DNA from: Candidatus Woesearchaeota archaeon
GTDB taxonomy: Archaea; Nanobdellota; Nanobdellia; Pacearchaeales; GW2011-AR1
Length of the DNA stretch: 64,000 bases
Assembly (NCBI GenBank): GCA_964621025.1
Contig: CAZUKQ010000003.1
Location: 1,991-65,990, forward strand
Direction: 5' to 3'
This document shows positions 1 to 64,000 of the stretch, in pieces. The position numbers and the translations under genes were made by a program. The notes below the pieces were generated by a model. It saw only the letters and a program-made list of their open reading frames with translations. It was not told where the DNA came from and searched no databases. The first letter of the stretch is position 1; each line of letters opens with the position of its first letter.

Positions 1-73
1 AGATTAAAGAAATTGCAATTATAGCAAAGAACCAAGTTATTGTTGAACCTATTTGTGCACGTTTGTTATTCAT
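1..73 (-). CDS. Type IV pilin-like protein, 5' end only (gene runs off the left edge)
   Basis: Reverse-strand ATG at 73 reads MNNKRAQIGSTITWFFAIIAISLI. This is a short basic leader, K-R-A, then a hydrophobic helix, as in a class III (prepilin) signal. It overlaps the stop (66-68) of the upstream pilin-like gene. It is absent from the ORF track because it is truncated. Confidence 0.4.
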   Translation of the reverse strand, partial: MNNKRAQIGSTITWFFAIIAISLI

Positions 74-560
74 TTTCTACTCCTACAAAAGCTAAAGAAT
101 CTTGACTCGAAACTGTGAGAATATTTATCTGTCCTTTTTCAGTTTGTCCATCTTTAGAATAAAGAACTAATTCAGTTTGATTAACACAACCCGGAAAATT
201 CTCAGTCTTAATTTTTTCCTTAAGTTCGCAGTCAGCTTTCTTACTTCTATCTCCGCCATCTAAAACAGATTCTCCGTCTAGAACTATTTCAAAATAAAAT
301 AAACTTTTGTTTAGAAAAACATCTTTACTCAAATCACATTCTTTGTAGATGTCAAAACTTCCATTAAAATCGCCCCTCAAATTTCCATTCTGAACTAAAC
401 ACTCCAATATTCTTTCATACATAATTCCTGCCTCATACTCTCTAGTATTCACTTCTTTAGAAAAAAATCCCATTGTGACTAATACCATCACAGCAGAAAT
501 TGCAGCAATCGCAACAAACCACCAAAGTGTAAAAATTCTTTCCTCTCCACGCTTATTCAT
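66..560 (-). CDS. Class III signal peptide (type IV pilin-like) protein, 164 aa
   Basis: N-terminus MNKRGEERIFTLWWFVAIAAISAVMVLV has a basic leader ending K-R-G followed by a ~22-residue hydrophobic helix. It overlaps the upstream gene by 8 nt and belongs to a same-strand array of similar genes. Confidence 0.6.
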   Translation of the reverse strand: MNKRGEERIFTLWWFVAIAAISAVMVLVTMGFFSKEVNTREYEAGIMYERILECLVQNGNLRGDFNGSFDIYKECDLSKDVFLNKSLFYFEIVLDGESVLDGGDRSKKADCELKEKIKTENFPGCVNQTELVLYSKDGQTEKGQINILTVSSQDSLAFVGVENE

Positions 561-963
561 TTGTCACCTCTCTAACTCTCAAAATTAATTTATTTCCTTC
601 TAAAACAGAAACAACCTTGTAATCAGAAAAATAATACATCGACCTTCCAGACTTTCCTCTTAAACTTACCTTGATTAAATTATCCTCTTCATCAATTTGA
701 ACTAAATTATTCAAAGCGTCACCCTTCAATCCATTTTTTTCAGCAATCTTTAATGCCTTCGTAAAATCAATCGCAATATCTGTTCCGGGCCTTGCTGAAT
801 CTATAAAGAAAGCAATCTCTTTGACATAAACGCTTTCGTAAATCAAAGCACCTGTGGAGGCCTGAGAAACGAAAATAAATAGAATAATAAAAACCATAAC
901 TGTAAGCAACAACATCATAATTACTGGAGTCGTTAATTCCTCTCCTCTTTTACCTTTCACCAT
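553..963 (-). CDS. Class III signal peptide (type IV pilin-like) protein, 136 aa
   Basis: N-terminus is MVKGKRGEELTTPVIMMLLLTVMVFIILFIF. A TATA-like AAATTTATAAC (984-994, minus sense) lies ~25 nt upstream of the ATG. Confidence 0.6.
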   Translation of the reverse strand: MVKGKRGEELTTPVIMMLLLTVMVFIILFIFVSQASTGALIYESVYVKEIAFFIDSARPGTDIAIDFTKALKIAEKNGLKGDALNNLVQIDEEDNLIKVSLRGKSGRSMYYFSDYKVVSVLEGNKLILRVREVTNE

Positions 964-1009
964 CGATTTTCAAAGAAAAAGAATGTTATAAATTTATCTA
1001 AGTTTTGGA

Positions 1010-2083
1010 TTAGGATATACTTTCTATTCTACCACAATACTGGCCAATATCATTAAAATCATACTTTACTAATCTGACTACAGAACAACCTTCCCTAATA
1101 CTAGAACCATAAGCCACATCAGAACAATAGCCTGCAGCCACATTTCTGTTATTCCAGCTATTAATCTGCTGAGCACCAAATAATGTAACCCCTATAACCC
1201 ATGCAGCAGGATTCGCCACAGTTCTTGCAGTAACTGTTGTTGTCTTAACAGGATTAGCAATAAAAGAAGCTCCCCAAGCAAGACCTATCGCCGAAATTGT
1301 ATTCTTCCAAACTACAGTACCTTTAGAAGCAGAAACCTGCATAAACAAAACTGCTATCTCTTCATCTTTTCCGATTGGTCTTGCCGTTGCGTTTTCTAAA
1401 CTAATTGTAGAACTATTAGTAATATTTTCATGATTCACAACAACATCAACACTTAAATCTTCTTCAACGCTCATCATAGCATTTCCTCCAGCTAAATAAT
1501 CATAATATGAAACGTTTTGACCAGGAGCCTTATGGGTTCTCATATATTGGTCCACATTCAAATCTTTCAAACTAACATTCAAGTCTGCAAGAGAATTTTC
1601 ATCGAATGCAAGTCTTGAACAAATAACACATGAAGAATCTATTCCACTAGCAGCAAACTGATTAGCCAACGAAGGAGAGAATAAAGTAATTTTTCCTTCA
1701 CCCATCATTTGCCAACAAGAAACCATTTCCTGAGCAATATATCTGTTTACATCATTTAACTCTGCAACTTCAACATTCTGAATTTCTTTAGAATTATTAT
1801 ACTCTTCCGCACAAGTTCCTTTTCCAAACCATTTATCTCCTCGGATGCATATTTTATTTGTTTTACATTTCAAAGGCACAGCAGAACTCACTTCCTTCAC
1901 ATTAACCATACTAGCCAAGGTTCCTCTGAGAATCACTGACTCTTTGCAGATAGAATCATCTACCTGTCCTTTCCAATTAACCTGTGTATAAAAGAAGATG
2001 ATTATTCCAACGCTAAAAATCAAGATGATTATTCCAATAAGTGTTCCGCTAGTTATATCTCCCCTTTTATTAGCCATTATCAT
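1010..2083 (-). CDS. Class III signal peptide (pilin-like) protein with a larger 357-aa body
   Basis: N-terminus is MIMANKRGDITSGTLIGIIILIFSVGIIIFFY. The Cys-containing ectodomain has no motif I recognise. Confidence 0.6.
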   Translation of the reverse strand: MIMANKRGDITSGTLIGIIILIFSVGIIIFFYTQVNWKGQVDDSICKESVILRGTLASMVNVKEVSSAVPLKCKTNKICIRGDKWFGKGTCAEEYNNSKEIQNVEVAELNDVNRYIAQEMVSCWQMMGEGKITLFSPSLANQFAASGIDSSCVICSRLAFDENSLADLNVSLKDLNVDQYMRTHKAPGQNVSYYDYLAGGNAMMSVEEDLSVDVVVNHENITNSSTISLENATARPIGKDEEIAVLFMQVSASKGTVVWKNTISAIGLAWGASFIANPVKTTTVTARTVANPAAWVIGVTLFGAQQINSWNNRNVAAGYCSDVAYGSSIREGCSVVRLVKYDFNDIGQYCGRIESIS

Positions 2084-2115
2084 CTAAAACTAAACAAAAT
2101 AATCTTTTTAATTCT

Positions 2116-2226
2116 TTACATCGCCAATAATCTTTTGAATAGAAGGTAAACACCAGTACAAACTAAAACAAATACTGCCAACCAAAGCAAAAGTCGAACA
2201 AATTCTTCCATTCCTCTTTTTTTCAT
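2116..2226 (-). CDS. Mini pilin-like protein, 36 aa (below ORF-track cutoff)
   Basis: Hand translation gives MKKRGMEEFVRLLLWLAVFVLVCTGVYLLFKRLLAM*. It shows the same K-R-G plus hydrophobic helix pattern. A TATA-like AAATATATAAAG lies ~30 nt upstream. Confidence 0.45.
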   Translation of the reverse strand: MKKRGMEEFVRLLLWLAVFVLVCTGVYLLFKRLLAM

Positions 2227-2268
2227 AAAAAATAAAATTAAAAGAACTTAATAAAACTTTATATATTT

Positions 2269-2823
2269 CTAAGAAGTGACTAATTTATCTCTACAAATAT
2301 CTGCTCCAACAACTCTTGCACCATCTAAATTTTTCAACAATAGGGACAAATCCGCAAATGGATAAACTTCTTGGATTTTCTTGAATGTTGCCGAGTTTAC
2401 ATCCAGAGTATTGCTATTTAGACTTATAACCCCTGAACTAAATGAGCCTACTGTCTCATCAACCGGCCACCAATTGACATCTCTCTGAACTTCTGTAGCA
2501 TCTAGCTTTAAACCTGAATAAAGATTTCCTCTACAATTAGTTTGTTTTATTAAATCCTGACACAAATTGATATCTCCTTGTTTTGTAAGATAATCTCCCT
2601 TAACATTCCCCACCCTAAATGGACAAAGACTGCTACCAGTTACCGATTCATTCAAACCACTAATTACCTCATCCTCTTGAGGAGTATAACCATATCCTGG
2701 CAAATTTCTAATTTTTGTTAAAATATCTCCCTTAGCAAAGGCAAAGAAAAGCGCACCAATAGTTAGGAGAATTAAAATAATCAGAAGCATCTGCTCATAA
2801 CCAGTCATAGCCCTCTTGTTCAT
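2269..2823 (-). CDS. Class III signal peptide (type IV pilin-like) protein, 184 aa
   Basis: N-terminus is MNKRAMTGYEQMLLIILILLTIGALFFAFA. If cleavage follows K-R-A, Glu falls at +5, as in bacterial type IV pilins. Its ATG overlaps the upstream stop as ATGA. Confidence 0.6.
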   Translation of the reverse strand: MNKRAMTGYEQMLLIILILLTIGALFFAFAKGDILTKIRNLPGYGYTPQEDEVISGLNESVTGSSLCPFRVGNVKGDYLTKQGDINLCQDLIKQTNCRGNLYSGLKLDATEVQRDVNWWPVDETVGSFSSGVISLNSNTLDVNSATFKKIQEVYPFADLSLLLKNLDGARVVGADICRDKLVTS

Positions 2824-2978
2824 TTTCCAAACCTAAAAATATTATTTAGATATTGCATTGCTCCAACACCTTTGTCCTTGAGAATAAACAAACCAATAAT
2901 AACAATTACTAAAACAGCTATGCCTACTATCCACCAAGCAAGTTGATCAAGCTCGAAAGCACCACGTCTCTTTTTCAT
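2820..2978 (-). CDS. Mini pilin-like protein, 52 aa (below ORF-track cutoff)
   Basis: Hand translation gives MKKRRGAFELDQLAWWIVGIAVLVIVIIGLFILKDKGVGAMQYLNNIFRFGK*. The stop TGA overlaps the ATG of the next gene (ATGA at 2820-2823). Confidence 0.5.
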   Translation of the reverse strand: MKKRRGAFELDQLAWWIVGIAVLVIVIIGLFILKDKGVGAMQYLNNIFRFGK

Positions 2979-3053
2979 AAAATTAAAAGCGTTAGGAGAT
3001 TAATAAATGTTATTAGAACAGCAAATTTAAAAGAGCAAAGAACCTGTATTATT

Positions 3054-3578
3054 ATGGCAAAAATAAACGCAGGATTTAGCTCTGGAAAAGTTTCCTCAAA
3101 TTCTCAAGAAGCAGTCGCTCTCTGTAGTTCACAAAGCTTTGGAGAAAAAATTGGAGAAAAAATTTTCTACTCTTTAAGCGAGACTCTCTTCCTTATCGAC
3201 GAGAAAAAACTAGAAGTCTCCGATACAAACAACAAAAAAATAAACAGAGAAGAATTATTGAAGAAATTCCAAAAAATTGATAAAAATTTCAAGACCAAAT
3301 ATTTTGTATTTCAGGATTTAAGGAAGAAAGGATATCTATTGAAAAGTGCTTTGAAATTTGGTGCGGACTTTCGAGTTTACGAGAAAGGTAAAAAAGTTGG
3401 CAAAGACCACTCCAAATGGATTTTATATGCGACAGACGAAAACGCAACACAAAAGTGGCAAGATTTCAGTGCCAAAAACAGAATTGCTCATTCGACAAAA
3501 AAGAAACTTCTTATTGGAGTCGTTGATGAAGAAGGCGATGTTTCCTACTACGAATCTAGCTGGCTGAAACCCCAATAA
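3054..3578 (+). CDS. endA: tRNA-splicing endonuclease (EndA)
   Basis: The C-terminal catalytic-domain motif LKFGADFRVYEKG...HSKWILY and the terminal VSYYESSWLKP match the EndA family. I prefer the ATG at 3054 (MAKINAG) to the track's TTG at 2943, which would overlap the divergent pilin gene. A TATA-like AAATTTAAAAG lies ~25 nt upstream of 3054. Confidence 0.8.
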   Translation: MAKINAGFSSGKVSSNSQEAVALCSSQSFGEKIGEKIFYSLSETLFLIDEKKLEVSDTNNKKINREELLKKFQKIDKNFKTKYFVFQDLRKKGYLLKSALKFGADFRVYEKGKKVGKDHSKWILYATDENATQKWQDFSAKNRIAHSTKKKLLIGVVDEEGDVSYYESSWLKPQ

Positions 3579-3608
3579 ATTTATAATGTGTTCTGTCTTC
3601 TCTAATTA

Positions 3609-4541
3609 ATGATTAACGTAGAAGAAGTAAAAATTCAAATTCTGAAAACCCTAGATATGGTCGGACCAAGTTTACCAATACAAATTGCAAAAACTACGGG
3701 ACTTTCACCAATGTTTGCATCCGCAATTTTATCAGAACTTGTAGGGGCACAGAAAGTAAAAATGAGTAAACTAAAGTATGGTTCCACCCCTTTGTATCTT
3801 ATTCCGGGGCAAGAACAAAGATTGGAAAATTTTGCAGATGAAAATCTGTCTGCTGGAGAAAAAATTGCCTACCATCGACTTAAAGAAGAGAAAATCATCG
3901 ACGACATCAAACAAGAACCAGCAATGAGAGTTGCTCTTAGATCAATAAATGATTTCGCAGTTCCAATAAGATTCCAGGATAAAATAATTTGGAAATATAA
4001 ATTCATAACTAATGAAGAAGCAAAAGATATCTTAGACCAAAAGTTCAATGGCAAAGAAAAACCTGCAATCAAAATAGAAAAAGAACAAGAAAGAGTTGAA
4101 CAAGAACCTGAAGTTAAAGAAGAAATTGTAATTGAAAGACAAAAGGTAAAACTAATTCCCAAAGAGGAAGAAAGCGAAGAACCTGTTGAACCTAAAGCCA
4201 AACCTCCAAAAACTAAAAAGAAGTTTGAAACGGTGAATGAATTTTTAGTAGAGGTAAAATCTTTCCTTGATAAAAAAGATATAGAACTTGTTAAAGAAAT
4301 AGAATCTAAGAAAAAAGATGTAACTGCAATAATAAGAATTAATTCTGACTTAGGAAAAATCTCATTTTTGTTAATTGCTAAAGACAAAAAGAAACTAAAC
4401 TTAACAGATTTAACGATGGCCTACCAAAAGGCAATAACCCACAAGATGCCTTGCTATCTTCTTTCTAGAAGCGAGTCATCTAAGGCTATCGAGGGCTTCC
4501 TTGAGGAACATAAAAATCTGCTAAAATTAGGGCATTTCTAG
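3609..4541 (+). CDS. Hypothetical protein with an N-terminal winged-helix-like domain and a K/E-rich linker
   Basis: 310-aa ORF. The N-terminus ILKTLDMVGPSLPIQIAKTTGLSPMFASAILSELV...GSTPLYLIPGQ looks like an HTH plus wing. The centre is a low-complexity E/K/P linker. I do not recognise the C-terminal ~100 aa. Confidence 0.45.
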   Translation: MINVEEVKIQILKTLDMVGPSLPIQIAKTTGLSPMFASAILSELVGAQKVKMSKLKYGSTPLYLIPGQEQRLENFADENLSAGEKIAYHRLKEEKIIDDIKQEPAMRVALRSINDFAVPIRFQDKIIWKYKFITNEEAKDILDQKFNGKEKPAIKIEKEQERVEQEPEVKEEIVIERQKVKLIPKEEESEEPVEPKAKPPKTKKKFETVNEFLVEVKSFLDKKDIELVKEIESKKKDVTAIIRINSDLGKISFLLIAKDKKKLNLTDLTMAYQKAITHKMPCYLLSRSESSKAIEGFLEEHKNLLKLGHF

Positions 4542-4545
4542 AACA

Positions 4546-4560
4546 ATAAACCTTAAAAAG
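4546..4560 (+). promoter_or_regulatory. BRE/TATA promoter of rps17e
   Basis: TAAACCTTAAAAAG is centred ~26 nt upstream of the ATG at 4581. The same sequence occurs at 57115-57131. Confidence 0.55.
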
Positions 4561-4580
4561 CCAAAAAGAGAGACAATATT

Positions 4581-4787
4581 ATGGGACGAATCAAAACAAC
4601 ATTAGTAAAGAGAACATCCAGAAAACTAGTTGAATCTCTACCTGAATCATTCGCAAAAGACTTCGAGTCTAACAAAAAGTCACTTGGTAACACAACGATG
4701 CCAAGTAAAAGAATGCGAAATATGGTTGCTGGCTATATAACAAGACTTAAGAGAAATAGTCAGAAAATCATCGACGACAAACAATAG
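4581..4787 (+). CDS. rps17e: 30S ribosomal protein S17e (eS17)
   Basis: MGRIKTTLVKRTSRKLVE...FESNKK matches the typical eS17 N-terminus, and the size is right (68 aa). Confidence 0.9.
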   Translation: MGRIKTTLVKRTSRKLVESLPESFAKDFESNKKSLGNTTMPSKRMRNMVAGYITRLKRNSQKIIDDKQ

Positions 4788-4792
4788 TAATA

Positions 4793-5095
4793 ATGGAAAA
4801 AGAACAAGAAAGAACAAAAGAGAATATTGTATTTATTGGTAGCAAACCTTTTATGAGTTATGTAACCGGCGTTGTAATGCAGTTTACAACAAACAAAGCT
4901 TCACAAGTTATAATCAAAGCAAGAGGTAAATTCATTTCTAAATCAGTTGATGTCGCAGAAGTTTCAAAAAACAAATTCTTAAAAGAACTTAATTTAGATG
5001 CTGAATCTATAAAAATTGGAAGTGAAGCTTACGAAAACAAAGAAGGCAAAAAACTTTGCGTTTCAACAATGGAAATAGTTCTTAAAAGAAAATAA
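4793..5095 (+). CDS. albA: Alba DNA/RNA-binding protein
   Basis: NIVFIGSKPFMSYVTGVVMQF...VIIKARGKFISKSVDVAEV matches the Alba/Sac10b core. Size is 100 aa. Confidence 0.9.
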   Translation: MEKEQERTKENIVFIGSKPFMSYVTGVVMQFTTNKASQVIIKARGKFISKSVDVAEVSKNKFLKELNLDAESIKIGSEAYENKEGKKLCVSTMEIVLKRK

Positions 5096-5142
5096 TTCTC
5101 AATCATATAAATCCTTATAAATCTCAAACTTTTTTAGTTAAA

Positions 5143-5496
5143 ATGGTAACATTAGAAACATTTCTTAGAGAAGAAATAGCTAAACAAAATAATCTGTTAC
5201 ATCAACAAAAAATTGTCTTGCAAAATTCAAGATTAGCCTTAGACTGCACACCTTCTCAAAACTTCACTTATGAAATCCAATTACAAAGTTTATGGAGCAG
5301 TGAAGGAGAAGAAGATATAACAACAAAACATAAAGGTGAAATTTTTGAAGCAATAAAAATTGCAGAAGCTGAATACCGAAGAATTAATGAAAGATCAAAC
5401 ATATCTGCAAAGTATAAAGTGAATATAGTTCTTGGAGAAAGAAAATTTGAAGTTCCGAAAGAATACTGGGAAAAGTACACGTTTGAAAACTGCTAA
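5143..5496 (+). CDS. Hypothetical protein, 117 aa
   Basis: Clean ORF with a TATA-like CCTTATAAATC ~25 nt upstream. No recognisable motif. Confidence 0.55.
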   Translation: MVTLETFLREEIAKQNNLLHQQKIVLQNSRLALDCTPSQNFTYEIQLQSLWSSEGEEDITTKHKGEIFEAIKIAEAEYRRINERSNISAKYKVNIVLGERKFEVPKEYWEKYTFENC

Positions 5497-5725
5497 TAAT
5501 TCTAAAACCAATAACCTTAAATAATTAGTTTCTCTAGTATATTCATGTTAAGCCACAACGCTTTATTCGTTCAGAAGAATATTGTAGCTGTGTCTGCGAC
5601 AATTCTAAAGGTCTCCTACTGATTCTATCAGGGCCTTTAGACTTCTTACAAAAAATTTACAGAATATGTCTTTAGGCCCTTATAGTCTTACAAGAAATCT
5701 TTAGAAAACTAAACTGGAGGGCAAA

Positions 5726-5875
5726 ATGGATAAAACAACAGAAACAAGAAAAGAACTTGAGGAACGACTCGACGGAATACCAATGCTATTTCCGTTCGAA
5801 GGCGGAATCGTAGAGTTAGGTCTCCCTCAGGATTATTCACTGATGACAGAAATTTACGCAGTGGCTAGTCAATAA
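5726..5875 (+). CDS. Small hypothetical protein, 49 aa (below ORF-track cutoff)
   Basis: Hand translation gives MDKTTETRKELEERLDGIPMLFPFEGGIVELGLPQDYSLMTEIYAVASQ*. It is preceded by the Shine-Dalgarno-like TGGAGGG 7 nt upstream. Confidence 0.35.
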   Translation: MDKTTETRKELEERLDGIPMLFPFEGGIVELGLPQDYSLMTEIYAVASQ

Positions 5876-5893
5876 TCTTAGTAAAAAATAAAA

Positions 5894-6175
5894 TTATTTT
5901 TTTGTCTTCTTTTGTTTTTTAGAAGACTTTTCCTTTCCCAAAATTTCTAATAAAAAATCTAATTTTTCTTCAATTCTCATGAGTCTTCTATGGTCTTTGA
6001 ATCGATTAATTCCTCTAACAATCAAGAATATCCAGTAGACAATTAAAACAACCCCTATTGCCTGTAAAACAGAAATTAGAGGTGCAGCCTTATCCAACAA
6101 AACAGGAAAACCTTGCGTCCAAAAAGAACTTAACAAATCAGAACTGTTCACTGAAGGAATTAAATCTACGGCCAT
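5894..6175 (-). CDS. Small membrane protein with a basic coiled-coil tail, 93 aa (last gene of the LamG operon)
   Basis: It has one strong TM (VLQAIGVVLIVYWIFLIV) followed by RLMRIEEKLDFLLEIL and a K-rich tail. It overlaps the upstream gene by 1 nt. Confidence 0.6.
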   Translation of the reverse strand: MAVDLIPSVNSSDLLSSFWTQGFPVLLDKAAPLISVLQAIGVVLIVYWIFLIVRGINRFKDHRRLMRIEEKLDFLLEILGKEKSSKKQKKTKK

Positions 6176-7209
6176 TATTTCTTGGTCTGTTTTACAACTT
6201 TCTTAAATTTTTTATGATGTGGCTTAAAATCTCTCCAAGACAATTTGTGTTCCTTACTTATTTTCTTACTAATCTTTTTCTCATGTTTTTGAACATGTTT
6301 TTCAAATCTTTGTTTTTCTTTTTTTTGATGTTTTTCGTCAATCTTGGCATACTTGGCTTCTTCTCTTGATCTTCCTCCAGAATATAAAAACATCTTTTCC
6401 TGTAACAAAGGAATCTGTCTATCAATATCTCTAATCATCTCTGCGAAACTTTTTGTTCTAATTGTATAAGAACTCTCTGAAAGATTTCCTCCCTCAAAAT
6501 ATTGTTTCTGGGTAGCCATAATTAAATTTTTTAAAGATTCTTTTCTAGCCTGTAAATTTGTTATTTTTTTCCTTATTAAATATCTGTAAATACTAGTTTT
6601 GTATATAAAAAAAAGTATAAGTAACGTAGTCAAACTGATTATTATAATTTTCCAGTTATCTAAGAAAAACTTTTGTAAGGAACGAGAGGTACTAGCATAA
6701 AATAAATTCAAAGTAGTATACTCGGATTTAACAGTTATAATTTTTTCATAGGCACTAGTAATTAGGGGATTTACCTTTTCATATCTCTCACTGTTTATCT
6801 CATCTTTAATTTGATCAATGATTACATCTATAGAACTTGTGTTAATGTTTGTATTAACAAAAGACTCGTCATAGAATCTAGTTAGAGCTCCGAGCGCATC
6901 CCTCGAATTGTATGCCTCTATTTTCAAATTAGCAAGTGCTTCGCAATAAGGTAAAACTAAATTAAACTCTCCTGTCCTTCCTTTCTGTTCTAAAAGAATT
7001 TGAGAAAGATAAAGATTATCTGCTTGCTTTAGTGTGTCATTCGCTCTAGCAACAGAGAAATTAGCCGCTTGCAACTCTACAACAGTTTTTGTAGATTCAT
7101 TTAAACAACTAGTAGCCTGGTCTTTAATAGAAGTATTTACAGCCACTGCAAAAGTAAAACTAACACAAAACAAGAAAGTTAAAGCTAACACTAAAATTTT
7201 ATTTTTCAT
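6175..7209 (-). CDS. Secreted helical ectodomain protein with a TM and cytoplasmic coiled-coil/K-rich tail, 344 aa
   Basis: It has a Sec-type signal (MKNKILVLALTFLFCVSFTFA), a TM (WKIIIISLTTLLILFFIY) and a C-terminal K-rich tail. Its ATG overlaps the stop of the giant gene (ATGA at 7206-7209). The architecture mirrors the C-terminal ~400 aa of the giant protein. Confidence 0.65.
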   Translation of the reverse strand: MKNKILVLALTFLFCVSFTFAVAVNTSIKDQATSCLNESTKTVVELQAANFSVARANDTLKQADNLYLSQILLEQKGRTGEFNLVLPYCEALANLKIEAYNSRDALGALTRFYDESFVNTNINTSSIDVIIDQIKDEINSERYEKVNPLITSAYEKIITVKSEYTTLNLFYASTSRSLQKFFLDNWKIIIISLTTLLILFFIYKTSIYRYLIRKKITNLQARKESLKNLIMATQKQYFEGGNLSESSYTIRTKSFAEMIRDIDRQIPLLQEKMFLYSGGRSREEAKYAKIDEKHQKKEKQRFEKHVQKHEKKISKKISKEHKLSWRDFKPHHKKFKKVVKQTKK

Positions 7210-10200
7210 CTTTTTTCACCTCTGAAACTCTTTTCCTTAGGAAGGTTTTTGCCCTTAATAAAACTTTTGGCTTCCATGAATAACAACTCTTCCTCAACTT
7301 TTGCCAATCTAGTGTTGTAAATCTTGAACATATTTTCATAAACTCTCGTCTCCATTTCACCCCTCTTCAAATATTTATCTTGAACTTGTCTCATTAAATC
7401 AATTAATCTTTCCTTCTCCTGACTTAGGGCTATTCTCTTTCCTGAAACTTTCATTAAGTTAGCAATTCTAGTCTGAACCCTTATTTTCTCATTAATTGTC
7501 TTTGCAAGTTTATCCTCATACTGACTCATCGATTCTCTATATTCTTCCATAGACATTTTATTCTTCTCAAATGTCTCGCTTTGTATTACTCTCATTAATT
7601 GTAGTAATAACCTTTCTTCTTGATCTAACATTTTCAACTTCTTTTTATTTAGACTTAATTTTGTAGCAACAGTTCCCCCGAAGCTTAACAATAGAACTAC
7701 TAAAAAGATTCCTGTAGTTTCTTTAGGATTTTCTTTAATTTCGTATAATAGGTTGAATTCTCCTTTTGTTTCCAAAGCATAAGTTAGTTGAGCATCTTTC
7801 AAATTCTTGTAGGCAGACAAATAGTCTCCTCTTTTGTAGATTGTTTCAGCGACGTACAATAGCTTCTTAGTTTCTATTGTACTAATTCCTCTCTTCTGTG
7901 CCCAATCTAAACTAGTGTACAATTCATCAATCAAAGCTTTTGATTCATATGCAGCACTATAAATTAAGTTCAACAATTTATAATTGTCTTCAACAGCTAA
8001 GAAGTTTACTTCTTCATAGTTTGATTGCATCAAACTATAATAGCTCTCAACATCTTTCAAATAGAATCCTGAGGCATTCATCTCTTGAATCATTCTTTCA
8101 GAATTATTCAAGTATCCATCAGCAGTTTGTCTTGTTACCTCTACAATATACAATGTAACAAATTTAGTTTCTGTAAATTGTTTCTTCTCAGTTGAACCAT
8201 CAATTGTTCCCTCTAGGTTGAACTTCAATAAATATTTTCCTTGACTAAAGTAAGAAGGTGCTGTAATCTTTACTGTCAAGTTCTTCGAAGATTTTCCTAA
8301 AATCTCTTCGATAACTGTTGGAGTGATAGTTACGTATTCAGAGTTTGTTCCTGTAACAGTTATTGAAATATCTCTCTTCGCACTATCTAATTTATTTTCA
8401 ATGGGTAACTGGAATTCTTGATCTGCTCCCCTCAATAATTCGAATTGTGCTTCAGACTTTTCGAAACTTCCTGCTCCGCTGCCTCCTCCGCCTCCGCCGC
8501 CTCCACCAGACGAAGAACCTCCAGTTAATGGAGCAGAACAATCAGGATCATAACCTGCGGTGTTACTCAGATAAGAACAACCAAGAGGACAAATTCCGTC
8601 TGAAACAGAATAACAAACAAAACTAATAGTAACTTCATCAGTTAGAATATTTCCTACCGCATGATTAATTGGTAAAAGGTTTTCGGTAGAATTTTCGGAA
8701 CCTCCTGCATAGATATTAAGAATGTACTCTATTCCACCAAGTGTAATTGACTCCATATTTGATTTGGTTAAGTTTAAAGTTAAATTCAAAAATTGTTCTG
8801 AAGTATCATTCAAAATTGGATAAACTGCTGATGAATTTCCTTCTAATAGGGAAGAAATTGCTGAAGGAATTGACCAATTGAAAAAGACTTCATATGCAAG
8901 ATTAGAATCTGAAGGGTCGGAAATGTTTGTAGGTTCAACTAAATTTTTTACGAAGGCACTGAGATTTATAACTTGATTTGTTAAATTTATTCTGTAATAG
9001 TTTGAAGAGGGCAATTCTATACGGCTGTCTAAATAAGCACCCGGAGTTACTACAACTCTTGCCTGAACAACTTCTGTTATGGTTCCATCAACACTATCGC
9101 TAATATTTGCAGTTACATTGAACGCAGGGGTTTCATCTAAAACGGAAGATGTTTGAGGAAATCCAGATTTAACTTCAACAGTTTGATTTTCCCCAGCAGA
9201 TAAAGTTATTGTGTTTGGTAAACTGTTGTCATTTATTTTGAATCCTGAAATACTTGATTCATCGGCGATTCCAGTTCCTTGAAAATAACCTAATCCAAAG
9301 TCCGGGTAGAGAATGTTTGCCTTGTTATAACCAATAGTATACTTTATTACACAACCGTCCGAGTAGTTTTCATCTCCAGTATTTGTGATTATTAAATTTC
9401 CTATAGACTTGTCCTCGTTGAATCCGCCAATAGTTCCCAAGTCGTTTGTTGAAATATTCCAAGAACAATCATAGTAAGAAGAGATTTGATAATCCGAAGA
9501 AAAATTTATTCCTCCTTCGGTGTCATTTGCCCAAACTCTATAAGTTATAGTGCCTTCGTATTCTGGTAATGTCAAAACATAACTAAAATTAGAACCTACA
9601 GTTTCCATGATTAAATTTTCTTGCCAATCAGAGTCTGTTGAATTTTTCCATTGTAATAAAACAGTTTGTAAATTTGAATCTATGTCTGTTACATTAACAG
9701 AAATTGTAACGTTTGTCAATGGGTCGATTGTGTCGTTGTCATAAGTATTTTGTAAAACATTTTGTATGTTTGGTTTTGTGTTTCCAATTATTGTTCTTGT
9801 TTCTGTGAAATTTATATTTCCTGCTCTGTCTTGCACATAAGCCTTCACAGGATATGAAACTCCTTCTGCTAGGTTTGCGAAAGTTATTGTTAGATATTTT
9901 GTAGATTGATTTGAGTAGAGGGCTACTATTTCTGCTTGAGTTAATGCTCTGTTGAAGATCATTACATCGTCGATAGAACCATTGAAATAAGACCAACCAG
10001 TTCCATAACCCATACCTAAATATACATTACTATAGTTAATTTGAGAAGTTGTGTTTGTAATATTTCCAAGAACACCATCTAAATAAATCATATTATGTGT
10101 TCCATTGTTTATACCTACAACATGGTGCCAAATATTATCAGCAACATAATTATAAGTTGCAGGATTGGTATTATAACCATTTATAGAAAATAGTACTTTA

Positions 10201-13200
10201 TTAGGACTAGACCATAATCTATAACCATTTGCTGTTCCTACATCTGTATAACCCGCAAGTAAATCATAAGGACCATTCGTTATTTTTTTTATCCAAACCG
10301 AAACAGAAACATTATTAGTTATATTTAATCCGGCGGGAGAGTCCCTAGAGATATAATCTCCTGCACCATCGAAAGCCATCGCATCACCCATTCTACCATT
10401 CACATCAACACGAGCATCACCTTGCTTTGTACCTGAATTTCCACGTCCACTTGAATCAATTACAGTTGAGCCTGAAATAGAATCAAAAGTCCACCAACCA
10501 ACTAAAGAATTATTCCAATCTAAGAATAGAGAAACATGATCTTGGTCAGAAGCAGTCATATTTATTGTTGCTGAAGATTTAAACTCTCCTTCTTCAGGAG
10601 TTGGACTTAAAAATTCTATCGACGCATTAGTTCTATCAATAATAGTTTCATAGGTTTCAGTCACAACTTGATTATCGCTCCAATCAAAAATCTTCCAGAA
10701 CCATTTCCATATTCCCTCAGCAATAGACTGAACAAACCCAGCATTTGTGCTTGTTGTATTTCTTGCAAATGTTTGAGTTTGTTCTTGTGAGTTGGTTAGT
10801 TTTGCATCACCTTGCTTTGTTCCGTTGTTTCCGTTTCCAGATTTATCTATTGCTATAGTAGAAGAACCTTCGAAATCGTACCAAGCTACTAATCCTGTTG
10901 AGTTTAAATTAGGGTTTGATAAAATCCCTGAGTTATATACCTCAGTTATCTCTGAAGCAGATAAAGAACGATTGTATATTCTAACTTCATCTATTGAGCC
11001 GTTGAATTTATTAGACCCTCCGCCAATCCATGCAGGATATGCACTATTATTTTGAATTGAAAAATCTGGAAAAGTTGCATTTCCTTTTGAAACACCATCA
11101 ACATAAATCTTAAACACTTTTGAAGTATTATCCCAAGTGGTAGTAAGATAATACCAGGTATTTGGAGAAATAGTTTCAGAAGATGTTACTGTTGGCCATG
11201 TAATTCCGTTATATAAATAACCTCTAGGCTTGTTGAATGATTCAATTATCATTGAATAATGTAAACTAGAACTTTTTGTAAAAATTTCGTGCCTAACACC
11301 ATCTACTGCAGCTGCTTTAATCCAAGCAGAAATGCTCACATCTCCAACTAAATTTAGAGAACTACTGGTTGGAATAACAACAGAATCTCCATTTCCGTCT
11401 AATTCTAACCAAGAGTTATTTAGGTTTGTCATATTCAATGTAGCATTTTTTATTCCAGTATCTTGGTCTGAAAAGTTAATTGTGAAATTTAATGTAGCAT
11501 TGTTTGTATAGGTTCCATTTATTGGCAAAGACACATTTGTAACAGGTAAATTAATTTCATCTAATCCTGTAATGGTACTATTAGAAGTTGTAAAAAAGAA
11601 AGGCGAATAGAAACTCGGTGCATCTGAATTCAATTTTATTTGTGGACAAACGTTTGTAGTTGAAGTTAAAATTGGAACTGAGGCACTATTTCCGCTCACA
11701 GTCTGGTAATCTGTATAATTCCAGTTTGCTCTTCCTTTAAGATAAAGTTCTTTTATCTCCATAGCTGAAAGAGAACGATTGAAAATCATTACTTCGTCGA
11801 TTGAACCGTTCCAGAAATCTGTTGCCGCATTAAGAGTATAGGAACCTATTCTTCCAACAACTGAAGAGGCATTTAGAACACCTATAATCCCTGTACCTGA
11901 ACAAGTTAGAGAACCATCAGTGTAGATTCTCCAAGTAGCTAAATCATATGTAACCGAAGCCAAATGCCAATTTCCATCTGCGATTAAAGTATTCGAACAA
12001 ACAACTGCTTGTGCAGCACTAGTCTGATTTTTTGCATAAACTCTTAGACCTGAAGTATTTTGATACATAAAATACGTTTCCGAACCAACGCCCGAAATAA
12101 TTCCAGGAGTAGCACTCAACGTTGCTCCTGTTTTTCTTACCCAGGTAGAATAAGTTAAACCATTTCTAGTTTGATTTGAGATAACTGCTGAACTAGCAAT
12201 GTAATCTCCATTTCCATCAAAAACTCCAGAATTGTTATAAACTCCTTCGCCAGTTGCAACGTTTCCGTATCCAGTTCCATCTTTTCCATTTCCAGAAAAA
12301 TCATTCAACCCTGTATTGTCTAAAGGCCAATAACCAACTAAACCCTCATTTAAACTATCTGAAGTATTAATTGAAGAATAGAAAGTATTTCCGTAAGACT
12401 TTCCATGATTTATTCCGAAATCATCTTGTGCCGATAGAGTGTTAAAAGAATAATAAGAAACTAAACCACTTGTCGATAGATTATATTCTGCTCTGTTCAA
12501 ATTATAAATGTTTGAAATTTCAGTAGAGTTCAAAGATTTATTGAAAATCATAACTTCATCGATGGAACCGTTGAAATATTTTTGAGAAGTATAATACCCT
12601 ATTTGAGGTGCGTTAGTGTTATTAGCTAAAACTCCTTTTGCTGTGAATACTCCAGAAGCAACACCATTTACATACAGCCTAGTGTTATTAGCTGAAACAG
12701 ATGAATCATACGTAAAACCTACATAGCTCCATTGGTTTAAAGGAATCGAATTACTTGAATAAAAATGTCCAAATCCTGAAGCTGAATAATTATACAGATA
12801 CAAAGCAGTATTTGTTCCATTAAAATGAAAATAATACTCGTTTGACTTCATTAGTAATCCTTGTTTATCCCCCGTCATCAGAGGATAAATCCATGTAAAA
12901 ACAGAAAGTTTCTCTGCATTGTTTCCGATATTTGCTGGAAGAGTTATATAATCTCCATTTCCATTAAAGTTAGCAAAAGCAGTTGAGTTCTCAGTCTTAT
13001 AACCTAAATCTTTATTCCACTGACCAACTCTCGCCTGAATATTCGTATTCAAATTATTTTCTTTTGTTAAATTTAATTCCAACAAATCATAACCAGAATT
13101 TATTGTTGATTGCTTTCCTTCAATTGTTCCTGAATCTTTAAATCTCCTTGATTGATTATTATAGATGTCTATGATTTCTTGTTGTGTTAAAGCTTTGTCA

Positions 13201-14636
13201 AAAATCATCACTTCATCTATTGAACCATTGAAATATTTTGAACCTGCATCCCAACCCAAGAATGTTTTAAAGGGGGAAACAGCCCCAATATCTGCAGTTA
13301 CAGAAAGATTTCCTTCAAATGTTCCGTTGATATAAAGTTTGCTCCCATTAACCGAATCTTTAGTAACCGTAACGTAATAGTACCTGTCTGGTTGAATAGA
13401 ACTACTGGATGTCAATAAATCAAATAAACCGGCATTATAATATCTAAATACTAATTTTCCTGCGGAAGATACCTTTAAAGAAGACCTACTGGAAGAAGAC
13501 CCGAAGATTATTAAATCTGTTCCAGATGAAACAGGTTTAACCCAGGCAGTCCAAGTAAAGTTATTAACTAAATTTAAATTTGAGCCAGCATCTACATAAT
13601 CCCCGTTTCCATCTAAAATTAAAGCATCATCGTAAATTCCAGAAATGTTAGAAGAAAAGGCATTGCCGACATAGAGTCCGTCGTTGTTTAAATTAGATAA
13701 ATCATAAGCTTTATTTGGCGCTGATACATTTGAAGCGTTTGCCATATCGCTGTCAAAGTTCCAATAACCAACTAAATTAGGGTAAGGAGAATTTTGGGGA
13801 TAAGAAGCATCGACTTGCGTCGTCGCATTTCCATAAGCAGTTCCATGATTATTATTTCCTGAAGAGTCTAAATAATTACTGGGATGATTATCAAAGTTCC
13901 ATTCTCCGACTAAACCAGATTTTGAGCCGTTGTAGGTGCTTCTGTTTAATGCGTAGATGTTTGCTATTTCCGTTGGACTTAATGCTCTGTTGAAGAGCAT
14001 TACATCATCTATTGAACCATTGAAATATCTATTTTCTGACTCTCTTTCTCTACCAATAAATAGGGGCGCCTGGGAATTTGTGATAGAAACATCTGAAAAT
14101 GTTCCATCTGCTACACCATTTTTATAAATTGCTACATTCGTTCCGTTATGAACAACAGAAACATGAATCCACTCCCCACTATTATAATCTGTTAATGTTG
14201 ACTCTTTCCATGCACCAGAAAAATAACTCAATTTGCCTGCAGTATTTCGACCGATATTCAATGAAAAACCAGTAAAGGGGGTAGCATTTGCTATAATTGC
14301 GACTATAGAATTTGAAGAGGATAATGTTCCTGTTGAAGTTGTTTTTATCCAAGCAGAAATGGTTCTTGCATTTGTAGATTCAAAACTAGTAGTTGAAGAA
14401 ATGTTTCTTATATAATCTCCACTTCCATCAAGCACTAATTCTCTCTCGCTAGTTGCATTTATTTCTAAATGGATATTGTCTGTTTCATTTAGCGTGTTTG
14501 TTAAAATGCTTTGTTGACTAGAGTTAAAACTCTGACTGAAAACTCCTAACATTAAACTGTTTATTGAGGGAACAAAAAAAACTAGAGCAAATACTAAAAT
14601 CAAAAAAGTTCCAAGAAAAAAATTCTGGGCTTTCAT
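7206..14636 (-). CDS. Giant surface protein (2476 aa) with six LamG/concanavalin-A-like lectin domains, a C-terminal TM and a cytoplasmic coiled coil
   Basis: It has an N-terminal signal/TM. Six units each run from DG(S/N/A)GDY(I/V) to the hallmark (Y/K)FNGSID(D/E)V(M/R)(I/L)(F/Y)N(R/K)(A/S)L(S/T)..EI..(I/L)Y. The coding cores sit near 14005, 13220, 12560, 11795, 10990 and 9970. There are dozens of N-x-S/T sequons, a GGSSSGGGGGGGGSGAGS linker, a TM (GIFLVVLLLSFGGTVA) and a ~200-aa heptad-rich tail. Confidence 0.85.
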   Translation of the reverse strand: MKAQNFFLGTFLILVFALVFFVPSINSLMLGVFSQSFNSSQQSILTNTLNETDNIHLEINATSERELVLDGSGDYIRNISSTTSFESTNARTISAWIKTTSTGTLSSSNSIVAIIANATPFTGFSLNIGRNTAGKLSYFSGAWKESTLTDYNSGEWIHVSVVHNGTNVAIYKNGVADGTFSDVSITNSQAPLFIGRERESENRYFNGSIDDVMLFNRALSPTEIANIYALNRSTYNGSKSGLVGEWNFDNHPSNYLDSSGNNNHGTAYGNATTQVDASYPQNSPYPNLVGYWNFDSDMANASNVSAPNKAYDLSNLNNDGLYVGNAFSSNISGIYDDALILDGNGDYVDAGSNLNLVNNFTWTAWVKPVSSGTDLIIFGSSSSRSSLKVSSAGKLVFRYYNAGLFDLLTSSSSIQPDRYYYVTVTKDSVNGSKLYINGTFEGNLSVTADIGAVSPFKTFLGWDAGSKYFNGSIDEVMIFDKALTQQEIIDIYNNQSRRFKDSGTIEGKQSTINSGYDLLELNLTKENNLNTNIQARVGQWNKDLGYKTENSTAFANFNGNGDYITLPANIGNNAEKLSVFTWIYPLMTGDKQGLLMKSNEYYFHFNGTNTALYLYNYSASGFGHFYSSNSIPLNQWSYVGFTYDSSVSANNTRLYVNGVASGVFTAKGVLANNTNAPQIGYYTSQKYFNGSIDEVMIFNKSLNSTEISNIYNLNRAEYNLSTSGLVSYYSFNTLSAQDDFGINHGKSYGNTFYSSINTSDSLNEGLVGYWPLDNTGLNDFSGNGKDGTGYGNVATGEGVYNNSGVFDGNGDYIASSAVISNQTRNGLTYSTWVRKTGATLSATPGIISGVGSETYFMYQNTSGLRVYAKNQTSAAQAVVCSNTLIADGNWHLASVTYDLATWRIYTDGSLTCSGTGIIGVLNASSVVGRIGSYTLNAATDFWNGSIDEVMIFNRSLSAMEIKELYLKGRANWNYTDYQTVSGNSASVPILTSTTNVCPQIKLNSDAPSFYSPFFFTTSNSTITGLDEINLPVTNVSLPINGTYTNNATLNFTINFSDQDTGIKNATLNMTNLNNSWLELDGNGDSVVIPTSSSLNLVGDVSISAWIKAAAVDGVRHEIFTKSSSLHYSMIIESFNKPRGYLYNGITWPTVTSSETISPNTWYYLTTTWDNTSKVFKIYVDGVSKGNATFPDFSIQNNSAYPAWIGGGSNKFNGSIDEVRIYNRSLSASEITEVYNSGILSNPNLNSTGLVAWYDFEGSSTIAIDKSGNGNNGTKQGDAKLTNSQEQTQTFARNTTSTNAGFVQSIAEGIWKWFWKIFDWSDNQVVTETYETIIDRTNASIEFLSPTPEEGEFKSSATINMTASDQDHVSLFLDWNNSLVGWWTFDSISGSTVIDSSGRGNSGTKQGDARVDVNGRMGDAMAFDGAGDYISRDSPAGLNITNNVSVSVWIKKITNGPYDLLAGYTDVGTANGYRLWSSPNKVLFSINGYNTNPATYNYVADNIWHHVVGINNGTHNMIYLDGVLGNITNTTSQINYSNVYLGMGYGTGWSYFNGSIDDVMIFNRALTQAEIVALYSNQSTKYLTITFANLAEGVSYPVKAYVQDRAGNINFTETRTIIGNTKPNIQNVLQNTYDNDTIDPLTNVTISVNVTDIDSNLQTVLLQWKNSTDSDWQENLIMETVGSNFSYVLTLPEYEGTITYRVWANDTEGGINFSSDYQISSYYDCSWNISTNDLGTIGGFNEDKSIGNLIITNTGDENYSDGCVIKYTIGYNKANILYPDFGLGYFQGTGIADESSISGFKINDNSLPNTITLSAGENQTVEVKSGFPQTSSVLDETPAFNVTANISDSVDGTITEVVQARVVVTPGAYLDSRIELPSSNYYRINLTNQVINLSAFVKNLVEPTNISDPSDSNLAYEVFFNWSIPSAISSLLEGNSSAVYPILNDTSEQFLNLTLNLTKSNMESITLGGIEYILNIYAGGSENSTENLLPINHAVGNILTDEVTISFVCYSVSDGICPLGCSYLSNTAGYDPDCSAPLTGGSSSGGGGGGGGGSGAGSFEKSEAQFELLRGADQEFQLPIENKLDSAKRDISITVTGTNSEYVTITPTVIEEILGKSSKNLTVKITAPSYFSQGKYLLKFNLEGTIDGSTEKKQFTETKFVTLYIVEVTRQTADGYLNNSERMIQEMNASGFYLKDVESYYSLMQSNYEEVNFLAVEDNYKLLNLIYSAAYESKALIDELYTSLDWAQKRGISTIETKKLLYVAETIYKRGDYLSAYKNLKDAQLTYALETKGEFNLLYEIKENPKETTGIFLVVLLLSFGGTVATKLSLNKKKLKMLDQEERLLLQLMRVIQSETFEKNKMSMEEYRESMSQYEDKLAKTINEKIRVQTRIANLMKVSGKRIALSQEKERLIDLMRQVQDKYLKRGEMETRVYENMFKIYNTRLAKVEEELLFMEAKSFIKGKNLPKEKSFRGEKR

Positions 14637-14767
14637 TCTTTCATCTCCAATAATTCTTTAATTACTAAATTTTTTACAAGTTCTGCTTTTTTCACACCAA
14701 GTCCATCTGCCTTTTTTTGTAAGATCTGATCTAATTTATCAGACACTGAAATTTTTATTTCGCTCAT
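14633..14767 (-). CDS. Ribbon-helix-helix (CopG/Arc-like) protein, 44 aa (below ORF-track cutoff)
   Basis: Hand translation gives MSEIKISVSDKLDQILQKKADGLGVKKAELVKNLVIKELLEMKE*, which fits a beta-strand followed by two helices. Its TGA overlaps the ATG of the giant LamG gene (ATGA at 14633-14636). Confidence 0.55.
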   Translation of the reverse strand: MSEIKISVSDKLDQILQKKADGLGVKKAELVKNLVIKELLEMKE

Positions 14768-14779
14768 CCTTTTTTATTC

Positions 14780-14795
14780 CTCACTAAATGGTGAG
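14780..14795. promoter_or_regulatory. Inverted repeat CTCAC-N6-GTGAG between the putative TATA and the RHH start; candidate operator
   Basis: Perfect 5-bp arms with a 6-nt spacer lie 13-28 nt upstream of the RHH ATG. They sit downstream of the A/T block 14800-14810 (minus-sense GATTTTATTTC). The repeat is short, so this is weak evidence. Confidence 0.25.
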
Positions 14796-14960
14796 TAGAG
14801 AAATAAAATCACCTCTTATTTCCCATACTAAATTCACCACTTAATCACTAATTAAGAACCCCCTCATATTTAAAGCTTTCTAAATAAGTGTAAAAATCAA
14901 CAAAAATAAAACAAAGAACTCACCAATCGATCCAAATCAATTCTAAAAAATAAGAAATAA

Positions 14961-15776
14961 CTAAGTCAAAATATAATCGCCGGTTAGAGTTTTTCCGTTA
15001 ATAACAAACCCTTTTCCCTTTACAATATTAAATTCAACGATTCTTCTATCAATATCTGTACCTCTCATCTTAACAACTTCAACTGCTCTCTTTCTAGTTC
15101 CACCCTTGTAGAACACATTATACATCGCAATAATTCCGTCGGATAAGAATGAAACTGCTTCACCTGCCTCGACGAAATTTGTACCAACGTGAGATGGAGA
15201 TGAAACTTCTCTAATCAAGAAAGAAGTCATATCGTGACCTTCTAAATATCTAAATAACTGTTCCATATAAATTCTGAATCTAGATTCTTCACCAGAGAAC
15301 GCAGAAGCAATGGAAGATAACGAATCAATTAATACAATATCTGGATGGAAGTCCATTGGAATTAAAACTGGCTGAACATCAATCAACAATTCTTTTTTCG
15401 CCTCACTTAAAAGTGCTTCAACAGAACGCGCAATATCTAAAGCATTAAATCTTTTTACCATCAATAGATTTTTCTTTATGTAAGTATCTGGATCAGCACC
15501 AAAAGATCTCAAGTGTCCAATTAATCTCTGCTCTGGCTCTTCAAAACTCATGTACAAAACTCTCTTACCTCTTTCACAAGCATTTTTTAATACTTGTAAA
15601 CAGAAAATTGTCTTACCACTGCCCGGACCACCTTCAACTAAAACTGCACTTCCTTGAGGAATACCGTCGCCAATTAGACTATCAAATCCATTTACGTAAG
15701 TTTTAATTCTTTCATCTTTATATTCCACAACCTTCTTAGAAGAACTAGACTTAGCACTAACATCACCTTTTTTCAT
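14961..15776 (-). CDS. KaiC/RecA-superfamily ATPase (single KaiC-like domain)
   Basis: It has a Walker A (VEGGPGSGKTIFCLQ), a Walker B-like DIVLIDSLS, and KMRGT near the C-terminus, as in COG0467-type KaiC/FlaH-like proteins. A palindromic TATA (TTTATAAA) lies ~25 nt upstream. Confidence 0.75.
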   Translation of the reverse strand: MKKGDVSAKSSSSKKVVEYKDERIKTYVNGFDSLIGDGIPQGSAVLVEGGPGSGKTIFCLQVLKNACERGKRVLYMSFEEPEQRLIGHLRSFGADPDTYIKKNLLMVKRFNALDIARSVEALLSEAKKELLIDVQPVLIPMDFHPDIVLIDSLSSIASAFSGEESRFRIYMEQLFRYLEGHDMTSFLIREVSSPSHVGTNFVEAGEAVSFLSDGIIAMYNVFYKGGTRKRAVEVVKMRGTDIDRRIVEFNIVKGKGFVINGKTLTGDYILT

Positions 15777-15802
15777 ATAATAGTTAAAATCTTTTTGTTT
15801 AT

Positions 15803-15927
15803 AAATGTTTCTGCAAATTAATCTCGTCCCAAGTATTTGGGATAAACATTTCTACAAGTTAAACTCGCCTTCGCTAGAAGGTTCTCGCAACCACTGGTTG
15901 CTCCTCGGAGAGGAGTAAATGTTTTGT
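15803..15927 (+). ncRNA. Candidate structured small RNA (GC-rich multi-hairpin element); strand uncertain
   Basis: Four perfect hairpins are present: TCCCAA/TTGGGA (15827-15842), CCTTC/GAAGG (15868-15881), GCAACC/GGTTGC (15887-15901) and TCCTC/GAGGA (15902-15914). An 8-nt AAACATTT (15844-15851) can pair with AAATGTTT at either 15803-15810 or 15917-15924. Local GC is far above the surroundings. A TATA (TTTATAAA) lies at ~15798-15805 and a T-run at 15921-15927. Confidence 0.3.
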
Positions 15928-15966
15928 TAAAGAAACGCTTTTAAATGAACTTTATCTCATAATTTT

Positions 15967-16038
15967 GGCTCTGTAGCTCAGCGGTAGAGCGCTGCTCTCA
16001 TAAGGCAGAGGTCGGGAGGTCAGCACTCCCTAGAGCCA
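15967..16038 (+). tRNA. tRNA-Met (anticodon CAT; elongator type, or Ile2 if C34 is modified)
   Basis: The cloverleaf folds by hand as GGCTCTG/TAGAGCC acceptor, GCTC/GAGC D-stem, CTGCT-CTCATAA-GGCAG anticodon arm and GGGAG-GTCAGCA-CTCCC T-arm. It lacks the A1:U72 and 3xGC anticodon-stem initiator marks. The T-loop is non-canonical. A TATA (TTTTAAAT) lies ~25 nt upstream. Confidence 0.75.
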
Positions 16039-16158
16039 TATACTTGTCGAAGACAAGTTAGAATTCTGAGTGATGACAAGTCAGCACCGAACAATTTGCT
16101 CTGCGAACTAAAAGATGATTTTGAGTAGAATAAGTTGTGAGCACCTAGAGCCAAGTAG

Positions 16159-16557
16159 TTATTGAAAATTCTCTTTGATTTTCTTTGCAATTTCTTTCAT
16201 CTCTTCTTTTGAAACTTCAATATGGCTCTTCAAATCAAAACTTCCTCTTCCTCCTTGAACCACTTGAGGAACTAGCCAAACATGCGCATGAGCCACTTCA
16301 TCACCCATTATTACAGAGACGACCTGTTGTGTATTAAATGCTTTTCTCTGAGCATTAACTACTCTTTGACAAAAAGAAAAATACCCTTCTATACTCTCAA
16401 CATCCCAAACCCATCTAAAATGTTTTTTAGGAATGACGAGAACATGGCCTTTTTTTATAGGTTTAATATCTAAAAAAGCAAGAAAGTTTTCACTTTCAGC
16501 AACTTTCATAGAAGGAATTTCTCCTTTCACAATTTTACAAAATACACAGTCATCCAT
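16159..16557 (-). CDS. HIT-family (histidine triad) nucleotide hydrolase
   Basis: N-terminal CVFCKIVKGEIP, LDIKPIKKGHVLVIPKKH and the histidine triad AHAHVWLVP. Confidence 0.85.
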   Translation of the reverse strand: MDDCVFCKIVKGEIPSMKVAESENFLAFLDIKPIKKGHVLVIPKKHFRWVWDVESIEGYFSFCQRVVNAQRKAFNTQQVVSVIMGDEVAHAHVWLVPQVVQGGRGSFDLKSHIEVSKEEMKEIAKKIKENFQ

Positions 16558-16587
16558 AACAATTAGACAATTAAGAACTTTAAAAAT

Positions 16588-17385
16588 TTATAGTCGACAC
16601 TCATAAAACTGATGTCTCATGAAATCTCTATTCACCGTCTCTTTGGAAAAATGTTTTTTAGGAAAAATTCTGTGAAGAAGACTTGGAGTTTCAGGAACAC
16701 CAACTAATGCAGAAACAAATCTTTCAATTTCTTTAGCAGCGTGAGAACTATCATCATGAAGACCTAGGGGAGTTCTATGGAAGACTGCTCTAATTACTCT
16801 TTTATCGTCTCTGATTCTAGCCAAAACAGGAAGACTAGTCATTTTTTCTATATCTCTCAAACTCTCTTCGTGTTTCTCATCTCTAATTCTATTAATAATA
16901 ATTCCTTCAACAGGGGTATTTTGTTTTTTTGCGATATTAGCTGCTTTCAAACTTGTATTTAGAGTAACATGATCTCCACTTGAAACAACAAAGATTCTAT
17001 CAGCAGCAATAACAACAGGAGTCATCTCAGAATAATGCGGAGAAGAATCTAATATTACAAAGTCATATTGTTTTTTTATTTTTTCTAAAAGTTTTTTTAA
17101 TTGATACATATCTACTTCATGTTCAAAATTCATTGAAGCAGAAACAACATCAAAACCATGAGCATCATAAATCGCATTGTGCATCCCAACTCCGACAAGA
17201 ACATCATGTAATGTAACACCGTTGTTCATTCCTAAATACAAACCAACATTTGGAGCAGAAAAATTTGCATCAACCAACAAAACTCTTTTACCAAACTTAT
17301 TTGCCAATGAAGAAGCTGTTTCCAAAGCTAGAGTTGTCTTCCCGACGCCACCTTTTACAGAAATAAATGCTAAAACATTTGACAT
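16588..17385 (-). CDS. MinD/ParA-family P-loop ATPase
   Basis: Deviant Walker A ISVKGGVGKTTLALETA, Walker B-like DFVILDSSP, 265 aa. Confidence 0.8.
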   Translation of the reverse strand: MSNVLAFISVKGGVGKTTLALETASSLANKFGKRVLLVDANFSAPNVGLYLGMNNGVTLHDVLVGVGMHNAIYDAHGFDVVSASMNFEHEVDMYQLKKLLEKIKKQYDFVILDSSPHYSEMTPVVIAADRIFVVSSGDHVTLNTSLKAANIAKKQNTPVEGIIINRIRDEKHEESLRDIEKMTSLPVLARIRDDKRVIRAVFHRTPLGLHDDSSHAAKEIERFVSALVGVPETPSLLHRIFPKKHFSKETVNRDFMRHQFYECRL

Positions 17386-17433
17386 ATCATCACCTAGTCT
17401 AATATATAGTTTGTAGTATATAAATCTTGCTTG

Positions 17434-18873
17434 TTAAATATCTTTAAAACTCTTATCACCTAAAATTAAATCTCTCAAAACATTTCTCACGTCAGCTTTC
17501 TCAATTCTTTTCTGTTCTCCAGAATCTCTGTCTCTAATTGTTAAAGTTCCATCTTCCAAACTTTGTCCATCTACCGTCAAACAAAAAGGAGTTCCGCTTT
17601 CGTCCTGTCTTGCATATCTCTTCCCAACAGTTCCACTCTCGTCGTAAAAAACGTTCCATTCTTTTTTCAATTCATTTAAAAGTTCTTTAGAGAATTTTAC
17701 CAATCCTTCATCTTTTTTCACTAATGGAAAAATCGCAGCCTTTATTGGAGCAATTCTTGGAGATATCTTCAAAACAACATTCTCTCTATTCTTATCAAAT
17801 TCATAACCTCCAACAAGTACAGCCAAGAAAACTCGGTCCATACCAAAAGTAGGTTCAATAACTCTCGGAACAACATTTTTCTTCGCAGCTTCGTCGAAAA
17901 TTTCCATTTTCTGTTTACTTTCTTTAATATGTTGATTCAAATCGTACTGTCCTCTGTTTGCATTTCCAGCAACTTCCTGGCTTCCAAAAGGATATTCATA
18001 ATCAATATCAAAAGTCGCAGAAGAATAATGACTCAATTCGTCTTTCATATGTTCTCTAATTTTTATTTTATTCAAACCAAGAGAATAGAACCATAAAATT
18101 TGTTCAGCTAACCAATAAGCATGCCATTCATCCATTCTTTTTTCTTTTAACATTTTACCGATGCTAGTTTCTTTCAAATCTGTCTTTCCCCCTTCCTGTG
18201 TCTCGCCGTCTAACAATTTTAATTTCAAATCTAAATGTTTTTTCTCAAGCAGATCACATTTCTTCTCTTCAGGATTAATAAAAAATTCTAATTCTGCAAT
18301 TGTGAATTCTCTACTTCTAAAAATAAAGTTTCTTGGAGCAATTTCATTTCTAAAACATTTTCCAACCTGACCAATACCAAAAGGCAATTGCTTTCTCGCA
18401 CTATCAGAAACTAATTTGAAATCCATAAACATTCCTTGTGCTGTTTCTCCTCGTAAATATGCTGCAGAAGAATCTAAAGCTCCAACATTTGTTTGGAACA
18501 ACAATTTGAATTCTCCCTGGCTTTCATATTCACCACCACACTCACATTTGACTTTTCCCTCCTCGGATTTGTCAATCTTTGTTGCTTTTTTACACTTTTT
18601 ACAGATTACAGCAATATCTGAGAAGTTGTCTATGTGTCCAGAAGCTTTCCAAGTTCTTGGATGAGAAATAATCGAAGCATCTATACCGGTCATGTTTTCT
18701 TTCTGTTGAATAAAAAAATTCCACCAGTTAGCCTTGATATTGTTGAATAACTCTGCACCTAATGGGCCATAGTCCCAGAAACCCGCAAAACCACCATAAA
18801 TATCACTAGATCTAAAAATGAAACCCTTTCTCTTCGCAAAGGTGCTTATATCATCCAAGCTTATCTTTTCCAT
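17434..18873 (-). CDS. glyS: Glycine--tRNA ligase (class II, archaeal/eukaryotic alpha2 type)
   Basis: FRSSDIYGGFAGFWDYGPLGAEL, YLRGETAQGMF, GKCFRNEIAPR and PFCLTVD are typical GlyRS motifs. It carries an inserted CxxC...CxC zinc-ribbon-like segment. Confidence 0.9.
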   Translation of the reverse strand: MEKISLDDISTFAKRKGFIFRSSDIYGGFAGFWDYGPLGAELFNNIKANWWNFFIQQKENMTGIDASIISHPRTWKASGHIDNFSDIAVICKKCKKATKIDKSEEGKVKCECGGEYESQGEFKLLFQTNVGALDSSAAYLRGETAQGMFMDFKLVSDSARKQLPFGIGQVGKCFRNEIAPRNFIFRSREFTIAELEFFINPEEKKCDLLEKKHLDLKLKLLDGETQEGGKTDLKETSIGKMLKEKRMDEWHAYWLAEQILWFYSLGLNKIKIREHMKDELSHYSSATFDIDYEYPFGSQEVAGNANRGQYDLNQHIKESKQKMEIFDEAAKKNVVPRVIEPTFGMDRVFLAVLVGGYEFDKNRENVVLKISPRIAPIKAAIFPLVKKDEGLVKFSKELLNELKKEWNVFYDESGTVGKRYARQDESGTPFCLTVDGQSLEDGTLTIRDRDSGEQKRIEKADVRNVLRDLILGDKSFKDI

Positions 18874-18894
18874 AAAGCTAGATAGAACAAGACT

Positions 18895-19713
18895 TTATAA
18901 AAATAACGAAAACAAGAAATTAAAGAAAAAGTCATAAAAATAGGCATACAATAAAAATGCAATCATGAAAGCTGGCACGAAAGGTAAACCTTCCTTAATC
19001 AATACCTCTTTCTTTTTTCTTTTTATTAATTCTATCTCTTTCTTAGACAAACCATCGAAATTAGCCTTGAAAACTCGGTTTCCTATTTTCAAATCACTGA
19101 CCAACCAGTCACCTTCTCTCAAAAGTTCACTTTTAACTTTTCTATACATTGCAACTTTTTCTAAGGCCTTAGCATAAACAAATAACAAGGAAAATGCTAA
19201 AACAAAAATAGCTACTATCAAAAATAAAGAATTAAAGAAACCACCAATAGCAAAAACAAAAGCCAAAAGTAAATTATATTTCAATTTCAGTTTTTTTGAT
19301 TCTTTAACAACTTCTTTTTTCATTTTCTTGAAATGAATTATGCCCAAAATTGCCGTATAAGACAGTCCATAAACAGAACCAGCTAAAAATAAGCAGAAGA
19401 TGAAAAAACCTAGATTGAGAAAAGTTAAATTGAAAGTCGCAGCTACAAAAAAAGGCGTCATTGCAAATAAAAGTTTAGCGTCTCCACCTGCAAAAAATCT
19501 ACAATAATAAAGTATATTTGAAAGAGCAAAGAAAACTAAAATAAAAATAAACACCAAAAAGATTTGCTCCGACGTCTTAGCAGAGAAAATCAAATAAACG
19601 CTTCCGGAAACTAGAAGAAACAAGTTCAACCAGTTATCAACCTCTCTTCGTTTAACATCTTGAGCAAAAGCAATCGCCAAACCTGCAAAAAAAAGCCAAA
19701 AAAGGAAGTTCAT
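18895..19713 (-). CDS. Prepilin/preflagellin peptidase (A24 family; PibD/FlaK/EppA-like)
   Basis: Both catalytic aspartate motifs are present: AQDVKRREVDN (D-x-K/R-x-R-x-I/V-P/D type) and FAGGDAKLL (G-x-G-D-x-K-L). It is polytopic and ends with LPFVPAF. Confidence 0.8.
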   Translation of the reverse strand: MNFLFWLFFAGLAIAFAQDVKRREVDNWLNLFLLVSGSVYLIFSAKTSEQIFLVFIFILVFFALSNILYYCRFFAGGDAKLLFAMTPFFVAATFNLTFLNLGFFIFCLFLAGSVYGLSYTAILGIIHFKKMKKEVVKESKKLKLKYNLLLAFVFAIGGFFNSLFLIVAIFVLAFSLLFVYAKALEKVAMYRKVKSELLREGDWLVSDLKIGNRVFKANFDGLSKKEIELIKRKKKEVLIKEGLPFVPAFMIAFLLYAYFYDFFFNFLFSLFL

Positions 19714-19850
19714 TTTTTATCAGAAATGTTTTTATTATCTTGACTTACTTCTGTTGACCTAAACTGTCCGCCTCGCTTGTAAGCTCGGTTTAATCTCTTT
19801 TTTTTGAAATCATTCTTTGTTTTTCTTTTGTCTCCGTATCCGTAATCCAT
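19710..19850 (-). CDS. Small highly basic protein, 46 aa (below ORF-track cutoff)
   Basis: Hand translation gives MDYGYGDKRKTKNDFKKKRLNRAYKRGGQFRSTEVSQDNKNISDKK*. Its TGA overlaps the peptidase ATG (ATGA at 19710-19713). It lies between the FlaJ-like and peptidase genes. Confidence 0.35.
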   Translation of the reverse strand: MDYGYGDKRKTKNDFKKKRLNRAYKRGGQFRSTEVSQDNKNISDKK

Positions 19851-19880
19851 GTTATTATAATGTGCTAGTTATTTATTAAT

Positions 19881-22043
19881 TTAACCAAAACCATTTAGGA
19901 CAACTGCGCCCAGTAAACTTAAACCTAAAATCGAAATTGCTGCCACGACAAGATATAATAAAATTCCTGCCTTCAAGTTCTTTCCAGTCTCCGCAGTAGT
20001 CTGTAATTCATCCTTCCCAGATTTAATTGTAACTAAAGTTGAAGTTAAGATAAAGACAATTTCAATAAGATAAAGTCCTACGGCAAGTTGTAACCAATAT
20101 GTTGGCATCATTTTATCTAACTGAAATATTCCTAACAAACTACCCAAACCACCAAAAGTACTAGCTGCACCTTCTCCAAGGGCTCCTGCGCCCATCGAAT
20201 TAGATAAGCCTCCTAAAATTGTTGTAATCATTCCCGCTAAACCTACAATGATTCCTGATAAAAGAGGAGCCAGGAAAACCATATTAGATTTCATATCGGA
20301 AGTAATCTCTGCCAATAAATCATTTAATCTTACGTCGATTTTTTTAATATTTTTTACATATTCTGAAATTGACATCAAACTCTTCGCTGCAACCTGAAGA
20401 CCTTTCTTAACAGATTCAACTAAAATTTTCATTGAAGTTGCAACAAGTTGTGATGGATAAAATATAACTGCACCACGCTTAGAATTAAACAAAGCATTCT
20501 CAACTGACATTCCCATCTGTTGAATATTTTCATTAACAATTTTGAAAAAACCTTCTGTGGCTGTTCCCTTTGTAGACTCAGAAACTTTTGCAAATGCAAT
20601 TTCAGCAGGTAAACCATCGCCCATTCTATTTCCTAACTGGAACAAGGATGATGTAAATTCCTCCTCAACATTTTTGTAATCGGCTCTTGCCTTAATCAAC
20701 AACTTAGTTTTTTCTTTGTAAGCAATTATAAAAAATAAAGCGATACCTAGGGGAACAAGAAGAGAAAGTAATAGCGCTAAAACACCAAATGGACCAACTA
20801 ATCCTCCTGCCTCTGATTCGAAAATTCCGAAAATACCATTGTTACCTAACAAACTAAATCCTAAAGAGGCCCAAGTATAATCTCTCTGTAAACCTAACCA
20901 AAGAGGTAAATTAGTGTATCTAAAGAACATTGGAATCAAACCAATTAAGATTAATGGAAAAGCAATCATCGAAGATTTTACGTAGGGTTTTTTACTTTTG
21001 TAAGTAGGATAAAGAGGATTTCTTTCTAACAAGTTAGTTTCACCATAACCCCCTGGACGAGCCATCATAATTCCTCCAGTAAGATAAATTACCATAAACG
21101 GAATAATCAAATTAAAAAGAACAAACAGATGGTAGGCCTTAATCGCACCACCCAACATTGTTGATGCAAGAGGTAAAATTGCCAAAGCTAAAGTTGGTAA
21201 AACAATTCCCAACATGTAAAGATTTGTCAAAGGAGCTTTTACACTATGTGTATATTTCAACATTTTATCATAAACACCGTCTAGAATTACCTGCAAAGCT
21301 TTTTCTAAAACTAAAACTCTTCTAGAATCTGAAGACTCGTACAAACTACTTTCAATTAAATGAAATGATTCAATAAATTCTATAGAGTAATCTCTCCAGG
21401 TTTCTAAATAAGCATCGACGCTTTCTTTTATTGTCGAATATCTTCCAACCTCAACATCCCAGAAAATTTTTCTGAAATCCATTGCGAGAGGATTGTCCAA
21501 ATGTTCAGCAGCGAATGCAACTGCCTTTTCAAAATTTGATGTGTGCTTCATATAAATTACAATATACAAAATTGCAGGAACCATTTGCGAAGAAGCCATC
21601 AATCTCCATTTCATTGCCATTCTTTCTGGTGCTTTATACGCATAGAAAAATAAAAACATTGAAAACATCACACCTAAAAATAAAAACATCATCGGAAAAC
21701 TACCAGTAAAAAGAAAAATCGCTGCAAATAACATAACTGTCGCAAATATTCCTAACAAAAGTAAGGTCACTGCCAGAACCGCAACTTGGGAAACAGTTAC
21801 ATCTAAATGAGCTATGTCTATTCCTCTCTGAATCTTTGGCTTATCTTTTTCAGAAACTTTCATCATGAAAAGATTTCCTAAAGATTTACACCATCTTTCA
21901 TAACTCGTTGGTTCGTGAACCATACTGTCTTTGAAATCTTTGTAAGACTTAGAGAAACCTTGGCTAGAAGCGTAGGGTTTCATTTGACCCTCAATCTTCG
22001 CACCATACTTTTTCAAAATGTCATCCGTTGTCGGCTTACTCAT
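19881..22043 (-). CDS. FlaJ/TadC-like polytopic membrane platform protein (two T2SS-F-like cytoplasmic domains)
   Basis: 720 aa with ~9 TM segments. Two soluble helical inserts (AFAAEHLDNPLAMDFRKIFWDVEVGRYSTIKESVDAYLE... and GLPAEIAFAKVSESTKGTATEGFFKIVNENIQQMGMSVENAL) fit the GspF/FlaJ pattern. It is adjacent to the prepilin peptidase. An SD-like AAGAGGATGAT precedes the ATG. Confidence 0.6.
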   Translation of the reverse strand: MSKPTTDDILKKYGAKIEGQMKPYASSQGFSKSYKDFKDSMVHEPTSYERWCKSLGNLFMMKVSEKDKPKIQRGIDIAHLDVTVSQVAVLAVTLLLLGIFATVMLFAAIFLFTGSFPMMFLFLGVMFSMFLFFYAYKAPERMAMKWRLMASSQMVPAILYIVIYMKHTSNFEKAVAFAAEHLDNPLAMDFRKIFWDVEVGRYSTIKESVDAYLETWRDYSIEFIESFHLIESSLYESSDSRRVLVLEKALQVILDGVYDKMLKYTHSVKAPLTNLYMLGIVLPTLALAILPLASTMLGGAIKAYHLFVLFNLIIPFMVIYLTGGIMMARPGGYGETNLLERNPLYPTYKSKKPYVKSSMIAFPLILIGLIPMFFRYTNLPLWLGLQRDYTWASLGFSLLGNNGIFGIFESEAGGLVGPFGVLALLLSLLVPLGIALFFIIAYKEKTKLLIKARADYKNVEEEFTSSLFQLGNRMGDGLPAEIAFAKVSESTKGTATEGFFKIVNENIQQMGMSVENALFNSKRGAVIFYPSQLVATSMKILVESVKKGLQVAAKSLMSISEYVKNIKKIDVRLNDLLAEITSDMKSNMVFLAPLLSGIIVGLAGMITTILGGLSNSMGAGALGEGAASTFGGLGSLLGIFQLDKMMPTYWLQLAVGLYLIEIVFILTSTLVTIKSGKDELQTTAETGKNLKAGILLYLVVAAISILGLSLLGAVVLNGFG

Positions 22044-22188
22044 ATCATCCTCTTGGTTTTCTATAGCAAATCGAGTTTATAAAATATTTTATTCGAGAAT
22101 TTTATCCGACTACTTAAAAGAAAGATGACTTGTTAGGAAATATTTAGAAGAGGAAGTTTTCATCAAAAGAAACCTAGGTTCTTGGATA

Positions 22189-22259
22189 AGCAGGTACCAG
22201 GAATTGCACCTGGGATGAGCGGGTTGCAGCCGCTTGCCTTACTGCTTGGCTATACCTGC
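22189..22259 (-). tRNA. tRNA-Cys (GCA)
   Basis: Reverse complement GCAGGTA-TA-GCC-AAGCAGTAA-GGC-A-AGCGG-CTGCAAC-CCGCT-CATC-CCAGG-TGCAATT-CCTGG-TACCTGC-T. The discriminator is U73, as expected for Cys. The T-loop has G at position 55. Confidence 0.85.
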
Positions 22260-22311
22260 AAAGTATCTCTTTCCGAAGCAGATTGACAAGAACTTGTTCT
22301 CTGCAACAGAA

Positions 22312-22386
22312 CGCACTCGATCGGATTTGAACCGACGACCCCTGCCTTAGAAGGGCAGTGCTCTATCCAAGCTGAGCTACGAGTGC
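22312..22386 (-). tRNA. tRNA-Arg (TCT)
   Basis: Reverse complement GCACTCG-TA-GCTC-AGCTTGGATA-GAGC-A-CTGCC-CTTCTAA-GGCAG-GGGTC-GTCGG-TTCAAAT-CCGAT-CGAGTGC-G. This is a canonical cloverleaf. Confidence 0.9.
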
Positions 22387-22441
22387 ACGACCAACATAAC
22401 TACTAAAAAACATATATAAAGCTTACTAACGTGATGAAAAT

Positions 22442-23374
22442 ATGACCGAAAAGATAAAAATAACATTTTTAGGAACAGGTTCTTCGATTCCTACCGCAAA
22501 GAAAAATCACCCAGCAGCTTTGATTAGTTACAAGGCTGAAACAATATTATTTGACTGCGGAGAAGGAACTCAAAGACAATTTAGAAAGGCAAAATTAAAT
22601 CCTTGTAAAATCACCAAAATATTTTTGACACACTGGCACGGCGACCATGTTTTAGGTTTACCCGGCCTTCTGCAAACTCTAAATTTAAACAACTACAATG
22701 GAGAACTAATAATCTACGGCCCAAAAGGAAGTAAAAACGATTTCAAAAATATGATTGCCCCTTATTTAGGATTTTATTGGAATGTTTCAAAAGAAACAGG
22801 AAATAAATTTGACATTGTTATGAAAGAAGTTGATGAAGAGAAGATTTTAGATGGGGAAGATTTTTTCATCGAAGCAATTAGAGTTGACCACGGATGCCCG
22901 GCTCTAGCCTATTCTTTTAATATAAAAGAAAAAAGTAGAATTGATAAAGAAAAATTAATCAAATTAAAAATTCCAAATGGACCTTTGATCGGAGAACTTG
23001 CAAAAGGAAAAACAATTTCATTTAACGGGAAGAAAATAGATGGCAAAAAACTAATTTATACAGAAGAAGCGAGAAAAATTAGTATAATTATGGACACAGC
23101 ATACTCCGAAAAATTAGCAGAATTTGCAAAAGACTCGGATCTTTTAATTTGTGAATCTACTTATTCCAAAGACGAAGAAGAAATTGCAAGAGAACATAAA
23201 CATCTTACTTCTGTTGAAGCCGCAAAAATTGCTAAAAAATCAAAGTCAAAGAAACTTTACTTGACACATCTTTCACAAAGATACGAAGCAATTCCTAAAA
23301 AAATTCTTGAAGAAGCAAAAGAAGTTTTCAAAGACGCTGTAGTTGCCGAAGATTTAATGAGTTTGGAGATTTAA
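22442..23374 (+). CDS. rnz: Ribonuclease Z (tRNA 3' endonuclease)
   Basis: ITFLGTGSSIPT, LFDCGEGTQRQ and the metallo-beta-lactamase motif THWHGDHVLGLPGLL; 310 aa. Confidence 0.9.
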   Translation: MTEKIKITFLGTGSSIPTAKKNHPAALISYKAETILFDCGEGTQRQFRKAKLNPCKITKIFLTHWHGDHVLGLPGLLQTLNLNNYNGELIIYGPKGSKNDFKNMIAPYLGFYWNVSKETGNKFDIVMKEVDEEKILDGEDFFIEAIRVDHGCPALAYSFNIKEKSRIDKEKLIKLKIPNGPLIGELAKGKTISFNGKKIDGKKLIYTEEARKISIIMDTAYSEKLAEFAKDSDLLICESTYSKDEEEIAREHKHLTSVEAAKIAKKSKSKKLYLTHLSQRYEAIPKKILEEAKEVFKDAVVAEDLMSLEI

Positions 23375-23973
23375 TTACTTTCGGGCCAACTGAATCCTTC
23401 CCAAGGATAAGATGGAAAATCGCTAACGAGTTCTTCCATAGATTTTTTCTTTTCTTCACCTTGTAAATTTGCAATACTTAGAAGATAATTGTACCTTCGA
23501 TCGTTGTTTATGACTGCTAAATCGGACCAATCACAACACATTTGAACATTCTCTCCCCTAAATATAAAAGAGTCAATCATCGCATCTAAAAATCCAACCT
23601 TACTACTCAAATATTCGCCAAAATCTTGTTCACCTTCATCAGATTTTTTATAATCTTCACTTCTTTCATACTGCTGACTCGCAATTTCTTCTACATCTCT
23701 CTTTAAATCTACTAAGAAAGAATAAACTGGGTCGGAAGATTCTGAAGCTCTTAAAACTTCACGAGACTTATCCAAAACATTATCAAAAACCCTGCAGAAA
23801 ATTGGAAGTTTTCCTTGTTTCGCAAGATCATCGTATCCCATTCTAGCTTCCATGACTTCTGCTAGACTAACCTGTCCTGAAGTTGTAGTGTTGGGCGGTA
23901 AAAGAGAACCAATAAAATAATCTCTAGCAGTCCTTACTTTTCTTCTTAAAATTGTTCTTCGACTTTCTTCCAT
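23371..23973 (-). CDS. Hypothetical protein, 200 aa
   Basis: Clean ORF convergent with rnz (4-nt overlap). No recognisable motif. Confidence 0.5.
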   Translation of the reverse strand: MEESRRTILRRKVRTARDYFIGSLLPPNTTTSGQVSLAEVMEARMGYDDLAKQGKLPIFCRVFDNVLDKSREVLRASESSDPVYSFLVDLKRDVEEIASQQYERSEDYKKSDEGEQDFGEYLSSKVGFLDAMIDSFIFRGENVQMCCDWSDLAVINNDRRYNYLLSIANLQGEEKKKSMEELVSDFPSYPWEGFSWPESN

Positions 23974-24107
23974 ATAAAAAAGAACAAAAGAGTATTTTTA
24001 AATAAATAGCTCACTAAAGAATACATAAAAAAAATAAAAAAGTTCTAACTAGTAATAAGACACTGAAAAGAATCAGTGCTGTGGCAAAATAAATCAGCTA
24101 ATGCCTT

Positions 24108-24347
24108 TTACTGTGTTTTTGAAGGGGAGATAAAAATAATCGTGTCTCCTCTTAAGAAAGCAACGCCGTAGTTCTTTGTCTGTTGGCCGTTCTCGATTTC
24201 CTTCGCGTTATCCAATACCACATTAATGTGGATATCGAATGCTTGCAAAGTTCCAACCATCTGCTTGCCGTTCTTAAGCTGCACTAAAATCTCCTTTCCT
24301 TTGCTCTGATTTAACAGATCCAAAGGTCTTTCAATTTTGTTAACCAT
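24108..24347 (-). CDS. Sm-like (LSm/SmAP) RNA-binding protein
   Basis: Sm1/Sm2 pattern: RPLDLLNQSKGKEILVQLKNGKQMVGTLQAFDIHINVVLDNA...VAFLRGDTIIFISP. Confidence 0.9.
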   Translation of the reverse strand: MVNKIERPLDLLNQSKGKEILVQLKNGKQMVGTLQAFDIHINVVLDNAKEIENGQQTKNYGVAFLRGDTIIFISPSKTQ

Positions 24348-24378
24348 AAACTAATCTCACTTGGTGAGTTTTTAAGCT

Positions 24379-25524
24379 TTATTGTGTTAGATATTGAGAA
24401 AGAATTTTTGCCATATCTGTCTTTTCCCAAGGGAAATCTCGACCGAAATGACCATAAGAAGCGGTTTGTTTAAATTTAAAATTTCTTAAATTAAATTTGT
24501 CAATTATTGCCTTCGGACTTGCATCAAAATGTTTCATTACAATCTCTGAAATTTTTTCTTCTGAAATTTTATTTGTACCAAAACATTCAACAAAAACAGA
24601 AAGAGGTTTTGAAACTCCAATAGAATAACTTAATTGAACTTCGCATTTTTCTGCCAAATTTGCAGCGACGATATTTTTTGCAATATATCTTGCCATGTAA
24701 GCTGCACTTCTGTCAACTTTCGTTGGGTCTTTTCCAGAGAACGCTCCGCCACCATGTCTTGAATATCCACCATAACTGTCAACAATTATTTTTCTTCCAG
24801 TTAAACCAGTGTCACCTTTTGGTCCACCGACCACAAAACTTCCTGTTGAATTAATAAAGAATTTTGTATTTGCATCTAAGTATTCTTCACAAAGTGGAAA
24901 AAGAATTTTTGTTTGAATTTCTTCTCTTAATTCTTCAATATCTTTAGTCGCTAAATGCTGTTGTGCAACAACTATTGAATCTATTCTTTTAGGTTTTCCG
25001 TCTACATATTCAAAACAAACTTGAGATTTTGAATCTGGACCCAAACCTTCAATCACTTTTTCTTTTCTTGCTTTCGCTAAAAGATATAAAATTTTGTGAG
25101 CATACATTATTGGAATCGGCATCAACTCTTCAGTTTCATTGCAAGCAAAACCAAACATTATTCCTTGGTCTCCTGCTCCTAATTCTTTGTTTGCAGATTC
25201 ATCTACTCCTTGTGCAATTTCTCTGCTTTGTTTATTCAAACTGACCCAAACAGAAACATCTTCAGCCGACATACCATAGGCAATATCTGTGTAACCTACT
25301 TCTTTCAAACAATCTCTAACAATCTTTTCCACATTCACAACTGCCTTAGAAGTTACCTCTCCAGCAACATGAATAGAGCCTAAACTAGCAAAAGTCTCAA
25401 CTGCAACTCTTGAGTTTTGATCCTGTTCAAAATAAGCATCTAAAATAGAATCAGAGATTATATCGCAGAGTTTATCTGGATGTCCTTCTCCCACACTTTC
25501 TGAAGAGAACTTAAAATTTTTCAT
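24379..25524 (-). CDS. metK: S-adenosylmethionine synthetase, bacterial/eukaryotic MetK type
   Basis: FSSESVGEGHPDKLCDIISDSILDA, GAGDQGIMFGFA, GGPKGDTGLTGRKIIVDSYGG and GGGAFSGKDPTKVDRSAAY are MetK signatures. I place the start at MKNFKF (25524). A TATA (TTTTTATAT) lies ~28 nt upstream of that ATG. Confidence 0.9.
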   Translation of the reverse strand: MKNFKFSSESVGEGHPDKLCDIISDSILDAYFEQDQNSRVAVETFASLGSIHVAGEVTSKAVVNVEKIVRDCLKEVGYTDIAYGMSAEDVSVWVSLNKQSREIAQGVDESANKELGAGDQGIMFGFACNETEELMPIPIMYAHKILYLLAKARKEKVIEGLGPDSKSQVCFEYVDGKPKRIDSIVVAQQHLATKDIEELREEIQTKILFPLCEEYLDANTKFFINSTGSFVVGGPKGDTGLTGRKIIVDSYGGYSRHGGGAFSGKDPTKVDRSAAYMARYIAKNIVAANLAEKCEVQLSYSIGVSKPLSVFVECFGTNKISEEKISEIVMKHFDASPKAIIDKFNLRNFKFKQTASYGHFGRDFPWEKTDMAKILSQYLTQ

Positions 25525-25646
25525 AAACCTGGATAGTCTTTTCATATAAAAATCTATCGGCAATTTTATACTGATTGTACAGGAACAACTAAACAACTTG
25601 ATATCCTTAAGGAAAGCTTTATAAATCAATTTTCATCAACAAGAAT

Positions 25647-26006
25647 ATGAAAATCGGAAGAAAAATATCTGGCGGAAGATACAAAGCTACTAGAAAGAAG
25701 AAGGCTTTTGAAAGAGACGGACAGAAAAGAATCGTAAAACTTGGAGCTAAAAAAACAAAAGTTATGCGAGGAATGGGCGGAACAAAGAAATTAGTTTCCC
25801 TTAGCCAGAATGAAATCAACGTTATAAAAAACGGAAAAGCAAAAAAAGCTAAAATCAAAAACGTTTTAGAAACACCTTCAAACAGATTCTTAGCGAGACA
25901 GAACGTTTTAGTAAAAGGAGCGATTATTGATACCGACATGGGAAAGGTAAAAATCACAAACAGACCATCCCAAGAAGGAATTGTTCAAGGTATTGTTGTT
26001 GATTAA
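25647..26006 (+). CDS. rps8e: 30S ribosomal protein S8e (eS8)
   Basis: GRKISGGRYKATRKKKAFE...ETPSNRFLARQNVLVKGAII...AKITNRPSQEGIV resembles archaeal eS8; 119 aa. Confidence 0.85.
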   Translation: MKIGRKISGGRYKATRKKKAFERDGQKRIVKLGAKKTKVMRGMGGTKKLVSLSQNEINVIKNGKAKKAKIKNVLETPSNRFLARQNVLVKGAIIDTDMGKVKITNRPSQEGIVQGIVVD

Positions 26007-26011
26007 ATCAA

Positions 26012-26338
26012 ATGAATTTTATTGCACTAATTTTATTGGCTGCTGGCGGATTAATTTTAACAGGTGGTGATTTGTTTATGAAACAGTGGGTGTCTACAAA
26101 CAAACCCTCAGTCTATATTTTTGGAATGCTTCTTTATATCGTCGGATTAAACTTTTTAGCCTTCAGTTTTAAATATAAAAATATTGCAGTAGCCTCTGTT
26201 ATCTTCGTTCTGATAAATATAATCACTCTAATTGCATTCAGTTATTTCTACTGGCAAGAAAAATTGTCGGGTTTAGAAGTAGTTGGATTAACACTCGGAG
26301 TTATTGCTATAGTTCTTCTAGAATTAGCAGATAAATAA
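26012..26338 (+). CDS. Small 4-TM membrane protein (SMR/half-EamA-like transporter fold)
   Basis: 108 aa with four hydrophobic helices. The function call rests on size and topology only. Confidence 0.4.
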   Translation: MNFIALILLAAGGLILTGGDLFMKQWVSTNKPSVYIFGMLLYIVGLNFLAFSFKYKNIAVASVIFVLINIITLIAFSYFYWQEKLSGLEVVGLTLGVIAIVLLELADK

Positions 26339-26396
26339 TTTACCGAGAATAACAGACCGTAAGCTTTAAAAAGGCAATCCATTTATAAACCTTACG

Positions 26397-27326
26397 ATGA
26401 GTCTATCTAAACATTGCCCTGAATGCGGCAGTTCTAACTTAATATACGATGAAGGTCGAAGCGAGCTAATCTGCGGTGACTGTGGTCTTCTTGTTGAAGA
26501 AAAAATGGTTGACACGAGCCATGAACTACGTTCTTTTGATAAATCTGAAAAGAAATCTCGTGGTGGAGCACCAATGTCTATGCAAAAATTCGACAAGGGT
26601 TTAACAACTAACGTCGGTGAAATCTCAGATATTTACAGATTAGATTCTACAAAACAAACTAGAAAATATTTAAGACTTAAAAAATGGCAAGAAAGAGTTT
26701 CAACTTCCATTGAAAGAAATTTAAGACTTGCAATGGCTGAATTGAGAAGAGTTTCATCCTTCCTAGAACTTCCAGAAGTAGTAAGAGAAGAAGCAGCTAG
26801 AGTTTACAATTTTGTTCTGCAAAGAGGTTTAGTAAGAGGAAGAAGCATGGAATCGGTTATCGCAGCTTGTATTTACGCAGCTTGTAGATCCTATAACATT
26901 CCAAGAACATTAGACGAAATTTCAATCTCTTCGGAAATAGAAAGAAAAGAAATTGGAAGAACTTACAGATTTATCATAAGAAAAATTGGGATCAAAGTAA
27001 AACCTTCTTCACCGAAAGACTACATTTCAAGATTTGCATCAACATTACACTTATCGCCTAAGTCACAGAATGGCGCTTTAGAAATCTTAGACAAAGCAGA
27101 AATATCTGAATTAACTTCAGGTAGAGGACCAGCAGGAATTGCAGCTGCAGCTTTATATGTTTCAGCGCTACTTAACGACGAGAAAAAGACACAAAGAGAA
27201 GTTGCTGACGTCGCAGGAATCACAGAAGTTACAATTAGAAATAGATATAAGGAGCTTCTAGACAGACTTAAACTAGAAGAGACAATCCTTTCCAAAGAAA
27301 GAGAGAAAAAGAAGAAAAAAGAATAA
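26397..27326 (+). CDS. tfb: Transcription initiation factor IIB (TFB)
   Basis: It has an N-terminal Zn ribbon (CPECGSSNLIYDEGRSELICGDCGLLV), a B-linker and two cyclin-fold repeats (ACIYAACR..., IAAAALYVSA...). Confidence 0.92.
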   Translation: MSLSKHCPECGSSNLIYDEGRSELICGDCGLLVEEKMVDTSHELRSFDKSEKKSRGGAPMSMQKFDKGLTTNVGEISDIYRLDSTKQTRKYLRLKKWQERVSTSIERNLRLAMAELRRVSSFLELPEVVREEAARVYNFVLQRGLVRGRSMESVIAACIYAACRSYNIPRTLDEISISSEIERKEIGRTYRFIIRKIGIKVKPSSPKDYISRFASTLHLSPKSQNGALEILDKAEISELTSGRGPAGIAAAALYVSALLNDEKKTQREVADVAGITEVTIRNRYKELLDRLKLEETILSKEREKKKKKE

Positions 27327-27368
27327 TTCTAAAGTTTTTTATACTGTCCATTTCTAACAAATATGCAC

Positions 27369-27451
27369 GTGGGGGTGCCGGAGCGGTCAAACGGGCTGGA
27401 CTTAAGATCCAGTAGCTTATGCTTACGGGGGTTCGAATCCTCCCTCCCACA
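27369..27451 (+). tRNA. tRNA-Leu (TAA), type II with a long variable arm
   Basis: GTGGGGG acceptor, CTGGA-CTTAAGA-TCCAG anticodon arm, variable arm TAGCTTATGCTTAC, GGGGG-TTCGAAT-CCTCC T-arm, CTCCCAC-A 3' end. Confidence 0.9.
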
Positions 27452-27598
27452 TTTCAGCTAATCGACGAAGGAGATTAGTTAATTGAAGGATTCTAATTGC
27501 TAGTTTCAAATTACAGGGGCGAATTTTTTGCTCAATCAACAAATTAAAAGATAAATAATTGAGTGAAAAGCGAGTAGAAGACGACCTCTGACATTAAG

Positions 27599-27997
27599 TT
27601 AACTAATCAGAGTCATGTTCTTTCGAGGCTGACCTGCCAGATATAAATAAATCTTAGAAAGATTTTCATTAAAGTAATAATTATCTTTTGTACCTTCAAC
27701 CAAAGCCCTACATAAAATTTCACCCTTAACTAATTCTCCTCCAACAACATTAATCTTCAAACTTTCACCAGCTTTAGGAAAATTTTCTTTTGTTACATTT
27801 GATGCAGGTTGACACCAAGATAGGTTCTTGAGACTCTCTTGAAAAGCAACAACATCCTTATTTATTGAACTTTCATCAATTCCTGTTTTCCCTAAAAAAA
27901 AAGCTACTAAAAAAACAACAATAGCCAATGCAATAACTCCTCCGCTAATCCATAAAAGTTTGGAAAAATTTTTAGTCTGATTATCTATTTCAACCAT
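27599..27997 (-). CDS. Small N-terminally anchored membrane protein, 132 aa (paralog of 60680-61114)
   Basis: TM is LLWISGGVIALAIVVFLVAFFL. The ectodomain aligns with the 144-aa paralog (NLSWCQP...KENFPKAGES...EILCRALV...NYYFNENL versus NVSWCPS...KEDFPSVGEN...QMLCKVLV...QYYFSEDM). It overlaps the upstream pilin gene by 1 nt. Confidence 0.65.
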   Translation of the reverse strand: MVEIDNQTKNFSKLLWISGGVIALAIVVFLVAFFLGKTGIDESSINKDVVAFQESLKNLSWCQPASNVTKENFPKAGESLKINVVGGELVKGEILCRALVEGTKDNYYFNENLSKIYLYLAGQPRKNMTLIS

Positions 27998-29262
27998 TAT
28001 ATCTCTCCCTCTTTACCATAAAATGTTCTAGTATAGCTAAACTCTGGATAAGCACAAGCTTCACGTCCAGTCTGCCAACCCGTAAATCTTACCGTATAAT
28101 ACTTATTCTCCTCTGTTAATTTCATACAGTAATCAGTTCCAATAGAGTGAAGAGGGGGAATTGAAACAACATTACCAAAAGAAGAAAAACTAAGTGAAAG
28201 TTGGGAACAGTTTCCGTATGCCCAAAGTGTTTTTTTTGGACTATCGCCCCAATAAGCTGAATAACTTTCATTTAAATAGTTATAAATTGGTCCTCCAGTA
28301 CCTCGAGTAATACAAACAGAAGAAGAAATACAGTCGGAGTTATTATTCGCTGCTGAAGACGAAAAGACAATTTTTTGGCCAGTTAGATTATCAGTACGAT
28401 TGTATGAAAAAGTTGGCCGTATACCACAACTTTTACCGGGCAACCAACTTTCAAAAGCAATATCATAATATTCTTTCTCTTCTGTGAGTTTTAAACAGAA
28501 ATGATTACCAGCAACATTATACCCAAAACCTCCACCAATAGTATTATAAAAAGACTGAAAATTCAACGTCTTCCAATCACTACAAGAACCATAAGCCCAA
28601 AGTGTTTTTTTTGGACTTCCACCCCAATAATAATCTTGAGAACTCTCTTCTAAAGAATTGTATAGAGGACCACCACTGCCCCTAGCAATACAAACAGAAG
28701 GAGAAATACAATCTACATCTTGCGTCCCAGTTAATTTAACAAAATGTACTGCCCGAGCATATTCTTCAGGTGCAGGAGGAACAACTCCTGGAAGTGGAAC
28801 AATAGGTTGAGCTGCTTCAGGAATACTTTCAGATAATTCAAAGACAACTTCTCCAGAAACATTTTTCAGAGAGTTACTAATAACTGGAGCAATTTCTATT
28901 TTATCCGGTTTTCCTTTTGGAGACCTTACATCATAGGTTAATGTTGTTCCTTTTTTTGGTGCAGGAAGAATATATGAATAAGACTGTCCATCTATAACAA
29001 AGTTGATTTGAATATAATCATAGTCTAAGGAATCTTCCGCACCCCTTGTAACTTGAACCTTCGCAAGTTTAGTAATGTTATCATAAACGGTATATCCTCC
29101 AGAAGTCTCAATAGCCAAAGAGACTTTTTCTGCCGTAGCGGAATTTGCAGCATCCTTAATCATTGGAATAACCGTAGACCAAATAATCGCAACAGCTGCA
29201 ACAGTAATCATTATTATCAAAACAGTCGCTACAACTGCATCAACACCTCTTTTTCCGTACAT
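27997..29262 (-). CDS. Archaeal pilin-N-domain protein (421 aa) with a tandemly duplicated ~115-aa Cys-containing domain
   Basis: The N-terminus MYGKRG|VDAVVATVLIIMITVAAVAIIW matches the archaeal type IV pilin N-terminal (Pilin_N/DUF1628-like) pattern. Residues ~172-290 and ~298-412 are internal repeats (DCIS.SVCI.RG.GGP.YN...SPKKTLWAYG.C...C.KLTEE..YY..F..W...FSY.RT). It has its own TATA (AATATTTATATAATC) ~25 nt upstream. Confidence 0.75.
   Translation of the reverse strand: MYGKRGVDAVVATVLIIMITVAAVAIIWSTVIPMIKDAANSATAEKVSLAIETSGGYTVYDNITKLAKVQVTRGAEDSLDYDYIQINFVIDGQSYSYILPAPKKGTTLTYDVRSPKGKPDKIEIAPVISNSLKNVSGEVVFELSESIPEAAQPIVPLPGVVPPAPEEYARAVHFVKLTGTQDVDCISPSVCIARGSGGPLYNSLEESSQDYYWGGSPKKTLWAYGSCSDWKTLNFQSFYNTIGGGFGYNVAGNHFCLKLTEEKEYYDIAFESWLPGKSCGIRPTFSYNRTDNLTGQKIVFSSSAANNNSDCISSSVCITRGTGGPIYNYLNESYSAYWGDSPKKTLWAYGNCSQLSLSFSSFGNVVSIPPLHSIGTDYCMKLTEENKYYTVRFTGWQTGREACAYPEFSYTRTFYGKEGEI
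28027..28749 (-). repeat. Intragenic tandem duplication (units ~28393-28749 and ~28027-28371)
   Basis: The two protein-level repeat units share nucleotide blocks such as gcccaaagtgttttttttggact near 28220 and 28598. Confidence 0.7.
29098..29262 (-). repeat. Conserved pilin 5' coding block, copy A (copy B at 60487-60645)
   Basis: The encoded peptides are nearly identical (GVDAVVATVLIIMITVAAVAIIWSTVIPMIKD...AEKVSL). The nucleotide differences are mostly synonymous and not base-specific. Confidence 0.8.
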
Positions 29263-29327
29263 ACATTACCGAAGATTAAAGATTATATAAATATTGTGGG
29301 AAAGAGAATTTATTAGCAAGAAACCTA

Positions 29328-31202
29328 CTAGTTTCTTACATCTCTATCTCTAATCAACAAAACTAAAACTATAAAGAAAAGAACCAAAACACAAAGTAAA
29401 AGGAATACTAAGAAAAAAGCCCAAGGAGAAGTTTCTCTTGGTTTTTCATTTAAGACCAAGTAATCCAAAGTTTCATTTCCGCCTTGAAGAAGAACATAGC
29501 CTGTTCCAGAAGTTTTAGGAGAATCATCGTTATCATCATCTTCATCACTGGAAACATCTATCTTGAAGTTAACATATTTTGAATCGTTGTTCCCATAATT
29601 ATCTGAACAGAAAACAGTTAGAACATAATTTCCATTTGAAAGGCCATCCTCATCCGCAACAAAATAATTTCCTGAAGTCAAGAAAGTTTTATTCACACCA
29701 TTATTCAAGTTATAATAACAAGAACCTGATTCGTTTAAAGAAACATTCACTTTGATATTTCTAACATCATAAGTTTTATCTATTGGAGAATGAATAGTTA
29801 TAACTGGGGCATTTGTATCATTTATCGAAGACAAATTAACAATAAAATTAACTGAGTTATTTACTGTGTTAGTTCCGTTTGAAACAAAGACCGTTAAATT
29901 GTTAGTTCCATTCACAGCAGAAATTGTTGTATTCGCACATTGAGTTAGAATCACATTCACACCATTAAGAGAATACCAACAAGAAGTTGCGGTTCCGTTT
30001 ATTGTGTAATTCAAGGGAATAACTGAAATATTGTAAGTTATATTTTGTGGACTGATTACATTAACTGATAAATTAGTTAAGTTAGTTTGGTTTGTTTGAT
30101 TATTTGACGTAAAATTCAAAACACTAACTAAAAAATTTCCATTCGCAACATTAGCGGAAGAGTCTGTAGCATTACAATTCACAGTATGATTCCCCACTGC
30201 AAATACACTTCCATTTTGAGGAGAACAAACTAGAGGAACAAATCCATCGACATTATCGCTCGCATTCATATTAAAATAATAAACAACAGCTCCTGAAGAG
30301 TTAGTTGCATTAACTGAAATGTTTCTCAAATTTAAAAATGGAGCAGTTGTATCTGTAATAGAACAAGATTGACTTAAAACAGGACTTCCACCAATACATC
30401 CACTAGGTGAAGAAGAATTAACTGTTCTTGTTTGAGTTCCAGCAATACAAGCTGACCAGGGATTATAAATAAAAGAAGTACATGTTGTTGGAAAGGTATT
30501 GTTAACAATTGTAATTAAAGAGGTCTTATTTTGATTATTTGAACTTAAACATTTAACATCATCAGAAACAGAAACAACTTCAAGAGTATAATTTCCAGAA
30601 TTAAGTGCAATAGTAAATGTTTGTTCAGAATTTCCGGAAAAGGGCAAATTAACAACCTTCGTTTGATTTAAAGAACCATTAACCTTTAGTAATAAAGTAA
30701 CATTCACAGAATATTGCGAAGCAATTTGAGATGGAACAAAATTTAATCCGCCAGCATGATTTATCGGTGCAGCTACATTTGTTTTAACTGTTACGACATT
30801 AGAAACATTTGTTACAATTAGGTTAGTTAACGTAGAAGTACAAACATCTTTTCTTGTTAAATAATCACTAACAGCGTCGACTCTCTTGTCTCCGTTAAGA
30901 TCTTCATAGCCTGTTGAAGTTCTTTCATAAGGAATGTATCCTTCTTTGAAAATAAACAAACCATAATTGGTATTTTGCCCACTGTTTGGATAAGCTATAT
31001 CTAAAAATGAGTTTGAACCTGAATTAGAATTAACAAATTGAACCTGCCCAGAAGAACAGTCTGAATTAGAACAACTGAAGCCTAAAACTCCAACCTGATT
31101 TATTGGTGAATTATTGTAAACAAAGTTATTTACTTGTAATAAATCTGCCGATACGAAAGTTAGAGAAAATAATAAGGCTAAAACAAAAAATAGATTTTTC
31201 AT
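29328..31202 (-). CDS. Sequon-rich surface protein (624 aa) with an HYR-like domain, a TSP1-like motif and a C-terminal TM anchor
   Basis: It has a Sec signal (MKNLFFVLALLFSLTFVSA). The HYR-like segment DTTAPFL...GAVVYYFNMNASDNVDGFVPLVCSPQNGSVFAVGNHTVNCNATDSSANVANGNFLVSV lies at ~30117-30361. It is preceded by WSACIAGTQTRTV...C.GG.......C. An acidic stretch and the TM WAFFLVFLLLCVLVLFFIVLVLLI follow. There are many N-x-S/T sequons. Confidence 0.7.
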   Translation of the reverse strand: MKNLFFVLALLFSLTFVSADLLQVNNFVYNNSPINQVGVLGFSCSNSDCSSGQVQFVNSNSGSNSFLDIAYPNSGQNTNYGLFIFKEGYIPYERTSTGYEDLNGDKRVDAVSDYLTRKDVCTSTLTNLIVTNVSNVVTVKTNVAAPINHAGGLNFVPSQIASQYSVNVTLLLKVNGSLNQTKVVNLPFSGNSEQTFTIALNSGNYTLEVVSVSDDVKCLSSNNQNKTSLITIVNNTFPTTCTSFIYNPWSACIAGTQTRTVNSSSPSGCIGGSPVLSQSCSITDTTAPFLNLRNISVNATNSSGAVVYYFNMNASDNVDGFVPLVCSPQNGSVFAVGNHTVNCNATDSSANVANGNFLVSVLNFTSNNQTNQTNLTNLSVNVISPQNITYNISVIPLNYTINGTATSCWYSLNGVNVILTQCANTTISAVNGTNNLTVFVSNGTNTVNNSVNFIVNLSSINDTNAPVITIHSPIDKTYDVRNIKVNVSLNESGSCYYNLNNGVNKTFLTSGNYFVADEDGLSNGNYVLTVFCSDNYGNNDSKYVNFKIDVSSDEDDDNDDSPKTSGTGYVLLQGGNETLDYLVLNEKPRETSPWAFFLVFLLLCVLVLFFIVLVLLIRDRDVRN

Positions 31203-31203
31203 T

Positions 31204-33120
31204 TTATAATCCTCCTCCTGAACCAGAACTTCCGAATGAACCTACTCCGCCTGGCGAACCTGAAGAACTCCAACTCCAACTTCCACCTTCAGAATTTCCT
31301 TCTTTTCCACCATTTCCATCAGAATGAATTTTACTTAAAACTCCTGCATCTAATAAAACAGCCATTAAGGATTCTAATGTTGCACCCGTTTGACCTTTGT
31401 TAATCAAAACTTTTTCTCCAGCTTCATTTCTAACTTCAACATATTTTCCGTCGAAAGGAGCTTCGTGTAGAACAACATTTCCGCCGAATCTCATAATAGT
31501 ACTTGCTAATTCATAGGTTTCCATAGAAACTTTTCCTTTATTTTTGAAAGCCCAATTTTCAAATCTTTGTGAAGCATCTAATGGAACTGCGAATGCAAAA
31601 TTTCCAACATCAACGGTTGAGTTAACTAAAGTTTTTGCTCCACCGCCAATTACATCATAAACAACTTTGTCTGCTAATCCTCCTAAAACTAAATCTGCTC
31701 CGTCTACAGCACCTTTTACTATTGATTGTGCTCCGTCATAAACGCTCATTATTGAACCTAAAATAAAATTATCTTGATTTCTTTCTTTTACTGTGTGTTT
31801 CTGTAGGCCCCATCTTCCACCACTAACAAATCCTAAAACAGAATCAACTGGAGAAACTAACGCTTTTCCAAGACCATATACTCTTGATTTTTCCTTTCCA
31901 GCATAGCCTAAATTTTTTGTATCTAAAACTGCTTCAGTCAAATCTTTTCCTTCATTTTTCAAAGCTCGTCCAAAATAAATTGGACTCGCTGAAACTTTAT
32001 CATCTAAAGAATCTCCATTTGTATCTCTAAAATTAAGATTTCTAAAATCAACGTGCATTCTGTAAAGTCCATTTGTTCCAACAGGTTTTATCTGTGCATC
32101 GGCGACTTTTTTAACATTAGAATAAACAACTTCAGCAGGTGCAGGTTCGGCAACAAAAACATCTTCTGCATCAGAAGGTTCTGAATCATCCGGCATTACT
32201 AATGGATTTGAATCATAAAATTTTCTAAGTTGTTCAGGTGTTGGTCCACCCTTTAAATTTGAAGATACTGATTTTTTAATTCCAGTATAGCATAGCGAAG
32301 CTTTTGGACTTTCTAATTTTGGATAAAGAACTGAATCAGGAAAAGAACCTATCTTTTTACTAGCAACTACCTTAGTAGAATGAGCACTTGAAACTTTTTT
32401 ATCTCCTGAGCAACCAAAACCAAGAGCACCAATCATTAGAGAGGCTGCAAGACCTGTTGCAAGAACATTTCTCCAGTTTCTATGATATTTTGCTTCTAAA
32501 CATAAATCTAATGCAGTTCTATACGTCTGAGTCAACTCTTCTCCTTGTTTTTTGTTCTTTTCTTCTAAAGCTTTAATTTGATCGTTTCTAGTTCTTTGAG
32601 TAATATCTAACTCGTCTCTTTGTTTTGTTACGACAGTCAACAAACTTTCGGAGGTATTCAACTTTTTTGTTAAGTCTTGTACTTTAGGTTCTAATTTTTT
32701 CTCAACTTTTACTGCTCCTTCCTTTAAACCTCTAACATAATTTCCTACAACTTCACTTCTAAAAGCACCATCATTAGCAGCATTTTTACTTTTTGTAGTA
32801 TTCAGATAAACATTTGTAGATATCACTTTTTCTAAGCTTGTAAAATAACGAGAATTATCTAAACCTAAAAGATCGACTACTGCAGCTATTCTTCCTTCAT
32901 AAGTATCTACTCTTTTTCCTCTGAATGTTCTCGCTCCACCAGTACCCGATTCGTTTCTATAAGAACCGTCCATGATAGAATAGACTAAATCTGCTTTTCT
33001 CTTTGCCGTAGAAGGATGTTCTAAAAATTGATATCCTAACTCTTGTCCAACAGATGTTCCTTCTAGGAATTTTTTGTATCTTTCAAGATTTCTTTTATAA
33101 GTCTGATTTTTTTGTGCCAT
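31204..33120 (-). CDS. Bitopic membrane protein (638 aa): cytoplasmic N-domain with coiled coil, one TM, ectodomain, Gly/Ser-rich C-terminus
   Basis: It has no N-terminal signal. A heptad-rich region lies at ~150-205, followed by the TM VLATGLAASLMIGALGFG then CSG. The C-terminal tail is GGSWSWSSSGSPGGVGSFGSSGSGGGL. A 1-nt gap separates it from the downstream gene. Confidence 0.65.
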   Translation of the reverse strand: MAQKNQTYKRNLERYKKFLEGTSVGQELGYQFLEHPSTAKRKADLVYSIMDGSYRNESGTGGARTFRGKRVDTYEGRIAAVVDLLGLDNSRYFTSLEKVISTNVYLNTTKSKNAANDGAFRSEVVGNYVRGLKEGAVKVEKKLEPKVQDLTKKLNTSESLLTVVTKQRDELDITQRTRNDQIKALEEKNKKQGEELTQTYRTALDLCLEAKYHRNWRNVLATGLAASLMIGALGFGCSGDKKVSSAHSTKVVASKKIGSFPDSVLYPKLESPKASLCYTGIKKSVSSNLKGGPTPEQLRKFYDSNPLVMPDDSEPSDAEDVFVAEPAPAEVVYSNVKKVADAQIKPVGTNGLYRMHVDFRNLNFRDTNGDSLDDKVSASPIYFGRALKNEGKDLTEAVLDTKNLGYAGKEKSRVYGLGKALVSPVDSVLGFVSGGRWGLQKHTVKERNQDNFILGSIMSVYDGAQSIVKGAVDGADLVLGGLADKVVYDVIGGGAKTLVNSTVDVGNFAFAVPLDASQRFENWAFKNKGKVSMETYELASTIMRFGGNVVLHEAPFDGKYVEVRNEAGEKVLINKGQTGATLESLMAVLLDAGVLSKIHSDGNGGKEGNSEGGSWSWSSSGSPGGVGSFGSSGSGGGL

Positions 33121-33222
33121 TTGTGTTATTCTTAAGTGATAACTAAAATAAAAAAGACTATATAAACTTTACTAAAGTGTTACAATTATGAAAGGACAAC
33201 AAAAACAGAAAGAAAATTAAAA

Positions 33223-36200
33223 TTAAGGACTTGTTACAGAAACTGGAACAGAATTAATTTTAACATTTGAGGACTCAGTTGTTTCATCAAACATATCTGA
33301 AATAGAAACAATCTCAGTATTCAATTTATCAGAAATATCATCACAATATTCGACACCTTGATAAACAAGAGAATTACTGTTATCATCACAAAAAGATACT
33401 AACCTTTTCCAGATAGCTGCGAAATCCGAAGAAACATCTTTAGAATAAGTTATATCTCCTAAGGAAATTGTTGCTATCTCTTTTCCATTTAAAGAAAGAA
33501 ACGCGTCTTCCTTGATGATATATCCTTCCGAAGACTCTTGCTCTTCAAAATAATATTTAAGTTTCTGTCCATTTTCATATAAGAAACCTCTTTTTTTAAG
33601 TAGATTACTAGATAACTTATTTTCTTTTATCTCGAATTTGTTTTCAACTGGCATAGAAGTAGAAGAGGAAGTATCTTCCAAACGAGGAATCTTCAAGCTT
33701 CCTGCCGGAACCAAAGCATTAGGATTTGCTAAAAAAGATTTGGTGAATATTTCAGGATTTAATGCCTTAACTTCATTTGAGTTTACTCCCCATTTTTTAG
33801 ATATTTCTGCTAACGTCTTTGAACCATCGGAGATTATAGTATCATAACCAACAACTTCTGCCATGACTGTAGAAACACCAGGTGTTGGTTTAGCTGCAAC
33901 CTGGACTGTTTCAACTTTAATTGCCTTCACAACATTCAAATGGAAAATTGTTTTTAGGTATAACGCATTTGCAAGTTGATTATTTGATGCACCACTTCCG
34001 TCAATAATTTCACTTAATCCGGCCACAATAGCTGAAGAGTCACTATCTTTCTTCCAAGCTTTTATTTCATCCCCTAACTTAACTAGCTTAGTAGCAACAG
34101 TAGCATAGCTTTCTTTTGTGTTTGATTCTAAATTGGTTGTAGCTTTTTCTGCATCAGATAAAGTAATTCCTTCAATAGCATCCACTCTTGAAACAGTTTC
34201 ATTAACACTCTTTGTATCTAACCAGCAAAGCATCTTTTCATTTCCACAATTACCTACTTGTTTCCATCTATCTGGATTAGTTGTTTTTCCAGGATTAGTT
34301 GTTGCACAAACTCTTACAATTCCATTTAATGAAACATCAGGGTTAACTGCACCTTGTGCTCCTGCCTGAAGATTTGGACTTGTTGCAAAAGCAAGAACTG
34401 AAGGACTTCCAGAAATACATTCTTTTTCCGAAGCAACATCTGTTTGTTTTGCTTGATCAGCAACATATTTGTCTGTCAAATAATTTGCCGCCATTGAAGT
34501 TGAAACTGTTTTGAATCCACATTCAGTCTTCGCATTAATCATTACACAAAGTTCTTTGTAACCTGAAGGGGCTGTAAAGTCAATAGCCTCATCTGCAGAT
34601 TCTCCCTTAGTCACATAGCCAGTTTTCACAGTAACAATTGGATTAGAATGGTAATACGCAGAATCTGGGGGATTCTGTAAATAAACAGAATATCTCACTC
34701 CCTGATCATTTCCTGCAAATATGTGGTAATACACTTTGTATTGTGAAGTTGAAGGTAAAGTAGCATCGCTGAAAACAGATTCATCGAAATTAGCATAGAA
34801 CTGATATGGACTTTCTGGTGCCAACAAACCGTCCGCTAAATCTGCTCCACCAGGAACCGAAGTTCCTAAATTAGCTCTACAGAATTCACTTCCTACCTCT
34901 TGAATATTTTTAAACTTAAATGCGTTAAAAGAATTTTGAGCATAACTATTTTTGAAATAATCAATACTTCCTTGCATATTTTCCCAAGAAGATTTAACCG
35001 ACATGTATTCTGCTCCTCCTCTTGCTGCCTTCTGACCACTAGCCATCTCGAACATTGTTGGAACTAAACTGCTAGCAATTGGCGCAATCTGATTCCAGAA
35101 GAACTCACATTTGTAAACGGAAGTAATCTCATCACAAATTCCGACATTTTTTCCACTATCAAGATTTTCTTGCAAACAAGCTTTCTCAGATTTAAGAATA
35201 GATAAATAAGTTTCCAAACCTGCGTGAACTCCTGTTAAACAAATTGGAACATAAATTCCTTCTCTAGCATTTGGTAAACACAATAATAAACTTCCAATAA
35301 TTCCACTCTGTATAACATTTGAAACAGGATATTTTCCTCCAAGATTACATCTAGAAGGTGGACAGATTACTGGATCACAAACATTGAATAAAGTCTTACA
35401 TTGTGTTGGAGACATAAATTGATAGCAACCTAAACCATCGTCGCTAGCTGAAGCTAAAATAGAACCAAATTTCTGTCCGTTGATTATAACTTCCGTCTTA
35501 CCATATTGATTTGCTGCTTCCTGTATTGCTCTCTGTGCCCTGTTCTTTAGATTTGTAACTTCTGACCTAGTCATTCCATAACAACCACCAAATTCATCAA
35601 CCGCATTATTCTCATAGAAAGTTTGACAGATGTCATCACCCAAACCATTTTCCTCTAAACCATTTGGACCAATATTACAAACTGTGTAAGTTGAAACTGC
35701 TCCTGAAGCTTGATACGCATTAGTATTAGAAGATAAAATTCCTCCGCCTGCTTGGGAAACTTTTACAAACCATCCTTTCTTTTCGTCGAAAGGAACTAAG
35801 GAAGGAAGATACTTATCAACACCAACAGTGTAGTATTTTACAACAGGACTATTTTTGTAAGGATTCTCACAAGATGAATTAACAAATCTTATACTTCCAA
35901 TATCTGTTGCGTCCCTAATTTGTGCAGTTAGGTCTTTATCAGCAGTAGTAGATGTTTTGCCAACTAAATTTTCAGGATTGACAACGCCATCTGCACTAAC
36001 CGCATAAACTTGTTTAGCAACAAATCTATTTGAAGCAGCGGATTCATTTTCTATAACTACATAATACTTCTGATTAGCCGAACCAGATACAACCTGGACT
36101 TGTTGATTTGGTCCAATAGCTATTCCTGCTGCCTTAAGTTTTGTTGCAGCTTCACTAACTGCAGTACCTTGTCTAAGAGTTCTTAGTTGTGTTGAACTAG

Positions 36201-38910
36201 TAAGAGGAACAATTCCCCGATCATCTTCTTCTTTCAAAGTACTATATTCTTTAGCTGCAGAATCCAAAGTAGTCATCTGTGCAATCGCTTGTTCTTTTAA
36301 CTTAGCATCTCCTTTAGCTTCTTGGTCTTTCCAGAATAAATATTCTTTAATTTGCTCAGTAGTCATGTCTTTCGCGCTAGCAGGTAAACTGGCACTATAC
36401 TCTGAAATTAAATTATTTTTTAACAATGTCTGGTTAATAGTTTTACCGTCGCTCATCATAGAATTCTTTTCAATTGCCTTTGCTTTTTCGTTGAAAGCGC
36501 CTACACTAGCTGTTCCCGTTTTAACAGCATCATCAATCTGTGTTGACATAGCATTGTAACATTCAGATAAAGTTGAGTAAGTTCTTTGTGCAACTTTTTC
36601 TTGACAAATCAACTTGTATTTTTCCATAACATTTTTTCTTGCAATTGATTCTCCACTTAAACCAGAAGCAAAATTACTCATCACCATAAATGCAGAAGTT
36701 GCAAAACAAGCTCCTTTCCAGGCAGTAACTAATTTTCCAAGTTTGTCAACTCTCTCTTGCCAATCATTAATTGACTTATTCAAATTTTTAATCATCTCTT
36801 CAGTCTTAGCAGGAGAAAGCTCTATACTTCTCTTTTCAATCCCAATATTAAATGTAAAGTTTGCTTCTGTCTTTGTGTTATCTACTCTTGGAAGAATAGA
36901 AACCGAAACTTCTTCTTCGACATTTATATCTCTAACATAAACAGTCACGCCACCAAGAACTTCCGAGTTCTTTTCACTTGTACTGTCGCCGTAAAGTCTT
37001 ACAGACTTGTTTGAATATTTTCCTTTAACATTGTCCGCAAAAGTCAAATCAACATAAGTAGGAGTAATTTTTTTTACTAAAATGAAAGGACAATTTGAAA
37101 TATTTGTCTTCACAGCACCACTCACACAAATTTCATCACCCTCTCCAACCCCGTCTTTAATATTGAAGTCAACATTTTTTATGTCTGAAGTTACTGGCTT
37201 GAATTCTTCAGCAAGAATATAAGAGTACTTATTATTAACATAAACTCCTTTTCCTGCATTAGTAATATCAAATTTTCCTAAAACTTCTATCTGAGTTTCG
37301 GCACTTCTTGCCTCTAAACTTGCAGGATATTTTTCAATAAGCATTTCCAAAGCTTCTCTCTGGCTTTTATACTGCCCTAGCTCTCCAGCAGCCCTAGCAT
37401 ATTCTACCAAAGCTTTCTTCGCATATTCTGAACCTGCTAAATCTTGTTCATTGCTAAATTTATCTAAAGCACTCTCCCACGCCTCTTTTGCTGCAGTAAA
37501 GTTTCCTTGAACATTTACTTGACCTTCTAGTGATTTATCTTCTTTTGTCGACGCTAATCCTTCAAAACCATTTTCTCCCTTCAGAACTACTTTAACACTT
37601 TCTTTTTTTCCAAGCTTACTAATTAACTTATCCTTGAAATCCTCAAAAGTAAATTTTGTAGCAGAAGTTCCTAACAAATTAACTGCACTAACTGCTCTTG
37701 CTAAATATTTTGCATCTAGTTCTTTATCTGATTTAACTAATATTGCGAACTCTGTCTCTTTATCTTTTGGTATTATTTTAGAAGATAAATTTCCAACATA
37801 AGCCAAATACCAATCTTCTTTTGCAACAGCTCCTTTCTCAATCAACTTTCCAACTTCCTTTGTTTCTCCATTAAATAATGCGCCCCATCTTGATAAAATT
37901 AAATTGAAAGTACTGCTACCAGGACAATAAATTGAAACACTTCCAGTTCCATCAGCAGAAGGAATTAAACTCTTAACTTGGCATTTACCGTTCAGGAATT
38001 TTGTTCCTTTTGTTGCCCAAACTACTTCATCTCCAACGGACAATTTAACTTTATCAACTGCTGCATCTAAAGCATTTAATCTAACTTGCAAACCGGCATT
38101 ACAATATAAACCGGGAAAGAACACTTCATTTGAAGTCTCTCCTTTTTTCAAGTTAACTTTTTGTAATAATCTACTTTCATCAGTATAAAGACCAATTTCT
38201 GCTGTTTCTCCATCAGTAGATAAAAGCCTAGCATAACCTTTTCCATTCCAGAAACCATAACTTTTATATTCTTCACTCCAGTTCTCATCAGAGATAAGGG
38301 GTAATAAGAATTCTGCTTGACCAACACCAAAAGCTTCTTCAGCATCATATCTTATAGTTGCCGTCAAATTACCTTTAACTAACTCAGGCATATCTTTTTC
38401 TGCAGGAGTTCTCTTCAAGATTATAACCACATAACCAATATTATTCAATAAAGGACTTCCCAATAAATTTTCTCTAGTATTAACTGCAGCTCTTGCAGGA
38501 TGAAAACTTATTCCTGCTACGTTTGAAGGATAATCTCCTTTAAAGCTAATAGATTCGATTGAAGAAACTTTAATTAAAGGATTAACTTGTAATGCATCTA
38601 ACTGACAGAAAACTGGGACATTTTGTTCTTCCAATAAGTCACTTCTAACGACAGTAGGAGTACAACCTAACGGAGGAATAGCAACAAGAAAATCGTTTGA
38701 AGCCTGGCACTGTCCATTTTTCATGCTATCTAAAATAGGCCAGTAGGTACTAATCTGCTCTGAAGAATAATAATTACTGAAAGAAGGTTGGTAATATTGA
38801 CTTGTTCCCACACCGTTTGTTTGCCCTGCAAAATTATTTGAAGCAGCGAATGCAAAATTAACAAATAAGACAAATCCTAAAAAACCCAAAATCCACATTA
38901 TTTTTTTCAT
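33223..38910 (-). CDS. Giant secreted orphan protein (1895 aa) with a Cys-rich hydrophobic core and a C-terminal LysM-like segment
   Basis: It has a Sec signal (MKKIMWILGFLGFVLFVNFAFA|A). I recognise no catalytic or adhesin motif over most of its length. A Cys-dense region (CDPVICPPSRCNLGG...ICLTGVHAG...CEFFW) is encoded at ~35080-35440. A LysM-like GYDTIISDGSKTLAEISKKWGVNSNEVKALNP...AGSLKIP is encoded at ~33685-33855. Its ATG overlaps the upstream stop (ATGA at 38907-38910). Confidence 0.8.
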   Translation of the reverse strand: MKKIMWILGFLGFVLFVNFAFAASNNFAGQTNGVGTSQYYQPSFSNYYSSEQISTYWPILDSMKNGQCQASNDFLVAIPPLGCTPTVVRSDLLEEQNVPVFCQLDALQVNPLIKVSSIESISFKGDYPSNVAGISFHPARAAVNTRENLLGSPLLNNIGYVVIILKRTPAEKDMPELVKGNLTATIRYDAEEAFGVGQAEFLLPLISDENWSEEYKSYGFWNGKGYARLLSTDGETAEIGLYTDESRLLQKVNLKKGETSNEVFFPGLYCNAGLQVRLNALDAAVDKVKLSVGDEVVWATKGTKFLNGKCQVKSLIPSADGTGSVSIYCPGSSTFNLILSRWGALFNGETKEVGKLIEKGAVAKEDWYLAYVGNLSSKIIPKDKETEFAILVKSDKELDAKYLARAVSAVNLLGTSATKFTFEDFKDKLISKLGKKESVKVVLKGENGFEGLASTKEDKSLEGQVNVQGNFTAAKEAWESALDKFSNEQDLAGSEYAKKALVEYARAAGELGQYKSQREALEMLIEKYPASLEARSAETQIEVLGKFDITNAGKGVYVNNKYSYILAEEFKPVTSDIKNVDFNIKDGVGEGDEICVSGAVKTNISNCPFILVKKITPTYVDLTFADNVKGKYSNKSVRLYGDSTSEKNSEVLGGVTVYVRDINVEEEVSVSILPRVDNTKTEANFTFNIGIEKRSIELSPAKTEEMIKNLNKSINDWQERVDKLGKLVTAWKGACFATSAFMVMSNFASGLSGESIARKNVMEKYKLICQEKVAQRTYSTLSECYNAMSTQIDDAVKTGTASVGAFNEKAKAIEKNSMMSDGKTINQTLLKNNLISEYSASLPASAKDMTTEQIKEYLFWKDQEAKGDAKLKEQAIAQMTTLDSAAKEYSTLKEEDDRGIVPLTSSTQLRTLRQGTAVSEAATKLKAAGIAIGPNQQVQVVSGSANQKYYVVIENESAASNRFVAKQVYAVSADGVVNPENLVGKTSTTADKDLTAQIRDATDIGSIRFVNSSCENPYKNSPVVKYYTVGVDKYLPSLVPFDEKKGWFVKVSQAGGGILSSNTNAYQASGAVSTYTVCNIGPNGLEENGLGDDICQTFYENNAVDEFGGCYGMTRSEVTNLKNRAQRAIQEAANQYGKTEVIINGQKFGSILASASDDGLGCYQFMSPTQCKTLFNVCDPVICPPSRCNLGGKYPVSNVIQSGIIGSLLLCLPNAREGIYVPICLTGVHAGLETYLSILKSEKACLQENLDSGKNVGICDEITSVYKCEFFWNQIAPIASSLVPTMFEMASGQKAARGGAEYMSVKSSWENMQGSIDYFKNSYAQNSFNAFKFKNIQEVGSEFCRANLGTSVPGGADLADGLLAPESPYQFYANFDESVFSDATLPSTSQYKVYYHIFAGNDQGVRYSVYLQNPPDSAYYHSNPIVTVKTGYVTKGESADEAIDFTAPSGYKELCVMINAKTECGFKTVSTSMAANYLTDKYVADQAKQTDVASEKECISGSPSVLAFATSPNLQAGAQGAVNPDVSLNGIVRVCATTNPGKTTNPDRWKQVGNCGNEKMLCWLDTKSVNETVSRVDAIEGITLSDAEKATTNLESNTKESYATVATKLVKLGDEIKAWKKDSDSSAIVAGLSEIIDGSGASNNQLANALYLKTIFHLNVVKAIKVETVQVAAKPTPGVSTVMAEVVGYDTIISDGSKTLAEISKKWGVNSNEVKALNPEIFTKSFLANPNALVPAGSLKIPRLEDTSSSTSMPVENKFEIKENKLSSNLLKKRGFLYENGQKLKYYFEEQESSEGYIIKEDAFLSLNGKEIATISLGDITYSKDVSSDFAAIWKRLVSFCDDNSNSLVYQGVEYCDDISDKLNTEIVSISDMFDETTESSNVKINSVPVSVTSP

Positions 38911-40754
38911 TTTGCAAACTCCAAATAGATTGTGGCATCTTCAACCTGCGTATAAACTGATTGTAATTCCTCAATGCTCTTCGGCGTTGGGAACAAAGGC
39001 ACATTAATATTTAATTCTTTTGACTCTTCTAACTGTCCTTGAGTGATATATTCTTCAGTTTTTCCCCCGCCTACTACTGCGGAATCAACACTTGTCGAAG
39101 GAAGATTTACATCAAAACATTTTTCTTCTTCTAATCCGAATAAAGCACCAGCACCTGAAACTGGAACAGTTACACATTTTCTATCATTACTTCCAGGGAA
39201 AGTTAAACTAGAATTTCTATAAACATAAACACTCACATTGTAATAGCTTTCAACAAGTTGAACCTTTTTTGTGTCTGGATAGAAAATTGTAGCAGAATAA
39301 TCATCTGAAGAAAAGCTAACAAGAGCTGAGTCAACAGTACCTAAATCTAAGCTTACATTAAATAATTTTTTCAAAACAACGGAAGTTTCTATCTCTGAAT
39401 TTGTTGAAACTTGCTTTTTAGCTTCGGCATATCCCTCTGCAGTTGCTAAAATAAATCCATTAACACATTGAGGAACTCCTCCATTGAAAGTAGCATCACC
39501 ACTTTCCAAACTAGTAGAACCAATATCACATTGCGAATTCAAACATTTAAATCTTAATTTTGATTCGACAGGATTCAAATCTAAATCGTAAGTTGAGATT
39601 TTCATTTCTTGATTTTTATACTTGCAAACTTCGGACTCAATTGATTCAGGCGTTCCACCATAAATTGCTTCTCTTGCCTGATTTTTACTTACAATTACTG
39701 AAACAGGAAATTGGAACAACTCATCGTTATCATAAAACTGAATCAAAACCGGAAAGTCAATATCATAAACGAAATGATAAGGAACATAACAGAATCCTAA
39801 AATTCCCATTCCTGCTTGCAGGCCCATAGGTTTAGCAACTTCATCGCCATAAATCTCAATTGTTGTTGGCCAAGTTGGAGAATAGATAAAGTTCACTTGT
39901 TCATCTACATTTTGTCCAATATCTGTTATAAAATATTTATTTGCTTTATCTGAAAGAGTATAGTAATTTCCTTTTAATCTTAAGTTAGCAACATTTGCAG
40001 AAAGGGCACTGACCAAATCTTCTTTTATTGTTTGCTTTACAAAAACTTTTGGAGCGCAACCAAGTTCCGTTCCATCAACAGGAGCATATAATCTCATAAC
40101 ATCCACAGCATAATTTTCTAAAAATGAAGTAGTCATTTCATGTTCAAAAACATCTGACGCCAAATTATAGAACTTACCTAGCTTGCTACTAACTGAAAAC
40201 TCTTGTGTATTTACCGTTGCTGTTTGTTCTTCGAAATCTATTCTAAAAGGACTGTCTATCAAAACATCAACTGTTCCTTCATTAATTTGTAATTGAACAC
40301 TTCCTTTTTCAAAATAAACATCATATCCTTGCGCATAATATTCAGAGAAATCACAATTGTCTAAATTTTCTTCCAAATATCTTTCCAATTCATTTTCCAT
40401 AGAAGACAAAGTTGGTTTTTGTTTTGCTAAAATATTATTTCCAGAAACATACATCCAATAAGGAACTGGCTGACCAAAAAAGTCTAGTTGCGAAGAGAAA
40501 GGCATGTAAGAACTTCCAGGAACAAACTCTAAATCGTTCACATAGATATAACCTGCTTGTTCTCCCAGCAATGAAATTCCTTGTCGTGTATGTTGTTCTA
40601 AACAAGATTGATAGTATTCATAAACTGGTTGCATATTTTTTGGTAAAGAAGAAACATTTGAAGGTCTCAAAAGAAAATATGCTATTACTCCGCCGACGAT
40701 TAAAATTGCTAAAATAATAAAAATTGTTACTTGACCTTTCCTCTTTTTCACCAT
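38907..40754 (-). CDS. Large protein (615 aa) with a prepilin-type (class III) N-terminus; first gene of the cluster
   Basis: The N-terminus MVKKRKG|QVTIFIILAILIVGGVIAYFLL has a K-G-Q cleavage-type motif. The ectodomain is unrecognised. An A/T-rich TATA block lies at 40775-40796. Confidence 0.7.
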   Translation of the reverse strand: MVKKRKGQVTIFIILAILIVGGVIAYFLLRPSNVSSLPKNMQPVYEYYQSCLEQHTRQGISLLGEQAGYIYVNDLEFVPGSSYMPFSSQLDFFGQPVPYWMYVSGNNILAKQKPTLSSMENELERYLEENLDNCDFSEYYAQGYDVYFEKGSVQLQINEGTVDVLIDSPFRIDFEEQTATVNTQEFSVSSKLGKFYNLASDVFEHEMTTSFLENYAVDVMRLYAPVDGTELGCAPKVFVKQTIKEDLVSALSANVANLRLKGNYYTLSDKANKYFITDIGQNVDEQVNFIYSPTWPTTIEIYGDEVAKPMGLQAGMGILGFCYVPYHFVYDIDFPVLIQFYDNDELFQFPVSVIVSKNQAREAIYGGTPESIESEVCKYKNQEMKISTYDLDLNPVESKLRFKCLNSQCDIGSTSLESGDATFNGGVPQCVNGFILATAEGYAEAKKQVSTNSEIETSVVLKKLFNVSLDLGTVDSALVSFSSDDYSATIFYPDTKKVQLVESYYNVSVYVYRNSSLTFPGSNDRKCVTVPVSGAGALFGLEEEKCFDVNLPSTSVDSAVVGGGKTEEYITQGQLEESKELNINVPLFPTPKSIEELQSVYTQVEDATIYLEFAK

Positions 40755-40774
40755 GGGAAATAGAAAGAATCATG

Positions 40775-40796
40775 ATATATAAATATATTTATAAAA
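40775..40796 (-). promoter_or_regulatory. Putative TATA/BRE region for the 40754->27599 surface-protein cluster
   Basis: Minus-sense TTTTATAAATATATTTATATAT lies 21-42 nt upstream of the ATG at 40754. Confidence 0.4.
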
Positions 40797-40838
40797 CAAT
40801 ATAACCGTTGATATTTGTCTTTCTTTGAGAGACTTACT

Positions 40839-40911
40839 GATCCCATGGTCTAGTGGTTATGACGCTTCCTTGACGTGGAAGAGATCCCCAGTTCAAACCT
40901 GGGTGGGATCA
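40839..40911 (+). tRNA. tRNA-Val (GAC)
   Basis: GATCCCA-TG-GTCT-AGTGGTTAT-GAC-G-CTTCC-TTGACGT-GGAAG-AGATC-CCCAG-TTCAAAC-CTGGG-TGGGATC-A. Confidence 0.9.
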
Positions 40912-41178
40912 TTTTTTCTTTCCGCCTTTCACCTGTCCCCAATTATCCTCAACAAATTCTACATTCAAACTTTCAACATCAATCTTCGCCAGATGTAACA
41001 TTTCATCAAACAAAACCTTTGGGAGCAATCTTCTTTCAGTATAATAATTCTTCAGAGCAGAATACCTCATTGAAAATCCGAATTGTAAAAGTCCTCGAAT
41101 TGAAGGCGAAGAAAGATTCAATCTAACTAAATCTAAGAATTCTTTCTGCTTGCCTTTTCTAAACTTAACACGGACCAT
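40909..41178 (-). CDS. Hypothetical small protein, 89 aa
   Basis: ORF with basic termini and no recognisable motif. Its 3' end overlaps the last 3 nt of tRNA-Val. Confidence 0.4.
   Translation of the reverse strand: MVRVKFRKGKQKEFLDLVRLNLSSPSIRGLLQFGFSMRYSALKNYYTERRLLPKVLFDEMLHLAKIDVESLNVEFVEDNWGQVKGGKKK
40912..40917 (+). terminator. Oligo-T tract immediately after tRNA-Val
   Basis: TTTTTT starts 1 nt after the discriminator base. Oligo-T is the usual archaeal termination signal. Confidence 0.4.
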
Positions 41179-41205
41179 AAATTAACTGCGACACCATACT
41201 ATAAA

Positions 41206-41219
41206 AAACTTTATAAAGC
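41206..41219 (+). promoter_or_regulatory. BRE/TATA-like promoter of rpl44e
   Basis: AAACTTTATAAAGC is centred ~25 nt upstream of the ATG at 41239, which implies a leaderless or near-leaderless mRNA. Confidence 0.5.
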
Positions 41220-41238
41220 AACATTTTCAATCAAACTT

Positions 41239-41553
41239 ATGGCAAAATTACCAAAGACAACAAAAAGATACTGTCCTTACTGTAACAAGAGAACTGACCA
41301 AAAAATCAAACAAGTTAGCTCTGGTGGTAAAAGAGGTGCTTTGAAGCGTGGTGGTATGGTTAGAGCTAAACTAAGAGGATTAGGTATTGGTATGGGTAAC
41401 AAAGGTAAATGGGGTTCCAAACCGGCTGTAACAAAATTCAAAAGAAAAACTAAAACAACTAAAAAACCACAAATACTTTTCACATGTTCTGTTTGCGGAA
41501 AAGGCAAGAACCAGAAGAAAGGTAAAAGAATGGGTAAATTAGTAATAGAATAA
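41239..41553 (+). CDS. rpl44e: 50S ribosomal protein L44e (eL42)
   Basis: PKTTKRYCPYCNKRTDQK...KTKTTKKPQILFTCSVCGK shows the CxxC...CxxC zinc ribbon and basic composition typical of eL42. Confidence 0.88.
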   Translation: MAKLPKTTKRYCPYCNKRTDQKIKQVSSGGKRGALKRGGMVRAKLRGLGIGMGNKGKWGSKPAVTKFKRKTKTTKKPQILFTCSVCGKGKNQKKGKRMGKLVIE

Positions 41554-41554
41554 A

Positions 41555-42247
41555 ATGGCAATGAAGAAAAAATTCCTTGAAATAGAAAGCCCAATAACAA
41601 ATGAAACCATCGAGATTCTAGGAACACCTGAAGAATTACACAAAAAAACAATCAAATTAGACCTATCTAGAAAGATGAGGGGAAAAGGTGTTGAAGTAGT
41701 TCTTGAAGTAGAAAACAAAAACGGAGAAATGAAGGCTTATCCTAAAAGAATAGAACTTGTTAGAGCAAGCATTTCAAGAATGATGAGAAAAAGAATCAAC
41801 TACGTTGAAGATTCCTTCGAAATATCCTGTTCAGATATAACTGCTAGAATCAAACCTTTCTTATTAACAAGAAAGAAAGTTTCCAGAGCTGTAAGAAACA
41901 ATTTAAGAAAAACAACAAAAGAATTCTTAATAACCTACGCTAAAGACAAAACATATTTAGAAATTACTTCCGATGTATTAAGCACAAACTTGCAAAAAGC
42001 AATGATTCCAGTATTGAAAAAAATCTATCCATTATCTCTTTGTGAAATCAGAGTTATCGAAACAAAAGATTTAGCTAAAGCTAACAAAGAAATAAAAAGA
42101 ATAGTTCCTATTCAAGCTGACGAAGAAGTTGAAGAAGAATTAGAACAACTTCAATCTCAAGACGAAGAAATAAAGGAAGCAGAAGAAAAAAAGGCGAAGA
42201 AAAAAGCAAAGAAGGAAGAAACTTCTGAAGATGAAGATGACGAATAA
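41555..42247 (+). CDS. rps3ae: 30S ribosomal protein S3Ae (eS1) with an acidic/K-rich C-terminal extension
   Basis: The pattern LTRKKVSRAVRNNLRK...LKKIYPLSLCEIRVIE (KKIYPL...EIR) matches S3Ae. It lies immediately downstream of rpl44e. Confidence 0.75.
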   Translation: MAMKKKFLEIESPITNETIEILGTPEELHKKTIKLDLSRKMRGKGVEVVLEVENKNGEMKAYPKRIELVRASISRMMRKRINYVEDSFEISCSDITARIKPFLLTRKKVSRAVRNNLRKTTKEFLITYAKDKTYLEITSDVLSTNLQKAMIPVLKKIYPLSLCEIRVIETKDLAKANKEIKRIVPIQADEEVEEELEQLQSQDEEIKEAEEKKAKKKAKKEETSEDEDDE

Positions 42248-42752
42248 AGAGGCTTGCCTAGTTCTTATAAAACCTGATGGATTATTAAAAAGTATTACTG
42301 GAAATATTATCAATGAACTTTCTACTACAAAATTAAAGATTATAGGGGCAAAAGTTGTTCATGTTAAAAGAGATTTGGCTGAAAAACATTATTCAAAATT
42401 AAAAGAAGAAAAAGGCGAAGAAATATTTGAAGCAACTTTAAAGTATATTACTGGAGAATATCACACCGACAGAGTTTTAGCTCTAATTTACCAAGGTGAA
42501 GATGCTTGTAAAAAGATAAGAGAAGTTGCTGGTTCAACAAATCCTGAAAAAGCAGACCCTACTACAATCAGAGGGAGATACGGAAGAATTCACAGCAAAA
42601 CAGGGGTTTTCGAAAATTGTTTACACGCATCGGACGGTCCAGAAAATGCAGAAAAAGAAATAAAAATTTGGTTTACACCATCGGAAATAGCTGAAGAACT
42701 TTATCCAACAAAAACAGAGAGAAAACAAGTTGATATTGTTGATTGGAAATAA
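42231..42752 (+). CDS. ndk: Nucleoside diphosphate kinase
   Basis: LVLIKPDG, AEKHY, TIRGRYG and NCLHASDGPENAEKEIKIWF (catalytic His context) are present. The start may be 42231 or 42237. It overlaps the rps3ae 3' end. Confidence 0.8.
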   Translation: MKMTNKEACLVLIKPDGLLKSITGNIINELSTTKLKIIGAKVVHVKRDLAEKHYSKLKEEKGEEIFEATLKYITGEYHTDRVLALIYQGEDACKKIREVAGSTNPEKADPTTIRGRYGRIHSKTGVFENCLHASDGPENAEKEIKIWFTPSEIAEELYPTKTERKQVDIVDWK

Positions 42753-42755
42753 ATT

Positions 42756-43157
42756 CTAAAAGTACAAATAATTTTCTGCCAAACGTATTCCTTCTTGTTG
42801 ATTATTTTTTGCTTTTTCTAATCTTAAGTAAACATCCGTTCTTCCTTCAAAATCTTCAATAGGTAAAAAATATCCCTTTTTATTTTTGTAATCATAAATT
42901 CCAAAGAAATCAATTTCTTTTTTTGTATATTTTTTTACTTGCCAGTTATTGGAAGACTTTAACCTACATACAACTGCGCCATTTATTGGACAAGTAGTTT
43001 TTACCTGAACTCTTTTAAATTCACCATCTTTCTCTATCAATAAATCTACCGGACTATCTTCGCCATAGGGAAGAAAAATATTCCAACCCTTTCTTATAAA
43101 CTCTGCAGCAAATCTCAATTCTCCTTCTTTGGCTATTTGTTTTTTAGGAATTCCCAT
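42756..43157 (-). CDS. PD-(D/E)xK nuclease-fold protein (putative)
   Basis: GEDSPVDLLIEKDGEFKRVQVKT fits a D...(D/E)-x-K core as seen in small archaeal endonuclease-like proteins. Size is 133 aa. Confidence 0.45.
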   Translation of the reverse strand: MGIPKKQIAKEGELRFAAEFIRKGWNIFLPYGEDSPVDLLIEKDGEFKRVQVKTTCPINGAVVCRLKSSNNWQVKKYTKKEIDFFGIYDYKNKKGYFLPIEDFEGRTDVYLRLEKAKNNQQEGIRLAENYLYF

Positions 43158-43247
43158 ACTTACAACATACTATGTTGGTGGTGTATTTATATCTTTCTAA
43201 AAAGCTAATAAAAACATTTAAAAAACGATTTGTCGAAGTAATTTTAT

Positions 43248-43343
43248 GCCTGCATAGCTCAGTTGTTAGAGCACGAGTTTTGTATATACTCAACTTTATA
43301 TCAAAAAAACTCGGGGTCGGGGGTTAGAATCCCTCTGCAGGCT
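43248..43343 (+). tRNA. tRNA-Thr (TGT) with a 23-nt intron at the canonical 37/38 position (~43285-43307)
   Basis: GCCTGCA-TA-GCTC-AGTTGTTA-GAGC-A-CGAGT-TTTGTA[intron TATACTCAACTTTATATCAAAAA]A-ACTCG-GGGTC-GGGGG-TTAGAAT-CCCTC-TGCAGGC-T. The intron contains ACTC, which can re-pair with exon GAGT as expected for a bulge-helix-bulge substrate. Confidence 0.8.
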
Positions 43344-43396
43344 TTCAACTATTCCTTAAAATTTATTTTTGAAAACCACACGAAGTTTCAGGCTTT

Positions 43397-44155
43397 CTAC
43401 TTTTTATCAACAGTTGTAAACTGGGAAGAAATAAAATCACTCACTACTTTCTCTTTGGTTTGGAAAAAGAAGAAACCATAGTCCTTCAGAACACTGTTTG
43501 CGATACTATTAAGATGTGCTGTTGAATCATCTGAAAAACCAATTTTCAACTCAACTTTTCCTTTAAAATTATCTTCAACGAACTTAGCCAAATATTTTCT
43601 AAACTCTCTAAAAACTATTGCTTTTATTTCGCTCACTGATTTGTCTTTTCCATACTTTTCTTTTAGAGGGGGATAAGTAGTTGGATAAAATTTACAATAA
43701 CTTAGATAAATTTCGAAGATTTCCTCAAGAGATTTATTTGTAATTTTATCTTTGAATTTTTCCTTGAATACTTCAACAAATTCCTTCAACTGCTCTTCCT
43801 TCAATTCTTCTAAAAGTTTTCTCTTTAATCCCTCTTTCAAGACTTCTGGACTATGGCCTCTCGCAGTGATTATCGCGAAGATACTTGCATGCTTAGTAAT
43901 ACACTCAATAAGATAAGGCCAACTTCCAGCATCTTTCGAAATTTTTATATCTTTCAGAAATTGTTCATCGTCAGCAAAATTCTTAAAGGATTCTGAAATT
44001 ACTTTCAATTTTAATTCGTCTAATTTCGTTCTAATTTCCTCAAAATCTTTGGTGTTATACTCTTTCTTTTTGCCTTTCGCTGTTTCTAGAACTATTTTTG
44101 TCGGTAAAACCAGCAAGTTATCATCCAAATCGAAACTGTAGGCCTTGTATTCCAT
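43397..44155 (-). CDS. HAD-superfamily hydrolase-like protein
   Basis: Motif I is FDLDDNLL (DxDxN/T), motif II-like is AIITARG, and a late GFSDDS resembles motif IV. Size is 252 aa. Confidence 0.45.
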   Translation of the reverse strand: MEYKAYSFDLDDNLLVLPTKIVLETAKGKKKEYNTKDFEEIRTKLDELKLKVISESFKNFADDEQFLKDIKISKDAGSWPYLIECITKHASIFAIITARGHSPEVLKEGLKRKLLEELKEEQLKEFVEVFKEKFKDKITNKSLEEIFEIYLSYCKFYPTTYPPLKEKYGKDKSVSEIKAIVFREFRKYLAKFVEDNFKGKVELKIGFSDDSTAHLNSIANSVLKDYGFFFFQTKEKVVSDFISSQFTTVDKK

Positions 44156-44170
44156 TTAAATTTCAAAGAA

Positions 44171-44884
44171 TTATTTATCTTTCTCCTTCATTTCTTTCTC
44201 TTCTTCTTTTGCTACCTTCTTAATTTTTGCTTGATACTTATCCATTCTCATTTTTCTTAAGTAAACTCTAAGTGTCTTCTGAACCATATTGAATAATGTT
44301 AAAACAATAATTGTTCCCACAACTAAAATTGTCTGGCCCCACCAAGTTCCAAAAGTAATTGAAATAAAATCAATAATCGAGGTTGAAATCCACATAGAAA
44401 TATTTTGAAAAACTCTAACTGTCAAGAAAATAATAATTAAACAATAATAGATAATCATAGAAATATTCTTTTCAAAAATCTCAGCATCAGCAAAATACTC
44501 ATAGCCTATGTAGGTGTATCTTAGAAAAGTAAACCAAACTAAAAAAGTTAAAAGGAATAACCAAGATAAAGATGGAACAATACCTACAAACCATTCAACA
44601 ACCGGATCTGTATAAGGAGAAATTTTATTGTAACCTCTAATTATCTCTCCGATTATAGGTTTAGTCTCGAGGATTTTTCCCCATTCTTTTTTCAAATAAT
44701 CTCCAGCAATTTTATCCTTATCTGGACTAGTAATAATGTCTTGCGCATTGTCTACCTTATTTTGTACCACTTCCACCTGATCTGCTAAAGTATTTACATC
44801 GCTTGCTGCATGAACCTTGGAAACAATTACAAATAGGAAAAGAAAAACAAAACAAAATGCAAACCACTTTTTCATAGAAAACAA
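44171..44884 (-). CDS. Polytopic membrane protein with a signal peptide and K/E coiled-coil tail, 237 aa
   Basis: It has a signal (FAFCFVFLFLFVIVSKVHA|A), ~4 TMs and the C-terminal tail RKMRMDKYQAKIKKVAKEEEKEMKEKDK. Confidence 0.6.
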   Translation of the reverse strand: MFSMKKWFAFCFVFLFLFVIVSKVHAASDVNTLADQVEVVQNKVDNAQDIITSPDKDKIAGDYLKKEWGKILETKPIIGEIIRGYNKISPYTDPVVEWFVGIVPSLSWLFLLTFLVWFTFLRYTYIGYEYFADAEIFEKNISMIIYYCLIIIFLTVRVFQNISMWISTSIIDFISITFGTWWGQTILVVGTIIVLTLFNMVQKTLRVYLRKMRMDKYQAKIKKVAKEEEKEMKEKDK

Positions 44885-44914
44885 AGCTAACTTAACTTTA
44901 TAAGATTTTGTGAA

Positions 44915-45445
44915 TTATTTACCTTCTCTCAATTTTGCAAGAGTTCTACTTAATTCTGCTCTCCAGCCTTCCATTTCTCTTTTTTCTTTTTTCGCATCTC
45001 TCTTCCACTGAAGAAGTAACATTTTCCACATAATCAACAAAGCAATTATCAAAAAGCTGACTAGCAAAATAAATAATGCTTTTCCGAAGGTAAGAGAACT
45101 AAACCAAGCTACAATGTTTGAACTATCCTTAAAGAAATAAAATGTGTTAAACAAAAATCCTTTTGAATTCATCAGATAAACTATAATAAAAGAACTAACT
45201 AACTTCATCCAAGTTTTTTCAAAAATTCCGATGAGTGAAAGAATTCCATAGATAACTGCAGCAAAGAGAACAAAGACACAAACTAAAATGATCGCATCTT
45301 CGATAACAATTGGCTCACCCTGACCAAAAAGATAAAATGTTCCTAGAGAACTATCATTTTCTAAAGCTAAACAAAAAGGAACTAACGCTAAAAGCAAGAA
45401 TCCAAAAAATAAAAATTGCTTTTTCACCATCAACAAAAGAAACAA
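44915..45445 (-). CDS. Polytopic membrane protein with a basic coiled-coil tail, 176 aa
   Basis: It has ~4 TMs and the tail WKRDAKKEKREMEGWRAELSRTLAKLREGK. Confidence 0.55.
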   Translation of the reverse strand: MFLLLMVKKQFLFFGFLLLALVPFCLALENDSSLGTFYLFGQGEPIVIEDAIILVCVFVLFAAVIYGILSLIGIFEKTWMKLVSSFIIVYLMNSKGFLFNTFYFFKDSSNIVAWFSSLTFGKALFILLVSFLIIALLIMWKMLLLQWKRDAKKEKREMEGWRAELSRTLAKLREGK

Positions 45446-45475
45446 AAAGAGTTTAAATGTTTTTGTAAATGAAGA

Positions 45476-46291
45476 TTAAGAATGTGCAGCCTTCAAAGCA
45501 ATATACTTCTTAAGTTCCTTTTCTATCTTCTTCCTATTCTCTTCCTGCTTAGCAGTTAGACTTCCCTTACCAATATAGTTCTTCAATTTATTCTCAAGTT
45601 CAACAATCTTATCATCAATTTCTTCCACAGCATAAACCAACATGTCTTCGTTAAGTAATAGTTTAACCACCCATCTCTCAACTTTCCAAATCCAAACCAA
45701 AGCAAGACCAATTAAAATTAAGTAAGCCCATGCGTAAGCACTATCTGCACTTCCGGCTATGCCCATATTTCCTGTGCCTACACTAATCAATCTTACAATC
45801 AAAAAGATTATGAAAGCGAACCACATAAATTTGGAAAGAAGTCTTCCAGCTAATCCGCCATCTTTACTAATTTTTATAGAGAAAAATGCAAGAATAACAA
45901 AAGGTAAAGCACCACCAAGAACAATTCCTAGAGCACCATACGAAATCAAAGCAGTATAAACTTCAGCAGGAGTCAAATAAGCCATTGCCAAATATGAAAC
46001 AATAAGAGCAACAAAAGGATTAACTTTTCTACCTGAATCGGTACTGAAAAAAGGAGCATAATCTAAAATTGCCCAAATAAGAATTGCTAGTAAAATGAAA
46101 TAAGCCCATCTTGCAGTCTCTACTTCTAAATTTCCAGACATCCAACCAGTTGAGAAAACACTGGACCAAACACTGCTTAATGTATCGGTAACTTGATTTG
46201 CACTAACGACATGCAAACTCCAAATGAAAGATAAAGCGAAAACTAGACCTAGTGATAAAACTAAAAACCTCTTATTAACGTCAAGACCCAT
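45476..46291 (-). CDS. Polytopic membrane protein, 271 aa (paralog of 46342-47157)
   Basis: It has a signal-like N-terminus, ~6 TMs and a C-terminal coiled coil. It aligns with the divergently transcribed 271-aa neighbour (ALISYGALGIVLGGALPFVILAFF versus SVLLPYGTLGIALTTILPFMIFFW; IEKELKKY versus IEKELKHY). Confidence 0.6.
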   Translation of the reverse strand: MGLDVNKRFLVLSLGLVFALSFIWSLHVVSANQVTDTLSSVWSSVFSTGWMSGNLEVETARWAYFILLAILIWAILDYAPFFSTDSGRKVNPFVALIVSYLAMAYLTPAEVYTALISYGALGIVLGGALPFVILAFFSIKISKDGGLAGRLLSKFMWFAFIIFLIVRLISVGTGNMGIAGSADSAYAWAYLILIGLALVWIWKVERWVVKLLLNEDMLVYAVEEIDDKIVELENKLKNYIGKGSLTAKQEENRKKIEKELKKYIALKAAHS

Positions 46292-46341
46292 TACCTATCA
46301 ACAAACAAAGAGTTTATAAATATTTTGACATTGAAGAATAC

Positions 46342-47157
46342 ATGAAAAAAACAGGAATGATTTTTGTCTTCGCGATTTTCTCAATTTTATTTCTAAACTT
46401 TGCTAGTGCTTACTTTCCTGGAAGTCTTTATTTAGGAAGAGGCGGAGATTTAATTGATAATATTGTAATTGCAGGAGCACCAGTTTTAGAAGCTCTATTC
46501 GGCGGCTACACAGAATCTGCAGGAGAATTTTCATCCGGAGAAATATTATTCATAAAATTCCTTTTGTTCCTAATTATGTTTGTGGTTATTCAGTCTGTTC
46601 TAAAAAGAGTTCCTGCTTTCAAAGATAATCTTGCAGTAATCGGAATTCTTGCAGTAGCTATTCCTCTAATTGCAATAAGATTTATGTCGGCAAACAATAT
46701 GATTTATAGTGTTCTTCTTCCCTACGGAACTCTTGGTATTGCCTTAACAACAATTCTTCCTTTCATGATTTTCTTCTGGTTCATACACCAAACAGGGTTA
46801 CATGGGACTGGTAGAAGAGTATCTTGGATTTTCTTCACAATAGTTTTCCTAGTTTTATGGGCTAACCGAACTGACGAAATTGGCGATATCGGAAATCAGA
46901 TTTATGCTTGGACTTCGCTCGCGATGATTTTAGTTTTAATATTTGACAAACAACTTCACACTTATCTTGAATTAAGTCAATTAAAAGGATTCTTTAGTAA
47001 AGCAGATAATATTGCAATTGCAAGTTTGAAAGCAGAATATAACAATCTGAAATCATCTGTAGGGGCAGCAAGTGATAAAGATATCCAAAAAAGATTAAGA
47101 GAGATTGAAAAAGAGTTAAAACATTATAAGATCCATACAGAAGTAAGAATCAGTTAA
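46342..47157 (+). CDS. Polytopic membrane protein, 271 aa (paralog of 45476-46291)
   Basis: See the paralog entry. The length is identical and the gene is divergently oriented across a 50-nt spacer. Confidence 0.6.
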   Translation: MKKTGMIFVFAIFSILFLNFASAYFPGSLYLGRGGDLIDNIVIAGAPVLEALFGGYTESAGEFSSGEILFIKFLLFLIMFVVIQSVLKRVPAFKDNLAVIGILAVAIPLIAIRFMSANNMIYSVLLPYGTLGIALTTILPFMIFFWFIHQTGLHGTGRRVSWIFFTIVFLVLWANRTDEIGDIGNQIYAWTSLAMILVLIFDKQLHTYLELSQLKGFFSKADNIAIASLKAEYNNLKSSVGAASDKDIQKRLREIEKELKHYKIHTEVRIS

Positions 47158-47427
47158 TCAAGCCTTCTGATAACCTACAATCTTTCTATTCTTACCTGTT
47201 CCTTCGTAAATTGGAACTTCGGGCTGTGCATGTTTAACTTTAGAAGAACCACTAGATTTGTTAGTCATTAATATAACTACCCCTGCTAAAACTAAAACTC
47301 CGCCAAAAACCAAAAGAGCTTTTTCAGGTAGAGAAGAAATTAGTGGAATTGTAGACGCCATTTTTGGAGAGGATACTGCTAGAGCGGCTAAACCTGCTAC
47401 TGCTAAAATATAACCTATTATTTTCAT
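47158..47427 (-). CDS. Small 2-TM membrane protein, 89 aa
   Basis: Two hydrophobic helices followed by the soluble tail KHAQPEVPIYEGTGKNRKIVGYQKA. Confidence 0.5.
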   Translation of the reverse strand: MKIIGYILAVAGLAALAVSSPKMASTIPLISSLPEKALLVFGGVLVLAGVVILMTNKSSGSSKVKHAQPEVPIYEGTGKNRKIVGYQKA

Positions 47428-47481
47428 TTTGTACCTCTAATAAAAAAGAGAACACTTGGAACTATTTAAATTTAATCATAT

Positions 47482-48054
47482 CTAGTCTTCAGCCAGAACT
47501 TCAACCTTTCCATCTTTTGAAAGAATATCAACAATCTCCTTATCTAAATTTGCAATCTCTCCTTTCTTGAAAGGACCTATGCTTTCACCATCTAAACCTA
47601 AAAATTCTTCAACATCAACTAAAAATCTTGCAAGCAAGAAATTATTTGTGTCTTCCCGAGTCCCAACCATCGAAGCATTAAGGTTCTTATCTGCCTTCTC
47701 TAACGACTTAACAATTTCCTCGAATAAATCTTTTTCAAAACCCAATAAATTTTCAAAATCTCTCTTACTAATTCCTGTTTCAGACGCAACAAAAGCCAAA
47801 TTCAGAATTTTCTTCTTTCTTCGGGTCAATAGCTCTTTGAATATTGCCATAGAATTTTCCAACTTTTTTTTAGTCTTCATTACAACGTCTGAAAACATGT
47901 CATCACTCTTATCGGAAAATTTCTTCTTCTCTCCAAAATATTCAAAAACTTCGTTGATAAACTTCTTTGGTAAAGCTTGTAGCTCCTCGCTATATCTCTC
48001 TTTTCTCAAGTATTCGTACAAGTCGTTATATGTAACCATGTTCTTCCTAAACAT
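47482..48054 (-). CDS. GINS complex subunit (Gins51/Sld5-like), putative
   Basis: The N-terminus YNDLYEYLRKERYSEELQALPKKF, the central LLTRRKKKILNLAF (R..KI..lA) and the C-terminal B-domain-like GPFKKGEIANLDKEIVDILSKDGKVEVL fit archaeal GINS. An alternative start lies at 48039 (MVTYNDL). Confidence 0.55.
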   Translation of the reverse strand: MFRKNMVTYNDLYEYLRKERYSEELQALPKKFINEVFEYFGEKKKFSDKSDDMFSDVVMKTKKKLENSMAIFKELLTRRKKKILNLAFVASETGISKRDFENLLGFEKDLFEEIVKSLEKADKNLNASMVGTREDTNNFLLARFLVDVEEFLGLDGESIGPFKKGEIANLDKEIVDILSKDGKVEVLAED

Positions 48055-48060
48055 CCTTAG

Positions 48061-48080
48061 CTTAAAAGCATTTTTATACT
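48061..48080. promoter_or_regulatory. Shared A/T-rich divergent promoter block (GINS <-> FtsY)
   Basis: CTTAAAAGCATTTTTATACT reads as a TATA-like element on both strands. It lies ~24 nt from the FtsY ATG at 48100 and ~24 nt from the alternative GINS ATG at 48039. Confidence 0.4.
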
Positions 48081-48099
48081 GAAAATGCGTACAAATTTT

Positions 48100-49314
48100 A
48101 TGTTTGGCTCACTAAAAGAAAAACTGAAAAACTGGACAGAGAAAGTAAAAAAAGAAATTGGAGTTGAAGAAACACCCATAAAAGTTACAAAACTAAGCGA
48201 AAAAAAACCAAAGAAAGTCGAGAAAAAAGAAATTACTTCTGTAAAAAAGACAACCAAAGCGAAAAAAGTTGAAAAAGAGACTAAACAACCTGAAGAAGCA
48301 CAAAAAACTCCGGAAGAGTTTGACAAATCATCAATCGAAGAAAACGGCTTCTTTAAGAAAATGTTTTCAAAGAAAGATAAAACATCTGAACTAGTTATTG
48401 AAGATATAAAGAAAGAAGGAACTGCAATAGAAAGTCCAGAAGAAAGATATGAAGAACAAAAATCTTTCATAGACAAATTCAGAAAAACACTTACCGAAGA
48501 AAAGTTCGAAGAACTTTTTGAAGAACTGGCAATGAATCTTCTGCAAAACAATGTCGCTTATTCTGTTGTAGAAAAAATAAAGAAAGAATTGAAAGAAAAA
48601 TTAGTGGGTGCAAAAGAAAAATCTGTCGACTTAGAAAAGTCATTAACGGAAACTATAGAATCTCTTTTAATTGAACCTCCAAACTTCGTTAAAGAAATAA
48701 AAGCCCATGTTAAAACTAAAGAACCTTATATAATCCTCTTCACAGGTATCAACGGTTCTGGAAAAACCACGACAATTGCAAGAATTGCTCATCTATTGAA
48801 GAAAGAAAAATTATCTGTTTGCCTTGCTGCTGCAGACACTTTCCGTTCTGCTGCAATTGAGCAACTTGAACAACATGCAAATAAATTAAAAGTTCCAATT
48901 ATAAAAAAGGCATATAACACTGACCCTGCTTCAGTTGGCTTTGAAGCAGTTGCCTATGCAAAAAAACACAAAATAGATGTTGTACTTGTTGACACTGCTG
49001 GAAGAATGAACTCTTCTGATTCTTTGATGAAAGAAATAGAAAAAATATCTAGAGTTTGTAAACCTAATTTGAAAATATTCGTCGGAGAAAGCATCACAGG
49101 AAATGATGCTACAAACCAGGCAGAAGCTTTCGACAAGGCAATTGGATTAAATGGAATAATCCTAACAAAAGCAGACATTGATGAAAAAGCAGGAGCAATC
49201 CTTTCTGTCTCTTCAGTCACAGGAAAACCAATTTACTTTTTAGGAGTTGGACAAAAATACGAAGACCTTGAAGTATTTAACAAGAAAAAAATTCTGAAAA
49301 GAATATTTAGTTAA
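48100..49314 (+). CDS. ftsY: Signal recognition particle receptor FtsY
   Basis: The NG domain shows FTGINGSGKTTTIARIA, AADTFRSAAIEQL, VDTAGR and LTKADID. The N-terminus is K/E-rich. I prefer the start MFGSLKEKL (48100) to the track's ATG at 48085 because of TATA spacing. Confidence 0.9.
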   Translation: MFGSLKEKLKNWTEKVKKEIGVEETPIKVTKLSEKKPKKVEKKEITSVKKTTKAKKVEKETKQPEEAQKTPEEFDKSSIEENGFFKKMFSKKDKTSELVIEDIKKEGTAIESPEERYEEQKSFIDKFRKTLTEEKFEELFEELAMNLLQNNVAYSVVEKIKKELKEKLVGAKEKSVDLEKSLTETIESLLIEPPNFVKEIKAHVKTKEPYIILFTGINGSGKTTTIARIAHLLKKEKLSVCLAAADTFRSAAIEQLEQHANKLKVPIIKKAYNTDPASVGFEAVAYAKKHKIDVVLVDTAGRMNSSDSLMKEIEKISRVCKPNLKIFVGESITGNDATNQAEAFDKAIGLNGIILTKADIDEKAGAILSVSSVTGKPIYFLGVGQKYEDLEVFNKKKILKRIFS

Positions 49315-49360
49315 TTATTAAATCCCAAAACCTTAAAACCCTGTCAAACTTACTCTAAAT

Positions 49361-50734
49361 ATGCTAGAAAAGATAGGAAGCAGCCTTCAGAACGGAATAA
49401 AAAAAATCTCTAACGCGATTTTTGTTGATAAGAAACTTATAGATGAAATCATAAAAGACATCCAGAGAAGTTTAATTGAAGCGGACGTAAATGTCGAATT
49501 AGTTTTCCAACTAAGCCAGAAAATAAGAGCACTTGCAATTGACGAAACAATTAAAGGAATAGAAAAGAAAGAACAACTTGTAAAATTAATTCACGACCAA
49601 CTTGAAATTTTAGTTGGCAGCGGAAAAGAACTAAAACTTGGAAAGAAAACAAGAATTTTATTCTTAGGTTTGTATGGTTGTGGTAAAACAACTTCCATTG
49701 TAAAAGTTGCATTCTACTATTCCAAAAGAGGAAAGAAAGTTGCAGCTCTTGGATTAGATACACAGAGACCAGCAGCAATGGACCAGCTAGAACAGATGTG
49801 TGAAAAGGCAAAAGTAAAATGTTTCATAGACAAAGAAGAAAAAGACCCTAAAAAAATCTACAAGAAATTCGAAGACGAACTTGATGACTACGATATTCTT
49901 TTTGTGGACACAGCAGGAAGAGACGTTTTGAAAGATGATTTGATTAAAGAAATAAAAACAATTGAAAAATTCATCAAACCAGACTATAGAATTTTAGTTA
50001 TACCTGGCGACATCGGACAATCTGCAAAACATCAAGCTTCAGAATTCCAGAAAGCACTAAACATCGACGGAGTTATAATCACAAGAATGGACGGAACTTC
50101 CAAAGCAGGTGGTGCTCTGACTGCATGTGCTGAAACTTCTGCGCCAGTTTTCTTTATTGGTACCGGTGAAAAAATACAAGAGCTAGAAACCTTTGACTCC
50201 GAATCTTTCATCTCTAGAATTTTAGGAATGGGCGACCTGAAAGGTTTGCTAGAAAAAGTTCATTCTGCAACTGATGAAAAACAACAGAAGAGAATTCAAG
50301 ACAGATTGGAAGAAGGAAAGTTCACCTTGGAAGATGTTTACACTCAACTAGAATCTATGAATCAACTCGGAAGCATGGACAAGATTATGGGGATGATTCC
50401 TGGTTTCAGTGGAGCAGCAAGCAAGATTCCTAAGGAAGCAATGAAGAAACAAGAAGAAAAAATGAAACACTACAAACACGCGATTCAATCTATGACAAAA
50501 GAAGAAATTGAAAATCCCGAAATTTTTGATAAGCAAACTTCTAGAATTGGAAGAGTTGCAAAAGGTTCTGGAACAACAACTTCTGAAATCAGAGAACTTT
50601 TGAAACAATATAAACTGCTTAAAGAAATGTTAGGTATGGGCGATAAATTACAAGGACTTCAGGAAGGTAAAATCGACAAGAAGATGATGCAGAAAATGGC
50701 CAAGATGATGAAAGGTAAAGGCAGAGGATTTTAA
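49361..50734 (+). CDS. srp54: Signal recognition particle protein SRP54
   Basis: LGLYGCGKTTSIVKVA, DTQRPAAMDQL, VDTAGR, ITRMDG and a Met-rich M domain (MNQLGSMDKIMGMIPG...MMQKMAKMMKG). Confidence 0.92.
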   Translation: MLEKIGSSLQNGIKKISNAIFVDKKLIDEIIKDIQRSLIEADVNVELVFQLSQKIRALAIDETIKGIEKKEQLVKLIHDQLEILVGSGKELKLGKKTRILFLGLYGCGKTTSIVKVAFYYSKRGKKVAALGLDTQRPAAMDQLEQMCEKAKVKCFIDKEEKDPKKIYKKFEDELDDYDILFVDTAGRDVLKDDLIKEIKTIEKFIKPDYRILVIPGDIGQSAKHQASEFQKALNIDGVIITRMDGTSKAGGALTACAETSAPVFFIGTGEKIQELETFDSESFISRILGMGDLKGLLEKVHSATDEKQQKRIQDRLEEGKFTLEDVYTQLESMNQLGSMDKIMGMIPGFSGAASKIPKEAMKKQEEKMKHYKHAIQSMTKEEIENPEIFDKQTSRIGRVAKGSGTTTSEIRELLKQYKLLKEMLGMGDKLQGLQEGKIDKKMMQKMAKMMKGKGRGF

Positions 50735-50737
50735 ATA

Positions 50738-51124
50738 ATGAAAAAAACAGAATACTTCAACTTCTTCCGATTCTTTCTAGGAATCTTTTTTATTTTAGCT
50801 TCAACCTACAGGATTTTTTTCTTTGAGTTTGGAATAAATGAAATGAATAAAATAAATTTACCGATTTATTTTTTGTATGGGGTAATTATTCTTGAATTTA
50901 TTTTAGGTCTTTCTTTCCTTTTTAACAAGAAAGTAAAATGGGCTTCTCTCCTAGCTATCCTCTTTTTATTAATCGCGCTTTCTATTGCACTTATCGGAAA
51001 CTTTTGGTATATTATTTCCAATTTAGGAGAATTATTTGTTTTTGATGCAAACCCTACGGATGTCTTGCTTCATCTTACTTACCTATTTATTCTCGTCTTT
51101 TTATTTTTAGACGTCAAGAAATAG
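50738..51124 (+). CDS. Small 4-TM membrane protein (DoxX-like topology)
   Basis: 128 aa with four hydrophobic helices. The family assignment rests on topology only. Confidence 0.35.
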   Translation: MKKTEYFNFFRFFLGIFFILASTYRIFFFEFGINEMNKINLPIYFLYGVIILEFILGLSFLFNKKVKWASLLAILFLLIALSIALIGNFWYIISNLGELFVFDANPTDVLLHLTYLFILVFLFLDVKK

Positions 51125-51194
51125 ATCAAACATAATAAATATCTATAATTAATAAATTCCTCAAGGTAACATTGTAGAAAAAAGGGGATAGAAA

Positions 51195-51548
51195 TTATTG
51201 TTTCTCCATAGCAGCTTCATAACAAACTCTCTTTCCTTTTTTATCCGGCTTCAACAAAACATAAACTTTATGATCCTCATCATTTTTTAACAGACCTAAA
51301 CCCCCATACTTTACCAACTCATCAGCGTAATCTTCTAAGCTCATTCCAGTATGTGAAAAAGCATTAAACCCCAGTCTACAAGTAATTGCTCTACCTAGAT
51401 CTTGTGCATAGAAAGGAGTACCATAACCGATGTCTGCTCTAACTGCATCTTGAATCATAGTATGTGGATCTCTTGAAATTTTTCTTCCCATAGAATTAAC
51501 TAGATTCAAAAGTTTAAAAATAAGATTATACTCTAAAGTATATAACAA
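51195..51548 (-). CDS. Hypothetical protein (117 aa; alternative start MGRKIS at 51491)
   Basis: The ORF overlaps the upstream gene by 16 nt if the first ATG is used. No recognisable motif. Confidence 0.45.
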   Translation of the reverse strand: MLYTLEYNLIFKLLNLVNSMGRKISRDPHTMIQDAVRADIGYGTPFYAQDLGRAITCRLGFNAFSHTGMSLEDYADELVKYGGLGLLKNDEDHKVYVLLKPDKKGKRVCYEAAMEKQ

Positions 51549-51814
51549 CCATCTTCTCTAACAACAATTCCTGAAAATATTTCATTTCTTACTCTCTTCA
51601 TTCTAACGTCTGCCCTAAGGATTGCCATTTCATAAAACTTATACATCGGAGAGTCTGTAGTCTTCATCACGTTCTCCATACTATCCAAATTTCTAATTCC
51701 TTTGAAAAGACAATCTCTAAAAAAACGATTTATTCTTCTTGACTCGAAAAAACAATCCTCAGAATCATTAAGTCTCTCATAAACGTCTCCTCTTGGAACA
51801 TAAACTTCACTCAT
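51533..51814 (-). CDS. Hypothetical protein, 93 aa
   Basis: Clean ORF with no recognisable motif. Confidence 0.45.
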   Translation of the reverse strand: MSEVYVPRGDVYERLNDSEDCFFESRRINRFFRDCLFKGIRNLDSMENVMKTTDSPMYKFYEMAILRADVRMKRVRNEIFSGIVVREDGCYIL

Positions 51815-51864
51815 CCTTTTGTCAGAACTTTAAAGTTTATAAATAAGATTAGAGTCCACTAATC

Positions 51865-52599
51865 ATGAAGATTGTAATAAAAATTGGCAGTAATCTAATT
51901 GCAAATGAAAAAGGAATAAATAAAAAATTCCTAAAAAGAAAAGCGAAAGAAATTGCAGAACTAAATAAAAAAAATCAGGTCATTCTAGTTACCTCTGGCG
52001 CCATTGCCTGTGGAATGCAAATTGCAAGATTAAAAGAAAAACCTAAAGAAACTCTGGAATTACAATTACTTTCAGGGGAAGGTCAAACAAAACTTATAGA
52101 GATGTATAGAAAGCTTTTCTCAAAAACCAGAATTGCACAAGTTCTTGTAACAAGCCATAACTTTGAAACGGAAAATGAAAAAGAAAGTTTAACAAAAATC
52201 ATAAAAGAATATCAAAAAAGAAAAATAATCCCTATAATAAATGAAAATGATTTAGTAAGCAAAGAAGAAATATCATCAAACGGTCACTTTCCAGACAACG
52301 ATATCCTTGCAGCGATTATAGCCGAAAGAACCGATGCAGATACCTTAATTTTGCTAACGAGCGTCGATGGGATTTATGATAACACTGGAAAGATAATCTC
52401 TAAGATAAATAATCCTCAATTTGTAAAAAATCTAGGGAATATTAAGACAACCTCTGGAGGACGTGGCGGAATTCAATCAAAACTAAAAGCCGGACAAATA
52501 GCTTTGAAAAAAAATGTTCAAACAATAATTGCGAATGGAAAATACTCACTGAAAGATATTTTAACTAGCAAAGTAAATAGAACTGTAATAACAAGATGA
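51865..52599 (+). CDS. proB: Glutamate 5-kinase-like amino-acid kinase (no PUA domain)
   Basis: IKIGSNLI, VILVTSGAIACG, PIINENDLVS, PDNDILAAIIAE, ADTLILLTSVDGIYD and GGRGGIQSKLKAG match the ProB pattern. Confidence 0.65.
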   Translation: MKIVIKIGSNLIANEKGINKKFLKRKAKEIAELNKKNQVILVTSGAIACGMQIARLKEKPKETLELQLLSGEGQTKLIEMYRKLFSKTRIAQVLVTSHNFETENEKESLTKIIKEYQKRKIIPIINENDLVSKEEISSNGHFPDNDILAAIIAERTDADTLILLTSVDGIYDNTGKIISKINNPQFVKNLGNIKTTSGGRGGIQSKLKAGQIALKKNVQTIIANGKYSLKDILTSKVNRTVITR

Positions 52600-53219
52600 C
52601 CACGAAAATAATAGCGCAAGGCGCAGAAGCAAAAATACATTTAACAGAAAATAAAATTGTAAAAGAAAGAATTGTAAAAGGTTACAGACTTCCAGCTCTT
52701 GACGAACAAATAAGAAAATCTAGAACGAAAAAAGAATCTAAAATTTTAATCAAAGCAAGAGAAGCTGGAGTAAATGTTCCCAAAGTTTTAAACACTGACA
52801 AAAAAGGTGAGCCTAAAGATAAGTTCAATTTGGAAATAGAATTCATCGATGGCGATAAACTTTCTGAGAAACTTAATTCTTACAAAGAAGAAAAACAGTT
52901 TGAAGTTATGAAAAAACTAGGACACCAAGTTGCGAAATTACATGAAAAAGATATAATTCACGGAGACTTAACAACAAGCAATGTTCTTTTCTCCGAAGAA
53001 AAAATTTACATAATTGATTTTGGTTTAGGATTCATCTCAAAAAGACTAGAAGATAAGGCTGTAGATTTACATTTAATCAAACAAGCACTTGAAGCAAAAC
53101 ACTGGCAAAACTGGGAAGACTTATTCAACCATTTCTCTAAAGGTTACAAATGGGAAAATTCCGAAAAAGTTTTGGAACAACTGAAAAAAGTTGAAGCTCG
53201 AGGCAGATATAGGCATTAA
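52596..53219 (+). CDS. Bud32/PRPK atypical kinase (KEOPS subunit)
   Basis: IAQGAEAKI, IIHGDLTTSNVLF, IYIIDFGLG and DKAVDLHL are present; 207 aa. It overlaps the upstream gene by 4 nt. Confidence 0.85.
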   Translation: MTTKIIAQGAEAKIHLTENKIVKERIVKGYRLPALDEQIRKSRTKKESKILIKAREAGVNVPKVLNTDKKGEPKDKFNLEIEFIDGDKLSEKLNSYKEEKQFEVMKKLGHQVAKLHEKDIIHGDLTTSNVLFSEEKIYIIDFGLGFISKRLEDKAVDLHLIKQALEAKHWQNWEDLFNHFSKGYKWENSEKVLEQLKKVEARGRYRH

Positions 53220-53254
53220 GAAAAGATTTTAAACTAGTTCCCCAATGAAAAAGT

Positions 53255-53782
53255 ATGGTAACTGATTCCCCTGAGAGAATTGAAGAAAAGAGGTTGAGAA
53301 TAAGACTTTCTAAAGCAGAGATAAAGGCAGAAACCTCTGAAGACGATTTTAAAATGGAAGCTATTGCAGAATTAGCTGCCGTAAACAATCAACTAGCCGG
53401 ATTTTATGAAGGAATAAATAAATCTCAAGAGGCAAAAGATTACTATACAAACGCAATAGAAAATTGGAATGAAGCAATAAGATTAGCCGTAAAATATGGA
53501 AGTTCAAGCTCCGAACATATTTACCGAGAATTGGTTTCTGATTCAAATAAATCTTTGAAAAGAATAAAGGAAACTAATGACGGCTTAGTAGAAAGAGTAA
53601 ACGCAACCGGAACTCTTGCGGCCTCTGCTCTCGGTTTAGCTGGAGGATTAGCATTATTAGCTCCAACAGTAATGGGAAATTCTATAGGAAACTTATCAAC
53701 ACAAACAACTGCATTCCTCGGGGCAGGTTTGTTAATTGTAGGTTTAGTTGCTGGATTCTTTTGGTTTAAACAAAGAAAGTAA
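53255..53782 (+). CDS. Tail-anchored hypothetical protein (helical N-domain, two C-terminal TMs)
   Basis: It has no signal peptide. The C-terminal hydrophobic segments are LAASALGLAGGLALLAP and AFLGAGLLIVGLVAGFFWF, followed by KQRK. Confidence 0.5.
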   Translation: MVTDSPERIEEKRLRIRLSKAEIKAETSEDDFKMEAIAELAAVNNQLAGFYEGINKSQEAKDYYTNAIENWNEAIRLAVKYGSSSSEHIYRELVSDSNKSLKRIKETNDGLVERVNATGTLAASALGLAGGLALLAPTVMGNSIGNLSTQTTAFLGAGLLIVGLVAGFFWFKQRK

Positions 53783-53784
53783 AA

Positions 53785-54468
53785 TTATTTTTTATCCTTA
53801 ACAAATGCATAGTCTCCTGAAAGAACATTCTTTGAACCATCAAAAGTAGTACCCAAAACAAGAGCATTGCAATAATTTGAATAAGTAAGTTCTTTAACAT
53901 CCCTCATCCCTTCCTCGAGTAAAGAATCTTCTGTACAAGTTAAAAAAGCATTCTTAGCTACTCCCGGAATAATAACTCTTTCTGCTCCGAAAAAATTCTC
54001 GAGAGTCTTTCTTTCTAAAGGCATAGTGTATACGGGAATTTTATCCAATTCACCACGAATACGTCCTCTAAACAGTAAAGAAGAATATTCATAATTTCCG
54101 CCTAATTTTTTTGTGGAAGAGCCTGTAAAAAAAGGAAATCTTATCTCCTCATTAGAATTATAATTTGCCTGAAAATCATAAAGACTGTATTCTCCAGACT
54201 CATGGTTACCTACCCCTATAAAAAACTGATTTTTACCCACTGAAGAAGAATCGGAGGAAGGAAAAATACAAACCCTAAATCCAAATAAAAACCCAATTTT
54301 TCCAGATTTAGTCATTCCAGTATTTGGAGAGATAAAATCCCAATGAAATCTTTCTTGAGATCTGCTAAGTTTTCCGAGAGTATCTTCTCTAATAGTCAAT
54401 AACTTTTCCCATTGCTCATTGCCTACATTTTCTCTAGTATATCTCTCTACAACACCTTTGCTGATCAT
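53785..54468 (-). CDS. Hypothetical protein, 227 aa
   Basis: Clean ORF with no recognisable motif. Confidence 0.5.
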   Translation of the reverse strand: MISKGVVERYTRENVGNEQWEKLLTIREDTLGKLSRSQERFHWDFISPNTGMTKSGKIGFLFGFRVCIFPSSDSSSVGKNQFFIGVGNHESGEYSLYDFQANYNSNEEIRFPFFTGSSTKKLGGNYEYSSLLFRGRIRGELDKIPVYTMPLERKTLENFFGAERVIIPGVAKNAFLTCTEDSLLEEGMRDVKELTYSNYCNALVLGTTFDGSKNVLSGDYAFVKDKK

Positions 54469-54550
54469 ACTCTTCTCATCAAAAAGAGATTAATAAATAT
54501 TCTTACACTAAACAATACACTTAAAAATCTAAAAAAACTTCTAAAAGTAC

Positions 54551-54623
54551 AGCCCTATAGTCTAGCGGTCAAGGATACAGCCCTTTGGAGGCTGGGACCC
54601 AGGTTCGAATCCTGGTAGGGCTA
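54551..54623 (+). tRNA. tRNA-Gln (TTG)
   Basis: AGCCCTA-TA-GTCT-AGCGGTCAA-GGAT-A-CAGCC-CTTTGGA-GGCTG-GGAC-CCAGG-TTCGAAT-CCTGG-TAGGGCT-A, with an A1:U72 pair. Confidence 0.9.
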
Positions 54624-54624
54624 T

Positions 54625-54798
54625 ATGCCAGTTATAGCAAGAGTAAATCAAAGAGAACTTGAAAAAGACCAAGGCTATCAAGAATCTGTAGGAAGAGCAA
54701 GAGCTTCCGCACAAGATTATCAAAGGGTAAATGATTTAGAAAAATATTATGATACACTCAGAATGCAAAGCAGAAGAATACAATATGCATTAAGATAA
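54625..54798 (+). CDS. Small hypothetical protein, 57 aa (below ORF-track cutoff)
   Basis: Hand translation gives MPVIARVNQRELEKDQGYQESVGRARASAQDYQRVNDLEKYYDTLRMQSRRIQYALR*. It starts 2 nt after tRNA-Gln, so coding status is uncertain. Confidence 0.25.
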   Translation: MPVIARVNQRELEKDQGYQESVGRARASAQDYQRVNDLEKYYDTLRMQSRRIQYALR

Positions 54799-54837
54799 TT
54801 TTAAACAAAATAATTTTCTTTTCTAAAGAAAGTAAGC

Positions 54838-54984
54838 CTAAACTTTGATTCCAGATTCCTTAACATTCTCGTCATGCTGGTCCATATCGCCACCAAGCAA
54901 GCAACTAAAGCAAGTATGAACACTTCCGTCTTGTTCTTTCACAAAACCTTTCCCATGACATTTTGGACAATTTGGATTTGACAT
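54838..54984 (-). CDS. Small zinc-ribbon protein, 48 aa (below ORF-track cutoff)
   Basis: Hand translation gives MSNPNCPKCHGKGFVKEQDGSVHTCFSCLLGGDMDQHDENVKESGIKV*. It has CxxCxGxG ... CxxC cysteine pairs. Confidence 0.45.
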   Translation of the reverse strand: MSNPNCPKCHGKGFVKEQDGSVHTCFSCLLGGDMDQHDENVKESGIKV

Positions 54985-55090
54985 AGAAAATTAAGGAAAC
55001 TGGTGTATTTAAGAGTATATGTGGCAGAGTATATATTTCAAAAAAATAGATTATAACAAGCTTTAAAAACCAATTTTTACAACTAAAAAC

Positions 55091-55438
55091 ATGGCAAAAA
55101 CATCACAAAAACCTTTATGGTTGAAAATGAGTGAAGAAGACTTGAAGAAAGTTATAAAGGAACTTGCAGATAAATATCAACCTGCACAAATCGGAATTAT
55201 ATTAAGAGACCAATACGGAGTTCCAAGCACAAAAGTCTACGGAAAGAAGCTTAAAGCTTATTTGAAAGAACTTGGTGTAGACTCAAACCCTGACCTAGAA
55301 AACGCTCAAAAGAAATTCGACAGAATAACAGAACACATGAAAGAGAACGTAACAGACAAAAGATCCAAGCATAAAATGCAAAAAGCTCAAACAAGATTGA
55401 ACATTCTTAGAAAATATTTCGCGCGAAGAAAAAAGTAA
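55091..55438 (+). CDS. rps15: 30S ribosomal protein S15 (uS15; S13e type)
   Basis: PAQIGIILRDQYGVPSTK...PDLENAQKK...HMKENVTDKRSKHKMQKAQTRLNILRKYF fits archaeal uS15. Confidence 0.85.
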   Translation: MAKTSQKPLWLKMSEEDLKKVIKELADKYQPAQIGIILRDQYGVPSTKVYGKKLKAYLKELGVDSNPDLENAQKKFDRITEHMKENVTDKRSKHKMQKAQTRLNILRKYFARRKK

Positions 55439-55524
55439 AAAAGTTCTTTAAAAAGTTGTGTATTTTTATAAAGTAGTGATAAACCTTTATAAAGAAAATT
55501 GATTGTTAGATAACACTTAAGTCA

Positions 55525-55531
55525 GAGGTGA
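55525..55531 (+). promoter_or_regulatory. Shine-Dalgarno-like site for the DHH gene
   Basis: GAGGTGA lies 3 nt upstream of the ATG at 55535. Unlike most genes in the window, this one has a ~45-nt leader after TATA-like CCTTTATAAAG (~55485). Confidence 0.5.
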
Positions 55532-55534
55532 CAA

Positions 55535-56854
55535 ATGCAACAACTAATAAACAAAATCTCCGAGGAATTTCTCTCTCTTTCAAATGATAAACGAATACGA
55601 ATTATCTCTCACCACGACACTGACGGAATAACTTCTGCTGCTATTTTAACAAAAACTTTTCAAAGACTAGATAAAAAATTTTCAGTTAGAATTGTAAAAG
55701 GCCTTGACGAAGAGATAATTAGAGAAGAATTGAAAAGAAACGACAAAGAAATTCTTATTTTCTCTGATTTAGCTTCAAGTAATCTTCAACATTTGCAAAA
55801 TTTAATACAACCTGTTTTCATTTTAGACCACCACGAAATAGACAAAGACAAAATCACAGATAAAATAAAAGTAATCAACCCTCATTTAGTAAACGGCGAC
55901 GACATTTGTGGTGCTGCAGTTTGCTATTTATTTGCAAAACAAATCTCCCCAAAAAATAAAGACTTGGCAAAACTTGCGATTATCGGAATGATCGGAGACA
56001 GACATGAAAAAAACATTTCTAAAACTTATCAAGAAATAATCAACGACTCAGAAGGATTGGAAATTAAAAAAAGTTTACTTATATTCTCAGCAACACGGCC
56101 ATTAAGAAGATCTTTATTTTATTCTACCTCTTGCTATATTCCTGGCGTCACCGGTTCTACTGAAGGAGTAAGAGAAATATTAAGAGAAAATAATATATCT
56201 CCTGAAAGAACTTTACATGAATTAAATGACGAAGAAATTTCAAAATTAGTAACCTCTGTAATGGTTCGAAGAGCAGGAAAAAGAAATGAAGACGAAATAA
56301 TCGGAAATGTTTATTTATTAAAATTTTTCAATAGAAAAGAAGATGTTAGAGAGTTAAGTTTGCTAATCAACTCCTGTTCAAGACAGGGGCACCATTCTAC
56401 TGCAATCTTCTTTTGTTTAGAAAATGCTGCAGCAAAAAAAGAGGCTGAAGATTTATACATCCAATATAAACAAGAGTTAATTTCCGGATTGAAAGTAGCT
56501 GAAAAAATAGAAAAACAAAGAGGAAACGGCTATGTAATCCTCAACGCGAAAGAAACAATTAAAGATGCCTTAATAGGAACAATCTGCTCAATGATTTCTT
56601 CTTCCCCAGATTACGACGAAGGAACAATCCTTATAGGTATGGCCTACAACCAAGACAAAATAAAAGTCTCGGCGAGAATTGCAGGAGTCGGTGGAAAGAA
56701 CTTAAAAGAAGTTTTAGAAAAATCAGTTCTGAATTTAAAAGCAGAAGTTGGTGGCCACGATATGGCTGCAGGCTGTTTAATTAACATGGCTGACGAAGAA
56801 ATATTTGTTCAACAACTAATGAAAAATTTACAAATAGAAGTAGTTAAGATTTAG
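55535..56854 (+). CDS. DHH/DHHA1 phosphoesterase (RecJ/Cdc45-like, GAN-type)
   Basis: It has DHH motifs (ISHHDTDGITSAAIL, IFSDLA, ILDHHE) and a DHHA1 motif (VGGHDMAAG). Size is 439 aa. Confidence 0.75.
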   Translation: MQQLINKISEEFLSLSNDKRIRIISHHDTDGITSAAILTKTFQRLDKKFSVRIVKGLDEEIIREELKRNDKEILIFSDLASSNLQHLQNLIQPVFILDHHEIDKDKITDKIKVINPHLVNGDDICGAAVCYLFAKQISPKNKDLAKLAIIGMIGDRHEKNISKTYQEIINDSEGLEIKKSLLIFSATRPLRRSLFYSTSCYIPGVTGSTEGVREILRENNISPERTLHELNDEEISKLVTSVMVRRAGKRNEDEIIGNVYLLKFFNRKEDVRELSLLINSCSRQGHHSTAIFFCLENAAAKKEAEDLYIQYKQELISGLKVAEKIEKQRGNGYVILNAKETIKDALIGTICSMISSSPDYDEGTILIGMAYNQDKIKVSARIAGVGGKNLKEVLEKSVLNLKAEVGGHDMAAGCLINMADEEIFVQQLMKNLQIEVVKI

Positions 56855-57057
56855 TCTCGAGGTTCTAAAGCTTTCAAATCGCAAATAATTCCTTCTAGCT
56901 GAACCCTTACTGCAAGATTTGTCCATCTATGATTCTGCTCTGGAGAAAGTTGTAATCTTTCGTTGCATTCTTTATACTTTCCTTCCCAAAAACTCACAAG
57001 ATAAGGAGGTAATCCTTTTGGAGGTTTTGAATAGTCAATTGGTTGATTGTCTTCCAT
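56851..57057 (-). CDS. Hypothetical small protein, 68 aa
   Basis: ORF convergent with the DHH gene (4-nt overlap). No recognisable motif. Confidence 0.35.
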   Translation of the reverse strand: MEDNQPIDYSKPPKGLPPYLVSFWEGKYKECNERLQLSPEQNHRWTNLAVRVQLEGIICDLKALEPRD

Positions 57058-57114
57058 AAAAAACCAAAAGAAAAGACGCTTTTAAACATTGCAGTTTACG
57101 GAAAACCCAATATA

Positions 57115-57131
57115 ATAAACCTTAAAAAGCC
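57115..57131 (+). promoter_or_regulatory. BRE/TATA promoter of rps27e (17-nt identical copy at 4545-4561 upstream of rps17e)
   Basis: ATAAACCTTAAAAAGCC occurs verbatim upstream of both r-protein genes, ~20-35 nt before each ATG. Confidence 0.55.
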
Positions 57132-57149
57132 TCAATTTAACACTATACT

Positions 57150-57317
57150 ATGGCAAAAGCAAAATTCGTAAGAGTAAAATGTTCTAAATGTAAGAATGCA
57201 CAAGTTATATTTGGTAAAGCTGCAACAAAGGTAAAATGCCTTGAATGCGGTGGAATCATTGCTCTTCCCTCTGGTGGAAACGCAAAAATCAGAGCAAGAG
57301 TAGAAGAAGTTCTTTAA
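57150..57317 (+). CDS. rps27e: 30S ribosomal protein S27e (eS27), 55 aa (below ORF-track cutoff)
   Basis: Hand translation gives MAKAKFVRVKCSKCKNAQVIFGKAATKVKCLECGGIIALPSGGNAKIRARVEEVL*. It has the CxxC...CxxC zinc ribbon and the FxxVxC..C...q.vF pattern of eS27. Confidence 0.85.
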   Translation: MAKAKFVRVKCSKCKNAQVIFGKAATKVKCLECGGIIALPSGGNAKIRARVEEVL

Positions 57318-57364
57318 TCCGCCAAGTTAATTAGATTTTTATAGCTAGTAATTCTCGAAACAAT

Positions 57365-57928
57365 ATGGTAAAAACTGCTTTATTTGATATGGATGAAACC
57401 GTCTGTGATACTTGGGGACAAACCATCAAAGATTTATCTTCTTATTTTCCTCAAAAAGTTCTTTTAGATCTTGTTCCCTATGATGAATCAATGCCCTTAG
57501 AAATCCGAACAAAAATAAAGGAAATAAGAAATAGGGCTGGTTGGTGGAGAACTTTACCAACAATTGAAAGTGGAACACAACTATGGCAATATATGCGAGG
57601 ACTTGGATTTGAAACAGCCTTGGCAACAAAGGGTCCTTGGCTTGAACCACAAGCCTGGGGAGAAAAATTCCAATGGCAAAAAGAAATTCTTCCAGAAGCA
57701 GATGAGATTATTGTAACTTCAAAGAATAAAAATCGAGTAGACGGAGAAGTTTTAGTAGATGACTGGCCAAAATATGTTAGGGGTTTCTTAAAGAAACATC
57801 GTAGATCCGTAGCAATTGTTCCAGAAAGACAGTACAATCTAGACTTCAGACATCCGAGAGCAATTCACTACAATGGGAAAAACTTCAAACAAATAGAACA
57901 ATTCTTGGGTGAACATAAAATAATCTGA
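57365..57928 (+). CDS. HAD-type 5'(3')-deoxyribonucleotidase-like protein
   Basis: Motif I is FDMDETVCD and the late motif is VLVDDWPKY, as in the NT5C family. Size is 187 aa. Confidence 0.5.
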   Translation: MVKTALFDMDETVCDTWGQTIKDLSSYFPQKVLLDLVPYDESMPLEIRTKIKEIRNRAGWWRTLPTIESGTQLWQYMRGLGFETALATKGPWLEPQAWGEKFQWQKEILPEADEIIVTSKNKNRVDGEVLVDDWPKYVRGFLKKHRRSVAIVPERQYNLDFRHPRAIHYNGKNFKQIEQFLGEHKII

Positions 57929-57933
57929 GCATT

Positions 57934-57946
57934 AACCTTAAAAAAC
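57934..57946 (+). promoter_or_regulatory. BRE/TATA-like promoter of the aIF2-alpha/nop10 unit
   Basis: AACCTTAAAAAAC is centred ~26 nt upstream of the ATG at 57966. Confidence 0.45.
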
Positions 57947-57965
57947 AACTTTACTATTAACAATT

Positions 57966-58670
57966 ATGCAAGAAGGAGATTTAGTATTATGTACTGTAAG
58001 AGAAATAGAAAAAACTGTTGTATTCGTAGAACTACCAAATAAGGAAAAAGGTACAATTGTTTTATCAGAAATAGCTTCAGGTAGAATTAGAAACTTGAGA
58101 GAATACGTTGTTCCTAGTAAAAAAATAGTTTGTAAAGTTCTAAGAGTTTCACCAAACCACATTGAGTTATCTTTGAGAAGAGTAAGCTCAAAAGAACAAA
58201 AAGAAGTAATGGACAAATTCAAACAAGAACAAACTTCTATGTCTGCATTAAAATCTATCTTGAAAGAAAATTATGAAACAATAAACGAAGCTATTCTGAA
58301 AGATTATACCTCACTTTTTGAATTCTTAGCAGAAGCAAGAGAAAATGAAAAAGCTCTGACAAAATATATTCCTAAAGAAGCTCAAGACCAAGTAAGAAAA
58401 TTAACCGAAAAGAAAAAGAAATTCGTTGAAGTAAAAAAAATATTAAAAATAAAATGTCTTCAGTCTGATGGAATTAAAAAAATAAAAGAAATGTTATGCA
58501 TAAATGACGAAGAGATAAAAACTGTTTACATCGCTGCAGGAGAATTTCAACTAACTTTCAAAGGTGAAGACTACAAGACTCTTAATAAAAAAGTTCAAAC
58601 AATTCTAGAAGAGATAGAAAAGAAAGCAAAGGCAAATACTTGTGAATTTACCGTCGAGGAAAAGAAGTAA
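57966..58670 (+). CDS. eif2a: Translation initiation factor 2 subunit alpha (aIF2-alpha)
   Basis: The N-terminal S1 domain reads EGDLVLCTVREIEKTVVFVELPNKEKGTIVLSEIASGRIRNLREYV...KVLRVSPNHIELSLRRV. It is followed by nop10, a conserved archaeal gene pair. Confidence 0.85.
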   Translation: MQEGDLVLCTVREIEKTVVFVELPNKEKGTIVLSEIASGRIRNLREYVVPSKKIVCKVLRVSPNHIELSLRRVSSKEQKEVMDKFKQEQTSMSALKSILKENYETINEAILKDYTSLFEFLAEARENEKALTKYIPKEAQDQVRKLTEKKKKFVEVKKILKIKCLQSDGIKKIKEMLCINDEEIKTVYIAAGEFQLTFKGEDYKTLNKKVQTILEEIEKKAKANTCEFTVEEKK

Positions 58671-58671
58671 T

Positions 58672-58821
58672 ATGACTCTACTAAAAAAATGTCAAACCTG
58701 TAAAACCTATACAATTTTTTCTAAATGTAAAAAGTGCAACGAAGAAACAAAAGATGCACACTACAGATATTTTGGTTTAAGAGACGCACCAAAAGATTTC
58801 AAGAGAAAAGAAGATCGATAA
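58672..58821 (+). CDS. nop10: H/ACA RNP protein Nop10, 49 aa (below ORF-track cutoff)
   Basis: Hand translation gives MTLLKKCQTCKTYTIFSKCKKCNEETKDAHYRYFGLRDAPKDFKRKEDR*. It has the C..C..YT....C..C zinc ribbon and the aH..rf tail of Nop10. Confidence 0.8.
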   Translation: MTLLKKCQTCKTYTIFSKCKKCNEETKDAHYRYFGLRDAPKDFKRKEDR

Positions 58822-58833
58822 ACTGAAAGAAAA

Positions 58834-60645
58834 TTATTTCAACTGTGTTCCGGCATTATTCAAAGTATAAAGAGCCAAAACTTCTGTCGAATTCAAACCT
58901 CTGTCCCAAACAGCTAATTCATCTATCGAACCACCATAATAACCATAATAACCTCTTCCGATGTGATCAAAGTATAAATCATAATTATAAGTGGCTGTTC
59001 CGCTAGGTTGCCCATTTAGATAAATGACTACATTATTACTCGTATCTCTAGTTATTGTCCACTGTTGCCAAGTATTTGCAGTAGCCGATCCGGTTGATAA
59101 AAAATACTGAGTGGAGTATCTATAGAAAGAAAGCTTAGCAAGATTGAAGTTTAAATAATGTTCAGAAGAAGAGCCTCTTCCTAGAACACTGTCTGCATTA
59201 TTAATAGTTCCAGTCATATTTGTCCAGAAGGAGATGGTGGAGGGCGCTCCCCAGCCAAGATTGATATTTCTGTTTACATAATCATTAGTTCCATCAAATT
59301 TGTAAGCTTTACCAACCTTACCTGTCTGATTGATAGCGGGATTTGTACTAGTTGCAGCAAAGGTTCCAGTTCTAGAATTTCCAGAGTAATCATATACTGT
59401 TGTTCCACTAGTTTCATTGAATGGGAAGTATAAATATAAACCTGAAGTTAAAATAGGAATTGCACAAAGATGTGTCACAGAATTACAATATTGAGAATCA
59501 CATTGGCTATGAGACCCACAAAAGGTTCCTACAGATTTATTTGCTTTACACTGATAATGGTAACTCTCACAGATATTTGACGAACAGTCACTATCAGAAC
59601 CACAATTGTCATCTACGGCTCCGTTCGAACAAACATTATAATAAGTATCGCAAAAACCAGAAGCACAGGAACTACCTGCACCACAACTAGCTAAACCTGT
59701 TACTCCGGTAGTACACTTACCTGTGTAATCTCTATCGCAGTATAAACCACTCTTACACTGACTAACATCCGAACAGTAAGAATCAACTTCTCCAGAACTA
59801 CAAGTATATGAAGCTCCGCAAATTCCAGAGTCGCAATCACTATTCGAATCACAATAATCCCCAATATTCCCCTCAATACAAAGCGTAGTTCCAGAACAAT
59901 CAAAAGTACAATCATCAATAGCACATCTACCACTTAAACAATCATTATCTGCCAAACAAGAAGCACCCAAGTTTCCAAAAGTACATCTATAACTTTGAAT
60001 GTTCCCAGAATCATAACATTGCCAACCCCTAGACGGACCATCGTTAACAGTACAAAAAGAAGGAGAAGGACAACTAACGGGCACATCATAAACCCAATCC
60101 CCTATATTGCAGTCAACGTAAGTGCTATTACAATTATGATTATTATAGGCTGTTGGAATAACTAACCCTTCTGGTGAAACATCCCCTGGAGTCTTTTCTA
60201 AATCCTGGGCATTATCTGGAAGGGTTAAAACCTCTCCCAAAATTTCTCCTTCGTTTCCATTTTCAAAAATTGGAGAAATAGTCACCTTGATAGGTTTACC
60301 AAAATCCATTAAGAGAATTTTATAGGTAGCTTGGGAATTTATTCCCGGAGCCTCTCTTTCTACAAAATAACTCCTTTGTCCATTAAAGAAAGTAATTTTA
60401 ATTTTTGTAACGTTAACATTGTCTGTTCCCCTTGTCACTTGAACTGTAGCCTGTTCACTTTCTTGATCCCAAGTAGTATACCCTTTACTCGTATCAATAG
60501 TCAAAGAAACTTTTTCCGCAGTAACTGAAGACGCAGAATCTTTAATCATGGGTATAACAGTTGACCAGATAATCGCAACAGCTGCAACAGTTATCATAAT
60601 AATCAAAACCGTTGCTACAACTGCATCTACACCCTTTTTGTTCAT
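58834..60645 (-). CDS. Pilin-N-domain protein fused to a cysteine-rich repeat region and a C-terminal LamG lectin domain (603 aa)
   Basis: The N-terminus is MNKKG|VDAVVATVLIIMITVAAVAIIW. Residues ~171-394 (nt ~59464-60135) carry about 30 Cys, including six C-x3-(S/D)-x-C-x-S-(G/N/Q)-x-(x)-C units (CLADNDCLSGRC, CDSNSDCDSGIC, CSDVSQCKSGLYC, CGAGSSCASGFC, CGSDSDCSSNIC, CGSHSQCDSQYC). Residues ~400-603 run from FDGTNDYV to GGSIDELAVWDRGLNSTEVLALY, which is a LamG domain. Confidence 0.8.
   Translation of the reverse strand: MNKKGVDAVVATVLIIMITVAAVAIIWSTVIPMIKDSASSVTAEKVSLTIDTSKGYTTWDQESEQATVQVTRGTDNVNVTKIKITFFNGQRSYFVEREAPGINSQATYKILLMDFGKPIKVTISPIFENGNEGEILGEVLTLPDNAQDLEKTPGDVSPEGLVIPTAYNNHNCNSTYVDCNIGDWVYDVPVSCPSPSFCTVNDGPSRGWQCYDSGNIQSYRCTFGNLGASCLADNDCLSGRCAIDDCTFDCSGTTLCIEGNIGDYCDSNSDCDSGICGASYTCSSGEVDSYCSDVSQCKSGLYCDRDYTGKCTTGVTGLASCGAGSSCASGFCDTYYNVCSNGAVDDNCGSDSDCSSNICESYHYQCKANKSVGTFCGSHSQCDSQYCNSVTHLCAIPILTSGLYLYFPFNETSGTTVYDYSGNSRTGTFAATSTNPAINQTGKVGKAYKFDGTNDYVNRNINLGWGAPSTISFWTNMTGTINNADSVLGRGSSSEHYLNFNLAKLSFYRYSTQYFLSTGSATANTWQQWTITRDTSNNVVIYLNGQPSGTATYNYDLYFDHIGRGYYGYYGGSIDELAVWDRGLNSTEVLALYTLNNAGTQLK
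60487..60645 (-). repeat. Conserved pilin 5' coding block, copy B (copy A at 29098-29262)
   Basis: See copy A. A third, truncated copy of the first ~13 codons lies at 61076-61114. Confidence 0.8.
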
Positions 60646-60679
60646 GACATTTCTATATATTTATAATTTATAAACCTTC

Positions 60680-61114
60680 TCACAAAACAGGATTTAGTAG
60701 GGTCAAATTCTTTTTGTTTTGTCCATTTTGGTAATAAATCAAAACCATATCTTCACTAAAGTAATACTGTTTCTTAGAATCTATAACTAATACCTTGCAT
60801 AACATCTGTTCGTTGATTTTTTCAGCACCATAAAATCTCACAGTAGAATTTTCACCAACCGAAGGAAAATCTTCTTTCATAGCATTAGTCAATGAAGGAC
60901 ACCAGGAAACATTTTCTAAACCGAGTATTGCAACAGGAGTAGTGGAATTAGCATTAGGAGCCACGTTTACTTTCACATCTTCTTTAATTCCTGAAAAAAA
61001 AGTAAAAGTAAAAATCAGAATAGCAATAACAATAACTCCCCCACTAATCCAAAAAACCCTGGACATTTTAGAATTTGTCGCTACAACTACATCTACACCT
61101 TTTTTATTAAACAT
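60680..61114 (-). CDS. Small membrane protein (paralog of 27599-27997) with a chimeric pilin-leader-like N-terminus
   Basis: MFNKKGVDVVVAT (pilin-leader fragment) is joined to NSKMSRVFWISGGVIVIAILIFTFTFF, the TM of the small-protein family. An internal alternative start MSRVFW lies at ~61066. Confidence 0.55.
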   Translation of the reverse strand: MFNKKGVDVVVATNSKMSRVFWISGGVIVIAILIFTFTFFSGIKEDVKVNVAPNANSTTPVAILGLENVSWCPSLTNAMKEDFPSVGENSTVRFYGAEKINEQMLCKVLVIDSKKQYYFSEDMVLIYYQNGQNKKNLTLLNPVL

Positions 61115-61194
61115 AAATTATCTAGGATTAGAGATTATTTAAATCTTACCAAGACTATCAAAATATTTAAATAACAAAAGTCTTCTTAGAGATT

Positions 61195-61959
61195 ATGAAA
61201 CGTTTACTACTAAAATTTTATTTTGTCCTTTTTCTATTACTCCTATTTACAATCTCACCAGTTTATGCTTCTTCAAACAAAATTGATTATCAAGTAGATT
61301 ATAATAATGATGATGTAGGAACAAAATGGAACGCCTCTAGCAACCCCCAAGTTTTACAAGATCAAGATGACACTACATTTTATGGTTTGTCTGGTGCGGG
61401 AACTATTGAAATGCCTATAAGTTTTATTTTAACAAATATAATTTCTATAGAAATTTCTTGGCACTCCGGACCAAACGGTATTGCACCTTCAAATTATTAT
61501 TTTGGATATTTAAATGAAAAAAATGAATGGGTCTTTCCAAATGAATGGAGCTCATCTGGAAGCTACCAAGAATTTAATACTCTTCATAAGTTTGTTCTAA
61601 CTACGCCTATTGAAACTTCAAAAATAAAATTAGTCCGAGAAGGAACCGGTCCAGGTTCAGGAATTGCCCTTTCGGAGTTATATGTTCTAGATTACAAAAA
61701 TGAAGACACAAATAGCCAAACCGTAGTAAACACAGACTCTAAAGACTCTAGCTCAACAAAAAAATCATCTTCTGAAAAAAAGATTACTCTTGAAAAAAAT
61801 GTCTCGGTAATCTCCTCTATTAAAAATGAAACTTTTATAGAACCCTTAACCCTTTCCTATGAAAACTCTAATCAAACAGACAATTATCTTATTTATCTTG
61901 CAACGATAACAGTTATATTAATTCTTATCTACGCTTTATTAAAAATTTTAAAGAGATAA
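61195..61959 (+). CDS. Secreted protein with a possible galactose-binding-like (discoidin-type) domain and a C-terminal TM
   Basis: It has a signal (FVLFLLLLFTISPVYA|S). The body ends ...IKLVREGTGPGSGIALSELYVLD, which resembles the C-terminal strand of F5/8-C-type domains. A Ser/Lys-rich stalk and the TM YLIYLATITVILILIYALL follow. Confidence 0.4.
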   Translation: MKRLLLKFYFVLFLLLLFTISPVYASSNKIDYQVDYNNDDVGTKWNASSNPQVLQDQDDTTFYGLSGAGTIEMPISFILTNIISIEISWHSGPNGIAPSNYYFGYLNEKNEWVFPNEWSSSGSYQEFNTLHKFVLTTPIETSKIKLVREGTGPGSGIALSELYVLDYKNEDTNSQTVVNTDSKDSSSTKKSSSEKKITLEKNVSVISSIKNETFIEPLTLSYENSNQTDNYLIYLATITVILILIYALLKILKR

Positions 61960-62541
61960 TTCTTTTTTTACAATTTGCAAATCTTCTTCCCACAACGGCA
62001 AAAGCCGTTGATTATAAATTATCGCAGCCGGATGAAAAAGAGGAATTAATTTTATCTTCAAACCCTGAACTTCAATCATTTGAACTTTTCCATGTAACTC
62101 GGTAATTCTTTTTTGTTCTTTCATCTTTGCAACATTACAACCTGCAAGAAAAAATTTAGTAGCATAATTTCCAAGAGAACAAACAACTTCAGGTTTTATT
62201 ACTTCTATTTGCTTCAACAACCAGGGCGTATGTAATCTAATCTCTTCATCTAAAGGATTCCTGTTCTCTGGAGGCCGATATTTTAAAATATTTGAAACGT
62301 AAACATCACTTAAAGAAAGTCCGACCTTAGTCAGAAGTTTATCTAAATTTTTTCCAGCAGCACCAACAAAGGGTAAACCTTGCTCGTCTTCGTTCCTTCC
62401 CGCCGCCTCTCCGATAAACATAATTTTTGCTTCAGGATTACCCTTTCCAAAAACTAGATTTTTTGCAGATTCCTTAAGGGGTAAATTAACTTCTTCATTC
62501 AACTCTCTTTCAATCTCTTTCAGTAATTTTAGATTATGCAT
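61948..62541 (-). CDS. udg: Uracil-DNA glycosylase, family 4
   Basis: [27 protein letters not shown] (GEAPG..ED..G.PFVG.AG..L) and the late FHPAAIIY motif. Confidence 0.85.
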
Positions 62542-62612
62542 CTAAACTATTCGGCTCTTAGATTTAATAATTCTTCTAGACCATTCTAAAGAACCTTTTT
62601 TAGCCGGAATTC

Positions 62613-63563
62613 TTATTTTTTCTCAAGAATACTAATAATCTCAGAAACTTCTACCTTCTCTAATTCTGTTCCTATTATCTCAATATTGTTGAACAACTGG
62701 TTCTTTCTTACACTTCCAGACAACCAATATTCACTTCCTAAAAAGTCTTCTCTGAAAATATTCATCTTATCTAAATCTTTCAAGTTCTCTTCGGGGATTA
62801 ATTTAGAAATCTGCTCTGAAAATAAAACTGCTCTAACATTTTCAGTTCCATCGTCCAAAACAAAATTCATCAAAGCTCTTTCCTTTGGTTGAACCTTTCC
62901 ATGTTCTTGACATACGGAACCATCAACTTCTGCGATTACCTTCTTTCCACATTGAGGACACACATTGAAAAATCTTGGATTGAATAATTGAACAACCACT
63001 CCTCTAACTTTTACATTCTGTCCTGCCTGTACTTCTGCTAACGTCTTGTCTTGAGTTTGTCTTGCGGTTTTCACTTCACCAATAACTTTTGTACTAACCT
63101 TGAATTCAGAAAATCCAGATAAGTGTGCCTCACCTTCCCTCATTGTCGCATTTGCAATTTCGATAACAGAACCTTGCTTCACTGCTCCAGACTCAATTAA
63201 AGAGATATGATTTGTATCCCAAAGAACAACTCTAACATTCCCTGATTCATCAGCGACAATTAAATTTGCAACTTTTCCAGGTCTTCCATTTCGTTCAAAA
63301 TCTCTCACAGGAAATAAGTTTATAACTTTCCCAACGAAATTTGCCTTTCTCATTCCAGGCATTAATTCAGAAATCTTGAGTTGAACACTATCAAAAGTCA
63401 CACCCAATTCGGCAGCAATAATCTGAGCAGCGCCTTCACGAGAAATTAAACCAGATAATTTTGCCCTTCTATCTTCAATTTTTTTATCTACTTGTTCTTT
63501 TGATAAACCAGAAAAACTGATAATTCTCTCAACCAAAGCGACATAGTTATCCATCTCTAGCAA
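62613..63563 (-). CDS. Replication protein A-like ssDNA-binding protein (OB folds plus zinc finger)
   Basis: It has OB-fold-like repeats (FVGKVINLFPVRDFERNGRPGKVANLIVADESGNVRVVLWD) and the zinc motif CPQCGKKV...C.EHG. Confidence 0.65.
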   Translation of the reverse strand: MLEMDNYVALVERIISFSGLSKEQVDKKIEDRRAKLSGLISREGAAQIIAAELGVTFDSVQLKISELMPGMRKANFVGKVINLFPVRDFERNGRPGKVANLIVADESGNVRVVLWDTNHISLIESGAVKQGSVIEIANATMREGEAHLSGFSEFKVSTKVIGEVKTARQTQDKTLAEVQAGQNVKVRGVVVQLFNPRFFNVCPQCGKKVIAEVDGSVCQEHGKVQPKERALMNFVLDDGTENVRAVLFSEQISKLIPEENLKDLDKMNIFREDFLGSEYWLSGSVRKNQLFNNIEIIGTELEKVEVSEIISILEKK

Positions 63564-63610
63564 ACAAATCTAGACTTTATAAGGATTTGTGGGTTTCAGA
63601 CCATAATAAA

Positions 63611-63620
63611 CTTTATAAAT
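63611..63620 (+). promoter_or_regulatory. TATA-like promoter of the aEF-1beta gene
   Basis: CTTTATAAAT is centred ~25 nt upstream of the ATG at 63641. Confidence 0.45.
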
Positions 63621-63640
63621 CATCTTTCTTACCAAAGATT

Positions 63641-63913
63641 ATGGGAGTAGCACTAATCAAACTAAAAATAATGCCTGAAAGCCTAGACATAGAACTAGAA
63701 GACTTGAAAGTAAAGGTAAAAGAAAAAGTCACATCTGTTGGTGGAGAAATAACAAAATTCGAAGAAGAACCAATTGCATTCGGATTAAAAGCACTTATTG
63801 CATTCATAAGACTTGACGAAAAAAAAGATACTAGCGTTGTAGAAAATGTAATGAAAGAAGTTGAGGGAGTTTCTTCTTCAGATATAATTGATTACAGAAG
63901 AGCAGTAGAATAA
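63641..63913 (+). CDS. ef1b: Elongation factor 1-beta (aEF-1beta)
   Basis: MGVALIKLKIMPESLDIELEDL...EEEPIAFGLKALIAFIRLDE...VEGVSSSDIIDYRR matches aEF-1beta. I place the start at 63641 rather than the track's 63587, based on family length (~90 aa) and TATA spacing. Confidence 0.85.
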   Translation: MGVALIKLKIMPESLDIELEDLKVKVKEKVTSVGGEITKFEEEPIAFGLKALIAFIRLDEKKDTSVVENVMKEVEGVSSSDIIDYRRAVE

Positions 63914-64000
63914 TTCTAATATTTTCCCCATCTTATATCTTTCCAAATTCTTTCGTGAACAAAAAACAAAGCTATTTTTACTAAACTCAGGGCTAGGGTA

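Follow-up and report, generated by a model that had tools for sequence, protein, structure and literature searches.

A probable modular type-IV-pilin-like adhesin with a LamG head in a DPANN genome

The gene for a 603-aa protein (58834-60645) probably encodes a modular archaeal type-IV-pilin-like adhesin that works via the filament machinery of the cell. It was identified from the ORF list of the window, i.e., the whole analysed stretch of 64,000 nucleotides, which belongs to a 626 kb DPANN assembly that is 82% complete. All features given with coordinates here are located on the minus strand. The protein consists, in this order, of a class III (prepilin) signal peptide with a hydrophobic helix, an Ig-like pilin domain, a Cys-rich region and a LamG domain, and the fusion of these parts described in a first-pass annotation is real in this ORF. 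Counting this one, the genome encodes at least five paralogs with a common pilin module of ~150 aa and differing heads.

Domain architecture and promoter of the 603-aa gene

The N-terminus of the protein, MNKKG / VDAVVATVLIIMITVAAVAIIW, shows a short basic leader ending in K-K-G, as is characteristic of class III signals, followed by 22 uncharged hydrophobic residues. According to the sequence motif and the AF2 model, the signal peptide (MNKKG, predicted cleavage before V6) and the hydrophobic alpha-1 helix make up residues 1-39 (60529-60645), the helix itself being predicted for residues 3-39/41. Residues 8-35 are almost invariant in an alignment of 17 module family members. In a profile search against the PDB, profile position 7 pairs with residue 1 of the mature Iho670 adhesion filament protein of Ignicoccus hospitalis (PDB 3J1R, 5KYH), whose mature N-terminus VSPVIATLLLILIAVAAAV is in register with VDAVVATVLIIMITVAAVA after K-K-G, at a non-significant E of 0.19-0.73. 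This likeness is limited to the helix, and the globular parts show no sequence kinship.

For the globular pilin domain at residues ~45-140 (60226-60513), AF2 predicts a seven-strand Ig-like beta-sandwich, with a pLDDT of 79 for the N-module overall and of 84-93 per ten-residue block over residues 61-130. The top 50 Foldseek hits of the N-module are generic Ig/FN3 sandwiches, with no solved pilin among them. Pilin_N (PF07790) scores 18.3 bits on the 603-aa protein, below the cut-off of 25.2, and the NCBIfam pilin models TIGR02537 and UpsA are matched below threshold only. The C4 paralog clears the Pilin_N cut-off with 26.7 bits.

The Cys-rich region, delimited by Cys positions and repeat matches, comprises residues 172-394 (59464-60132) and contains all 32 Cys of the protein. 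It is composed of an N-terminal part with 8 Cys and six repeats (residues 230-394). These six repeats had been noticed in the first-pass annotation, the formula of which had to be replaced by the better fitting C-x5-C-x4/5-C-x6-8-C. No match to the region could be found in Pfam, NCBIfam or PDB sequence searches, and the AF2 confidence is <50 (pLDDT) across it. An HMM built from the six repeats matched no other ORF of the genome, and the assumption that the repeat is common to the other Cys-rich proteins of the genome was dropped after this search. The repeat is kept in the orthologs P0002-P0005 and in P0043.

The C-terminal LamG/concanavalin A-like lectin domain (residues ~400-600, 58846-59448) was assigned using PF13385, AF2 and Foldseek. 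PF13385 (Laminin_G_3) matches residues 451-589 with 54.5 bits at a cut-off of 27.6 (E 1.9e-14), and the AF2 model is a jelly-roll with a pLDDT of 59-92 per ten-residue block, mostly >70. By Foldseek the head matches carbohydrate-binding ConA-like domains (E about 1e-9), one example being AbnA domain 4 with a TM of 0.74 on the target. With the full model, Foldseek also gave many matches to clostridial neurotoxin receptor-binding and trans-sialidase lectin domains; at 13-20% identity these were attributed to the common ConA-like jelly roll, and a toxin kinship was rejected. With a predicted pilin module, a linker and a module that is not T4P-specific, the protein fits the definition that Raynaud et al. 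2021 gave for modular type IV pilins.

By comparison of the pilin-type 5′ ends, a TATA-like box (tttataaa) was located at 60667-60674, which is -29..-22 from the ATG of the 603-aa gene. Such a box is present at -30 to -21 in 6/6 pilin-type 5′ ends, in four of them exactly at -29..-22. The archaeal TATA sits about 26 nt ahead of the transcription start, and with this promoter geometry the spacing points to leaderless mRNAs for the pilin-type genes. A sigma-70 promoter scan was disregarded as irrelevant to an archaeon. Two metatranscriptome contigs of 151 nt match the 603-aa gene exactly (59039-59189 and 59244-59394).

Pilin module family, gene conversion and stability of the loci

Of 151 genera sampled in the same GTDB family, 133 have the pilin module, with 1-10 copies per genome in frames of ~65 (mostly at least 140) to ~2500 aa. 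In these relatives, LamG, GLUG, NosD-type beta-helix and F5/8C (discoidin) heads are attached to the module, and the head types are scattered over the N-module tree (15 changes vs. a shuffled mean of 16.1). Stand-alone modules of about 140-190 aa are common in relatives, including a genome of the same genus; a short stand-alone pilin was not found in this 82%-complete assembly. The five paralogs and the varied heads of the relatives bear out the earlier picture, in which adhesive C-termini are exchanged on a single conserved pilin handle, as an evolutionary description of the family. Most likely, new combinations of handle and head arise by recombination at the module boundary over evolutionary time.

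Full-length orthologs of the 603-aa protein are P0002 (68%), P0003 (46%), P0004 (40%) and P0005 (35%). On the contig of P0002, a partial gene of 110 aa is located upstream of the pilin gene. The genes of P0003 and P0004 are syntenic with the 603-aa gene and, just as it does in the window, adjoin Nop10 and eIF2-alpha/NT5C. The N-module of the 603-aa protein clusters with that of its own ortholog P0002 (support 97/98), and the sequence is identical across metagenome runs of 2020, 2023 and 2025. For these reasons, the 603-aa gene looks stably and vertically inherited, like an ordinary adhesin more than a switchable cassette.

The 421-aa paralog (27997-29262; ORF list, profile and pairwise comparison), which belongs to the first of two cassettes described in the window, has the same N-module and, as its head, two copies of an unassigned Cys-containing domain of ~115 aa. 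It is 52% identical to the 603-aa protein over 161 aa (E 6e-40). The near-identical start of ~53 residues with mostly synonymous DNA differences could be verified, as residues 3-55 are identical at 46/53 positions with 20 synonymous and 7 non-synonymous differences. Over residues 3-36, 33/34 positions are identical at 86% nt identity, with 12 synonymous codon differences. Recombination between the two cassettes, which had been read from this likeness, is not supported, given synonymous differences at background level, the gradual fading of identity without a sharp edge and the grouping of the N-module with P0002. Identical codons at conserved residues amount to 64% in the 603/421 pair vs. 57-61% in between-genome orthologs and 76-80% in a truly converted pair. 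Recent gene conversion between the two genes was rejected in view of these codon counts, and their N-terminal likeness is put down to purifying selection without recent exchange.

The N-modules of the unlinked C1 and C4 paralogs have been homogenised by gene conversion. Both genes are 88% identical at the nt level from -30 to +450 and ~25% identical on either side, with a sharp identity edge at the module boundary (~residue 150). Their positional orthologs P0013 and P0011 (synteny confirmed), which come from one sample with syntenic flanks and are presumed to share a genome, have N-modules of 78% identity, compared to 64-69% in orthologous pairs. Furthermore, the tree clusters the C1/C4-type modules by genome (support 100/99 and 96/92). 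The converted part is the N-module, while the heads keep their chromosomal positions between related genomes. This homogenisation of the handle within a genome suggests that selection keeps the copies compatible with one shared machinery.

A search of the genome for further copies with the shared 5′ block resulted in five genes and one fragment. This common block, along with the N-module conversion seen in a related organism as well as in the C1/C4 pair, would be in line with an actively varying adhesin system that swaps heads or export leaders between the two cassettes by ongoing recombination, like in phase or antigenic variation. Such a system, as proposed by the first-pass annotation, is nevertheless highly improbable. 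The contigs of eight metagenomes (2020-2025) contain one fixed arrangement at both cassettes, and no rearrangement joint was seen at either of them, which is a weak negative because contigs drop rare variants. In X6, the one metatranscriptome run, the first cassette is without a contig. No silent promoterless donor cassettes were found, as in each of the five genes and in the fragment an intact ATG, followed by an intact frame, is preceded by a TATA-like box at a distance of 21-30 nt. Neither the background-level synonymous divergence of the 603/421 pair nor the fixed positions of the heads between related genomes fits ongoing exchange, and on incidental inspection a recombinase or inverted repeats were not noticed at the loci. 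Programmed switching of the cassettes is thus unsupported. The family resembles Neisseria pilE/pilS in having several loci with a conserved pilin 5′ part, a differing 3′ part and conversion between copies. In contrast to pilE/pilS, it is the conserved N-module that gets converted here, the heads stay at their loci, all copies are full genes with a promoter, and no population variants were seen in the contigs.

Small membrane proteins and a pilin-derived gene fragment

Each cassette contains a gene for a small membrane protein. The 144-aa single-pass protein (60680-61114), the gene of which has a chimeric 5′ end, and the 132-aa protein (27599-27997) were compared with each other and are, as had been proposed, paralogs (39% identity, E 1e-29). 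In cassette 1, the stop codon of the 421-aa pilin gene and the start codon of the 132-aa gene overlap (TAATG), which suggests that both are translationally coupled. Three true homologs of the 144-aa protein (P0038, P0040 and P0041) were detected by HMMER among 1.8 billion cluster representatives; P0039 and P0042 were rejected as repeat-protein false positives of this search. A word-indexed homolog search recovered the query itself alone, and across 151 family genomes the 144-aa protein is present in its own genome only.

The 144-aa ORF opens with the pilin leader that had been described for it, MFNKKGVDVVVAT being in frame and accompanied by a pilin promoter. Comparison with the C1 and 421-aa genes delimits a pilin-derived fossil at 61076-61150, comprising 13 codons (61076-61114) and the core of a pilin promoter. 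Its coding part agrees with the first codons of the C1 paralog at 36/39 nt. Upstream of the ORF, ~35 nt are homologous to pilin promoters with equal TATA spacing and align with the promoter of the 421-aa gene, the TATA (tttaaata) being located at 61136-61143 (-29..-22 from the ATG). The fossil is the sole fragment of this kind found in a genome search. It is no assembly artefact, as contigs from independent samples (X1 record 1, X4 record 32, X5 record 7) cross both junctions with zero mismatches. The recombination scar suspected in the leader fragment is genuine and has no counterpart in the three other members of the small-protein family, P0038, P0040 and P0041 beginning with unrelated cytoplasmic tails.

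The alleged inversion of gene order between the cassettes could not be upheld. The small gene is located directly downstream of a pilin-type gene in the first cassette and in two relatives, after a Cys-repeat and LamG protein with a gap of 46 nt in L021 and after a beta-helix protein with a gap of 2 nt in L022. For this reason, the second cassette is better explained by the loss of an upstream pilin gene, and the leader on the 144-aa gene is probably the deletion scar of that gene. The lost gene would once have preceded the small gene as in the first cassette and would have lost everything after codon 13. The 144-aa gene would now be driven by the promoter and start codon of the lost pilin.

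Alternatively, the fragment could be a working class III signal, in which case the 144-aa protein would be cleaved by the prepilin peptidase and be routed into the pilus as an additional minor subunit. The in-frame fragment with its intact K-K-G-V-D motif is consistent with this, as are the TATA at -29..-22, from which a leaderless mRNA would begin at the first ATG of the ORF, and the internal ATG at codon 17, which has no Shine-Dalgarno-like sequence upstream. However, the putative cleavage site is followed by merely seven hydrophobic residues and then the polar NSKMSR, and it is set apart from the real transmembrane helix, unlike in all module family members. As the 132-aa paralog and the three homologs also work without such a leader, a role as export signal is improbable, and the deletion scar is preferred. 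None of the RNA runs searched covers the 144-aa gene.

Filament machinery and relation to known systems

A cognate A24 peptidase and a VirB11/T2SSE-type ATPase are both present in the genome. The A24 prepilin (class III signal) peptidase, which presumably does the processing, is encoded at 18895-19713 (PF01478, E 2.5e-8, above cut-off) and shows a weak FlaK match; the ATPase is located on contig C15 (PF00437, 54.8 bits, above cut-off). A platform protein (FlaJ/TadC-type) was searched with PF00482, giving a best E of 0.1 in this 82%-complete genome, and a 720-aa protein with roughly 8 TM beside the peptidase gave no match in profile searches.

In the proposed working, the five-residue leader MNKKG would be cut off by this peptidase. 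The very hydrophobic and almost invariant alpha-1 helix would serve as membrane anchor of the 603-aa protein and, together with the Ig-like domain, may allow its uptake by the single type IV filament machinery of the cell. The disulfide-rich repeats would act as a stiff spacer that keeps the LamG head off the cell, and through this head it could attach to a glycan on the surface of a host or partner. Due to the bulky head, the protein is more likely to be a minor, tip or sparsely inserted subunit than the main building block. The stand-alone modules of relatives could build the filament shaft.

[quoted passage not shown] A comparable arrangement here, with the protein processed by the peptidase and kept outside an extended pilus as a surface lectin held by its alpha-1 helix or a short pseudopilus, is rather unlikely, if still to be reckoned with. 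All class III candidates in the genome have at least 251 aa (one is cut at the contig end), a short major pilin was not found, and the T2SSF platform (PF00482) was not detected, findings which point in this direction but stem from a genome that is just 82% complete. The same holds for weak sub-threshold matches of a paralog to the BasA/BasC and UpsA models and for the scattered T4F genes of DPANN, the filament production of which is unclear, while class III signal-peptide binding proteins are widespread (PMC13705601). On the other hand, the individual residues of the alpha-1 helix are conserved between genera much more strictly than hydrophobicity alone would demand, which fits helix packing in a filament core. 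In addition, stand-alone modules of ~140-190 aa are common in relatives, the same genus included, and adjacency to an ABC transporter is absent. Overall, incorporation into a filament remains the preferred reading.

Among known systems, the 603-aa protein comes closest to the modular pilins of bacteria, for example PilC of Streptococcus sanguinis, in which a class III signal peptide, a pilin module, an Ig-like and a ConA-like lectin module are combined and which binds glycans at the pilus tip (PMC9934059). Modular pilins, S. sanguinis PilB included, are widespread in bacteria according to a survey that covers bacteria and does not mention archaea in its text (PMC8179133). The order of class III signal peptide, pilin module, spacer and ConA-like lectin is the same in PilC and the 603-aa protein. 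Unlike PilC and PilB, the latter has an archaeal pilin module (Pilin_N type helix and Ig-like sandwich) instead of the bacterial alpha-beta pilin fold, a spacer formed by an unclassified 4-Cys repeat, and five paralogs with one near-identical handle. The module is also outside the N-methylation motif family used in the survey (PMC8179133).

In archaea, predicted adhesins or minor pilins have been described in T4P loci (Makarova et al. [quoted passage not shown] Class III proteins with added domains resemble the present family in the shared signal and hydrophobic helix with diverse C-terminal binding parts, and a single machinery has been proposed to serve several of them. Whereas the bindosome-type proteins are solute-binding and encoded beside ABC transporters, the heads found here are of lectin or adhesin type (LamG, GLUG, beta-helix, discoidin), and the module genes stand alone among housekeeping genes. 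Ordered T4F loci are rare in DPANN (PMC13705601), and a study of nanohaloarchaeal (DPANN) genomes noted that pilin annotations were absent from them (PMC9563170).

Lectin-bearing modular pilins are already established in bacteria, and the principle is not new. The module family is typical of this DPANN lineage, and the 4-Cys repeat and the small partner protein are outside any named family. The module-borne LamG heads would be delivered via the type IV filament pathway and not via Sec, the route that is commonly assumed for proteins with LamG. Tentatively, the handle may be near-invariant, partly through conversion between unlinked loci, because all heads are loaded by one minimal machinery, forming a "one handle, many heads" multi-adhesin pilus by which a genome-reduced DPANN episymbiont recognises glycans on host surfaces; the rare 132/144-aa protein, encoded directly beside pilin genes, might then be specialised as their partner, for example in chaperoning or anchoring subunits with bulky heads. 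With lectin and adhesin heads on a recognisable pilin module, the module proteins are direct candidates for host recognition in DPANN, whose host attachment and host choice are largely unknown. If "one handle, many heads" is true, DPANN would gain the pilin repertoire that is missing from the annotations of several studies, and with it a concrete candidate set for host recognition.

Domain architecture of the 603-aa protein and filament machinery

The ORF at 58834-60645 (minus strand) encodes a 603-aa protein in which a pilin N-terminus is fused to Cys-rich repeats and a LamG domain; ORF, Pfam and Cys counts agree with this architecture, which had been noticed in the first-pass annotation. LamG (PF13385) covers residues 451-589 with an E-value of 1.9e-14, above the Pfam cut-off, and the archaeal Pilin_N profile scored below threshold (18.3 bits, cut-off 25.2). 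All 32 Cys are located within residues 172-394, where a C-x5-C-x4/5-C-x6-8-C repeat occurs six times (residues 230-394). This repeat had no match in Pfam or PDB and no second occurrence elsewhere in the genome.

The N-terminus, MNKKG/VDAVVATVLIIMITVAAVAIIW, is a predicted class III (prepilin) signal, in which a short, basic leader closes with K-G and an uncharged hydrophobic stretch directly follows. Residue 1 of the mature adhesion-filament protein Iho670 aligns with position 7 of a profile from 17 N-modules (the pilin part of about 150 aa shared by the family), which, at non-significant E-values, supports the predicted cleavage register. For the N-module alone, AlphaFold2 predicted a helix (3-41) and a seven-stranded Ig-like sandwich (48-127) with a pLDDT of 79; its top 50 Foldseek matches were generic Ig/FN3 domains, with no solved pilins among them. 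In the full-length model, confidence is low for the Cys-rich part (pLDDT below 50) and good for the C-terminal jelly roll, the latter falling among ConA-like carbohydrate-binding domains in Foldseek. A toxin link, raised by many matches to neurotoxin receptor-binding domains, was rejected because these reflect only the common lectin fold. Two exact 151-nt contigs of the LamG-coding part in one metatranscriptome are weak evidence that the gene is expressed.

An A24 prepilin peptidase is encoded at 18895-19713 and a T2SSE/VirB11-type ATPase on contig C15. Using PF00482, no platform protein was found in the assembly (626 kb, 23 contigs, 33% GC, about 82% complete; window at C3:1991-65990). The product of the gene adjoining the peptidase (19881-22043, minus strand) is 720 aa long, has some eight predicted TM segments and no profile match in Pfam or NCBIfam, and may be a very divergent platform of the FlaJ/TadC type.

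In the proposed mechanism, the A24 peptidase would remove MNKKG, and the 603-aa protein would dock through its helix and Ig-like module into the one type IV filament system of the cell. Its disulfide-rich repeats would serve as a spacer, and the LamG head would bind a glycan on a partner cell. The bulky head would favour a position at the tip or as a minor subunit, a placing that rests on the likeness to S. sanguinis PilC (PMC9934059). The main rival, a bindosome-like display of the protein on the cell surface with no long filament involved, is judged a possible but rather doubtful reading.

Small membrane proteins and a pilin leader scar

In cassette 1, the pilin gene is accompanied by a 132-aa gene (27599-27997), and in cassette 2 the 603-aa gene by a 144-aa gene (60680-61114). 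Both products are paralogs, as previously proposed (39% identity, E 1e-29), of a family with a single TM segment and an outer domain of about 90 aa that bears a YYF motif and two conserved Cys. The family is very rare: a search of 1.8 billion cluster representatives added three members to the two of the window. Of these five, four were checked, and every one directly adjoins a pilin-family gene or a head-bearing gene that the contig end truncates at its 5′ side. The start of the small gene overlaps the pilin stop in cassette 1 (TAATG). In two loci of relatives it follows a Cys-repeat and LamG protein after 46 nt (L021:1458-1919) and a beta-helix protein after 2 nt (L022:600-1028), and in cassette 2 and the related locus L016 it lies upstream of the LamG pilin. 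In L016, NNMTLIS-stop is found 107 nt ahead of the start of P0004, an ortholog of the 603-aa protein.

The 144-aa ORF opens with MFNKKGVDVVVAT, and about 35 nt upstream of it align with pilin promoters. Pilin promoter and 13 codons (36 of 39 nt as in the start of the paralog on contig C1) are joined in frame at the point occupied in the 132-aa paralog by a cytoplasmic tail of its own, nine residues long; a pilin-like start is absent from all three other family members. A chimeric assembly is ruled out by contigs from independent samples that span both junctions without mismatch. The earlier reading of this truncated leader as a scar was thus borne out and extends to the promoter. The simplest explanation would be that a pilin gene once located upstream lost its body by deletion, and copy-and-paste of a pilin 5′ block could also have produced it.

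A TATA-like box was found at -30 to -21 in six of six pilin-type 5′ ends, in four of them exactly at -29 to -22 from the ATG; the boxes in the window are located at 60667-60674, 61136-61143 and 29284-29291. By the usual archaeal promoter geometry, this spacing points to leaderless mRNAs in the entire pilin family, including the paralogs on C1, C4 and C7. For this reason, the first ATG of the 144-aa gene is probably used. The internal start, considered before as an objection, is not preceded by a Shine-Dalgarno-like motif. Functional prepilin processing of the chimera is unlikely, since only seven hydrophobic residues follow the putative cleavage site before NSKMSR.

Relation of the two cassettes

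The 603-aa protein and the 421-aa pilin of cassette 1 (27997-29262, minus strand) share 52% identity over 161 residues (BLASTP, E 6e-40). Their nearly identical beginning with mostly synonymous DNA changes was confirmed: 46 of 53 residues are identical at positions 3-55 and 33 of 34 at positions 3-36, yet the latter stretch contains 12 synonymous codon differences (86% nucleotide identity). Recombination between the cassettes, which had been deduced from this likeness, was not upheld. At conserved residues, 64% of the codons are identical, close to the background of orthologs from different genomes (57-61%) and below the converted pair described below (76-80%). Furthermore, along both genes identity declines gradually in an ungapped comparison (86%, 65%, 41%), and the 603-aa N-module clusters with that of the relative P0002 (support 97/98).

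The 603-aa gene is also not a mobile or switching cassette. P0002 (68%), P0003 (46%), P0004 (40%) and P0005 (35%) are orthologs over the full length, and synteny with the window is retained, P0003 adjoining Nop10 and P0004 adjoining eIF2-alpha and NT5C. Both cassettes occur in one arrangement, with zero or one differing base, in contigs from eight runs of four studies (2020-2025). No joints were seen at either cassette in these contigs, a weak negative given that contigs suppress rare variants. Programmed switching, as implied by the variable-adhesin proposal, is therefore highly improbable.

The public runs containing this stretch are freshwater and lake metagenomes. Positions 27400-29400 and 58500-61400 are identical or differ by a single base across the four studies (2020, 2023, 2025), which suggests that this freshwater population is highly clonal and has a wide distribution. 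The window genes are archaeal, and the relatives carry Nanoarchaeota/DPANN labels.

The pilin-module family and its handle

The genome holds five copies of the N-module, in the 603-aa and 421-aa genes and in three paralogs outside the window: C1 (C1:52851-54011, minus strand, 386 aa), C4 (C4:48107-48642, plus strand, cut by the contig end) and the divergent 294-aa paralog on C7. The C4 head is judged to be of the GLUG type by its near-identical relative P0017. Among 151 genomes of the same GTDB family (one per genus), 133 contain the N-module in 1-10 copies, in frames from stand-alone (about 140-190 aa) up to about 2500 aa.

The C1 and C4 genes share 88% nucleotide identity from -30 to +450 and about 25% on either side. 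This block is sharply bounded, lies in front of unrelated 3′ parts, and the two loci are unlinked. In a related organism, the orthologs at the corresponding positions are P0013 (TruB-MCM locus) and P0011 (g166-g126 locus), both from one JGI sample, with flanking genes 66-89% identical to those of the genome studied here. The N-modules of P0013 and P0011 are 78% identical, their first 47 or so mature residues wholly so, whereas N-modules of orthologous pairs are just 64-69% identical. In contrast, the heads track orthology (C1 type 65%; GLUG type 34% over 289 aa). The tree likewise clusters these N-modules by genome (support 100/99 and 96/92). By these comparisons, the pattern is the signature of gene conversion that homogenises the handle of unlinked paralogs (concerted evolution) while the heads stay put.

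Head-like modules were also found on Sec-type surface proteins. Divergent from the 144-aa gene, 61195-61959 (plus strand) encodes a protein of 254 aa that combines a Sec-type signal, a membrane anchor at the C-terminus and a discoidin-like domain, the last being 33-39% identical to both head domains on the pilin module of the relative P0009; one head type is thus coupled to two export and anchoring modes. The anchored HYR-domain protein at 29328-31202 (minus strand) carries at residues 240-282 a 43-aa TSP1-like Cys module with 67% identity (E 4e-17) to one located between pilin module and LamG head in P0006, by its similarity another module common to pilin-type and Sec-type proteins.

In bacteria, modular pilins are well established, with lectin and vWA among the many modules they carry (PMC8179133, PMC9934059). 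Archaeal proteins that combine a class III signal peptide with additional domains have been described as binding proteins and as predicted adhesins or minor pilins (PMC4858521, PMC13705601). In DPANN, type IV filament genes are reported to be scattered and of unclear function (PMC13705601); in the nanohaloarchaeal (DPANN) genomes of another study, no pilins were annotated and LamG proteins were treated as Sec substrates (PMC9563170). In the literature searched, neither the DPANN module family and its Cys repeat nor the small partner protein and the homogenised handle were found described.

In metagenomic relatives, the same N-module carries LamG, GLUG, NosD-type beta-helix or F5/8C discoidin heads. 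Head types changed 15 times on the maximum-likelihood N-module tree (mean of shuffled labels 16.1), so that they cluster no more than shuffled labels do. The proposal of one conserved handle with interchangeable heads thus correctly describes the evolution of the family.
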